The notes: generated by a model from the sequence alone, not told the origin. Positions 1 through 59,453 are shown, counted from the first letter of the whole stretch. The stretch is 59,453 nucleotides of DNA, filler included, from Basidiobolus ranarum (GCA_040143965.1; 6 parts of 6 records of this genome joined end to end with filler, not necessarily neighbours in it); one strand, 5' to 3'. Program-made: numbers and translations.

Positions 1-836
1 ACAGCCAAAAGTCAAGATACTGTGAAGTAATCACAGTTATATGACCAGAATGATGTAGGTCAAAATGCAACTTAGGCAAACCAGTAAGTGCACACAACTT
101 TGAGGACTTGCTGCTAGATATTGATCTTGGTTAATCCAGTACCAATAGTAGTACATCAGAAGTTCAAGAAGAAGACAATGGTTTTGTTATAGACTCTTTG
201 TTATTGGCAAACATTAGTCCACTCATAACAATTACTTTAAAGGAAGCAGCTTTGATTATTGAGGAGTGGAGAGTTCAATCCAATCTTAGCAACCAGCTGT
301 TTATTGGTTTGCTTACACTTTTACCACAGTTGATTGGCAACTGTTGCTTGCCATAGACCTGGTACAAGAGGAAAACACTTGTCAGTTGTATGACTTATAA
401 ATCTTCAGTAATTAAACTACCTTCATGTCCAAATGGTTGTTTGGCTTTCACTGGTGATCTGAAAAACCCAAAGTCATGTACTATTTGCACACAATTGGCA
501 ATCACTGTATCAGGTAAATATTGTTCATATTTGGCTTGCATACCATTGATTACCCATCTCAAAGTTTTGCTGAAATGACCCAAGTATAGAATATTAACCT
601 AATACCAAAGTACTTGTTGTAAAGCTGATGGTATTACCAACATACCTGAAGGATATCACTATCAGAATCTGAAAAGTCAAGGTTTCCTTGAGAACAAATA
701 TGATTATGCATTTGCATTGGCTCTGGATGGTTTCTCACTTAACAAATATACCATTGGAAAGGCTTGCTGGCCAATAATTTTAATCAACTTAAATCTTCCT
801 CCTTTTGAATGGTAACAGAGTCATAATATTTTGATA
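1..836 (+). mobile_element. Degenerate CACTA/EnSpm-type (Transposase_21-like) transposase fragment
   Basis: Fragments SCPNGCLAFTGDLKNPKSCTIC, YLACIPLITHLKVLLK and AFALALDGFSLNKYTIGKACWPIILINLNLPPFEW*QSHNILI match Tnp2 motifs (C-P-x2-C..CxxC; DGF..WP..NLPP). Stops and frameshifts present; no CpG seen in 1-836. Confidence 0.8.
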
Positions 837-837
837 C

Positions 838-2935
838 GCATTGTTAGCGTTAGTGTTCGTGTCAAGGGTCCCAGGTCTCACGCGAATAATTTTGGTTCCA
901 GAGAATAAAAAATGCTTCGCAAGATTGGGATGAACATTAGATACCGATAAATCCATCTCTAATAAAGCACTGTTTACAACGGGAATCTTGGAAACAGGGA
1001 CACTTTCACCTAGAGTCCACGATTGTATTAATACTGAGACGTAACTATGCAACTGAATATGATCAAATACCTGTAAGCATGCTCTCATTAATTATACAAT
1101 CCCCATCTAGTAGAATCCCGTCACAAGGAAAGTTTGCAAATTCCTCTGTATTGACCTCAAATACATCACCGGGAACTAGGTCCTCCGAAGAAATCAACCG
1201 CCCTATGTGGTAAGGGCATGATATAATTAGTGGTGAATTGTGGAACTCAGTGGTTGGCTTCAGCATACGTACAGTGATCATTTCTATATACTTTAATATC
1301 ACATACGAATCGAGACATTTCGCTCATTCTGCGCGTATTCTATTCATATAGCAAGGCTTAGAATTCGAATAAAGTTTACCAAAGCTGTATGTATTGATTT
1401 CGGAAATACCTTGCGTGTTTCAACCAAAGTCGTTACAATGGAGGATGCGGAAATGATAAAGATGCAAATAGCATAGTAGAGGTAGTCATCAAGCATCCAT
1501 AGGGTTACGCTAAATATTTGGAATACGTAGAAGGGATGCAAAACCTAACATGAAGCAATGTGTTGTCCATGAGTATCAACATCACGTGTGCCTATTAACT
1601 GCCAAGCATTAAATGTACCTCGTCGGTCAATAGTTGCATTATAGGCTTCTCTTTAATCGCGATAACGTTATCACCAAAGACAAGCTTTCGCTCGTTTAAT
1701 AATTCCCGGGTCAGCCCCCGTTTGCAATTATAAATATTCACCCAAGCCTTATCCTTCCAATGACTAAAATATAAAGTTAACTGGGAGAAGAGGGCAGAAT
1801 CTCTCAAGATATCACACTGCTTACCTATTCTGAACGAACTTTTGGAGAAGAGGGTGGAATATAAAACGAATGTATTTGTAGTCGAAGTAATCTAGCTGTG
1901 ATAAGCTTTTTTCTGCAACCTAATGGAAAGATGGATTTTTACGGATTAAACGATCGCTCCTCAAGAGATAGTGCTTGTAAGGGTATTTACCTCAGGATTA
2001 CATATGAATACGCTTCCTAGAGATCCACCGTAATATCTTCGATGTATTTTTTCAATCTCAATATCTCCCCATTCATTCTATAGAGAAATTCTAGTTAATT
2101 GAACGCTACAAGCTATCTATATAGTACGAAAGATATGAAATGCCCATACTTCAACAACAAGCCACTCTGCTGAGTCTAGATTACAAGTCTCAGCAGTTAG
2201 ATATATCCAAAATCGAGGAATCCAGCGGCCAACTAGAGCCAATACACCTGCAGTAAGAAAGCACAAAACATAATATCCATAGGTCCAGAGTTTGAGTGAT
2301 CGATAGCCAGTTACAACAAAACGCAGGTCTTCTTCCTCCAAAACAATCTCCTGTTCATAGGGAAGACGTAAAATACTTTCCGGGTATGAGGCTCTACTTG
2401 TACTTCCATTTTCTATGGGAAGTGAAACGGTTTGAATAGCGCTTCGAGTATCCAGAGAAGACGTTTCAGAGAGATCATCAGAGACCTCCTCCTCTGAGTC
2501 TGAGGAATCCTCATTTCGATGGTCATTTTCACTTTCACTGACGTCGTTATCTCCTCCTCGTCGATGAAAACTGGAGGAGAAACTCAGAGGCAAAGAACTC
2601 TCGTTTTTTCCGGCCAATAAGGAGAAAGAGTGAGCAGTCATAGAAGGGGAGGGAGAGGGGGAAGGAGAAGCATTCAGTCTGGGATTAATAAGTGGTGTGT
2701 GTGAGTTTCTACGGCTTCTGGTTCTCGATGTGTATGTTTCAATAGGGGTCATCAAGCTTAGCGAAGAGCCTTGAAGCTCAGGACCACTATCATGTCGCGA
2801 TTTTCTATGTGAATTAATAGGTATGCCCTCTGGCCCAGAAGTTTCCCTCCAGCTTAAAGAGCTATTTTGTTGGTTTGTTGTGTCATTAAACTGTTGGTAC
2901 TCAAGGTCTGGTTCAGAAGTATTTGATGTTCCCAT
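838..2935 (-). CDS. P5B-type cation/polyamine-transporting ATPase (Ypk9/ATP13A-like), 5' part only, about 8 exons
   Basis: Spliced translation gives P5-ATPase N domain ([12 protein letters not shown]), [67 protein letters not shown] introns throughout. The P and N domains are absent because the gene runs into the transposase relic. Confidence 0.88.
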
Positions 2936-4209
2936 GACATCAACTATCAGTCAAACAAAAGGTCACAAAATGTGTACTTCGAAGGACAGTTACAGTGACG
3001 AACTCAAAAAGGAATATTCTTTGGACTGTTGTCACGAACTCCGAGCTGTAAAAGAAGTCAAAAGAAAGTTCAATCTGGGAAACTCTTGAAGGTTATCGAA
3101 GAGTAATTAAAGAAGGGCACAAGCGATTCAGAACTCTTATGACACTGATACACATTCTAAATGTTCAGAATTTTCTAAATCAATAAATCATTCATGAGGT
3201 AGAAATGATCGCAAACAGGTAATACTGATCATAGAGCAGCAATAATACGTGTGATAGACTCCGCAATGCTGACAATTCGGAAATCAAAAAACCATATCCT
3301 GCAATAGTTTCGATATTCGTGGAAACAGCAAAACTTATCGACTACTGATATGGGCTAGTTACAAATCCCATGAAATTCGTAATGAAAAACCTAGAAACTG
3401 GCCTTAGAAACACATGTGTGGATTGGCATTCAGATCTATTGTTTCATCCAACGAAAGGTATGAGCACGCAAGCGGACAGAATGTGGTTCTACAAAGAGAT
3501 GCTTGAGGTGACACGCCTTACTGGATTCATCAGTGACAACAGTAGGGAATTACACGCTGTGATAGACTCCAGAAATAACACTAATCGAGTAAGGAAGTAG
3601 TCATAATGAGCTAGCTGTACGTCATAGATGTTAAGCTTGAAATGCATAACCTATTTGGACAAGATTCATGTGGCTTGATCTGATTATAAGCCAAAACTAG
3701 CAGCAAAGCGCATCAAAACGAGTAGCTGGCCTCTAGCATCCACTCCCAACAACTCGATATACATGATGGGAAGTGCATGTGATCGCACCAGAATGCGCTT
3801 CGTTTGTCACGGGCTTTTTGTAGACACCTTCAACGTCACTCACCACTACTAGTGGGTTGAGAAGTCTTCGTTGGTTGGCCATAATTGATAGGTGATTTTA
3901 CGAATTTGTCCATACATCTCAAGCCCGGAGATCAAAATAGTTAGATGCAGATTTTGTAGCCTTATAGGGCAAATATACTGAGAGTATGAGTCAACGCCGC
4001 AATACTACTACACAACAGACGATGTTATGCGGATGGAAAGAAGCAGCATAGGTCACATGACACCGTAGAAAGGGGAGTTAGAAGCAAACTTTATTCTGAA
4101 GAGGCTCTCTCAGCATCAAAGGGAGCCAGAATTAATGCGAATATGTAAAACGTGTACGCAAAAAATACATAATTTGATAACGAGTGCACTGAGGGATAAA
4201 AAACCGAGA

Positions 4210-4706
4210 TTAACGGTAGGATTTTTGGTATCTGGCACGAGCACCAGGACCTCCGAATTTCTTTGGTTCGCAACGTCTAGGATCGGCAACGAGTAAAGTT
4301 CTGTCGTAGGCGATAAGCTTTTCCTTGATCTCCTTCTTGGAAGCCTCATCCACAAACTTTTGATAGAAAGCAACGATGGCTTTAGCGATGGCTTGACGGA
4401 TGGCATAAATCTGAGAAGTGTGACCACCACCACGAACACGAACGCGGATATCGACATTAGCAAACTTGTCCTCCCCGAGAATAAGGATAGGCTCGTAAAC
4501 TTTGAATTTGAGAATTTCTGGTTCAACAAGTTCAATTGGAGAACCGTTGATACGGATCATACCCTTTCCGCTCTTGCAGAAAGCAACGGCAGTGGCAGTT
4601 TTCTAAGAGTGATCAATGGGTAAAAAAGATATAGATCAGTCGTGCTTTAGGTGTTCCGACAAGGTGAGCATTTTACCTTACGACCAAAAGTCTGTACAGC
4701 TTGCAT
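4210..4706 (-). CDS. RPS16: 40S ribosomal protein S16 (uS9); exons 4706-4677 and 4602-4210
   Basis: [32 protein letters not shown]...[17 protein letters not shown]...[25 protein letters not shown]; canonical intron 4676-4603. Confidence 0.98.
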
Positions 4707-5836
4707 GACGAAGGCTAAGTTGAAAATGAATTATGTTAAAGCGAGATAATGGTGATTCGACAGTAAGTTCCGAGGTACGAAAATATAATCGGGTGCATTG
4801 AAGATACTATAGTAGAGTTAAGCAATACAAGTTCACTGATATAGGATGGATGTATATGCCACGCTACCTTATGAAAATATTTGCACTGACCGAGTCCAGA
4901 AGAGAGGGAAAGTTATGCATTATCATGGATCTTTTGTCAAGCATCGCGAAAAAATTTGATAGATTTTTTCAATGTCATGGATTAAATGAGAGTATTTATT
5001 AGTGTCAGTAAGCCATTATGATGTATATATGTACATATATCACTGGTATCAAGCAGTGCAGAGCCTTAGAGAGGGATTTTTGTATGGCGAAGACCTGAAG
5101 CTAGATGTTAATCACGCAACAAAGCTTGACTTTCTACTATCATACTGATGAGTTGCAGATGTGGCATTTGAAAAATGCCGCTACTCTAGAAAGGGGTTGG
5201 CTTTTTAGTATATAGGTTAATCCAACTATGCCTTCACATCCTTCTCTGTTAATTTGAATGAATAACTTGAGATGTTAATACCAAAAGCTCAACAATCCTA
5301 TTAGTTAGTATTTGATAGAATAGTCCAAATAATTAATAAGGATTGTTAACCCAAATACTAAGACTTGGTTTCGACATGGTGCAATTACAGGAAGCTTACT
5401 TAAGTTCGAAAAGCTAGCTTTGTTTCTCGCTACTGCCTAGATACGAAGACTTGTGAGCCATAATTCACTCTCAAACACAGCCTAGTGAAAAAAATGTTTC
5501 TAAACTGACTTCGACTACTATCATAGATATAGTTTCGTGATTAGTAGTACATATATTTATATTTATAATTCCAAGAGTTAGTATACTAAGATCGAGGCGA
5601 GACATGATAACATTCTTGGCAAGAACGACGGAGAAAAGAAATCAATACTCTTTTTGTTGAGTCTTTGCTACTTTCATAGTATGTAGTAGCCAAAGTTGAT
5701 CTCGCTATGAATAAAAACAGAGTATGTTAGGAATAGGAAAATCTAGAAAAACTAAACTGCTTTCTCACATTTTTCATATTCCAAAGACATTTAACACTAA
5801 AAAGTTGGTTTCTGTAACTCTTTGGAGTATATTAAG

Positions 5837-7045
5837 ATGTCCGGCAACATGATCAAGAGCAAAACCGCGAACCAATTTGCTATCACTCCCAATACAATGC
5901 TCTTCATGATCTCAACCATTTGTCAATATGTTAATATCAATAATAAGCATCTGCAAAGGCTCCGATCAGAGTATCAGTAAAATCTTGTAGAACTTGGTTC
6001 TCACAGACGTTCTAGTAACCGAGACGAAGTTCTCTATCGGTTTAAGGGCTCAGTTTGAACACTTCCAGCTAATAGGTCGGTAGAACTCGGTGTAAGCATT
6101 TAACAAAGAAGTACTTTAGTTTCTTTTTTAGCCAGATCGAATCCACCAGTGACGACGCTAAGGCAAAGGCTTTCAGAAATGTAACTTTCAACTTGATTCA
6201 GAGCAAAGATTCCACCGTTGTTGGTGAGCTTTTAAACAAGATAAGCCTAAGGTCATAAACTAAAGTCTTACCATTCGCTTAAGAGAACTTTACCGTCTTT
6301 GGCCGACTTAACCAAATCCTTCAACAAACCTAATAGGATGCATAGTTTGATATGTTGATACCTCACACGCAACATGTAAAAAACTTACATTTTGGTTGTA
6401 CCCTAAGTTCAAACATCTGGACGGATTAATTGGCTGGGCAGCAACGGCCTTAATACGCAAAGGTCGGTTAGTTTTAGACGTTCTCTGATGTCGATACTAT
6501 TGAATGTATATTAGACATTTGTACATTGATGTTTTCTTTGTAACTGGTGGTATTTAGGGTGGCAAATGCCGTCTAGCTTAATATCAAAATAGCAAAAACC
6601 CGTTATCTTTCAGCACAGGTATGTTGCACCAAAAGACCAAGTGAAAATGTGGCTTTTTTCTAGACTCCTCTGCGATTCCTGGCTGAAGGATATGGAAATA
6701 AATCCTTCGAGATTGCACAGGCTCAAAAACGCCTCTTTGTTTACAATGCGTACCAGTAACAGATTCTACCAAGATATTACACGCTGCTGATCCTTTTAGT
6801 ATTCTCGGACCCGAAGTTGATGTCATCATGTCGGATGAACTTATATGGGCACAATAGTTTGTCGTCAAAGGGCTCATTGATTGAGATTCGTCTTCGAAGG
6901 TCCCAGCCGGATCCCATATCATCTTGGTACGCTTTGTTGAAGGCTGATCTTTTCGATTTATTGTTCCAGGGAAGCAATCAATATTTCCAGCTAATCATCT
7001 ATGTTTACCAGGGCGGTAGTCATCCAAGTTTCGTTGCAACCAGTA
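5837..7045 (+). pseudogene. Degraded multi-exon gene of unknown family
   Basis: Exon-like blocks with GT/AG borders (about 5991-6091, 6132-6223, 6284 onward, 6577-6618, 6664-7042) read as protein-like (QIESTSDDAKAKAFRNVTFNLIQ; TPLRFLAEGYGNKSFEIAQAQKRLFVYNAY) but carry several in-frame stops and frameshifts. Confidence 0.4.
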
Positions 7046-7591
7046 AGCACTTGCATCCATGCGCTCAGTTTTCTCTCTGATAGCCATTCATATTGACGTT
7101 CTGGATTGAGATAGAGATTCAAGAGGTAATCAGAACACATAAGGCAAAGATTACGACGTTATGGCTTTAGGTTGTATACTTTAAGCGTATATCTCCTGAT
7201 TCTGACTTGGAGTAGAAAACAAACTTGTCCTTTCATGGATATGCCGATAGAAGAGTTTACCTTATGGTAAGGTTGTTTCAGCAAAACCCTAGCAACAATC
7301 AACTAATGGGAGTATCCGAAATATCTACAACGGTTCAAAAGATATATAGTGTACTATGATGGAGTGTAACATATAACGAGCACAAAACAATAAGTATGTC
7401 TGGTAAATGTATTGGTTTGACAGGTTTTTATATTGCTTCCAATGCACAGCGTACACTAGAAGCTAGTGTATATTTGATCATTGAGAAAGGTATAAGGTAA
7501 AGAACAATCGTTATTCGGGTGATGTAGGAATATAAATTAATAATAAGAATACCAGGAGACAAATGGCTTGTCTCGCTTAGTGCTTCATGCT

Positions 7592-8562
7592 TTAATTCCC
7601 TTTAGGTTTGAAATCAGAATGGTCCTTATGAGCTAGAAAAGGGGATAGAAAATGTATGAGGAAGAGATAAACCTGGTTTGATGTGTGGAGTTAAACACTT
7701 ACCCTTGTAATAGGTGGCTTGGAATTCAACTTCCTTGACGGAGTCTTTGATCTTTTGGACAATATCAGTCTCATTCATGTGTCTGGCATTGCTGTTCCAA
7801 ACCTGAATGATATCGGCATTCCAACGGGAACTGACGGAAATACCACAGACTTCATCATCTAGAGCAAATATTTTAATACTCATTCAACAGGGCCACTAAA
7901 AAGTAGTGAAAAAAATTACCTCCTCGAAGAGTATCTTCAAATTGCTCACCAATAATGAGCATCAACAACTCACGCCAAACCACATTGGAATCTTCCTTTC
8001 TCACACGGAAACAGTAAGAACCACCATATTCATTTTTAGGATCCTCCCTGTTAAGTAGATAATTCAGGTAAGTATTCATATAACTGTCACGGATAGAGTA
8101 ATCATCCGGAGTTAACTAACCAAATGGGCTTAATTCCTTTTTTCATAAAATGGAGACTGTTTTTGTTTTGCAACTTCTCAGGAGTCAACAAGTTGTTGTA
8201 GACCCTCCAAAATTCCTGTCAAAAAAACAGTATTCGTAAAGATGTAAAAATATCATCGACAGATGTGATGACCTACCTGGACAGTACTGACAGTGTACAA
8301 GTTTTGTAAATTGGTCTCATAATCTGAGGCATTTTGGGAATAAACAAATCTGGTGGAAAGTAGAGAAAAGGTGGACATTAGTTGGTAATCTGCCGTAATG
8401 GCAACACAACCAATTCGAAGTTTGAAACAGAAGTTCAGTGAAACCATACTTGTCATGCCAAAAAGTCCACTCATGTTGCAAAGGGATGGCCTCCTTCAAA
8501 AGATCAGTTTTATCTTGAGAGATGTTCTCACCAGTAGCATCTTGAGAAATGAGGGTCGACAT
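7592..8562 (-). CDS. Translation initiation factor eIF4E, class III (eIF4E3)-like; exons 8562-8450, 8349-8277, 8215-8121, 8047-7920, 7858-7703, 7632-7592
   Basis: Spliced: PLQHEWTFWHDK..DYETNLQNLYTVSTVQEFWRVYNN..HFMKKGIKPIWEDPKNEYGG..VWRELLMLIIGEQF..DDEVCGISVSSR..IQVWN..YYKAHKDHSDF; all junctions GT-AG and in phase. Confidence 0.93.
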
Positions 8563-9838
8563 TTTTGTTTTCTTTCAAATAATGAACAGACAAAAACGAA
8601 CGGAAAAAACTCTCGCTCGAGCACGTTGTTATTTTAAGTGTACGCTCCTCTCACTAACCCCTGGATCAAAGAAACTTGGGTCCAACCACGACAAAAAAAT
8701 TATCTTGATCAAGTCATTCTAATTGATTAATAGTATTGAATTTTCAAAGTGCATAAATAATTGTTTTTCCATTACTCAATGCTTAAATTCTAAACTCATA
8801 CTTAGTCATGTTACATGGATCACATACTAATATATTAACTGATGTATTGTCATACGACAGAACAAACTTCAAATCGTTTACCTGATATGCCTCGACTAAT
8901 CGGAATGTCTATAGCCACACTGCATAATATATTATTTCTACTACAGTAATAACAAAGTACCAGGTGACGCCCAAAATCATAACATTTATTCAGTAAGTAT
9001 ATATGCTCATCTAACAAATCGACTAATTCTCTTGTCCAAAGATTTAGAATTCTATAAACCGACTACTTCACGATAATATAATGAGAAGGCTCAAAAGGTT
9101 TGATTAATAATACCCAAAAGGCTGACAGTCAAAGCTAAATGGAACGCACCCTATATTTCGTACTCTATGCAATAGGCCCTGTAGTACAGTTAGGAGCTTG
9201 TAATTCTCCATACAAACAAAGATACAGTTGACGTATATCCAACCTATGTTCTACCTACTTATCGTTTGAATTCCTGGGCTTCCATCCTGACGCAATTTTG
9301 TTCAAATAACTGCTTCTTTCAAAGCGTAAAACTTCGCGCACCTAACCGCCCCATCTCAATTTTCCAACTGTCCGAGAATCGCAATTCGACGAGAGCTAGG
9401 TAGACCTTTTCAACTTTTTTAGAAAAGTATTGAGGCATCTTGTCACTATCTAGGTATCACATGCTTGTTTACTTGCCACTGTGCACCCATATAGTGCTAA
9501 ATCTCAAAACAATTACGCAACTGTAAAGTTAACACCACTATTCGAAGTAGTCATGTATTTTTGCTAGGACGCTTATTACTCCAAATACTGTCACACCTCT
9601 TTCTGTTTGTTGGATAGGATGGCACACCTCGGCTCTGCCAGTATTGGACTTACGGATATGGTATCTTTTCGAGCTCAATGACACCTTCGAGATACATGTT
9701 ATATGCTACCATTATTAGACCTCAAAGCCTGGTGGTTATATTGAGAGAAAGAAAGCGGAGAGCGAAAGCATTTGTAGGTGCGATCATTGTTCCTATGTCT
9801 GACATAACCTTGGTGAAGTTTTGGAAAATAGGTTACTG

Positions 9839-9938
9839 NNNNNNNNNNNNNNNNNNNNNNNNNNNNNNNNNNNNNNNNNNNNTTAATTAATTAANNNNNN
9901 NNNNNNNNNNNNNNNNNNNNNNNNNNNNNNNNNNNNNN
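9839..9938. other. Artificial contig linker (N run + TTAATTAATTAA + N run)
   Basis: Six-frame stop linker, 100 nt, repeated identically five times in the window. Confidence 0.99.
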
Positions 9939-11138
9939 AATCCCACTGATCATACAAACATGGCCAGTGAGCTTGGAAGGTCTAGTGAATTTGGAGCCAA
10001 CTCAGGGTTGGACTCCAGCACCCACGGTGATAAACATCATTCTAGTCATGTGGTAAACGCTCTAGGCTCTGGAGCTGCTAGTGGAATGGCAAGCGGTGCA
10101 CCCATTCTTCCTACCTATCAAGAAAGTAGTGCACAAAGAGATAGTGCAGTTGATCGAAGTATCGGAGGTCATGCTAACTTTGGTCACGGAGTTAATTCCG
10201 CTTTGTCTGATAACCACGAAACAGTCAAACCACACTATGGCGAGTTTACAACTCAAGAAGTACTGACTGATAGCTTTGGCAACCCATCACGTAAATCGAG
10301 ACCTACAGACACCAAACTCGTAGAGTCTAACGAAATTACTGATGTTACAGGGCATGGTCAGATTGGCCATAATGATCCTAATAGTATTCGCAGTCACAGT
10401 ACAAATAGTACCTTTGACCCCACCAACCCTTTATCTGAACCCTTTCGTGAAGCTGGGGTGCCCAGTGTAGCCCACAACCATGATGATTCACTTACTCCTT
10501 CTCTTCAATCGTTCGCTCACAACTCGGGATCGAATCACCATAGGGTTGACGATAAGGTTCATAGCCATTCTAGCACTCTTGGAACTGGAGGTGTCGCTGT
10601 TGGCTCTAGTTTGAGTAATTTGGTAGATAGAGATGACCGTTCTGAACATTACAACAATCATTCTACTCACACTCAGGGGGGTGTAAAAGTACCAGATGTT
10701 GATAATCGTAACTTGAATATAGCTGACTCAAATAACGAGAGAATCCATGATACATCTTTGAGACGTGACAATGCTCTGAGCGACTCTTCTCGTATTGGTT
10801 CAAAGGATGCATTAAGTAGCGAGCACAGTCTTTCCAACCGCGGTCCAGGCGTTAATCTAGAGACTAACGATCATCTTTCTCAAAAAGATTTCTCTGGCAG
10901 AAGCCATAATGAGAATGGATTAAGTGATGCAACCAACAATACTCCTATCCATCGTGATGACTCTACTGATGCGGAAACAGGCACTGCCTCTGCGTTGGGT
11001 AGTATGCTCCTGGGAAAAATCAAGCAAGCAGCTGGCTCTATATTAGGAAATGAACAGTTGAAATCAGAAGGTCAAGCAACTCATGGTCAGGCCAGAGAAA
11101 ATCTTCATGAGGCTAGAGATATGCATACGTCGAACTAA
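9939..11138 (+). CDS. Ser/His/Asn/Asp-rich hydrophilic low-complexity protein with C-terminal CsbD-like motif (stress protein); probably 5'-truncated
   Basis: Frame is open from the contig start (first ATG 9960). C-terminus LGKIKQAAGSILGNEQLKSEGQATHGQARE fits the CsbD pattern GK.KE..G...GN..L..EG....G. Confidence 0.7.
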   Translation, partial: NPTDHTNMASELGRSSEFGANSGLDSSTHGDKHHSSHVVNALGSGAASGMASGAPILPTYQESSAQRDSAVDRSIGGHANFGHGVNSALSDNHETVKPHYGEFTTQEVLTDSFGNPSRKSRPTDTKLVESNEITDVTGHGQIGHNDPNSIRSHSTNSTFDPTNPLSEPFREAGVPSVAHNHDDSLTPSLQSFAHNSGSNHHRVDDKVHSHSSTLGTGGVAVGSSLSNLVDRDDRSEHYNNHSTHTQGGVKVPDVDNRNLNIADSNNERIHDTSLRRDNALSDSSRIGSKDALSSEHSLSNRGPGVNLETNDHLSQKDFSGRSHNENGLSDATNNTPIHRDDSTDAETGTASALGSMLLGKIKQAAGSILGNEQLKSEGQATHGQARENLHEARDMHTSN

Positions 11139-11617
11139 GTATCTCGTCAACAATGTAAACAGAAATAACTTTGATGTGTACTTATTAATTTTGTCTGACA
11201 CTAAAATAAATCACATAACCAGTATTCTACAATTTGCATATATTCCAATCAATAGCATCTATGATAGATTATTCTTGAGAACTGATACATAGCTCTATTC
11301 TTGATAACATACCTCATCTAGCTATACTGATGGTATTCGTTTCAAATAGATCTAACCAGGTTAGTGGTCTAATGTAGCCTAATTCTGAATCTATGCATTT
11401 GAACAAAGGTAAGTAGGGCTAAACCACAGAACTGACTTTTAGTGATATACGAGTTAAACATCACTGGTAGTAGTAGTCAATAAGTAAAAAACAAAGGATA
11501 TTTTCCATAGACTGCTTTTAAACAAGCAACTTGGTGCTCCAATATATATCGTTTGGAGCACATTACTAGATCATTAAACAATGAGCGTGGTATCTTATAG
11601 AAAGAAACATCCAAAAC

Positions 11618-11690
11618 CAACCCAACCGGGGGTCGAACCCGGGGCCTTCCGCTTAGGAGGCGGACGCTCTATCCACTGAGCTACAGGGCC
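11618..11690 (-). tRNA. tRNA-Arg(CCT)
   Basis: GGCCCTGTAGCTCAGTGGATAGAGCG TCCGC-CTCCTAA-GCGGA AGGCC CCGGG-TTCGACC-CCCGG TTGGGTTG; D, anticodon and T arms pair, acceptor stem weak (3 GU, 1 UU). Confidence 0.85.
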
Positions 11691-11701
11691 TTACATGTTG
11701 T

Positions 11702-11979
11702 TGTTACAAAATTGGATTATCAGACAAAAGCGATGGCAATTTTGGAGACAACATAATGTCTCAATCAACTCAATATTTCGTACACATATAAAGCATAAGC
11801 AAACCTTGACCTTCACCCAGTTTCATATCTACACCTTTCCCACACGTCTCGCAATCACCGAAACAAGAAAAGAAATGCAAATATCTCCAGAACTACTGGA
11901 CGAAAAGTTAATCAGTTAAGTAGGAATCAGTGAATCAAGTCCCGAAATTGCACTCACCTCAGGAACCAGCCTCAATATC
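11702..11979 (+). mobile_element. Solo-LTR-like element, internally deleted copy, upstream of tRNA-Arg
   Basis: Starts TGTTAC and aligns by eye with the reverse complement of 16112-16606 (shared AATTGGATTA, GCGATGGCAA, GACCTTCACC, ATATCTCCAGAACT, GGAATCAGTGAATCAAGTCCCGAAATTG); lacks about 220 bp of the middle. 3' end approximate. Confidence 0.75.
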
Positions 11980-12415
11980 TATGGGATAAGAATCATAAAA
12001 CAAGATGTAATATACAATAAATTAGTCCATCGCTTGGATTGTTTAAGATACAGAAAAGTGGTTCTTGTTTCACAGAAGTATAATTTCGAAAAATAATTGC
12101 TATTCACATTTGTGTTTTCCTTGGGATGCTCATCTTTTTAATTAGAGAATGAATGTAGAAACTTTATCGTCCATTGCAGTAGGAGTTCTCTTTACTTAAT
12201 AGTAATCCATTAATTATATTACAATGATCCACTCTTATTCGGCATGCAAGCAAGGACATACTGAGAAAGAACAAGAATAATATTTCAAGCGTGATGTCCA
12301 AAAGATCGGTAGTTTAACCTTCAACGGTTATGATATCATAGTATGTTTGAACTTAGAATTCATGTTGGCTACTGTTAACCTCTTCAGTTAAATTGTTCAA
12401 AATTTTCTAACTTCA

Positions 12416-12787
12416 ATGAAATCTAGGGTCTCTCAACCATTCACCTATATTGAATGGACTGATCTACAGAGTAGGCTTTAAGCTCTCACTGAACCCTGTG
12501 CTTGTCCTCTTCAGTTTCTCTTCGACAATGGACAATGTACTGATTGGGCTGACGCTCGCTATTATCAACTTACTTGCTACCACACCTAATGATAAGCAAA
12601 TTCTAAGGCTTGGCCTGAGAGCACTATGAACACAAGTGAATCATGTGTTCCATCCATCGTGGTCATCCAACCTGACTCTCAAGGCTGTGACTCTTATGAA
12701 TAGATTGCCGTTGTGAAGAGTATCAACATTGGCAGTAGTGTATGTACCAGTGACTGGAGCTACAGTATTGATGGGTCTCAGATATAA
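12416..12787 (+). pseudogene. CHAP-domain (peptidoglycan amidase/peptidase) pseudogene, bacterial type
   Basis: Single frame FDNGQCTDWADARYYQLTCYHT***ANSKAW..VPSIVVIQPDSQGCDSYE*IAVVKSINIGSSVCTSDWSY follows the CHAP pattern GQCT.W..RY.QL..NA..W..SIVV.QP..QG..YGHVAVVE.IN.DGSV.TS.WN; multiple stops and the catalytic His position is a stop. Confidence 0.75.
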
Positions 12788-13595
12788 TTTACACCCATTT
12801 CTTCAAGTGTTGGTAAACATGTATAGAATGACAAATAACAATAAATAAAGTTTATATATTGGAGATTGCGCTCCTGAAACTCCAAGTCTAAAGTTTAAAG
12901 TTATTAACTTGATGCTATGGGGAGTTTTTTTTACATGTAATTTACAATTTTTTGAATTATATTAAACCTGGTTGACAAGTATTTGTCATAGTTGGTATAG
13001 AAACGGTATCTTAAAAATGTACACATAATGATTGATATAGTAATATCTCTTAGCATAGACTTTCAAATAGCCTATTCATATCCATTTTAGATAGTTAGTC
13101 ACTCTATATAGCTTTTTAGGGCTAGGGAATACTAATAAGGTCATTGAGTATGTGATATAGGGAGAAAAGTAAGTATGTTACTACTCATATACATTGCTTA
13201 CAATCAAATCACATATACTATATTACTGATCATGTATCTATTAGTTGAAAGAGGTTACTTCTATGCATACCAGAGCCTTTTACATACAAAGTTATACAGA
13301 TTCATAAAATATATCTTTCTGCTGTGTACGATCTCACGTCGTCTATAGCTTATTTTAAAATTGCTGTTATTGCTTACTTTACATAATATTAATAGAACAG
13401 TATATTTGTCACATACCAAATACCCATTTTCAATATCTGCTATTTCCTTCATTTTCAAATCAATGTGTAGCTTTAATCCTTTTCCAATTCACATAAGATC
13501 CTATTCTTTTTGATACCAGTTGTTTCATTTAATTAACTTTAATTCCTGAAATATCGCTATGGCGTATACCAAACACTCCGAGTAAGTAAAATCCA

Positions 13596-14855
13596 TTATT
13601 GATTGGAGTTGAAGACCAAAAGATTGGGAGTGGTGCCCTTCAATCCTGTGATCACATTCTTGGTGGCCTTGGAGACAAGTGCAGCATATACTTGAGCAGG
13701 GGTGCTCAAACCACCTTGGGATAGGTACAATGCGGCAACACCAGCAACATGCGGACTGGCCATGCTGGTACCAGAGATCTTCTTGCTAGCTGAGGTACCT
13801 CCGATCCATGCCGAGGTGATGTCTTGGCCGGGTGCTGAAAGTTTGACACATTTACCGTAGTTGCTGAAGCTGGCAGCACCGTCAGTGATGGTGGTGGCTC
13901 CAACTGCGAAAGCTTGTCCAGCATTGGCTGGGGAGACATTGCAGGCATCTTGACTCTCGTTACCAGCGGCAACAATGAATGTGACTCCAGCCTTGACTGC
14001 GGCATCAACTGCTTGCTTCAAGGCCTCACTGTTACCACCACCAAGTGACATGTTGGCAACACTCTTGCGACCACTGGTCTTGGCTTGCTGAGCTACCCAG
14101 TTGACTCCTGAGATGACACCGGAGGTAGTACCGCTGCCACTTCCACTAAGCACCTTGACACCAATGAGCTTGGCCTTCTTGGCTACACCGTACCTGGTTC
14201 CTCCCACTGTTCCAGAGACGTGAGTTCCGTGACCATTGAGATCCTCAGTGGCCTCACCACTGACGAAACTAACGGGAAGGGTGGCTCTACCTCCAAAGTC
14301 GGAATGCTTGACATTGATTCCAGTGTCGATGATATACACATCAACTCCTTCACCCGCTGAGTTAGGGTAGCTGTATGGAGCATTGGCATTCAATGCCCGC
14401 TGAGAGACTCTAGGAAGACCCCAACTTGGTGGGCTGTTCTGAACTCCAGAGACAGTGAACACTTGCTCAGCCTCCACATACTCGACATCACCATTAGTCT
14501 TGAGCTCACTGACAAGGGCCTGGCTGAGTATACCAGCATAAGCATTAAAGTTCTCCAAGGCGAACTTGCTCTTGAGCTCGTTTTTCAGAGCATTATTACC
14601 ACTGCGACCACGGTTGTATTGGTCAAGCTTTGTCTTTAAAAATTGATCCACTAAAATTAGCGTATATACGTATTAGCACTACATCTCATGTTGCTACTGT
14701 TATGACATCACACTCATACCTTTGTTCGAGTCAGCTCCTTCTTTGATCTTGACAATGTAGCGGTTAGAAACATCAACGATTTGTGCTTCAGAGATTGGTA
14801 TAGCCAAAAGCACAGCAATTAGTGAGCCGATAGTAAGAATGCGAACGTTGACCAT
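13596..14855 (-). CDS. Secreted subtilisin-like serine protease (S8A, proteinase K-like) with I9 propeptide; exons 14855-14720 and 14650-13596
   Basis: Signal peptide MVNVRILTIGSLIAVLLAIPISEA, propeptide RYIVKIK, catalytic motifs YIIDTG, HGTHVSG, AAGN, SGTSMASPHVAG. Confidence 0.97.
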
Positions 14856-16028
14856 TTTTTTTCAAGACCAAAGTGATGGGACTGAAGTAGTTAATGAGAT
14901 ATTGTCCAACTTTCGTCATATTTTATATGTTTTGATACAACTGATATCTAGATATCGAAAGTGCATTTAAAGTAGTCTGCAAGTCATTTGACCAGTTCCA
15001 AACTTCACTTCCCTGTTGGGTTCTATTCATGAAGAGTAACTGGGCATTGTTCTCAGGCAAAAGCCAGTCACTATAGCAACATTTCACACGCAGCTTATTG
15101 TTACACAAAGTTTCGTTATCCATTGCAGCCTCTTCTCACCAAATAACTGGTTTCTTCTGATGAAAAGCATTCGTGTATTCCAACTTGGTTATTGATAAAG
15201 TAATAAAAAGGTTTAAAGTAGTTTTTATAAAAAATATCAAGTTAATTCTATTTAATCCCATATATTTCCCCTAAATCCTAATGTTCGGGTTCATCATTTC
15301 TATATTAGTAGTTTACGAAAAATGCAAATGAAACTACTCCCGACATTCAATTGTCTTGGTATCTTCCCAGGTAAGTTATAACTTCATGTTTCGATGGAAT
15401 ATCGATGCGTTATATTCCTCTCATGATATAATCCAGCAACATAGTCATCTTAGAAAATCAATTACGTATTTTGGAAAGTAACATTGAACTTTATCCACAT
15501 GAGCATTGTTACCGATGCACTCACCTGGTATAGTTTGAATACTAATTTTGCCTGTTTGGTGAGCATGCTTTTGCCTTTGAGAGTCAAAAGTCCTATCTCG
15601 TATCAAATAGGGAGGCAAGACGCACACATACCTCTGTATTTGTCTCACAAGTGACTAATAGTACATGAGCAAAACCGTCGGAACTGGATATGTTTGAATT
15701 TACTATGAGAGGTTTGTACTCGGAATTTCATGTGATGAGATGTATTGTCATCTACATTTCATAATATTAGGATGTGTGAGGCTCAACCACAACCTGAACT
15801 GAGTACTCAGTATTTTTTATTATATATACGGTTAATCTAGCCCTACATACCTAGTGAAAATGATCTAATTAGCAACTTTGCTTACGGATAAACATAGATA
15901 TATCTTTAGAAAATGCTTGACATCAAATTTCATATAGAATGTAACAAATGGTCTTCTGCTGTATTTTTTTCAACTATCCTGGGAAACCTCAACAAAATGT
16001 GTCTAAAATGTCAGTATATAAAAATAAT

Positions 16029-16100
16029 GGGCTCAACCGGGAATTGAACCCGGGACCTCCACGACCCGAACGAGGAATCATACGACTAGACCATTGAGCC
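16029..16100 (-). tRNA. tRNA-Pro(CGG), possibly degenerate
   Basis: GGCTCAA/TTGAGCC acceptor stem, anticodon loop TTCGGGT, T arm GTTCAATT. Anticodon stem has a U-U mismatch and the D-loop reads AGTCGT instead of AGTGGT. Confidence 0.85.
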
Positions 16101-16111
16101 CTAGTTATCAG

Positions 16112-16606
16112 TGTATTTATCCTGGTTTTTCAGGTGAGTACAATTTCGGGACTTGATTCACTGATTCCAACTACTACTGATTAACTTTATTTCGATTGTG
16201 CTATTATTACAGGGTTGATCAGGGGAAAATTGAGTGGCATTCCTGCAGGATTTGGGAGTGTGGTAAATTCGAAATTTGTAAACAAAGATGACAACTCACT
16301 TCTAATGTCTTTTAACTTTTGTTTGCGATGTCGGTTCATTTTGAAACTTGTATTTATATTAAAATAAAAGTAGGTAAATATTTTTCTAAAGTTTGGTAAT
16401 GTTTCATGGGGCAGTTCTGGAGATATGCGCATTTTCATGACGGTTTTGGTGATTGTGAGGCGTGTAGGAAAGGTAGAGACATGAAACTTGGTGAAGGTCG
16501 AGGTTTGGTTATTAGCTATATGTGTATAAAATATTGAGAGGATTAAGAAATTATATTGTCTTTGAATTTGCCATCGCTTTTTATTCAGTAATCCAATTTC
16601 GTAACA
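16112..16606 (-). mobile_element. Solo-LTR-like element (495 bp) upstream of tRNA-Pro
   Basis: Minus strand begins TGTTAC and ends AATACA (TG..CA), with an internal TATAAATA and a downstream AATAAA in LTR order; homologous to 11702-11979. No target-site duplication recognisable. Confidence 0.78.
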
Positions 16607-17125
16607 AATATGTTGTCAAACTCGTTGCTCTATTTCGATTAAACCAATTGCGAACTCTAAATATTACTTCTCTTGATTATAATCAGGCTCTTTAAACGTA
16701 TATTCACTAAATATTCAAGTGTAAATAACTGGAAAAATATTTTGTAATAAAACCATTCATGTAGTGATTTACAGCACGCAATAGTATTAACATTTGTAAT
16801 GAATAAAGCAAGAATGGATGATGTTTACTAAGTTATCAATTATTAAGCTATGAAGTGATATCTTAATACCCGACTTCAATATCCATTTAGCTTCTTTCTT
16901 GTTTTCTGAATGCAAAAAATCGCTCAGATTTGTGAACAATAACATCTCTCTTTTTGACCAAGAACATTATCAAATAATAAAATGAGATCATATCAACTGA
17001 AAGCAATGTATGTTATCATTATAGTGTTCTCATATTTTATAGACTCAGATGACTAACTTTACTGATTAGACTTCCGAATAGGTTCAACCAAATAACAAAA
17101 TGTCTTTGGCGCGAAAATACAATGA

Positions 17126-17207
17126 TGATGAGAGTGGGGTTCGAACCCACGCCTCCGAAGAGACTGCGACCTGAACGCAGCGCCTTAGACCACTCGGCCA
17201 TCTCACC
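17126..17207 (-). tRNA. tRNA-Leu(CAG)
   Basis: GGTGAGATGGCCGAGTGGTCTAAGGCG CTGCG-TTCAGGT-CGCAG TCTCTTCGGAGGC GTGGGTTCGAACCCCAC TCTCATCA; full cloverleaf with long variable arm. Confidence 0.97.
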
Positions 17208-18714
17208 TTTCACGATCGACAGAGGACTAATGCCAATCTCGACAAATTATTAGGTATGCAATTACGGAAAAAGAATCCAAAATATATTTGAATATTTTCA
17301 ATGTGTGTACATCATGACAGAAAGATAGCTTGGGTTTCTATCTGATGTAACACTCAGTGTGTGCATCTATATTACCCCATTGCCAAAAGACTTAAAGGAT
17401 TGAAATGTGGAAATACTAAAATATCATGTTGATCACTTATTAACGCAATTATGTAACAATTTCTAAGTTGTTAACTGAAGATTTCTCGGAATCTATGACA
17501 GAAGTGCCTAATCTTGCGGTGTTTGCTCTTTACTGCAATACTAATTTAAAGTAAGATTTATTGTGAGACTCTCTGGCTAGTCGAGAATGAACAAAAACAG
17601 GAGGGGAATTGTATGAGCTATCGAGGTCGTCCAAACAGCACTGAATCATGAATTAGGTAAATGTACTGGATGTTATTGGAAAGTCTAGAAATATACTACA
17701 CATATCGCAGCGGCGATTACTAATTATAAGAATTGATGAAGTGAAACAGTTTGGTGAATAATGGATATCAGAAATGCTTACAAAGCAGCATCCTTTCAAG
17801 ATATAATAGTTGGAGAATTATGGGAAAATACCCTTCATTAATTGCTTTTGTATCCGTTTAGCTGACTCTCAAAGCAACATTTACCAACGAAAAAACCTCT
17901 AATCAGCATTTGTCAATGCAGAAGATATTATTACATATTTCTCGAATACAGAGTAAATTAGAGTGCCGAACAGAATCATCATCGTATTAAAGTAAAATCA
18001 GTTAAACCAGATTTATATATAATTACATTGTTTATCTAAGCAGATCAGTTCTGTTACCTCGATCTCTAACCTATTCAAAAGTAAGCGACACTTACATCCA
18101 CAAACAGCGGCTCATTATTTTCTGGTAGGGGCTTAGATTTACCGACTTCGCTAGCGGTGGCTTCAGGTGGGATTTTCTATTTGGGGATTAGGGTTAGGGC
18201 TAAGACTGTAGTATACTGGAATATATGGTGGCTCGATCAGTCTTTCAGAACCGCTGGAATCCTTTCAAAGATCGGAGAAAAAAAGTACCTAATTTGGTGT
18301 ACTTCAGTGATCAGGATCATTAATAAGGAGATTAACCAAAAGCAGTGTATTAAACTGACGAATGTAAAAGATATTCAAAAATCATTAAAGGGTGGCGCTT
18401 CAAGCGATATTCTAAATTTGTCGATAATTATGTGGAGACATCGGCTTCATTCAAAAACAAGAAACTGAGTCGAAAACATCTGAATGAGATGAGAACGTAC
18501 AGGAAGGGTAAATGCTTCAACCAACGATGCTTCCTCCAATAGTTCAATCAGAAGAATTGTCTAGTCCCTCGGTGCAGATTAACTATATGAACTTGTTCTG
18601 AATTATCAACTCCGACATTTAGTGTTTCATCAAGTATAAGTAGTGGCACCTGCACCTACACTAAAACTCAATTCAATACTTCTCCACTCTTTCGAAGAAC
18701 AATTAACATTTACC

Positions 18715-19767
18715 ATGGTTGGAGTCAAGCTTCTTACCTCCATTTCTCTTCTGGCCACCTCCACCATGGCTTGGGTTTGGCCCATGCCTCAGCAGATGGA
18801 TGTTGGTTCCGACATTCTCCGCCTTGACGAGCGCCTCAGGATTGACTTCGAGACTCCTTGTAATTCTGACCAGACTTACTATGGTAACTATGTGACCCAT
18901 TGTGACGACTACAATATCCTTCGCAACGCTGTCAGACGCTACCGTAAATTGATCTTTAATAAGGGTGAATTTGGCAACCAATTAGACACCGTCTCAGAGA
19001 CAGTATTCCCAATTCCCGTTACCTCTGTTCCTTCTCTTCCACCTCAGCCAAGAGGGGATTACCGTTTCATCAATAGACTCTTTATCAAAGTTAAGGAAGA
19101 TAACCTCCGTCTTCAACTTGATACCGATGAGTCATACACCCTTGATGTCCCAACTGAGGGCGACGCCGTTATCGAAGCTAACAGTGTTTATGGAGCATTA
19201 CGTGGTCTCGAATCCTTCTCTCAACTCGTAAAATGGCACAGCTCCACCGATGAGCACCGTATTCCTTTGGCTCCAGTTCATATTACTGATTATCCCAAGT
19301 TCGCACATCGCGGTATTCTCATCGATACTTCTCGTAATTATCTCAGTCCCAGAGATATCAAGAGAACCCTAGATGCTATGTCCTACAACAAGCTCAATGT
19401 TCTTCATTGGCATATGCTTGACTCTCACAGTTTCCCTCTCAAATCTTCTGTATATCCCGAATTAGCTAAGGGTGCCTATAACGCTGAATGGGTTTATGAC
19501 GAACGTACTGTCCGTGACATTGTTAGATATGCCAAAGAACGTGGTATCCGTGTTATGCCTGAATACGATATTCCAGGCCATTCCTATTCTTGGGGTATTG
19601 CTATGCCTGAGATCGTTTCCTGCATGAACAGACAGTCTGACTGGTCTGATTTCGCTGCTGAGCCCCCAAGTGGTCAACTCAATCTCATTAACCCCAAGAC
19701 CTTAGAAGTTGTTCGCAACCTTTTGAAGGAAACTACCAAGTGGTTTGATGAAGAACTCTTCCATATC
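18715..19767 (+). CDS. Secreted beta-N-acetylhexosaminidase (GH20), 3'-truncated by contig end
   Basis: Signal peptide MVGVKLLTSISLLATSTMA then VWPMPQ; DESYTLDV, GALRGLESFSQL, DYPKFAHRGILIDTSRNY, KLNVLHWHMLDSHSFP, RGIRVMPEYDIPGH. Confidence 0.96.
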
Positions 19768-19867
19768 NNNNNNNNNNNNNNNNNNNNNNNNNNNNNNNNN
19801 NNNNNNNNNNNTTAATTAATTAANNNNNNNNNNNNNNNNNNNNNNNNNNNNNNNNNNNNNNNNNNNN
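19768..19867. other. Artificial contig linker
   Basis: N run + TTAATTAATTAA + N run. Confidence 0.99.
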
Positions 19868-20031
19868 CTAGCACAAGTTTGAAAAATCTATATATCTGAG
19901 AACTTCTAAGTTGGTAAAAATATTCCAAGTAAATTCCAATTGAGAATAATTGATAATATCTTAGAGAGTTATAAGATAGCTAAGTACTAAGCTATATATG
20001 ACTATACAGGTGCTTAGGCAATGCTAATTTC
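19868..20031 (+). repeat. Dispersed repeat family A (DNA-transposon end-like), partial copy
   Basis: Aligns with 35238-35401 (CTAGCACAAGTTT.AAAAATCTATATATCT..AACTTCTAAGTTGGT...TAGGCAATGCTAATTTC). Confidence 0.85.
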
Positions 20032-21599
20032 AACATCAAATTGCTACCAGACAGCACTTTATTGGAAAAATCTAATAGCAATTTGGACTTTGCCTCTACT
20101 TCAGGTTTGAAAACGGGCATAAGACTACACTTAAAGGCTTACATATTTTCTAATCACAATTGAACTCACCAATGCATTTCAAAATAATGACATTCTTAAT
20201 TAATATTTGTGATATTTAAGTAAGCTTGTACTAATGACAATTCAGGATCACTTCACTCCTATTAGGTTTACCATACAGCAGAGTATGACTCTTCATATTA
20301 CCTTGGATAGCATCATTGAACTTCAAGTAAAGTTTATTGATCTATTGTTTTGATGATATTATGTTAGCTACGTACACAACTTCTTCTCTACAAACATTAT
20401 GATATAAATATTTAGCACTTGGATAAAGTAGATTTTGTATCGCAAATAATTTAGAGTGTGATTGTTGAAAACAGTGATTTATGGAATAATACTCTCAATG
20501 GAAAGCAAACCTAGGATCCACACGATACCTAGTTTCCATATCTCATCATAGATGATAATGATCAATACTACCATTTGACATGTCCTGATTACATAATTCG
20601 GGGCAGTGTTCCTCTCAGTAGATCCTAGGATGGAGTATTGCTTATGATATGGTAGTTTCAAGTAATTTTGGAGAGTCCTTGCTATTATAATACTTGTACT
20701 ATTGGTTTTAGAAGATACATTTCTTCTCGTAACTGTGATTCAACCTAATCGCTAGTGAGCAACTACCATGGTATTGTATCATTCATGGCGACTGTCATCC
20801 ATTCCAAAATTCTTCCAAAAGTTAAATACCTGTTGATTAACATCTCTATATATTTTTCTCTGACATTTGTGCTCATCATGCATACGACATAATAGAAGAT
20901 ATTTGTTTTGTGGCAAATGGTGCTTTACCACAATATATAAATTCCTAGAAAATGCACTAAATAAGGACCTTTATTCTTACAAATAGTACACGTAAAACGG
21001 GCAGAAAGCTTTCTCGGTGGTCAAAGGGCTTTCAGACTATTGAAAAATATTATGTAGCAGCTACATAAGACTACTTAGCTTAATGTGAACAAAGAGAGAA
21101 TCCTCCTCGAGATTAAGGAACATTTGCAAGAACTGTATCGCAACAATAAAAAGATTTGGAGATTCATTAGGAAAGATACTATGAGGATATAAGAAAGAGT
21201 ATACTGTGACTAAAAAAATCACAGGACAAATATGTGACAAGAGCAGGAATATTGTACTTGGTATTTGCACGTTGAAATATCGAGTGTAGTACTAATCAGT
21301 CAAATTTTCACAATTTCAAGTTCTTTGAGAATGCCAAACTTCTATATTATAGTTATATATGCACCCCAACATATTCCATGATATTTAATGAAGCTGTGTT
21401 CTGATGGCTACTCTTCCACATTTACATAAACGAGATCTGTATAAGATGAATATCAATTGTAAATCGCACCGTGTTTCTAATTATTCTCATAAACTCGACT
21501 AGTTCCCTGCTATTTTCCACAAATTAATTGAGTACCTAAAATCCTCCATGATCGTGGACTCCAGTAACTTGACTAAGATATTTCAATAGAATAAGTAAT

Positions 21600-21850
21600 T
21601 GAAGAAGTTTTCAACAGCTCCAAGAATCACGGAAATAAAAAAAAGTAAACTACATTGAAAGATATCGACAGGAAACTTCAACAAGGAGATCTTGATGAAT
21701 TGCTATTATTTATCCTATCTGGATCTCCAAATCGAGATTTTTGTATTTGACATGTACATGGAATCGTACATCAGACAAGTAATGGTCTCCATATAAAATA
21801 TCCGTGACTTCCAATAACATCTGAAAACTGTTGATAGCACGTTGGCGCAA
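21600..21850 (-). pseudogene. Possible degraded BTB/POZ-domain gene fragment
   Basis: ILYGDHYLSDVRFHV..*IIAIHQDLLVEVSCRYLSM* resembles the BTB start L..D..SDV.F.V...HK.IL...S.YF..M; in-frame stops present. Boundaries approximate. Confidence 0.3.
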
Positions 21851-24800
21851 CAGGTTTAAGTATATTTAAAGAATTGAGAAGTGATGATTTACTCCGGAAG
21901 AAGATCGAAATTCTTCAATGAGGATGTAACATCATTAGTGCTTACATAGATCTATAGCATCCACTTATGCCTGACATACATCTTATCGAATGAAAAAGCT
22001 AATCAATAACCAAGGTGACACTCTAGAGGTATTCATGGTCATGTGAAAGGCAACAGCTTTGCCTACGCTTCAATATTCGGGACACCAGTAAAAGGATACT
22101 TCAATCACAGTTTACACTGCTCGTTTACGTTTATTGGTACGCCACAAAATCGTATATTCTTATGCATGCCAGCTGGCTGTTTGTTACTTCTAGAAAAAAC
22201 CAATAAAATACTGTAAACAGTTCTAGGCTTGGTTATTGCAAGACAGGTGATCGTTTTACAATGGGCAAGCATTTCCCAGTTAGGATAGGAGCCGCTTCAA
22301 CAGCCATCATGGCTATCAATACTGAATATCAATTAAATCTGACTGTAGATTTCGTGAAGCGATTAGATCCTGCATTTCTAGATATTCAATGTAAAGCGTA
22401 CACCAGCTCTGAGTTTGTAATAGATATTATATACTTGGTTCAGGGAATCTATACTACTTATTCATCATTGGTCAACACGTATATTTCTCGAATACATAGA
22501 GTTAATTTTAGAAGGTTAGCACAAAAGAGTAGTCCTGATCCAGAAGTCCTGATCCAGAATCTTCAATGATCAGGATCCTCATCTGAATAATGAACACTAC
22601 AATCGATGTACCACCATCTTATTTATTTTTTATCAATATGAAACCTCAGAGTATACCACGTAAGCACGTATATTATATTGTACTGACAGATCTATCCTTA
22701 AAACAACTACATTATTAATTTGTTTAACCAACATATTGCTTGTTCATCCTCAACTGGATTAGGTTGAGATGAATCTTAATTCACTATCATTCCCCCGAAT
22801 GAAGGAAGTGAAATTCAAGAATTTGCGCGACTACGACTTCTTTACATTAGGATAGAGTTTCTATATGGCCACTGCTATCAGCCATTTTCCTGATGTTCTC
22901 CGAGCTACGAGCAGTGTTTGCGGATTAAAAACTATACGCCATGCACAGTGTTCTAAATATTACAATGTATTCCACACTTTTTCTTTATATACTAACTTAT
23001 TTGCCTCTCGAGAAATGCGAATAATCATGTCTCGATGGCCTTCTTCATCACATTTCACTTGCCCCATTAGATGGCATTTATGCTTGACCTAAGACATCAT
23101 TCACAGTAAACCAGGCCTTCAAATCCTAGGCATTGTAATTAGATCCTCAAATATTTAATAAATCCGTCTGCTATATCACACCGATGCTTCAACAGAATAC
23201 TGTGACTCGTGAAAACCATCGGTGATGGCTGCAAATACAACTTTTCTGTGTACCTCTAACGGTCTTTGAACATTTTCTTACTTCCAGGACATTTAAATTT
23301 GGGGCATCGATCTCGATAAGAATTACTCCGCCAGCATCTCTGTACAACCAGTAGCACGCAGATGCAGAAGATATAGTAAATTTCATTAATATATATTACC
23401 TGTAGTATGTGAAGAGTTCTACAAATCTTCTGATTAGGAAATGTCCGATTTATATTTTGAGGCTTGGCATGAGGACTATCAAGGAAAATCAACGAAGAGG
23501 GCCATTCCAAAATTCACAATGTAGGCTAACAGCATTGTTTTTCAGATTTATTCACGCTTGACTCATCTACATCTCTGTACTTGGCTATCAATAGAACCAC
23601 TGGAAACCTACTCTGAATATTCTAATATTTATGTCTTCATACAAGAAAGTATCAATAATGATGTTACGTCGCACATCGATGATCGATCAATTTAGTGATT
23701 GGTGTGATCCGCCAAAGCATTTACTAAGATTAGAAGCATCAACAGGTTTCTAGAAGCATCGTTGGTTCTCATCCTAAGATCCTATCGAGGTATAATGTAT
23801 AAATATATACTTAGAAGCCAGATTGGTCGCGACACCAACCAGGTACGTCCAATAACACGAGGTATTGCGATGCCAAAGATCGGTGAGACACGTTAATGAC
23901 AATGCTTTTCATATGAAATGTACTCGAGTCTACATTATGATATATCATTAATAAGCTTGGATAACCAGACATATAGAATCCTGTATGCTGACTTCAAATG
24001 AAAACTCACTGTTGTTTATTGGAGCAACAAAATTCAATTAAATTTTCATTCGTAACAAACTTGTTTAAATCTGTTTCGATAAACTATTTTATATTTTGTC
24101 TATCCTCTAAACGCCCACACGATAAACCACGAATTGGCTCCATCTTCTGATTAATAATTGTAATAGACCACACAACTTGCGTGAATAGTTGCTGTCGAGT
24201 TATTTCGCTCGAATAATTTCCTTTTTCTTCGGTCTATTGTACTTGCGGCATCGAATCCATCTCTCTCTTGCTTGCAATACGTAAGACGTTTTTTCTCTAG
24301 CATAGTTCATACACCTATAATAATCAATATAGCACTTACATATTTTTCGGCCAATTATGTGCTTATTCAGTCAGAATGTTGATAATGTGACCCACTCTAT
24401 TCGAATTGTTATGAGATTTCCTTTCTTCTTGTACGCCTCGTTCTATAAGCAATATATCTCAAGTGAGAACCATCAGAAATTCTTGAAAGAACATGATCTC
24501 CGTGACGTTATTGGAATGGTCATTACCGACCCGTGTCAAACTCCATTGCGCCCCCACTAAGCTCTAACATATTTCTTCAGCTGGGCCTTCTTCTAAAATA
24601 CTTATTGTGGACACTTCGAACATTCCCAATCACTATAAGCACCTGACAAGATCAATTGAACCATAACTGATTGGAGCGACGCCACTACTTCCGCACCGGT
24701 AAGGCTATCTTCAACAAATTTGTTCCAGCCCTGTGATGATCCATTAACTCTTGCCACTGTTTATACATGCTTTACGCATTCATGAACAAGATTATCCCAA

Positions 24801-27800
24801 CCGGTGACACTATTTATCATAAGACAAACTTGACCGACTATGACTGATCAAATAAGATAAGCGAGAGCATAGATAGAAGCGTTGAAGGTGATGGATATGA
24901 ATTTTTCCTACCATTCCGATAAACTTAGAGTTTAAAATTTGAACACGGCATGTTTTACAGTCAAATTCCGCATAATTTAATCATTCTAAAAAAAAACAAT
25001 TTGTATTAGGACTATAATACCAAATAAGGCAGTATTTGGAGTGAGATTTAATTTTTTAGGTTAGGCCCGATCAATTCATATCTCTCTATTGGTTTAATAA
25101 AGTAAAAAGAAAAGCATATGTATAAAGTTCGAGTCATTGACAAAGTCAATAATTTCACTTTAGCTAAATATCGATATTGAAAAGATTACGAGTAAAACCC
25201 AATTTTGATTTTCTCATACGAGGTGAAACAAGAAGATCATAAACTACTGACTTAGTTCAATTGAATTATGCTGTTGATTATGGTATTAGAAGATTTCGGT
25301 ATTATATTATGGTGAGTACATTGTACTCGTGTTTCAGACAGCTTCTAGTACTGATAGAGATATTACTAGCGCACTTTGCAGCTGATCTACACTCCAAAGT
25401 GATTCTAGTAACAGCAAAGGCGGTCTTACAAAAGTTAATTGCAAGAACAATAGATCGAATATATAGATTTGTTTATTATTTAGTGCACATTGGTAAGAAA
25501 ATATTGAGAATTGTTCAGGTTGATACTCCTTCTGTAACAACCATGATCCATTTACTAGTTATTAAACCCTCTCCTTGCTTATAATTATGGTCGTACAATA
25601 ATAAAAGAAAAACTCGGTATACGTTAAATACCTAGAATACAATCACTATTTTAGGATTAGCCTGAGAATTATAGTTGCGAATTCCTGAATGCAATTTATC
25701 TTGCTTACGCAATAATGAAATTCAAAGCAGCCAATCATTGGAGAATATTAGGAGTTCCATAAGTGTTAATTTTTTCTCGCTAAATTGGAGAAATACTGGT
25801 CAATGTGGCTATATTAAACGTATCAATCACCCAATATTTTATATTTGTAAGTTTCCTCTTACAAAAGAACATTCTTACGATTTATACTTTCACTAGGATG
25901 GGTAATAAATCCGATTTTTGCTCACTTCTTGGATAGATCGCTACCTAGTCTTCCATATATTTATGTATTCGAGTAGAATAGGTGTAGTGCTCTGCGTTTG
26001 TTCTACATAAGTTGGCTCTAAGTAGCAAAGCATACAGCTCATTGGTATTACTCTTGGATGAGGTACAGGAATTCCATCTAAATACTAGTATATGTGCATT
26101 CTTCTATGTTCACTTGAGCAATCATATTGGTATTTGATTTGATCAAGATCTTCAACAACATGGAACTGTATTCGTAGCATCAACCAGCCTTTGTGTGTAG
26201 TGGGCTTACAGAGATATCATATTCGATTGAAGTCTATGTACAAAATAGATCAGAAATGCCTTCATACCGATTCAACCAAGTTATGTATGCGATTTGTGCT
26301 GGTATTAATACCAAACAGTTTGGAGATTTCTACGTCACTTCGGTTACGTAACTTCAGATGCCTGCATAACTCACCATTTGCTGTAGTATCAGTTGATGCA
26401 GAGTTACCATTTCTGGATCATAACTTCCTATTTTAGTAGAAGCGTGTAACCGAGGAATCCAGGCCAATGGGATGTAAAGTTACACAAAATGGAGTTTTCT
26501 CGTCTTTGGAGGGGCGGAGCTAACCTTCAGAACATTATTGGACTAAATTTGAGTCATACAGATTAACAAAATGGAGTAACTCCAAAGGCATAAACACTGC
26601 CCTATCACTCAATTATGGATCATCATTTCCAGACTCCTGATATATGTGCAGAATTACCATATTTAACTCATATCTAGAAGTCTCGCTATCTGCTATTTTG
26701 GAAGTAGGTAATAGTGGAATGTGGTGCCTTCACATAATAATTTATTTAAAGTAGATGTATGCTTAAAGCATGGGCAAGCAACAAATAAATCAGCACTCGT
26801 ACCATAGTAAGGAAGATATGCACACTAAATATGCTCTATACATGTATTTAGTGGTACCGCGGTTAAATATTATCTTTAAACTATGCAATATGTGACTAGG
26901 CCCTTCTCTATACTTTCTTATGATTGCCCATCCTTGTTCAACTATTCAGATCATTGAAACTAGCACCCAGAAACCCGTTCCCATGATTGTGGAGCTATAC
27001 AGAGTTCTTCATGGCATTATTTTTCCTTCATCACTATCGCATTAACACTATTTCTACTCTCGATACCAAGCATGGTTAGCGTCTCGGGCACTTTAACAAC
27101 TATACGATCTTTATCACGATCCCATCACTAAATTAATACTCCTTTTGCATCACTAATTATGAGATTTTGTTCTATCTGCTAAAATAATGAAAATATCCAT
27201 GAACTAACGTTCGAACTGGGTATTGTGATTTCAGAAATGACAGATTGGCCCTGAAGTTCTGGCTGTCTTACTCTCATTGGCTTATATTTTTGGAATTTTA
27301 GTGATGATTAGATCTAGGCATATCGAAGTTCACTCTCCAGTAGCAATTGGAGTGCCATTAACTAGGGTTCTTATGCAGAAAATAGATGTTTTTAGATAAA
27401 CGATCACCGGATTTAGATCAAATATCCGGTATCTGGGGAGAAATTGGATACCGTTCACCCTCCAATTATAAAGAATTCATCAAACTTCCATTACCCTGCT
27501 ACTTTTAAATCTAGTAACAAATAATCATGCCGGTGCCTAATCAAAAAGCCTTATCTGTTGAGTTTGGAATGGGATTCACCATGCAAATGACATCAGTGCT
27601 TTCAAATGAAAGAGAAAGTTCCCGAAAGTTGGCAATGCACAACCAAGAAACAGTCTAGTGAGGGTAATGGATGAGTATTTATACCTGGATGTCCAGTCCA
27701 AGATCATATATTTGATTGCGATCTTTTCTACGATATATGCAACAAAGGATACTTTAAATTCTTCAATATATGAAATATCCATCAGAGCTTGTCACTAACA

Positions 27801-29115
27801 TATCGACAAAGCCATTGAGTCACTAACATTCTAGAAGTTCATCCACAAGGGATCACCTGACAGCGGTGGTTGCGGCAACAACTTGAGCTCTTTAAACTCA
27901 TCTGAAAGTCAATCCAGATACTCACCTACTTTCCTGGCTTGTGGAGTATCAGGCATATGGAGTTCAAGGCTGTGTAAATACCGGCAGGAAAAAGTATACT
28001 CCATGTAATCTATAGTAAATAATCAATTCTATACAATAAGGCCGAATTCATATTGAGTCTGTCTGAAAGAATATGCAATCTTGGTAATCAGAGTTCTTGA
28101 ATTTTGATTGGATATACTTATATAATATATAAATGATAAGAAGCAGGCCAATCATATTACGTCAGTCCTGGTTGAAGGTTATTTTAGAAACTGTACAGTG
28201 TCCTCAGTTTGACCAATAATCGTCGTAAATCCGAAGAACATTTATTGAATCTAGATCATGTAGCTGAGGCGTCCGATTAGCCAGTTCACATGGAGTGTCG
28301 GAGTGATAATGACCCACAAATAGGGTTACGATTTTCGTGGATTACTCGGTAAGATATTCTCAAAAAATCACTCCAGCACCATCACCTCATCCAGTTCCAT
28401 CGAGCAATAATTAGAGTATAGTACATAATGAATTCCCTCGAATGTCCTTAATAAATAAGTTATTACTTATTTAAAACGCTACAGTGAACAAAGGAAACTT
28501 TGCATTTTTCGAAAACGCTAATTGAAATATCAAACGTCATGTATGTCAGATCGGTGATTATTAAGATGTGACCACAGAGTCAGTAAAATCTATGAAAAAA
28601 TTGCTCAATGCAGACTACGGCTGAGATCTAAATGCATTATCACAACCATCAGGTAGAGCATTAAAATATTACTTAATTGGAAGTACCAATCCTCCAAGTA
28701 AAGATTTATGACAACTGTTGAATAATCGAAACCTTTCTAACAACATGATTTGGATTGATAAACCATATCCATGGAATTTAATATCCTTTTCGATCAGCAT
28801 CCAAATCAACGATTTAACACTCTTGCTTTGGTAAGAAATTTTTGTAATCTGTAAAAGAGATTCTGAGCGGAAAATTCTTCAAAACATATCAAAAATAGAA
28901 ATACTGGGAATGCTTCCCTGAACTGAGACCGTTTATGGATTTCATAGATGGAACATTAAAGTCAATCATTTGGAGTAAGGCTGGTGTTTCGATATGCTAT
29001 CAAAGGTTTATCAGAGGTTTTGCGAAGTATGAAAGATATTCCTAATTCGTCATGTCAGGAAACTATTTCACTATATAAATCAAAGTAAAAGTTAGAGTAC
29101 ACCTACTGCGAAGAT

Positions 29116-29695
29116 ATGATTCTGCCGATATCATCTCTACGAGTGCCAGCGCTTGTGCTCGCACTTGCTATAAACCGTGCACAATATATAGCAACGGCAC
29201 CGGTAATCGAAAATGCTTCTGCATTGGACACTATGCTGTCATTCGAAAGCACACAACAAATTGAGGCTAATAAGAAATGTCTAAATTCCGACGTAGGTGG
29301 AGCGGCCTACTGGATACCCGTCACTGATGGGACTTACTTTTACCAATGCCTACAGGGTGGTCAGCCAGCTTCCCTGTTTTGTTGTCCATCCGGATCCTAT
29401 GTTCCCTACAATGCAGGGGTCACTAATGTTGCTTCGTGTGCGGGCAATATCATCGATGCGGATAATGTTATTAAGGCTCGTCCGGCGAGCTGCAATACAA
29501 ATTCCGTTAGTGGCAAAACAAAATCCGTTAGTGGCGGTTCCTGTCCAACGGAAGTCTCTGCTAGTGAGACTACAGCCGCCAGCTACGCTTGCAATCAAGG
29601 TTCGTTTACTAGTTACTGTGTTTCAGCAGACAGTCCATACCAGCTTTTATGTGAGGCTTTTAACAATTGGCCACAGACGAATCCTGTTGAATGTT
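29116..29695 (+). CDS. Putative secreted cysteine-rich protein, possible chitin-binding-like modules; 3'-truncated
   Basis: Hydrophobic N-terminus, TATA-like TATATAAA at about 29072, many Cys including YFYQCLQGGQ..FCCPSG, and a Ser/Thr linker. Confidence 0.6.
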
Positions 29696-29795
29696 NNNNN
29701 NNNNNNNNNNNNNNNNNNNNNNNNNNNNNNNNNNNNNNNTTAATTAATTAANNNNNNNNNNNNNNNNNNNNNNNNNNNNNNNNNNNNNNNNNNNN
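29696..29795. other. Artificial contig linker
   Basis: N run + TTAATTAATTAA + N run. Confidence 0.99.
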
Positions 29796-29889
29796 CCCCT
29801 GCTTTCTTTTTATACTGGGAGGACTGCGTCCCCCAGACCCCCTCTTTTCATCCTTACCCTCCCTTACCCTTACCAGAACATCTATAACC

Positions 29890-30808
29890 CAGTTTTGAAC
29901 GCAACATGTTTTTTACACTAAAATTTTGCATTCACAGCTATATTTCTAAATTCTACATTATATAAAAGCTGAAACTTTGACATGATGGCTTTACTCATGG
30001 TCAGTACATGTTCCATATAAACCTTGCTGGCTAGCATCAAGTAAATCTATCACAATCATTAAATATTGTATAACCGTTTATCACAATACCAAAAAAAAGT
30101 TTGACATATTAAAATTTTTCTTATTGACAGCTTTTTTTACTTTGTATATAGAAAGAAAAAGCTGCTTTTTAGCCACCAATGCATGCAAACAGACTTTTCA
30201 AACAATAATCTTCCTAATTATGACAGCTTGGCAGATAACATACATGCTGATTAAATGGAATGAGATAGCACCAAAATCTTTGAAATTGGAAGCACTGTAA
30301 TCTCATGGTAACAAATCTAGGATGATTAAGACTTAGGAATATGAGTCTGACATGTACAGGAATACTAAATATTATGTGTAGCTCAATGGCTGAATAATCA
30401 ATAATGTAGTATTGAAGAATTGAAATTTAGTTCTGTATTCAAGTAATTACTTCCCCCATTAACCTACTCTAGCATAACAAATATAGTCCACCAAGCTGTC
30501 AAAGATATATCATGGAATAAAACTCCTTCTGGTGTATATATAGTTGCGGCCATAAGGAATGCAGAACATAGCCCCTTCAGGTTTTATTTCAGATCCAGTA
30601 ATTCTTTTTCACCAACATTTAGGAAATAATGAAGATGCCATGAGAAAATATTGCTTCAAAGCCATTCTTAATGCATTAATGACTGAAGAGCAGAATTTTC
30701 TCAACATAAATGAAGTCCAAATAGTTGTCATTATGAAAAATTACAATATATTGAACTTTTTTGAAAATGCAAAATTTTAGTGTAAAAAACATGTTGCGCT
30801 CAAAACTG
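29890..30808. mobile_element. Non-autonomous DNA transposon-like element bounded by 43-bp inverted repeats
   Basis: CAGTTTTGAACGCAACATGTTTTTTACACTAAAATTTTGCATT (29890-29932) vs the reverse complement of 30766-30808, one mismatch; interior CpG-poor with no intact ORF; no TSD seen. Confidence 0.75.
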
Positions 30809-31004
30809 ATTCACTCACTGCACTGATTAAATGTATGTATGATATTATCAAAATTACTGAATCACCTCCATAACATACAGGACTGTTATTTGGACTCTGC
30901 TTAAGCAATGTGACAAATATCACATTAAAGCATGAAGTAAATGACGAGATATTGTCATTTGAAAAATGTATGCAAAAAAATGAATCAATTTTGAGCGATA
31001 GTGT
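30797..31004. mobile_element. Short MITE-like element (family B) with 17-bp inverted repeat
   Basis: CGCTCAAAACTGATTCA (30797-30813) vs TGAATCAATTTTGAGCG (30981-30997). Right part GTCATTTGAAAAATGTATGCAA..TGAATCA recurs at about 36466-36520. Confidence 0.55.
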
Positions 31005-32038
31005 ATATCTTTTCTCGAAGCCGGTTTATTAACCCTAAGGATTAGGGCCAAACTCAACTCTAACTCGCGAACTTGATTGTTATCTCCTACCTAGCTAGAT
31101 TAGAGGTATAATAATCTCTACTTTGTAGACAGTCAAGTCTAACCGCTTCAGCGTGGGAATAGGTTTACCACGTATGCAATGTATTCATTGATAATGATCT
31201 ATGGGGCGGTCGGTCCTCCATATGTTGTATCGTTCTATTCATCTAGTATAAACAAGCACATCCTTAAATGCATTAAGATGCTGGAACAACTCCCATGCAA
31301 CTAATAATATGCGTGGTGACTGCGGTGGTGTTTCCAATATTTAATCGAACATAACTTGAGCTTGAATGAACTCACTTGGCTGAGCGGAAGTTCCGTACTT
31401 TCTGGCTTACTCCGAATAAACTTTAATTGTACCCAAGCCTGTTGTTCCATACACTGATTTTACTAGTTAGTTTAGACAAAGATACGTAGAGCTGGCACTT
31501 TGGGCAATTTGTATTACTTTTTCTGTATTGTATTTACATGTCTAATATCGGATGAGATCATTCGATAGAGGTCACAGATATTAATTCGCGTAGAAAAAGT
31601 ATCTCTACCTTATCTAGTCACTGTACTGCCAATATTCAACAATCCGCAGAGAAACCGGAAAACCGAAGAGAAAATTACTCACCGCAAATTGACAGCCCAC
31701 TTATGCGAATCATCTGCGTCCAATCAAGGTCCGGCTTCTATACGTTTGAGCTGGATGATGATGTAGAGTGCTGAGATTTGAAAATGATTTACTCCAATGG
31801 TGACAACTCGGTTTCACTCAAGATCATTCCCGATTTACCACAATACCTCAACTGCAAGAGTTCCTGAAAGCTTTGCCAAATGATACCACTTGTTTTGACT
31901 AAAAGGTGCAGCTCCCATTACTGCAGCCTGTGGCCAATCAAATGCTTCAATTTGTCCCGATTTTCAAAATATTTGGCCATATAACATGAGTATCGGTGCA
32001 AGGTTGTGTCCGCACAATACAACCACTTTCTCAAAGCT

Positions 32039-34202
32039 ATGAAAATATATACACCGTTGAAGACTATCCTCTTGGGATGTGTTCTTTCTCCTTCCCTTTT
32101 GGCTGCACCATCAGTTCAAGATTTTGGGAAGATTACGATCATCTCTGATAATGATTTGAATCCCGCAATTAAACCTCCAAATGCAATCTTAGTCTCCAAG
32201 CCGATCAACGCTACACAGGCTAGTCAAGCATGTAACTTGCTTGGTGAGAAGTTATCGCCTGTTGCTACCTGGAATGAAGGGCTCGTGCGTCAATTAACAT
32301 ATTACCAAAGAGACACGCCTAGCGAATGGTTCTGGGCTGAGCATGCCGAAAACTGCACAGCATTCAATCCAGTATCAGGGCAAAGTCAAAATGAAGCATG
32401 TGATACTGAACTCTTGGTTCTCTGTACCAACTCTGCAAATGCTTCCAACTACCTTTATCCTTTTGACACCTCAAAGCAGATCGTTGTAAATACTACTGTT
32501 GGTCAAATTCAAGGCTATAGAGACAATTTATCTTTTCGATTCCTTGGGTGAGTACTTTTATTTCAAGTCGGATTAAACATAAAAAGCAACTAGACTAAAT
32601 GTGAGCCTACATATCATGATGCTATCTATAGAATTCCATATGCTTCACAACCGCAACGCTTCTACCCATCGACACCCCTAGAGCGATTACCAAATGTAAA
32701 TGATACTACAAGCTTTGACGCCACAAAGTTTGGCCCAGCATGCCCTCAGCCTGATCTTGGTCCCTCAATAGCTGCCGAGGATTGCTTGAATCTCAACGTT
32801 TACACAAGTGACATAGGAAATGAAGTGAAACTCCGTCCTGTGATGGTGTACATTTATGGAGGAGCTTTTGTGACGGGCAGTAACTCCATTCCTATCTATG
32901 ATGGAGGGCACATTGTGTCGCGCGGTAATGTGGTAATGGTCTCCATCAATTACCGATTGGGTGCTCTTGGATTCCTGTACTATCCTCAACTGGGCATCAA
33001 AGGAAACCAAGGTATTCTCGATCAGCAATTAGCCATTAAATGGGTCAAGGATAACATTGCAAGTTTCGGCGGAGACCCGAATAAGATCACCATATTTGGG
33101 GAGTCTGCTGGAGCGCAAAGTGTTCGGGCCCATATTGTTTCACCGGCAATGAAAGGTAATTTTCAGGCTGCAATCATGCAATCTGATCCGGTCGGAGTAC
33201 CATTCTTTTCGCAAAAGGTCGCCTCCAATGCTGGAGATGCGATACTGAAGGTACTAAAGTGTCAAGATTATTCATGCCTTCAGAGGGCGAACTTGACCGA
33301 CATTGTGGAAATTCAATCCGCTCTTTTACCGATCATCGGTCAGGATGTTCCACTTCCACTTGAATTGTTTGAGCCGGTGATTGATGGGGAGGTTCTACCT
33401 TACCAATCTGACAAGGCGATCTCCTCTGGAAAGTTCAATAAGGTACCTTTGATGATTGGAACTACCAGAGATGAATATGGGACTTTCTTATCTGAGCAAC
33501 AACAAAATATCTCCAATACTCAAAGTGCATTTACAAGTAGTGTGACTATAATTTTTGGTGCTAACGCGACTCAGGCTGTTAACTCATCAAGCCTTTACCA
33601 AGTAAACAGTTCTGATCCCCAATCCGCACTTGACCTACTGGCTCGCTTCGGCACTGCGTACTTATGGACCTGTCCAAACCGTTACTTTTTTCATCTTTTC
33701 TCTCCCCAAATTCCCACCTATGCTTTTCAATTTGACAAGGTAACGTAACTATTTCCTTTCAATGCTTGGAGAAAAGTGAACTAATGCTTCGTAATATCAG
33801 GGTTATTTTCCTCAGACTTTGGGGTTTAGTGGGGGCTACTGTCTTCAGGATGATAAAGTCTGCCATGGTAGTGACCTCATGTTGGTTTTCGCCTCTGCTA
33901 TTCAGGCCAATATAACCTCTCTTCCTGCAGACACCATCGAGTTGTTCCAGAATACGTTGGATAGATGGACTGCATTTGCTCGATCAGTTGGGAATCCAAA
34001 CCCCACGGGATCATATATTAATAGCACTGGATACGGAAGAGAAACAACAGCCAAGTGGCCTCTATACACAAACAATAGCACGGAAGTATTGCTAATTAGT
34101 ACACCAAATAGTACTACGACAGCTAATACACTCGAGAAAGAGAATTGTGATTTTATCGAAGAAAAGTTGGGTTACCTCTTCATGAGTCCTCGGTGGCAGT
34201 AG
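32039..34202 (+). CDS. Secreted type-B carboxylesterase/lipase (COesterase); exons 32039-32547, 32632-33739, 33801-34202
   Basis: Signal peptide; FRFLG/IPYA, EDCLNLNVY, VMVYIYGGAF, NYRLGALGFL, FGGDPNKITIFGESAG (Ser), GTTRDE (Glu), VCHGSDL (His). Confidence 0.95.
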
Positions 34203-35050
34203 ACATATAATTCTCTTACCAGGGTAGAGGATACACTCCGACAGCATATGTTAATTTACTGTAGTTTAGTCAGTTTCACCAACCGATGTATTGACTTTTG
34301 TCCTTCTTAACTTCTCCATACTGTTATCCTTAAATTGCGCTTGTCCTATGTGCAATAATTTGGACGATATTAGTTGATGTATGGAATACCTTATTTTTGT
34401 AAGGTTGATCATCATTTATTTGTAATCAATCAAGGAACAGGATCTTAGGGTTAGTTGAATGTGCTAAATCAAGTCAATTAGGTATGTGACATTTTTCTTC
34501 ACTGTATTGGTGATATATTCAAAACTCGAGTGATTTGATATTCCAATCGCAATCATTAAACTAAGTCAAGACACTGATGGCAAGTACTTGGATTTTATCT
34601 AGAGCGATTTATTGGTGTACGCATACCAATGGTGCGAATCAAGTGATAGAGCATCGTATTTAACCCCAAACTCAATTAGTCATATCAGGTGGATAAGCAA
34701 AATGCTTTAGTGTATAGCTACTTGATTTCAACATTATTGGCTTATTTAGATTATCTAACATATTTAATGATGGTCTGATAACCCTTGAACTGAAAGAACA
34801 ACTGAATTAGCTTCTTTTTGATTCATTTTGCTCCGCTGAAAATGTGAACCCAAGCTTAGAGCGTTTCTTTGACTTGGGTAAATTCGAAGTACTTTGCCAT
34901 CGAAATCGAAGTTTAGATAATTGGTTTGGTCTGTGAGTGCTAAAGAATTTTAAATTGAGCTGCACTAATTTGAAAATATGGTTGACTCGTCGAGAGTCTA
35001 TTTGATGATTTTGTATATATATATATATTATATAAAGATATCACTTTGAA

Positions 35051-35401
35051 TATATGTTTGGAGTATTTTGGGAGTTTGTTGGAAGTGGTTTGGAGAATTT
35101 GAAGAATTGGGGGCTTTTTCTTGTTGATATGTGGACCAGAAAGTTGACACTTATGGTTTTATCAAGATATATACAAAAAAAACGTAAAGAATGTATTAAG
35201 CAAGGTCCCAGGAACTTGTGTGCAAAGTTTGAGGCATCTAGCACAAGTTTAAAAAATCTATATATCTCCAAACTTCTAAGTTGGTGTCAATGTTCGAAGT
35301 AAAATCCGATTGAGAATAGTGAGTGATAATTTTGTGGAATATAGAATAACTAAATACTAAGCTAAATATGACTATATAGGTGTTTAGGCAATGCTAATTT
35401 C
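35051..35401 (+). repeat. Dispersed repeat family A
   Basis: Homologous to 19868-20031 and, inverted, to 57421-57654. Adjacent minus-strand relic KSRVTFDAWNTIN (about 35440-35480) weakly recalls hAT transposase T.DAWTS. Confidence 0.8.
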
Positions 35402-37869
35402 CACAAATTGTTGCATATCTGATTGATCTAAAGAAGATGTTAATAGTATTCCATGCATCAAAAGTGACTCTTGATTTATTTTATCCATCAAAACTCTCTA
35501 AATTTACTATAAGTTCATGAACTTAGACATTCTCCTCACAAACCCAAGTTGTAGAAACATTTTTTGCTTCTGTTGTAGTGGCAAATAAGCATTAAAATGT
35601 GATCTATTGAACAGTGTCACTAATTGCTTTAGCTGATTCCTTATAATGTCATAAGATGGGATGAGTCTGGATCAAATATAGTGGAACTTTTGAGCCTCAC
35701 ACTGCTGAGATAAGTGATGCTTCTGTACAAGGCTTTGGTATGCACAGGAATACAACATAATCACTTTTAAGTGATAGACTTCTGATGAGTAATATAGTAC
35801 TTGTTGTTTGATATGGAGCAATATATAGCTGTAGTGCTAAACATATTTTCCTTCGTGTATCACACAAAAAATGCTCTTACTGATTTTCCCCAACTCCAAA
35901 AGACACAGAGAGCACTTAGCTATCCAGAATAAATTTAACGTAGGCTTTATAAAGCTCTGTTGTAGATTATCTGATGGATGGAACAAGCAAAAGCACACTT
36001 TTAAAATGCTATTTTACCCTACATATAGCAAATACTAGTGTATAATCAACACATTATGCATATTTCTTTGGTGATATATGTCACTCTATTAAGAAAGAGC
36101 CATTAAAAAAATTGTTGTAGAACTAGTGTCATAAGAAAAAGAGTTCGAAAAGCTTGGTGAACAATGAGAAGACTTGTCAAGATTTAAAGACCTAATACCC
36201 CAAAACTCAGCTCTGTGACAGAAACCTAGTCATGTTCGAACACGATATATGACCATTTTGATAATGGAGAGAGCCAAATATTTTAACTGGCAAAAAAATG
36301 TTTCAAACAATGTGAGCTGATTCACTGCTAGTGCTAAACATAAATTCCTATAGTTTCATAAATAGCGGTAGAGCTGCTTTCATACTATCAAGGACTAATT
36401 TTTGGTCTTCAATTCAGCCATGTGACAAATATAAAGTTGAATAATGGAGCGAATGCAGAGATATAGTCATTTGAAAAATGTATGCAATAAAGTGAATCAG
36501 TTATGGGCATTGGTGTAGATATTGATTGGAAATCAAGGAAAACGCGAACTAGGATATTCTCCAAATATACTAGGAGGTCAGGTGAGACAATGTAGAATAT
36601 TAGAAGAGTGATATCATATCCACACTGTTCGAGTGTCCAAGCAACGCAGCGCTTCATTTTCTGTATCAGTCTAAATAGTGACTTTGAAATCAATGAAACC
36701 GGTGAAAGTCATGTATTTCTTCTAACCATCCTAAACACTAGCAATCCATCGCAAATAGTCCAAAAAGCAATAAAGCTTGTATGCGCTTGAAATAGATACT
36801 TGTATATGGCATAGCAATGGAGATGAATACTCACAAATACGCTGAACATGATGTAAGAATACTGAGGTGATTTAATCTAGTATCACAACTACTAGTTCAT
36901 CTCGCAATCATAGGTAATTTCTTTACTGAAGTGTGATCTGTTAAACATTTAGCTAATGCATTTTGATTATCATTAAAAATGGCAGGTGTTGAATGTTGTG
37001 ATTGGTCTCTCGTGTTCTTGAATTAACGTTTATTATGATATCAACATGGTACAGATATTGGCAGATAGCAGTTATAGTATGGTGCATATATTGAGTTTGA
37101 ACATGCGCATGGAGAGTGATAAAATATAAAGAGTAGAAATTAAATGAGCTATAGTAGCTCCTTAACTTAAGTTTCCAGTATGAAACCTGTCTACAAATTA
37201 CAACCCATAAATCATTTACAAGCATAAGTTAGATTCCAATCTCCTGTAAACTAGCCAAGCTGTCTACTTACGTTTCTGCCAAGTTTGAAAGCTAGACAGC
37301 ACCTAGCTAGTTAGCCAGTAGATAATCTATGCTATTAGTAAATATAAACAATTTTACGTAGACACAATAGCTGCTTAATTTTGTATAACCAGAACTTCTT
37401 CATAACCACAAGTTGTCAGCAACATACGTCACTCATCATTGCGTTTAAAGAGAATACCAGTATACCCGCCATTAAGATAAGCCAGAGGCATCAACGATCA
37501 GAGAAACCACAGCAGTTCCCCCATAGATTTATGCCTGAGTTGTATACTGCCACTAACCCCCCCCACATGCTCAACCATCTCTCTTAGTTACCTTTTCGTT
37601 GATTTATATTCTAATCACCAGAGAACGGCGAAATCGAAAAAAGATAGAACTTCGAAGCTCTACGTGAAAGAGCTCTTAAAGGGTAAGATGAATTTTCAAA
37701 AGGTTCAGGAAGCTCTAGCAATCTAAGGCAACTACATGTTGCTTTCCTTGCTATGCCTGAATGCCAAGCGATCCTAACCAAGCAAGCTTCTATGCTTCCT
37801 ATGCAGTATCTTCACTAGTAAACACCCATTTCTAGGCCATACCTGCCTTGGGCCCAGTTATGTGTATTA

Positions 37870-39150
37870 TCGAGCAGTTCCATTAAGTACATCCCCTAGC
37901 ACCAGTTCCAAGTGACACGTATCACGCTGCGTATATTTGAAGATAGAGGTGTGGATGCAGGGGAACAGTAAAATATCAGTTTTTCCAATAAAAGTGAAGA
38001 TATTCCATTTGTTTCGCAATTGATGGGCATACGATGTTTGTTGGCATCCAAGTGCTGAGATACCGGGGAATCCCAGGTACACTGCATATTGTAAACCTAG
38101 TTCTACATATGGAAATTCGATTGTAATCTTAGCATAAAAGTCTAAACTTGATTTACCATTTTACCTTTAGTAGCCTCGCTAGATGCCAAGATTGATGGAC
38201 ACAATTTTAACCATATTAGTCTTATTTGGAGGTGATCAACCTGGAGGTAGTTTGGGATTTCTGACTGGTTCTATCAAGCCTGGGGCTGCCAAACTGTGAC
38301 TCAAAATACTGAATTAACTTGGATTGAAATGGATCTAGTCAGAGGTAGATGGTGCAAATTGAGCCGAATATCTCTGGATACAGCATCTAATAGACTGCAC
38401 TTAGTGGCACTATAGCATGGAACAAGTCCTCCAAATCAGGCGAATGGTTTCTTATTAAGGAAGCCATGCTCTCATCACTCCATTAGCCAGTCTTAGAGCT
38501 TCGAGATACAACTGGAAAGGAGGTAACCAGCGTGTCTATAGACTATTGAATGACTCGAGTGGAGCCAGCTGAGTAGGCAACATGGCCTTGGTACCAAGAA
38601 CTCAGCATTATTTCCATCGATCACTCTCGTGTGAATTTGGATGCTAAGCAACTAACCCGAATGTAAATGGCATTTCTGATGGCATTGGTGCGACTCTATG
38701 ATCATCACTTGGAAGCTGAGCTAGAGTGGCCACAAGATGGAGCCAGCTTACATGGGTAAGCTGCTCTTTGGAGATTCAATGGAATCAGTAATGGCACTTA
38801 CATTGCCGTCGGTTGATCCCATGTTTTAGGGCAGAAACCACTTTGGTTGAAAATAGGGCTATTTGTCTGATGCTGGTTCGCACTGTTTTTTCATTTAGCG
38901 ATCAGCACACTTTTGGGATCATATCCTGGTCTACTCATATGGGAATGTCTTGGCAGCTTTCTATAGTCAACTAGCTCTCACTGTCGCCTTGTTGAAGGGC
39001 GATTTTCCTCTGGAGCATACTGGTTTTGGATACAATCTTGATGCTAGCAATTCAAGCATGTCAACGGATACCAAGATCCTGGATGGAAATATGAGCATTA
39101 ATAGATCAGGTGTTCAGCCATTGTCAAATCACCATGGACGAAGAAAGGAG
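37870..39150. mobile_element. Degenerate non-LTR retrotransposon (LINE) fragments
   Basis: Minus strand YLGFP motif near 38080; plus strand LWRF...LFFI*RSAHFWDHIL resembles the zf-RVT end of LINE ORF2; many stops. Confidence 0.4.
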
Positions 39151-39617
39151 TCAAACACCAATACGGAAGTATTGTTCCCATTATACTTCAAAGGGCATTT
39201 ACGAGGCAGAATGCCAGCGTGGTAGATTCCAGTAGATTTCTGAAGAACAACTGCAGTTGAAATCAAAAACCAAAGGCACCACCCAACGAACTCAAGTGCC
39301 ATGTTTTTCTACGCCAATTATCACCTCATCGGTTGTTTTCATCAATGAATATTGTGTCGCACTTAAAATGGTACATTTGGCATTTAGCTTGCCATCATCA
39401 AATGCAGTCATTGGCAAATTCAGCACTAAACGGGTTAGCGACCGATTTTGAGGAGCGAGCCAATAGCCAAGAAACCCCAATCTGTTACACAGGGTTAATT
39501 ACCAGCGCTTCCGCGATTTTCTTGCCACCGTACCAACCAAACCTTCCAACACGGGCACCGCCCCATCAATCAGTGGAAAATAAACACGAGACTCGGTTGC
39601 TATTATCTTGAAAGGAT

Positions 39618-39717
39618 NNNNNNNNNNNNNNNNNNNNNNNNNNNNNNNNNNNNNNNNNNNNTTAATTAATTAANNNNNNNNNNNNNNNNNNNNNNNNNNN
39701 NNNNNNNNNNNNNNNNN
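39618..39717. other. Artificial contig linker
   Basis: N run + TTAATTAATTAA + N run. Confidence 0.99.
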
Positions 39718-39771
39718 TGAAGTATCTATTCCTCAGATCAAACAACCAACTCCAAGCCTATCTACCTGACA

Positions 39772-40473
39772 ATGAAGCAATTCTCCATTAGCGCTCTTAC
39801 CACCATCACTCTCTGGATCCTTGGTGCCTTAGCTGTACATGGAGCTCCTGCCCAAGACCCTGCTCCTGCCTCTTCATCCTCTGGCTACCAGACGAGAAAT
39901 ACTGACAATGACGCTGCAACCATTTACTGTTCGATCTTCAAGTAAATGATCCCAACTTTCACTAATCGAACACTGAGTATCCCAAGCCTGATACTAACTA
40001 TTTTACTCTTCATTAGGCTCAATTGTGACACCGAGTGTAAATCACGGAGAGGTACTAGTGGAAATGAATGCAATAGTACAGGATCCAATAACTTCCGCAT
40101 TCGATGTGCCTGTAGAAATGGCAGTGATGCCACTTCTAACGCTGCTGATAAGACTCCCACCAGATCGACCAACAATCCTGGGTATCATACTACCGACTTG
40201 GGACAAAATGCAAATGGGGATGATTACTGCAATAGACAGAAAGGAGTAAGTATTTGAAACACAAATAGAACCATCAAAATTGGCCAATACTAACGAGTTT
40301 CTTTTCTTTTAAACTTACAGCACTGTCAAGATGTATGTAGAAACGCGTCTCCAAGGAATTGGCGTTATGAGTCAAAATGTAACTGGAAGAGAAATGGAAA
40401 TAGGACCACTGCATCGGGATTATGTGTATGTAACAAATGTGACATTGCTTATACTGCTGGCACTACTCTCTAG
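39772..40473 (+). CDS. Secreted 183-aa protein with two tandem CSalpha-beta defensin-like domains; exons 39772-39941, 40017-40245, 40321-40473
   Basis: Signal peptide MKQFSISALTTITLWILGALAVHG-AP; two in-phase GT-AG introns; domains YCSIFKLNCDTECKSRRGTSGNECNSTGSNNFRIRCAC and YCNRQKGHCQDVCRNASPRNWRYESKCNWKRNGNRTTASGLCVC. Confidence 0.82.
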
Positions 40474-41217
40474 GAAATAACTGAAAGTATTCCATGACTT
40501 GCTCGGAATATTTGCAAAAGTAAATGAAATTATTGATTGTATATTCTTGTGTAGTGAAAATAAAGTTTGTTAAAAATCAATTAGTAAAATGTACCTCATT
40601 TGATTCGTGAACAATTTTTAGGTTATCGCAATATCTAGCTCATTCTAGTAAATGATCTTCACTACGGTTAAAGTGACAACTGGACTGTCCATTTCCATAA
40701 TCGGAAACTCGGAAGGAAATTACCCGGTGAGTTGCCAAAGTTGACTAACTCTAAGCCAAATAGAAACATCTAGCCTAGAGTTGAATAACTTCCTTGAATG
40801 CAGGAACACCAACACGCACATTACTTTCCTACATTGCATGCATCATCCGCAAGGGAAAATATATTCCTGAGATATAATGATCGGATTGGAGCAAGATCTC
40901 CACACAAAAGCACTCTTTTTGTGCAGAAATTCGGATCAGATCTGATCATTTCACCGTGACAATGGCAGCCCCTTAAGAGTCTCCCTGTTAGGTCATATTC
41001 TTTGTCCTTCCTCAATTCTTTTGTATCTTCATTATTTCTCTAGCATATATTGATTTTTGTTTGTAAATTTCAGATTATTGTTGTTTTAGAGTCTTTCTGA
41101 ATAAGAGAATTATTTCTTAACCTGCTTCTTGAGCTTCCCATCTGTACAATTCTTCGCTTGTTTTTATTTCTATCCACGGGTATATATTCCTGATTCACTC
41201 ATCCTGTTAATACGCAA

Positions 41218-41963
41218 ATGTCTCTGAGACGCACTTCAACTAATCCTAGCTCTGAGGAGCAAAACGAGAAACTTTTAATCACAACACCTACCCTTAACAC
41301 TACGGCTTTGCTCGGTATTTCAGATATTAGTGTTGAAAATACTAGATTCTCCGATTTGGCTATATTTGAAGAACGTTTAAAAACCCATAAAAAACTTCTT
41401 AAAAGGGAACGACGTAGAGTCGAATGTAAGTAATATTCTTCAACTCTCCCTCCCTTCGAAAATAAGGAATTTCTTCTCAACCAACTCGTATCATTTCAGC
41501 TCTTTTCTTGGTATTGATCTTGGCAGTCGCTTATTTTGCTACTGTCATTATATTTTATCCTTCTAAGGTAAATTATCTTATAGATTTCTATACAACAGTA
41601 ATTTCTTTAACTAGGTCCTTGTTCTTTTTTCTTAATAGAGTACCACTCTACACTTGGTCAATAAGGTCTCATTGGTAATCACAGGAGTGTTGTCGTTATA
41701 CGTGTATCATAATGATCGTAGGAGTAACGAAAATCGGTACACCCATGCTTTCTAAGATCCTCCTCTTCCTAAATAGAAGTTTCTCATTTCATTATATTGA
41801 CAGGTTCATACCACAGTGTAATCGAGTCTTAGAAACCTATGGTTTACATTTACAAGACAAAAGTGAAGATTTAGGGTTTAGCCAATATACACCATACTCT
41901 CTACAACTCGGTTATGAAGACTACAAACAAACATTGAGAATGAGAAGAGCAAACAAAATTTAA
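41218..41963 (+). CDS. SPO7: Spo7-like regulatory subunit of the Nem1-Spo7 phosphatase; exons 41218-41425, 41500-41567, 41639-41736, 41804-41963
   Basis: RFSDLAIFEERLKTHKKLLKRERRR, two hydrophobic segments, then RFIPQCNRVLETYGL, matching the Spo7/NEP1R1 layout; four in-phase exons. Confidence 0.75.
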
Positions 41964-42904
41964 GTTGGGATATAGTAGGGATATTCAGTCTTTCTCCTCC
42001 TCACTCTACCCTACTTCTATTACCTGCTTTAACTTCTTAACCAACTTAACCCCCCAATCTCTTTATCATGATTCATATTGAGATTGATATCAGTATATCT
42101 ATGAACTACCTACTTCCATTTATAACACTGAATAAGCAGGTATTTATGATTACTATTTGATGAGTGAACCTTTATCGGATACTTCAATTTCCTCTTATAC
42201 CTCCAATACCGATGAAATCCAGTCTAGTTCCTCCCATTCCAATATGAGGAGGAATGAATCATTGGAAATACATCACTTGGATTCGATTCATCTTCCAAGA
42301 ATTTCTTTATTGATTAAAATGAGAAATGTTTTTTTTATAGAAAGAATAAGTATTATGAGGGGAGGGGATTTCCCATTGAATTTTCAATCACTCCACAGAA
42401 ATTCCTTGGAAATGGATGTTCATTTGGTTACGGTACGGGATGAAAAGAAAAAAATGAGGGAAATTCACTGATATTCTTTGGGAAACTGAAAAGAATGTCG
42501 CGGGTGAGATAGGAATTTTCTGGTGGGTCGGAATTACTTCACTAAAAACAATCATTCAAGAGTAAATGTGTGTAGAGAAAGAGTCTGGAATCAACAGCCG
42601 TAGTAAAGTCATTCCAAAAGAAATGTGGAAGATTATAGAAACAGAAAAAATCAATAAGATAAAATAAGTGTCGTGAGAAGTGTGAAAAGGAAGAGAAGGG
42701 AAAGGAAAGATGAATAAAGGACAAGAACCCTTGGGATTCAGTGCAAATGAAATGATATTGTGAGGTTAAAGAGATGAATGAAATTCCTAGAAACCTAAAT
42801 GGATTGGCGGATAATTGGTGAAAGATGCGGGAAGATTGGCCAAATCGATCATTCCTTCGAGCAAGAATTGAAAGGATTCTTTACTTAATTTGATGTGCTA
42901 AGGC

Positions 42905-44960
42905 TTATTCCTTGGCGCCATCCTCTCTGACTTTCATTTTTTCCATACCTTCAACAATTTCATCAGCTGGTCTTTGGTCTTCAGGATGAAGTGCGACTGC
43001 TCCTGGCATTCCGCCTCCATTATCTTCGCCATACATGGCAGCTTGAACGGGATAATAGCCCATTCGAGGTTGGAATCCTGGTAGATAATGAGGTGGTGTC
43101 GGATGCTGACCGTACTGTGGCATCATACCCTGAGGATATCTCTCGGGACCAACTTCATGAAAATAGCCAGCCATCATTTGGCCAGGTTGGGGAGGAAGCT
43201 GAGAAACATCCAGGCCTCCACTAGGAGAACCCATAGCCAAGAGGTGTTCAGGTGTCAAAGGAGATGGTGGGCCACTCTGATTCAAGGTAATAGAATAATG
43301 TCGATCAGAAATACGGGAAATCTATACAGAGTGAACGGTAAAATGAATGTAAGATATTTACCATTCCAGAGAATTCACCACGAGCCCATACTCTTTTCTT
43401 GGTGGTTTGTCCCTTGAGTTTCTTTTGCGCCATGGAGTCAGCAAAGCGAACTTGTAAAGGCAAATGAGCGCCAGGAAGCACAACGCCATTATACTTTTGA
43501 ATGATGGAAACTGCTGCATCACGATCCGACATTCTAAAGAGCGACCGATGAAAAGATTGCGGTGAGAAAGAGTCACTTGATGGTCTAAAATAGTATGGCC
43601 TACCTAGCAAATCCGACCCCTCGGCTCACTCCACTTTGATCGCGCAAAATGCGATTGGAGATAATACTGTATGGGTGGAAAAGTTCTTCTAGTTGCTATA
43701 CGCAGAATGGTTCATTAATTACCGCATCGAAAGAGTATGCCGAGTGGAACAAGACTTACAGATTCCGACATATCCAGTGGCAAGTTGGACATGTAAATGT
43801 TGGTCGAATGGACATCTTGTAGGTTCTTGAGACGAGTGCTGAAGGATTCCTAATGGAAAAAGAATATTAGGCCCTGATTTCTACACATTCGTTGTCTTGA
43901 CAACATAAAGAAAAGACAATCGATAATAAAATATAAGAAATGAAATTTACTTGGGGCGATTTGTGGGTCATTACCTTCGCAAATGAGACCTGATAACCTT
44001 TGCTATTCAGGTCATCGATTGCGGCCTTCGATTGGTCGGAATCCTCGTACATGACAAAACCGTACCCTTTACAAGTTCCCGTCTTTTGATCTATGATGGC
44101 TTTGGACGACACAATGTTACCATAGCTAGATGAATGAAAGAATCAGTTAGCGAGTGCTTGTTAGAGCTAAGCAGGAGATAAGCATACCTCATGCACATGT
44201 CATACAAAGTGTCGTCAGTTGTATCTTGAGTCAGTCCTTTGATATAAATGTTCGTCGTTTTGGTTGAAGAATAAACTGATTCATATTGGGACCCAAATCT
44301 CTTTCCCTGTGAACCATGTCTAGATGAGCGGCCAGTGCTAGTCAAAGTAGGAGATAATGGTTGCATAAGAGGAGAGCTGGACGTAGACGAAACCGCAGAA
44401 AGAGTAGGTGAAAGGTGGTTTGGATGGTGTGGAGGATAGGGAGCTCCAGTAGGATAGTAGTAGTAAGCACCAGGATGTGCGGGAACTGGGATTCCACCTG
44501 GTCTAGGTACATACATAGCAGGTGAAGTAGGTGCGTAATACATTGGCATCTGCTGAGGAGAGTATGGTGGTGATTGCTGAGGGATACCATTGTGTACCGG
44601 ATAGCCAGCTGGCACCATGGGGTACTCGGCGTAGTATTGCTGCATTGGGTATTGCAAATGCATCTGATATTGAAGGTAAGGACTTGAAGGATATGACCCA
44701 GATTGATCTTCAGAGTCATATTCCCCAGCATGATGATTCATCTCCGCCAAGGCTTTCTCTCCTTCATAACTAGTCAAAGAGGACACTTCAGTACCATTGC
44801 CTTTGCTAGACTGGCCACGGTTTGAATCTTGGCTGGAGTTAGCCACACTACTCTCCTGGTTTTCGGGGGGCCAAACCTTCACCTCCAAGGATTCGTTAGT
44901 GATGTTATTTTGCTCGGTGGCGTTACCACCGGAGCTGTTTTCCGCAACGACAGAATTCAT
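42905..44960 (-). CDS. Tandem-RRM RNA-binding protein, RBMS/MSSP (Shep/SUP-26) family
   Basis: TNIYIKGL..YGNIVSSKAIIDQKTGTCKGYGFV; QDVHSTNIYMSNLP..SNRILRDQSGVSRGVGFARM..LQVRFAD; Pro/Tyr/Gln-rich flanks; 5 introns. Confidence 0.9.
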
Positions 44961-47422
44961 GACTATTATATTGTTTATATGGATGACAAGTTTAGGGCTG
45001 ATACTACTTGTTTAAAAAATATTGTTCTGAGAGTTGTTCGTAGGACTGAGAGCGAGTACTTGTGCTTCAGCGGTGGTCATGAACAATCGGCACGAGATGT
45101 CTGTGAAAGCAAGCTTTTGATAAATAATAAAACGACAATTTAGTTACTTTGGTTTAGCATGGGCAAGATGTACCAAAAAATAAACCGAGAAAGTCACTCA
45201 AAAAGAAATGATGTGGTATTAATTGAATGTCAGGGGACCAGATGTGCAAAAACTGAATATTCACTAATTTTAGCGAAAGAGGTATATAGGAAACACAAAA
45301 CAAAGAGATGATATTAGGATATAAGATGTTCAAGTCTAGTGCTAGGATTCTCAAGTCATTAGCTTGATTATAAAATAACCCAGTATATCAAACAAATATG
45401 AACAACAAAGTGATATGACAAGCGAGGAAATATATCGAGAATTTGCTGACCTTGACGTCTTCGTCCTATGTGGGATAGTTGTAAGAGCTTACTTGACGAA
45501 GCCAAATGACAGAGTAAAGCCGCACCAAAGGAGTCTCAACAAAAAACGTAGTACTACTAAACTCTGGATTTTCAAATAAGGGAACAAGGCCACTTTCATG
45601 GGGATAATAAGGGGAGGGGTAGAATGAATAGACCAGCACATCTCAGCCTAGGTATCCAGTCAAATAGGCCTTCAAAATGGCCCTTGATCCGAACTTATGC
45701 TTGCACTTTCATATGTCATCTTCACATTACCATGGTATGAATGTGCAGCTAAATCTGTCACTGTGAATTTGCTTTGATTTGATTTGAATAAGTTGACGAC
45801 TAATCTACCTTTACTGAATGGTATCTGCTATTTTACCAGTGATATATACCCTAACCCTAGGCTAGATCCCATATGATTTACGTAATAAAAAGAGGATCAG
45901 ATTTGTAGATAGCGATAGACCCTACGGTTAGATGGTTACAGATCGGATTTAATTACCTTCCATGTACTAACGATTGTAAGCCTGGATTGCAAACCATGGA
46001 TTTAAATGTGTGTAGGTGTAGGTATATATACATCATGCCTAAGAAGGTAGACAGTCATAAGAATCCATAGGATGGTGGTAAAAAGATGATGTTTTGTGGA
46101 TAGAGTGAGGGATTAGGGTTAGGGTTAAGGTTAAGGTCAGATTTCTTGTTCGATCAAAGATCTGTTTGGGAGCGTAGAGAAAGGGGGCCTGAGACATCAA
46201 AGATCTGGACATCATCTTACGAGCAATTATATTACATGACTTGTAAGATGGTTGTACTATTCTAGGGTATATCTAGGGTGAATTTTAGGGTTATACTTCT
46301 CTTACCCCAGTGTACGGTGAGATCAATCTTGACGACGTGCTATGTGTTACATACGGTGTTAAAGCAAGGCAGTCTTAAGCACACCAACCCCTTGATTTCT
46401 ACACAGGTCTCAATTTATGCTTTACTAGATTATACTGTGGCTATTTGTCAGTTCAAAACCATTTCAAGGGAGAGCAACCTCAATAGATACTACTAGAAGG
46501 CTATGTTACTTACAAGAGGCATAATAGTCGTACCATTAATCTTAAGATACCAACAAACTGCATTGAAGGAACAACAAAGCAGAAATGTTTAGAAATACAC
46601 CTAGTCATGAACGCAAGTTGGTGTCTTTTGACAGATGGAATCAAACCAACTTTGAGTCATAACCATCGAGTACAAGTACCAGATTTGGAATGCTGATTCA
46701 TATTCTAAAAGTGCACTCCCCGAAACGCAGATGCCTTTGTCTGCTCATTCAACACATACATGATAAATATAAATATATAATCAAATTACAGTATCTGGGG
46801 TTGTACTAATACCCGGGATTAGTCTGCTTTGCGGGCGATAAGTGTTGAGCTAAGTGGATAAATATCGGATGCGATTTTCAGCGCCAAGTCATGCTTGCCA
46901 AATATTTGTACTTCAAGCTGCACGCCAGGCAATATTTAAATCCTACACTTCATGTGGTTTCACAATAATAACTGTGTTTGCGTCATGTTTCTTTGGGGTT
47001 GAGTTTTCAGTTGGTTATGGAGATAATCGAAGCTTGTCCCAACCTAGAGTGGGCATTTTGTTTCACACCTGATTTCATGTAAAAACCTGTCAGACGAGGA
47101 GGTGATATATATATTTCAATGAACCAATATTTCATTTTTTGGTCCATAGTATTAGTAAAGTGAGTCAGTCTCATATCAGTCCTAAAGCGTTCGTTATTGG
47201 CCCAGTTTTTCTACTGGTGAAGCTAGGTAACTCGAGCTTAATTGGTCAGAAAACTTTGTAAGATTTAAGATTTGAAATTATAAGCATTGTTACTTCAACT
47301 GCGTGTAAAAAGGTTCTTTGGTGTAATGGCAACCCTCAAGGCTTCTATTATAAATATCATTGAACTTACATGACTTTACCTTGCACTTATATCTTCCTAT
47401 ATTTCTACATATCTTCAGTACT

Positions 47423-47771
47423 ATGCTACGATTCAACCCACTTTTGTTACTCTGCTTTATCACTATGTTGGTCAGTCTAACCAACAACTCGAGTGCTGCT
47501 CCAGTTCCAATTTTCGAAGACGACTTCACTCAAGAAGAATACGACACGCTTGTAAGTCGTGATTTTGACTGGGCATTTGAGGATATTCTATTCTAAGCAC
47601 TTGAAATCTTTTGGAGAACTAATATTTATCGGTCTGTCCGACTTAAAGACGCTGTTGGATCCGAATCACTTTAAACAGTTACTATTTTGGCTACATCCAG
47701 TCGTAGTATTTCCTTTTCTAAAATTCTGGGCCACGGAGAGTATCAGGGCCATATCAGGGTCATATCAGTAA
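47423..47771 (+). CDS. Small secreted protein of unknown function (57 aa unspliced to 47596, or longer if spliced from GTAAGT at 47552)
   Basis: TATAAATA at about 47350; signal peptide MLRFNPLLLLCFITMLVSLTNNSSA-APVP; acidic segment FEDDFTQEEYD. Confidence 0.55.
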
Positions 47772-49535
47772 ATCCGTACCCATTTCTCGTTATGATTCGG
47801 AGCTCGAAAATCCGTTGGATTATATCCATCCATGCCTTATACTCTCGGCTTAGCCTTCTTTAACATCGTATATATTTTGTGAATGACACCTACCCTTTGC
47901 ACATAAAAACTATCCTTTAGGCAAGGAGTTCCCTCTATCTAACAACATACAGCTTGATCCAGTGATTTTCATTTGGTATCATTTACATTTTCTTATTCTG
48001 TGAATACCCGTTTCTTCCCTTTTAACCATTAAAAATCATCAATATGCGCTACGTTGTATATCAATTTCTAATTAGTAGGATATATTGCTGGTACACTGAA
48101 AGTAGTGACTGATTTTCATTGTCAAGCATAGTACCATTATTAGTTCAGTTATCAATCAGCGATTATGAGGGGTTTACCACTATGTTGAAGTAAGGTTTGT
48201 TACAGACGATATAGTGATATAGGGCAGTGAGATATCCAGATTAGATATAGCAAATATATTTGAAATCCATTTTCTAGTGCTGTATATCTATTATTTGTAG
48301 TGAGCACGGAGTTATTCAATATAACATTCTCTTGTGCTCAGCTGTAAACGTTTGGTTGATGCCTATATCGAGGATAGTGACATTGCATTCACAAATGCTC
48401 AGTTTTTTGGTATTCTCTAAGATGTCAGTGTTTTCCAATCGACAAGTCAATCAATTTGCTTGACGAATATAAATGGAATATGTAGCTAAACTTTAAGTAG
48501 TTTTTGTATTCATCCTTTGCTTTCACTCGAAATTCTTATTCCATGCTTTAGCTTCTTTTTACGCAATATAGCTTGTAATTTAAGAAAGATTGAATACTTG
48601 CAAAAGCAATTAATTAACACTTTCTTATTTGTTGAAGAAAATAGAACGATGCGCGTAACGTTCTGGGAGATAGTGGAGTCCAATCTTGCTCCCTCAGAAT
48701 ACTATTTGTTACTTGGGTCAGGAAAGATGTTTTGCATAATATATTTAAGCATTTTAAATACCTACACGCTTGAGTAAATCAGTGTTACTGATTGAGTGAC
48801 CAAGTTTATAGACCTAAATCCTATCTACACTCGGGATTAAAGCATATTGTTATAGTAAGAACCAACAGATACACTTGTTGTAGATAAGAAATGCCTGTTC
48901 AGCCTGTTTTCTATGGAAATAAGTAGCTCACTTCTTGTCATTACTTGAATTCTTCTAGTACCATTCCTCCAATGGGACAACATGTATTAGAAGTAAATCA
49001 TGCAAAGAGTTAGCTAGATTAAGTTCTTCAACACAAGCAGAGTTTTGTACTTCAAGCCTCAGTCTAGAATAAGCATTTGGCACATCGAATTCATGTAAAA
49101 TACCCGCGGACAAGGTGATGATTGTTTCAACAACCCAATTAGATTAATTTCTGAGTTCTTCTTGTTAGTATGTTCAGATATATATGTCAGTTCTAAATCA
49201 TTCTTTATAGTGTTTTTTCTGGTTAAGTTACGCAACCTGAGATTAATAAGCCTGAAGAAATTTCCAATTGTAAGCATCAAAATGTTCTCTGAATTACAAT
49301 TCCAAATTCTAGCCAGTATTACTGCAACCACAAGCAAATGGTACTTGTGTGCAATGGAAGCAAGTTTCAATGTTACTAAACCCTCAATGTTGCTATTATA
49401 AATATGATGGAATATGTATGGCTCGCACTTATTTCTTTATAGTATGGATAACTATAAATTTTCTTGTTTTGTTACAACTAACGACAATACCTTAGCTCAT
49501 CCTTGCCTTCTCAGGCCCAGACATGGAGATATATG

Positions 49536-49635
49536 NNNNNNNNNNNNNNNNNNNNNNNNNNNNNNNNNNNNNNNNNNNNTTAATTAATTAANNNNNNNNN
49601 NNNNNNNNNNNNNNNNNNNNNNNNNNNNNNNNNNN
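49536..49635. other. Artificial contig linker
   Basis: N run + TTAATTAATTAA + N run. Confidence 0.99.
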
Positions 49636-49931
49636 GTTAGTTAGATCATTAGTGAAAGAATATATTCATCCTGAAATGATGTATAAGTTAGGTAATTATA
49701 CTTCGGCTTAATGCTTGAAGAGATCCCATCTTGGCGATAATCGAACACATCAAAATTCATATATGGTGACTCGCAAATCAAATCAGAAGCACTGATGTGT
49801 AATCAACATCACTTTTAGATGACATCTTAAGCTAGATTTGAATCAGATCAAGGCTCCAACCTTGACAGTTTAAAGATGCACTGAATGACTACTAAGGGAG
49901 AATATCTAAACAGATGTTGTGTGAAAGTGCG

Positions 49932-50579
49932 CTATGAGATTGATACCGTGAGGGAAAGATAGCCCAAGCAGTCCATTGGATGCACAATTACACTGCGGAG
50001 CCCAATCCAGTTGATTTCAAGAAGTCTGTCATTTAGCTGCTCTTGTTCTTGAAGCCCTTTCTCGGCATTTTTCAATAACCTGGGCAAAGATGATTTGTGT
50101 GGCATAGTGGTTGTGGGAGATCTCGTTTGCTTACCACAGTCACACAGTGTAGCATATGAATACTTGGCGACAAGCGTAGCTGGCAATTGAATGCATATAT
50201 CAACCAAATGGTCAGCAACGCCCTCAGTCTTGAAAAATCAGTATCTGGTGTTGAACTCGTTCTCGAAACGCCCAAGCCCGTGTCAAGTCAAACCAAAATT
50301 GGTTGTTTCCATTGTTCTGTCTAATTTGATAAATCACACATATTGGAATGCTCAATTGCTTGAGACCGTGCATCATTTGATATCCAATTTGCTTTGTTGG
50401 GTTAGATCCTTGACTCCATCAGCATTCTTATCTAAGTTGTGACTTTCTTCCCCTTCGTGGCAAGCCCTTCTATCTTTAATGCTCGCAGATGTGGCTGGGA
50501 GTTGTTGTCCAATGCATGCTGATGTTTCATCAAGCGAGCTATTGCTGCTCTTCTGGTGCTAATCTGTTTGAATCGTCAT
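49932..50579 (-). pseudogene. Decayed reading frame, probably LINE ORF1/gag-like
   Basis: One frame of about 215 codons interrupted by one TAG and five TGA; ends near INWIG plus a degraded Cys cluster, as in fungal LINE ORF1. Confidence 0.4.
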
Positions 50580-51051
50580 TTTCGTGCCATTCTTTATGCT
50601 TTAGCCAATTTTGGATAAAAACAATCAAGGCACACGATCAAGCCTTACTGTGAATGCAAATCACGCTTTCCCATATTAATATATATACGTTTGTAATATG
50701 CATTCATGGACATTCATTGGTTTAATCACTCTGGCTCGCTGAATAAGGAGAGAAGAGGGGGAGCATACAGATTCAGCGCAGCATCATGACAAGATTATAT
50801 GAGTGATAGATTCAGCATCGAAATACCGCAATTGAAGTAGAATCTCCTATCCATGAACCTCTTTATATTCTGGATTGGGCCTCGTGACTAGTCGATATTG
50901 GCCACATGAAGGGGCTGATTAAATAGTAAACCATTAGTATTTCATCTTAATACATACCTCTTAAACGTGACGGTTGAGCAAATATATTAAATACACCATC
51001 CAGTTGGTGTGAACATTTGACGACCATTGACTATTCATTTTATTTTAAACA

Positions 51052-53611
51052 ATGCCAAAGATAGTCACTCGAAATGAGATAAGAACAAGAGTAAGCGTAA
51101 ATTCAAACGGGGACAAGAACAGCTCTTCAAATACACGAGAACATTATCGACATCGTCAATATAGAGGTCGAGATTATATAAAACCAAAAGACCAGACAAC
51201 ACCGTATTCCAAAGTTACTAAAGATTCATCAGACAAACATATCGATACACAGTCAACTGATAAAGAAGCCCACCTTCATCCCGATACGAAGCGATCAAAC
51301 ATACGATCAAAAGAGAAAGAAAAGTCATTTACTATCTCGCTAGATGTTGAGGCTAATAAGAGAAGGCATAATAATTCTTCATCTGGTCATTCTAAAAATT
51401 CTAGAAGAGAAAATCGTTTTCGAGCCTCAAATGACACAAGACCTGATAGACCCAATTATAAAGTTCCTGCGTATGGGCCCCGCGTAGATCAGGAGCGTCC
51501 TTCTACTTCCTCTTCTATATCTAATAGAGAGTATGAACATAATAACAAGAAGCGCAAACGCGTAGAAACCCCAGTAAAAAAAACTCCTATCGGGCGAGAT
51601 CTTCCTCCTTGGCTCAAGTATGCAAAAACCCTAACCGGTGACAACTATGAAATGTACTCTATTTATTTTCCAATTAGAGTAACTCGAGTATTAATCTTTG
51701 CTATCGATAGGCTTCATCAAGAGATTAAACATTTTGTCGAGTACATTTCGCCTTCCCCAGAGGAGCATGAAATGCGATTTATGGTTTATAAGTGCATAGA
51801 ACAAGTAATTCATTCACTCTGGCCCAAAGCCGAAGTTAAACTATTTGGCAGCTATGACACCCAACTCTATCTCCCTACGAGGTACCAATGACTATTATAT
51901 ATTATTCGATTATTTAAAAGTAACCTCTGTCTATCGTAGTGATATTGATATGGTAATTTTCCTACCTGAACTAGGGTCAAACAAAAAAGCATGTCTCTAC
52001 ATGCTAGCTCGAGCCTTAGAGCAAGCAAGAATTGCTACAAATATTCGTGTCGTTGCCAAAGCACGAGTAGGTTACGATTCAATTTCAAGTCTTTTCCAAT
52101 AGCAAAGTATTGATTAACGCTTCTAGGTTCCGATTATCAAATTTCAGGAAATTATTACTAGGTATCATATAGATATAAGTTTCAATGTAGAGAACGGAGT
52201 CCAAAGTGTTCCTATTATAAAAGAATTGATTGACAAGAACGCTGGTGTGCGACCTCTTGTACTTCTACTGAAGCAATTCCTAATGTTACGTGGGCTGAAT
52301 GAAGTCTATAACGGCGGTTTAGGCTCATATTCAACATTGTTGATAGTAGTGAATTTTCTTCAAGTCCGTATTTTAAACTTCTTGCTTGATATTAGCATAA
52401 CCATAAGGTCAGCATATTAATAGATGTTTGTTTGTTTATTTGATATAGCTTCATCCAAAAGTATCCACCGGCCAACTTGATCCTGAAAAGGATCTTGGGC
52501 AACTGCTTGTTGATTTACTGTATCTTTATGGAAAGAAGTTCAACTACAAACAGGATGGGATATCTGTCAATGGGGACGGTTCATATTTCGACAAAGTAAG
52601 ACTTATTCACTCCTGTCACTTTCTTATTACCAGAGTAAGCGGTATTGACCTCGAGCGATTGCAATATAGGTAGAAAAAGGCTGGACAAATGTCAAAGACT
52701 CTAGACTGCTTTCTATTGAAGATCCTCAAGATCCAAACAATGATGTTTCTAAAGGGTCGTTTGAAATTATGCGTGTAAAGCAGGCATTCTCCAGTGCCTA
52801 CGATTCTCTCATCTCACTCTTATCTAGTCATGCTACGAGCGGTGATCATTCTAAAACTCAGCAACACAATGACAGTAACCAGACATCTAATGAGAAGAAT
52901 AGCTTACCTGAGGATAAGCCAAACAAATCATCGTCAATCCTCGATATCGTAATCACAATTTCACCTGGGGCTATGCGAAATCGACTCAACGTAGCAGCTG
53001 AATATCGAAATTCTACCCTTCAAAATCACCTCAAGCTCCAAACCTCACAGGAACTCCAGACCGAGTTAGAAGAAGTGTTAAAACAAGCACATGTTAGCTC
53101 TCTTTCGATATTTGACAAACTTGGGCCTATTCCTTCGCAATCTGAATTATACGCACAGGAGTCCGAAGAATTCTTTGACCAAGATATTAATCATTATGAG
53201 TCTGAGGACTATGAGTCTGGCTTCCGAAATTTCTATCAGTCTCCTCAAATGGCGTTTCCACCTTATTATAACTTTAATAGATTTCCACCATATCCACCAA
53301 ATATGAACGTTAACCTAGGGATGCCGATGGGAATGCCAGGTGCTAATATCGGAAACAACATGCGGATGGGAATGAACATGAATACCAATATGCGAATGGG
53401 GATGGGAATGGGCATGGGTATGGGTGTCGGAATGAATATGAATAGAGGGCCAAATATGGGAATGGGTATGAATATGCCTGACTTTCCATCGTACAATCCA
53501 TACTTCAATCCCATGCCAGCTTTCGGGCATGGAAACAACTTCGGAAGAGCGAGTGATCCGGGTGTAGCACCACCTCCGTGGTCTAGAGGGCCTCATTTCC
53601 CTCGGTGGTAA
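51052..53611 (+). CDS. TRF4: Non-canonical poly(A) polymerase Trf4/Cid14/PAPD5 (TRAMP); exons 51052-51653, 51711-51881, 51940-52066, 52127-52363, 52449-52595, 52670-53611
   Basis: LHQEIKHFVEYISPSPEEH, FGSYDTQLYLPTSDIDMV, AKARVPIIKF, IDISFN, RGLNEVYNGGLGSY, LYGKKFNY, LSIEDPQDPNNDVSKGSF. Confidence 0.95.
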
Positions 53612-55492
53612 GTATATATAACTAATAGATTGCTAAACAGTATCCTACTTGATATATATTTTTATACTTGGAGAAACGAAACCTTCTTCTCTTATGCTAT
53701 ACAATCATTGATATGTCATTATAGTTTTGTATCCATAGTACTACTTCCTACTTCAATAACATCCTCGCCACACCTTATCCATCCCCTCCTATCACCTCGA
53801 CCCTAATGTATCATATGTCACTATTTGTTATCAATAAAGAATGGCCATAGTTTGTAGCTGACATCTCTTCAACCTCACTCACTGTTTATATCCTCTAGTC
53901 CATGTTGTTTGGGTTATTTTTTTTGGAAAACTTCAGTGTCCGCGTAAACAACAATCAAGGTCCGTTTATTCGGTCCTATGCGACTGTTCTATTCACATTA
54001 GTATGGTTGCTAGCCAAGAACCAAGGAACATGAATAATAGTATTTGGACTTTACTCTGTGCAGAACACTATTAATCTATGGAGAATACAAAAATGTCAAA
54101 ACAGCCTCAGCCTTTGGTTAAGATTCATCTGATGAACTGCTCCAAAGATTAGGTCATAACTCATCATTGGATGTGATAGACCAGTCTGGGATAGTGAAGT
54201 ACTCAATATATATTTGGAGTGTCAGGTCTTACTCCTACTCTGACATGATCTGCTCCTAGTGACAAGACTGCTGGAGGTAAACAGGAACCTTCATGATGAA
54301 ACGGTGTTCCTTACGGAGCCCTCTTCGCTCCTGTGGATAAATCCCATCACTTTCAGGTTTTCAATGTTGGTGTAACTACCTATCGCATTGTTAAGCACTG
54401 ATAGTGTTCTATCTAGTTCTTTCTCGGAAGATAGCCGTCATTTCGGATTGTTATGACAAGTGTATCAAGTTATGAAATACCCTTGGAAAGTAAATGTAAC
54501 CGCATTAACGAATATTCCAGGTAGGTCTCATGTACAACGCTCTCTCCCAACCCTGCTAACCCTGACATCTTATCCAGTGATTATGATACAGAGTTCATTG
54601 TAAATCGGATTCTTATAATATCATTTTGGTTATATTTGCCACAATAGGGTTGTACTCTGGGCTTCTAACGATGACAAGTGTTTATAATCTTTGAAGGCTA
54701 GTGATGAAGTCACTATGTGGATCTTCAGTTCTAACAGATGCACACTCTGTAGGGTTACCTCTACTTGTAGCAAGAAGCAAAGGATTTAGAAACAAAATCT
54801 GCTGTCGATGAATTACACCCCGAGCACGTCGACATTGGTCATAGATCCCAATACGTATTCTCTGGTATAGTGGCCGTGATATTTGTCCTTAATTAGTTAT
54901 TAGACTATAAGTAACAAATTTCTATTCAGTCGTGAGGTGTTCTTCGAATAGAATTACTTCCAAATGTTAATGTCTTATATTTCGTTCTGATGGATTATGT
55001 TGGATATGTGACTCTAGATATTCAACTGGAGTTATTCAAATCGAAACTTCACATCAATCTTACAGGAGAAATGCAGTATCCATTCGTTTTAGGATCCTCT
55101 GCACTAGTGGTCACTTGCCCCTCAAACTGCCTCCTCCTCATACCAGCATAGTGCAGAGTTAATAGAAAAGTACTGAATTATCTCACATCCATTGCAATAT
55201 GAAACAATATATGTGGTAAATCTTGGCTATCACAGCAACTGCTTTTAATGGCTATTATGCCTAGGTTTGGTAGACTGCGGTTACTTATTGTGTCAATAGT
55301 CATGATGTTATTTGAATATGTAAGTGACATCATTCCCTCTAATTTGTCTCAACCAGAATGGTGAACATAGGCTGTCGATCATTGGACGCAGTCGGTGAAT
55401 GATAACTGCTTTATAAAACACCAGACTCATGACTGGAATGATATATCTTAACACCACTCTTCAGTTTATTTCACTCTATCAGTTATTCAAAC

Positions 55493-56114
55493 ATGGCCCA
55501 AGTTAGTGATCGAGATGTTTTCCTCATGATCATTGGTTTCTTTCTACCACCGTTTTCAGTACTAATCAAGAGAGGTTGTGGTGTCGACTTTCTCATCAAT
55601 ATTGGCTTATCGTTGTTAGGACATATCCCGGGTACTTAACAAACATGACTTTTGTCTCTACTTAGCGATACGTTACTAATCAGTCTATAAACTTTAAGGT
55701 GTCCTACATTGTTGGTATACTGTTTACAAGTACAACGATTATTCTCAAACTGACCTTGAAAGGGGTCAGGAGTCTAGACCACAAAATTCGCAACAACCTT
55801 ACCAGCCAGTACCACAACACCCAGAACAGGTTCTAAATCAACCATTAAATCCTTCTGATACCAAGAAGCCTCTTACTAAAGGTGAAGAAGCGAAAAAACT
55901 ATCAAACAATAACGAAGAGGGTTCCCAAAGTAACTACGGCTCGATACAACATCAAAATGGTCAAGAAAGGCCACCAAGCTATAGTGCAGTTACTGCCGGT
56001 ATGTATTTCTTTCTTCTTTATACTTGGTTCATAATTTTTAATAATATTTGAACAGGTTTAGCCTCTGCACCCTCTGGTCCAATTGACGGCTCCAAGGCTG
56101 GTGCTGCAAATTGA
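55493..56114 (+). CDS. Pmp3/Sna (UPF0057) family small membrane protein with PPSY motif; exons 55493-55631, 55699-55998, 56056-56114
   Basis: MIIGFFLPPFSVLIKRGCGVDFLINIGLSLLGHIPG/VLHCWYTV; Gln/Pro-rich tail with RPPSY. Not in the ORF track because it is split by introns. Confidence 0.9.
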
Positions 56115-57420
56115 ACATTTAATAATGGTTGATTTTTTGTTTGAAACTACAATTTTACTTATGTGAACTTTTTACTGCCTGCTATGTATAATAGAAGTTC
56201 TCTTTTGTTAATATAGCTATAACACGCTCTAGATATCTTTCGTGTCAAGTATACGCTAAAATATGTAGTAGTATATGGTTGTATCTATATTACCCTAACC
56301 GTTAGTTTTTTTAAGAGTACCTTTATTCAACTTACTATAACCATTATTAAATACCTTGCCCTGAGTTTGTAAACAAGTGAACATTAGGTTAATAGAGACC
56401 TCGATTAATTTCTATGAGCCTAAAGTTAACCGTAGTGAAATATCAACATTCGCCTTTAGCTTTAAGTAGTAAATGCTAGAATCTGTTAGATTTATTGCAT
56501 TCGTAGAAGTATCTACAGTGTGGTAAATCTTTTTACTTCCACAACTTGATAGATTCTGGTTATAAATTGCCCTGATGGTAGATGAAGATTTGCCTGCAAC
56601 TCTTGTATAGCTAAATCTCGGGTTCTGACCTCGCAGTATTGGGCTGTCTACAGTAAGCCTACGTAACTAAAAATGATGTCAACGACCCTTTCTCTGTCAT
56701 ATCAACGTCATTTGATATTTCATTAAATCGAGATGACATTTAATAACCAAACTGGATATAGATAGTCATCTCACATCAATACAGAATGGTTCGATGAGAT
56801 TATAATTCTGTTTGAATGAATCTTCTTCAATATATGTTAGATATTTCTAATCAAGTTTCGCTTCAATCCCACATGTTTTATGTAATAATATTGAATCTCA
56901 GTAATTTCTTGGAATGTTCACTTTCAAATCATTCCTCCTAAGACCTTACAAGTCAACATAACCTGCAGCTAATTTCAAATATATACAAGAGGAATTCATG
57001 ATGTTACAGATTCATACGAAGATAACGTGCAGTAACTTGGCTAGTAGAGAGGAAGTCAGCAGAATCTTGGATTTGAATTAAAGGATAAATGGAATAGACA
57101 TATATTGAATATCTTGCTAGGTTAAGACAATTATTTTCCTTGAGAGGTCCTATTGAAATTCCAGTATGACTTATAACACCTTTTTGGAGGGACTATCTCG
57201 TGGGTTAGGTACAGCAATAAATCTAGTTACCAGTAAGTCAATTGGACGATAATCTGTAGAAAGAGTAAAAAAATCATCAGTCAACGCTTTGGATACATAG
57301 CTATACAAGAAATATGATCTCTAGTTTCAGCTTGAACATAGAAAAGGGTTTACACACTTGGCAGACACACACACAGTTAACTTGATAAGATACTGGAAGT
57401 AGATGTTGAAGGTAGCATAG

Positions 57421-57654
57421 CCTAAAGTTTGAAGATATATAGATTTTAATAACATGCCCTAGAAGCCCCAAACTTTGCGCGTGTTCCTAGGACCTTCTTT
57501 AACATATTCTACACGTTTGTTTGTCTACATCTTGACAATACTATAAATGTCAACTGAATACTCAATAAATCACAAAGTGAAACCACCAATTCTTCTAGTT
57601 CTCCAAATCACTTCCAAAAAACTCGCAAAATACTTCAACAGTAGAACCACCCTA
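57421..57654 (-). repeat. Dispersed repeat family A, inverted copy; terminus TAGGGTGG (hAT-like)
   Basis: Reverse complement aligns with 35055-35280 (GTTGACA, TCAAGAT, AAGGTCC.AGGAAC, GCAAAGTTTG.GGC.TCTAG, AAAATCTATATATCT). Confidence 0.75.
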
Positions 57655-58579
57655 GTCAATTAGAACTTGAACCCACAATATTGTTGTTAAGAATGTGAAT
57701 ATCTTATGAAACACTATTTAGGAGACAAATGTGCTAGAAACATCCAAGTATATGGAATCAGTGCTTTCTAGGAATATGCTTTAACCCCTATAACAATCCA
57801 AGTCAAGAGTGAATATAGGATACACAAGGAAACTAGTATTACCTCTCACTAAAGGTAATAGCCTAATAACTATCCCTAGATGTCTCAAGTGCGATCATGT
57901 AAATAGCAAATTGCAATCATACTATTAGGAAGTTGAATCAAATGCAAGTATGATAACATAACGGTGTCGTATCATCATGAACACTATATGGAATGGGAGG
58001 ATATTTCTGAAGCGTTTATGGCTAGTAACACTGATATACAAGATTCAAGTTCTATTCCATTGTTTTATTTGAAGTACTTGTTGAGGCAAATTAACATATG
58101 GATAATACATTAGTCGAAATGGGCCAGTTATCAGTAGGGCTAGATAGTCAGTATCGCTGGCGTAGCGGTGCTTTGCTAGTATATACTAATTGTGTTGGAT
58201 GATTATAGCGATATTTTCACGAAAATAGAATGTTATCTATCCATATTTGAGGATACAGATCCTATGTTACTTCCAGATAAAGTGCAACTTATTGGCAAAG
58301 CTACTCTATGTTGATTTGGATTCAGAGACACCTCATCAAGTGCAATAGATGTATGTGTGATGCAGCCTGTGGTGGCTTTGTTTCCGATTCATCAGTAGTC
58401 AATAGCAACAGCATGCTTGTAATAGACTGATTGATCTAGATACAGGTTCATATAATAATGTGATATGGGTTATGCTTATAACATCAAAAACAGTCAGAAT
58501 GCTCGATATAGATGGCGGGTGTTGAGGATAAGAGCCCCAAATAGATGAGTCCGAAAATAACGAGCAGATCCAGTTGAAT

Positions 58580-59453
58580 GTATGCTAGCTCGACATTTAC
58601 CCCACAGAAGAAACAGCTATACACCGTTAATATGGGCTCGAACCTCCGATCCGGAATCTCTTTTCGTCCTATCCACCACTAGGTACATTAGGATCCCTCT
58701 ATCCGATTGCCCCTTCAGAGAACCATTAATCAAGGATCCGAGTGGCACCCTCTTCGGTTTCAATTTAGCTCATAATGACTGATGCTGAGATACACACTTT
58801 GGCAACAGCTTTGTTTACTTCATGGCGCTGATGAGCCTCCCTCTCCCCAGTGTAATGACATCCATATACAAGGTCAAGTCGAGACAACATCGGCTTACAT
58901 GAGCATTCACATGCACCTGGCACATAAATCGATGGGAAAATGATGGATTCTTATCGACTCTTCACAAGCTACCTCAACTCCATGTCATTCCTGTATGAGC
59001 GTTCACTTAAGGTGACCGGGATATTTAGGTACACTAGTAATCGGAATTCATATCCAGTAGAATGTCGAACCAAGCATGTGAAGTCATCCAAGACTCCTAG
59101 AAGCTTGGGTAATTTCAACCATATGTGGCAAGTGACGAAGCAAAACTCCATCGTCACCAAGCCTTGACTAATCACGGTGATCAAGATTGGAGATACTAAA
59201 CCTGCCTGCTAATGGACCAATGGGATGGCTCTATGCATACAACCTCAAACCCTTTCTTAAAATCCAGTGCTGCGTGACATCTCCATATCCTAGATCAAAT
59301 CCATGTTGCACTCCATATGCGTAATTTCTAATCCGACATGCAAAATGTGGATGTTGATCGCCCAGTATTCCATAGATAATTCCCATGCTAGATTTTCTCC
59401 AGATACCTGCCCCACCAAAACGCTAGTGTTAGCCCAAATACATGCTTCTCGTG
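58580..59453 (+). mobile_element. Probable degenerate retroelement sequence at contig end
   Basis: GC-richer, broken reading frames with Trp-rich LINE-like fragments; no intact domain. Confidence 0.25.

Follow-up and report, generated by a model that had tools for sequence, protein, structure and literature searches.

Two diverged repeats in Basidiobolus ranarum (phylum Basidiobolomycota) each lie directly upstream of a tRNA gene. Did they come to be there by chance, by the duplication of a larger segment, or by the insertion of a mobile element that selects its target? The stretch examined comprises six separate contigs of ~9.8 kb each, which are joined by filler into the 59,453 nucleotides that we refer to as the window. 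The genes and repeats concerned are the following, with positions counted from the first letter of the window.

11618 to 11690, minus strand: tRNA-Arg(CCT), found by ARAGORN and Rfam (RF00005, 58.9 bits); its 5' end, 11690, faces copy 1
16029 to 16100, minus strand: tRNA-Pro(CGG), Rfam, 49.4 bits; copy 2 points its 3' end toward 16100, the 5' end of the gene
17126 to 17207, minus strand: tRNA-Leu(CAG), ARAGORN and Rfam; third tRNA gene of the cluster and an unoccupied site for comparison
11702 to 11979, plus strand: copy 1 of the repeat, the shorter form, 278 nt; starts with TGTTAC and ends in ATATC, with no CA; its 5' end faces tRNA-Arg
16112 to 16606, minus strand: copy 2 of the repeat, the longer form, 495 nt; starts with TGTTAC and ends in ATACA; its 3' end faces tRNA-Pro

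The limits given for tRNA-Arg(CCT) and tRNA-Leu(CAG) are the same in ARAGORN and Rfam. For tRNA-Pro(CGG), ARAGORN places the ends at 16028 and 16101 and Rfam at 16029 and 16100. The acceptor stem, GGCTCAA/TTGAGCC, as read from the sequence, agrees with the Rfam ends, the same limits as had been used in an earlier note on this DNA. Both of the tRNA genes that adjoin repeats are intact and of full Rfam model length, and the repeats lie outside them.

The two repeats, which had been described in the earlier note as diverged homologues, are indeed related. Two blastn matches link them, 11701-11894 to 16607-16413 (79.5% over 195 columns, E 2e-44) and 11904-11977 to 16188-16114 (85.3% over 75 columns, E 3e-18), and a global alignment of the copies contains 230 matches, 42 mismatches (22 transitions and 20 transversions) and 229 gap columns, with 230 of the 272 aligned bases identical. 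A two-copy profile recovered both copies with nhmmer (E 9e-146 and 3e-85). Homology begins at 11701/16607 (TTGTTAC), its last supported base is 11977/16114, and it is limited to the repeat, ending where the repeat ends. Within the copies, one segment that is not shared and one block that is perfectly conserved can be delimited.

16189 to 16412, minus strand: segment of ~224 nt present in copy 2 only, defined by blastn and the global alignment; contains the TATAAATA motif
11923 to 11950, plus strand: identical 28-nt block in copy 1, ~30 nt from the 3' end
16141 to 16168, minus strand: the same 28-nt block in copy 2

The 28-nt block has two matches in the window, a number that was reached by none of 100 shuffles. 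The ~224-nt difference may reflect either a loss from copy 1 or a gain by copy 2. Together with this large indel, the difference of ~15% between the copies implies that they are old or that they belong to separate subfamilies. Blastn with a word size of 7 and nhmmer --max with the two-copy profile detected only the two known copies in the 59-kb window (nhmmer reported one additional noise match, E 7.7), so the earlier caveat that there are just two holds at this scale. A third, partial copy immediately upstream of copy 2, considered on the basis of GACAACATA and nearby matches, was rejected because shuffling alone produced its local alignment score in 107 of 300 and 49 of 300 trials. A 24-nt part of the common block gave no match in each of the metagenome, genome and viral contig collections, and a 33-column degenerate pattern spanning both copies found nothing in the metagenome contig collection. 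A protein search with an accidental 142-aa ORF within copy 2 returned one candidate, which was not significant.

The distance from each repeat to its tRNA gene is given by a short spacer.

11691 to 11701, no strand assigned: spacer TTACATGTTGT, 11 nt, from the tRNA-Arg 5' end to the TG of copy 1; 10 nt when the T at 11701, common to both copies, is counted with the repeat
16101 to 16111, no strand assigned: spacer CTGATAACTAG (written for the minus strand), 11 nt, from the CA end of copy 2 to tRNA-Pro; 13 nt if measured from 16114

The spacing had previously been put at exactly 11 bp in both cases. This is correct when TG (11702) and CA (16112) mark the termini; otherwise, by the limits of homology, which fix the termini only to within 1-3 nt, tRNA-Arg is separated from its repeat by 10-11 nt and tRNA-Pro by 11-13 nt. 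Each copy has one terminus at a distance of 10-13 nt upstream from the 5' end of a tRNA, the tRNAs are different and opposite ends of the repeat are presented to them. Both copies therefore show placement of the Pol III type, at most ~30 bp upstream of a tRNA gene in either orientation. When two repeats are placed at random in a 9.8-kb contig, the probability that both start upstream of tRNA 5' ends at a distance of at most 13 nt is P = 1.65e-5, and with a limit of 50 nt the same model gives P = 2.6e-4. Chance falls far short of explaining why both copies adjoin tRNA 5' ends. These values make it most improbable that no targeting was involved and that we are dealing with an ordinary dispersed repeat of which two decayed copies ended up by chance in a stretch rich in tRNA genes and repeats. 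In favor of such an accident are the small number of copies (two), the uncertainty of 1-3 nt in their termini and the presence of six further dispersed repeat pairs in a self-comparison of the contigs, from which it follows that repeats are common there. However, the repeat meets the tRNA genes with its two natural ends and not at internal break points.

A segmental duplication is excluded, since the tRNAs differ (Arg-CCT and Pro-CGG) and the copies are oppositely oriented, and homology ends at the repeat ends. The earlier note had preferred two targeted insertions to such a duplication, a preference that is supported by this exclusion and by the improbability of the double adjacency. The missing target-site duplication, the CA terminus present in one copy of two and the unconserved motifs, all considered below, tell against its identification of the repeats as LTRs. 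The sequence upstream of tRNA-Leu(CAG) is free of the repeat by blastn and nhmmer, leaving one of the three tRNA genes unoccupied.

We conclude that the repeats are probably solo LTRs, or remnants of them, that derive from two independent insertions by a position-specific LTR retrotransposon family of B. ranarum. Equal spacing with either end toward the tRNA would be the expected trace of a position-specific integrase. By analogy with Ty3 and Tj1, the Pol III initiation machinery (TFIIIB/TFIIIC) on the tRNA gene would anchor the integrase complex of the element, and the cDNA would be inserted at the transcription start, ~10 nt ahead of the mature 5' end, or immediately upstream of that start. 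The site of strand transfer would be set by the host complex, in which case the same spacing is expected no matter which end of the element faces the tRNA. The coding part may have been lost afterwards by LTR-LTR recombination, followed by decay. The sharp 5' boundary, TGTTAC in both copies, and the occurrence of both orientations favor an integrase-type insertion over target-primed reverse transcription. The homology, the opposite orientations, the spacing of 10-13 nt at two different tRNA genes and the improbability of this placement by chance are demonstrated, whereas the LTR nature of the repeat, a Ty3/gypsy-type retrotransposon as its parent and guidance by Pol III factors are inferred. 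Counting against this explanation are the recovery of two copies only in 59 kb, the vacancy at one of three tRNAs and the ~15% divergence with its large indel.

To what extent do the repeats look like LTRs? Their lengths of 278 and 495 nt fall within the LTR size range. TG is found at the start of both copies and CA at the end of copy 2 alone. Copy 2 has TATAAATA at position 249 and AATAAA at positions 22 and 416; in copy 1, AATAAA is missing and a TATAAA lies at position 86. No conserved TATA or AATAAA signal is common to the two copies, and each such signal is expected ~0.3 times per 500 nt. Thus the signals listed in the earlier note (TG..CA, TATA and AATAAA) are present in the longer copy, but the motifs are not conserved in copy 1, which also lacks the CA. 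A target-site duplication, likewise reported earlier as not visible, was found in neither copy, since no common k-mer of at least 3 nt abuts both ends, even with 5 nt of slack permitted; its absence could be explained by decay or by recombination between elements. Retroelement Pfam families are missing from the 150 longest stop-free ORFs of the window, 70 ORFs of at least 30 aa in the flanks gave no match to RT, integrase or gag families, and a domain scan of the ten neighbouring ORFs at E up to 1 yielded noise only. No PBS, PPT, gag or pol was found with the repeats in the window, which counts against the LTR reading. Rfam at E up to 5 revealed no RNA gene inside the repeats; apart from the three tRNAs it gave only noise, located elsewhere. 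The region between the copies contains an apparently whole subtilase gene (Peptidase_S8 and Inhibitor_I9).

The repeat might also be the end, or the whole, of a mobile element without LTRs that inserts just upstream of tRNA genes, such as a tyrosine-recombinase retroelement (DIRS/Ngaro type), a small non-autonomous element or an unknown DNA transposon. An element of this kind would account equally for the placement beside tRNA genes. Tyrosine-recombinase retroelements make no target duplication, as is seen in both copies, and no LTR-specific feature is conserved in the two. Still, we consider this origin rather unlikely. We know of no DIRS/Ngaro-type element, small non-autonomous element or DNA transposon that targets the region upstream of tRNA genes. 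The repeats have neither a poly(A) tail nor a tRNA-like head (Rfam, E up to 5), and they occur in both orientations to the tRNA, unlike the target-primed TRE elements. Table 1 of PMC5911963 contains no such case with tRNA-upstream targeting. Dada elements provide a parallel in being specific for small-RNA genes, including those for tRNA, but they are described as inserting within the RNA gene, without TIRs and with TSDs of 6-7 bp, whereas the tRNA genes in Basidiobolus are intact and the repeat is outside them.

A 7-mer with a length equal to that described for Dada duplications is present in the outer flanks of the two copies.

11695 to 11701, plus strand: ATGTTGT, directly adjoining copy 1 on its outer (5') side; left half of what may be an imperfect target duplication around the whole inverted pair
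16610 to 16616, plus strand: ATGTTGT, 3 nt past the outer (5') end of copy 2; right half of the possible duplication

If this is a target duplication, the inverted pair and the 4.1 kb between (11702 to ~16609) would form a single unit, an old non-autonomous DNA transposon with long TIRs and an imperfect 7-bp duplication, which landed beside tRNA-Arg by chance and which carries tRNA-Pro and the subtilase gene inside it. Both arms of the inverted pair point their TGTTAC end outward, ATGTTGT abuts the pair on the left and is 3 nt away from it on the right (a shared 7-mer within 5 nt has a null P of 1.0e-3), and this 7-mer is not over-represented in the window (16 matches compared with 13.6 expected). 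However, P becomes ~4e-3 after four flank comparisons, and with an offset of 3 nt the duplication is not a clean TSD. Two coincidences with tRNAs would also be needed, one placing the outer end 11 nt from Arg and the other the inner end 11-13 nt from Pro, each with a probability of ~0.004-0.005 by a rough estimate from the local tRNA density. No transposase is encoded between the arms, judged from the 150 window ORFs, the ten neighbouring ORFs and the 70 flank ORFs, the interior Peptidase_S8 and Inhibitor_I9 gene is apparently whole rather than a captured fragment, and the arms are just 80-85% identical, with the 224-nt indel between them. A single inverted unit is for these reasons distinctly improbable. 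An inversion between two LTRs was also considered as the origin of the outer 7-mer and was rejected because the geometry is wrong; the reverse complement would fall on the inner flank.

Two insertions by a position-specific LTR retrotransposon may be compared with systems in which targeting is established. According to Table 1 of PMC5911963, Ty3 is found 1-4 bp upstream of the tRNA start site, which is itself ~10 bp before the mature tRNA, Tj1 is found 1-10 bp upstream of the tRNA start site, and DGLT-A at 13-33 bp in either orientation. Ty3 of Saccharomyces cerevisiae, with its sigma LTR, resembles the Basidiobolus repeats in having LTR-sized solo copies directly upstream of tRNA genes, in either orientation and at a fixed distance that depends on the Pol III start site, and its integrase is described as contacting TFIIIB/TBP. 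It differs in its 5-bp TSD (found in neither Basidiobolus copy) and in its host (Saccharomycotina as opposed to Basidiobolomycota); the Basidiobolus spacing is 10-13 nt from the mature 5' end, and the likeness to sigma is one of placement, with no coding part. The closest match to 10-13 nt is Tj1 (Schizosaccharomyces japonicus, Ty3/gypsy), for which 13 of 17 sequenced de novo inserts are reported at most 12 bp upstream of tRNA genes. The targeting of Tj1 was proved experimentally with full-length elements, whereas Basidiobolus presents two decayed solo copies in another phylum. DGLT-A (Dictyostelium discoideum, Ty3/gypsy), whose targeting is attributed to RNase H and the TFIIIC subunit Tfc4, has an amoebozoan host and a wider, more distal range of distances.

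Mobile elements that choose a safe landing site have their textbook example in position-specific integration at Pol III genes. Accounts in PMC5006619 and PMC6101501 give adaptation to compact genomes as the usual explanation for it, the review table in PMC5911963 lists tRNA-targeting LTR elements from budding yeasts, fission yeasts and Dictyostelium only, and the genome of B. ranarum is called large in the title of Henk and Fisher 2012. The chances seem evenly balanced that B. ranarum possesses an LTR retrotransposon family that integrates at Pol III start sites with base-pair precision, which would be the first such outside ascomycete yeasts and dictyostelids. If it does, the phylogenetic range of Pol III targeting would be wider, the habit would have either arisen independently or been inherited as an old Ty3/gypsy trait, and targeting would occur in a non-compact genome, contrary to the view that it is an adaptation to gene-dense genomes. 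One could then ask whether Ty3, Tj1 and the Basidiobolus element share an ancestral targeting module, for example an integrase chromodomain contacting TFIIIB, or have converged. If the repeats are an ordinary dispersed repeat or a TIR element, they are of little interest. A literature search found no description of a Pol III-targeting element in Basidiobolus. The earlier statement that none is known from this lineage thus stands for the Basidiobolus literature but must be tempered by Rhizopus oryzae (Mucoromycota), in whose genome Ty3-like LTR elements are reported often to co-localise with tRNA genes (PMC2699053); the phylum is a different one, and the association, presented there with no spacing in bp, is at the scale of chromosome maps.

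The 59,453 bases comprise six pieces of about 9.8 kb, split by five spacers of the form N44-TTAATTAATTAA-N44. The pieces are separate small contigs, so that distances and synteny across the spacers have no meaning. Basidiobolus ranarum belongs to the phylum Basidiobolomycota. Both copies of the repeat considered here are confined to the second contig (9939-19767), which also carries the only three tRNA genes detected in the entire window by ARAGORN and Rfam, all on the minus strand.

Spacers, tRNA genes and repeat copies.
9839-9938, 19768-19867, 29696-29795, 39618-39717 and 49536-49635: spacers, N44-TTAATTAATTAA-N44
11618-11690, minus strand: tRNA-Arg(CCT), ARAGORN and Rfam
11702-11979, plus strand: copy 1, the shorter repeat
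16029-16100, minus strand: tRNA-Pro(CGG), Rfam ends (ARAGORN differs by one base at each end)
16112-16606, minus strand: copy 2, the longer repeat
17126-17207, minus strand: tRNA-Leu(CAG), ARAGORN and Rfam

For tRNA-Pro we prefer the Rfam ends, which are also those of the earlier note, because in the sequence GGCTCAA (16100-16094) pairs with TTGAGCC, which is followed by a discriminator base at 16029.

The proposal that copies 1 and 2 are homologous is borne out by two kinds of alignment. With blastn, 11701-11894 matches 16607-16413 (79.5% over 195 columns, E 2e-44) and 11904-11977 matches 16188-16114 (85.3% over 75 columns, E 3e-18), and this search gives no further match to the repeat in the window. 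A global alignment of 11702-11979 with the reverse complement of 16112-16606 yields 230 matches, 42 mismatches (22 transitions and 20 transversions) and 229 gap columns. A single stretch of about 224 nt found in copy 2 only (16189-16412) accounts for most of the gap columns. The copies are about 15% diverged and differ by a large indel. Both begin with TGTTAC, and the T preceding it is also common to them, while further upstream the sequences are unrelated. On the 3′ side homology is supported as far as 11977 in copy 1 and 16114 in copy 2, beyond which copy 2 ends in ..ATACA and copy 1 in ..ATATC. A block of 28 nt, some 30 nt short of the 3′ end, is identical in the two copies (11923-11950 and 16141-16168), in contrast to the 80-85% identity over the rest of the repeats. 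Rfam reports no RNA family at this block, which may have a function in the element, for instance as a site near the end of U5.

The 5′ end of copy 1 faces tRNA-Arg across a gap of 10-11 nt, and the 3′ end of copy 2 faces tRNA-Pro across 11-13 nt. It had been claimed that the gap is exactly 11 in both cases. This holds when the TG at 11702 and the CA at 16112 are taken as termini, which gives 11 and 11; since it depends on that choice, the figure is a reasonable convention and the measurements are the ranges just cited. When two repeats of these lengths were dropped at random in the contig 2,000,000 times with the three tRNA genes kept in place, the probability that both would start within 13 nt upstream of a tRNA 5′ end was 1.65e-5, and within 50 nt it was 2.6e-4. 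No copy of the repeat lies upstream of the third gene, tRNA-Leu(CAG). Segmental duplication, which the earlier note had also discounted, is ruled out because the tRNAs differ, the copies have opposite orientations and the homology ends where the repeats end. As a whole, the observation that had been made from the sequence is confirmed.

Is the repeat an LTR? The evidence is suggestive but not decisive. The sizes (278 and 495 nt) fit, the 5′ boundary is sharp and common to both copies, TG is present in both and CA in one of the two, and the copies occur in both orientations relative to the target. Neither a poly(A) tail nor a tRNA-like head was found in the repeats, and an Rfam search at E values up to 5 was empty inside them. 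As the earlier note had cautioned, there is no target-site duplication around either copy, and allowing 5 nt of slack reveals none. The TATA box and AATAAA reported in LTR order are indeed present in copy 2, where TATAAATA is found at position 249 and AATAAA at both 416 and 22, but the TATA sits inside the segment missing from copy 1, AATAAA is not conserved there, and DNA as AT-rich as this would be expected to contain each of the two hexamers about 0.3 times per 500 nt. Reverse transcriptase, integrase, RNase H and gag are absent from the 17 families matched by the 150 longest stop-free ORFs of the window, and no retroelement domain was detected in 70 flanking ORFs of at least 30 aa (11980-13600, 16607-17125 and 17208-18714). 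Both copies are for this reason regarded as solo, with no link to a coding element within the window. A stop-free frame of 142 aa spans most of copy 2 (16190-16615, minus strand). Neither relatives in the protein collection nor a Pfam family were found for it, and it is closed in copy 1, so we take it to be accidental.

The copies form an inverted pair with the TGTTAC end outward in both, and one could read the whole 4.9 kb as a single TIR transposon, old and non-autonomous, whose 7-bp duplication is imperfect. The duplication would be ATGTTGT, found directly against the left outer end (11695-11701) and again 3 nt past the right outer end (16610-16616). The window holds 16 matches to this heptamer, with 13.6 expected, so it is not overrepresented. 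When pairs of window positions are chosen at random, the probability that a 7-mer adjoining one of them turns up again no more than 5 nt from the other is 1.0e-3, or about 4e-3 given that four flank comparisons were made. However, the duplication does not sit in register, the arms enclose no transposase, and the interior holds a tRNA gene and an apparently complete subtilase gene (Peptidase_S8, 1.4e-40; Inhibitor_I9). Moreover, a TIR transposon would make both tRNA adjacencies accidental, whereas with two targeted insertions only the 7-mer need be so. For these reasons we consider the TIR transposon unlikely. An inversion between two LTRs was rejected, as it would not yield this pattern of outer flanks. 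By eye, the upstream flank of copy 2 seems to resemble the beginning of the repeat, but 107 of 300 and 49 of 300 shuffles score at least as high, and the likeness is not significant.

Two independent insertions of a position-specific LTR retrotransposon are plausible and provide the best available reading, one that we favor by a modest margin over its being wrong; two of the features that would define it, a target-site duplication and conserved LTR signals, are missing. Most likely, such an element would have integrated separately where Pol III starts transcription of tRNA-Arg and of tRNA-Pro. Its internal part would then have been lost through LTR-LTR recombination, and long decay would have produced the divergence and the indel. 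In published accounts of known systems the integration site is fixed by host factors: Ty3 integrase touches TFIIIB/TBP via its chromodomain, the RNase H of DGLT-A binds the TFIIIC subunit Tfc4, and 13 of 17 new inserts of Tj1, which has been assayed for retrotransposition in S. pombe as a heterologous host, lay within 12 bp upstream of tRNA genes. The distances from the start site tabulated in a review are 1-4 bp for Ty3 and 1-10 bp upstream for Tj1, with the Pol III start site about 10 bp before the mature tRNA (PMC5911963). The spacing seen here, 10-13 nt to the mature tRNA and the same in either orientation, is what such tethering to host factors would leave. By analogy, we infer that a comparable host factor may be used and that the element may be of the Ty3/gypsy type.

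Table 1 of that review lists Pol III-targeting LTR elements only from Saccharomyces, Candida albicans, Yarrowia, Schizosaccharomyces japonicus and Dictyostelium (PMC5911963). The earlier note knew of none in this fungal lineage. Among the titles and abstracts listed by full-text searches this stands, with no tRNA-associated element described for Basidiobolus or Zoopagomycota; in an Entomophthora genome preprint, the 12 occurrences of "tRNA" considered, of 17, all concern gene prediction. For zygomycete-grade fungi it needs qualifying: a passage of the Rhizopus oryzae genome paper states that Ty3-like LTR elements often co-localise with tRNA genes (PMC2699053), so that the link had already been published at a coarse scale. 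If confirmed, the present case would extend a known phenomenon to a new phylum, now with base-pair precision.

A profile built from the two copies (nhmmer --max) recovered only those copies within the 59 kb. Exact-pattern scans gave no hits in metagenome contigs (two patterns), prokaryotic genome contigs or viral contigs; neither these collections nor the protein collection searched with the 142-aa frame are expected to cover Basidiobolus DNA, and the results therefore say nothing about genomic copy number. Other dispersed repeats are present, with 35058-35901 matching 57425-57638, 19868-20035 and 13114-13284, and 30879-31011 matching 36391-36523. These families show 67-82% identity and are common to four of the six contigs, with one fragment 1.1 kb from copy 1. 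None adjoins a tRNA gene, and the overlapping ORFs that were scanned contain no protein domain. An inverted repeat of 43 nt (29890-29932 and 30766-30808; 98% complementary, arms 833 nt apart) resembles the termini of a small, roughly 0.9-kb TIR element, with no obvious target duplication in the flanks viewed. One of the 150 window ORFs, outside the 20 rescanned singly, weakly matches Transposase_21 (tnp2; E 4.7e-4). On the fourth contig, the ORF at 32594-33745 encodes a carboxylesterase; 96% of its length aligns at 100% identity with the hypothetical protein K7432_010818 [Basidiobolus ranarum]. Its nearest other relatives are about 40% identical and are mostly unnamed metagenome or bacterial "carboxylesterase/para-nitrobenzyl esterase" entries, a fungal one from Modicella being no closer. 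The gene may have come from bacteria.
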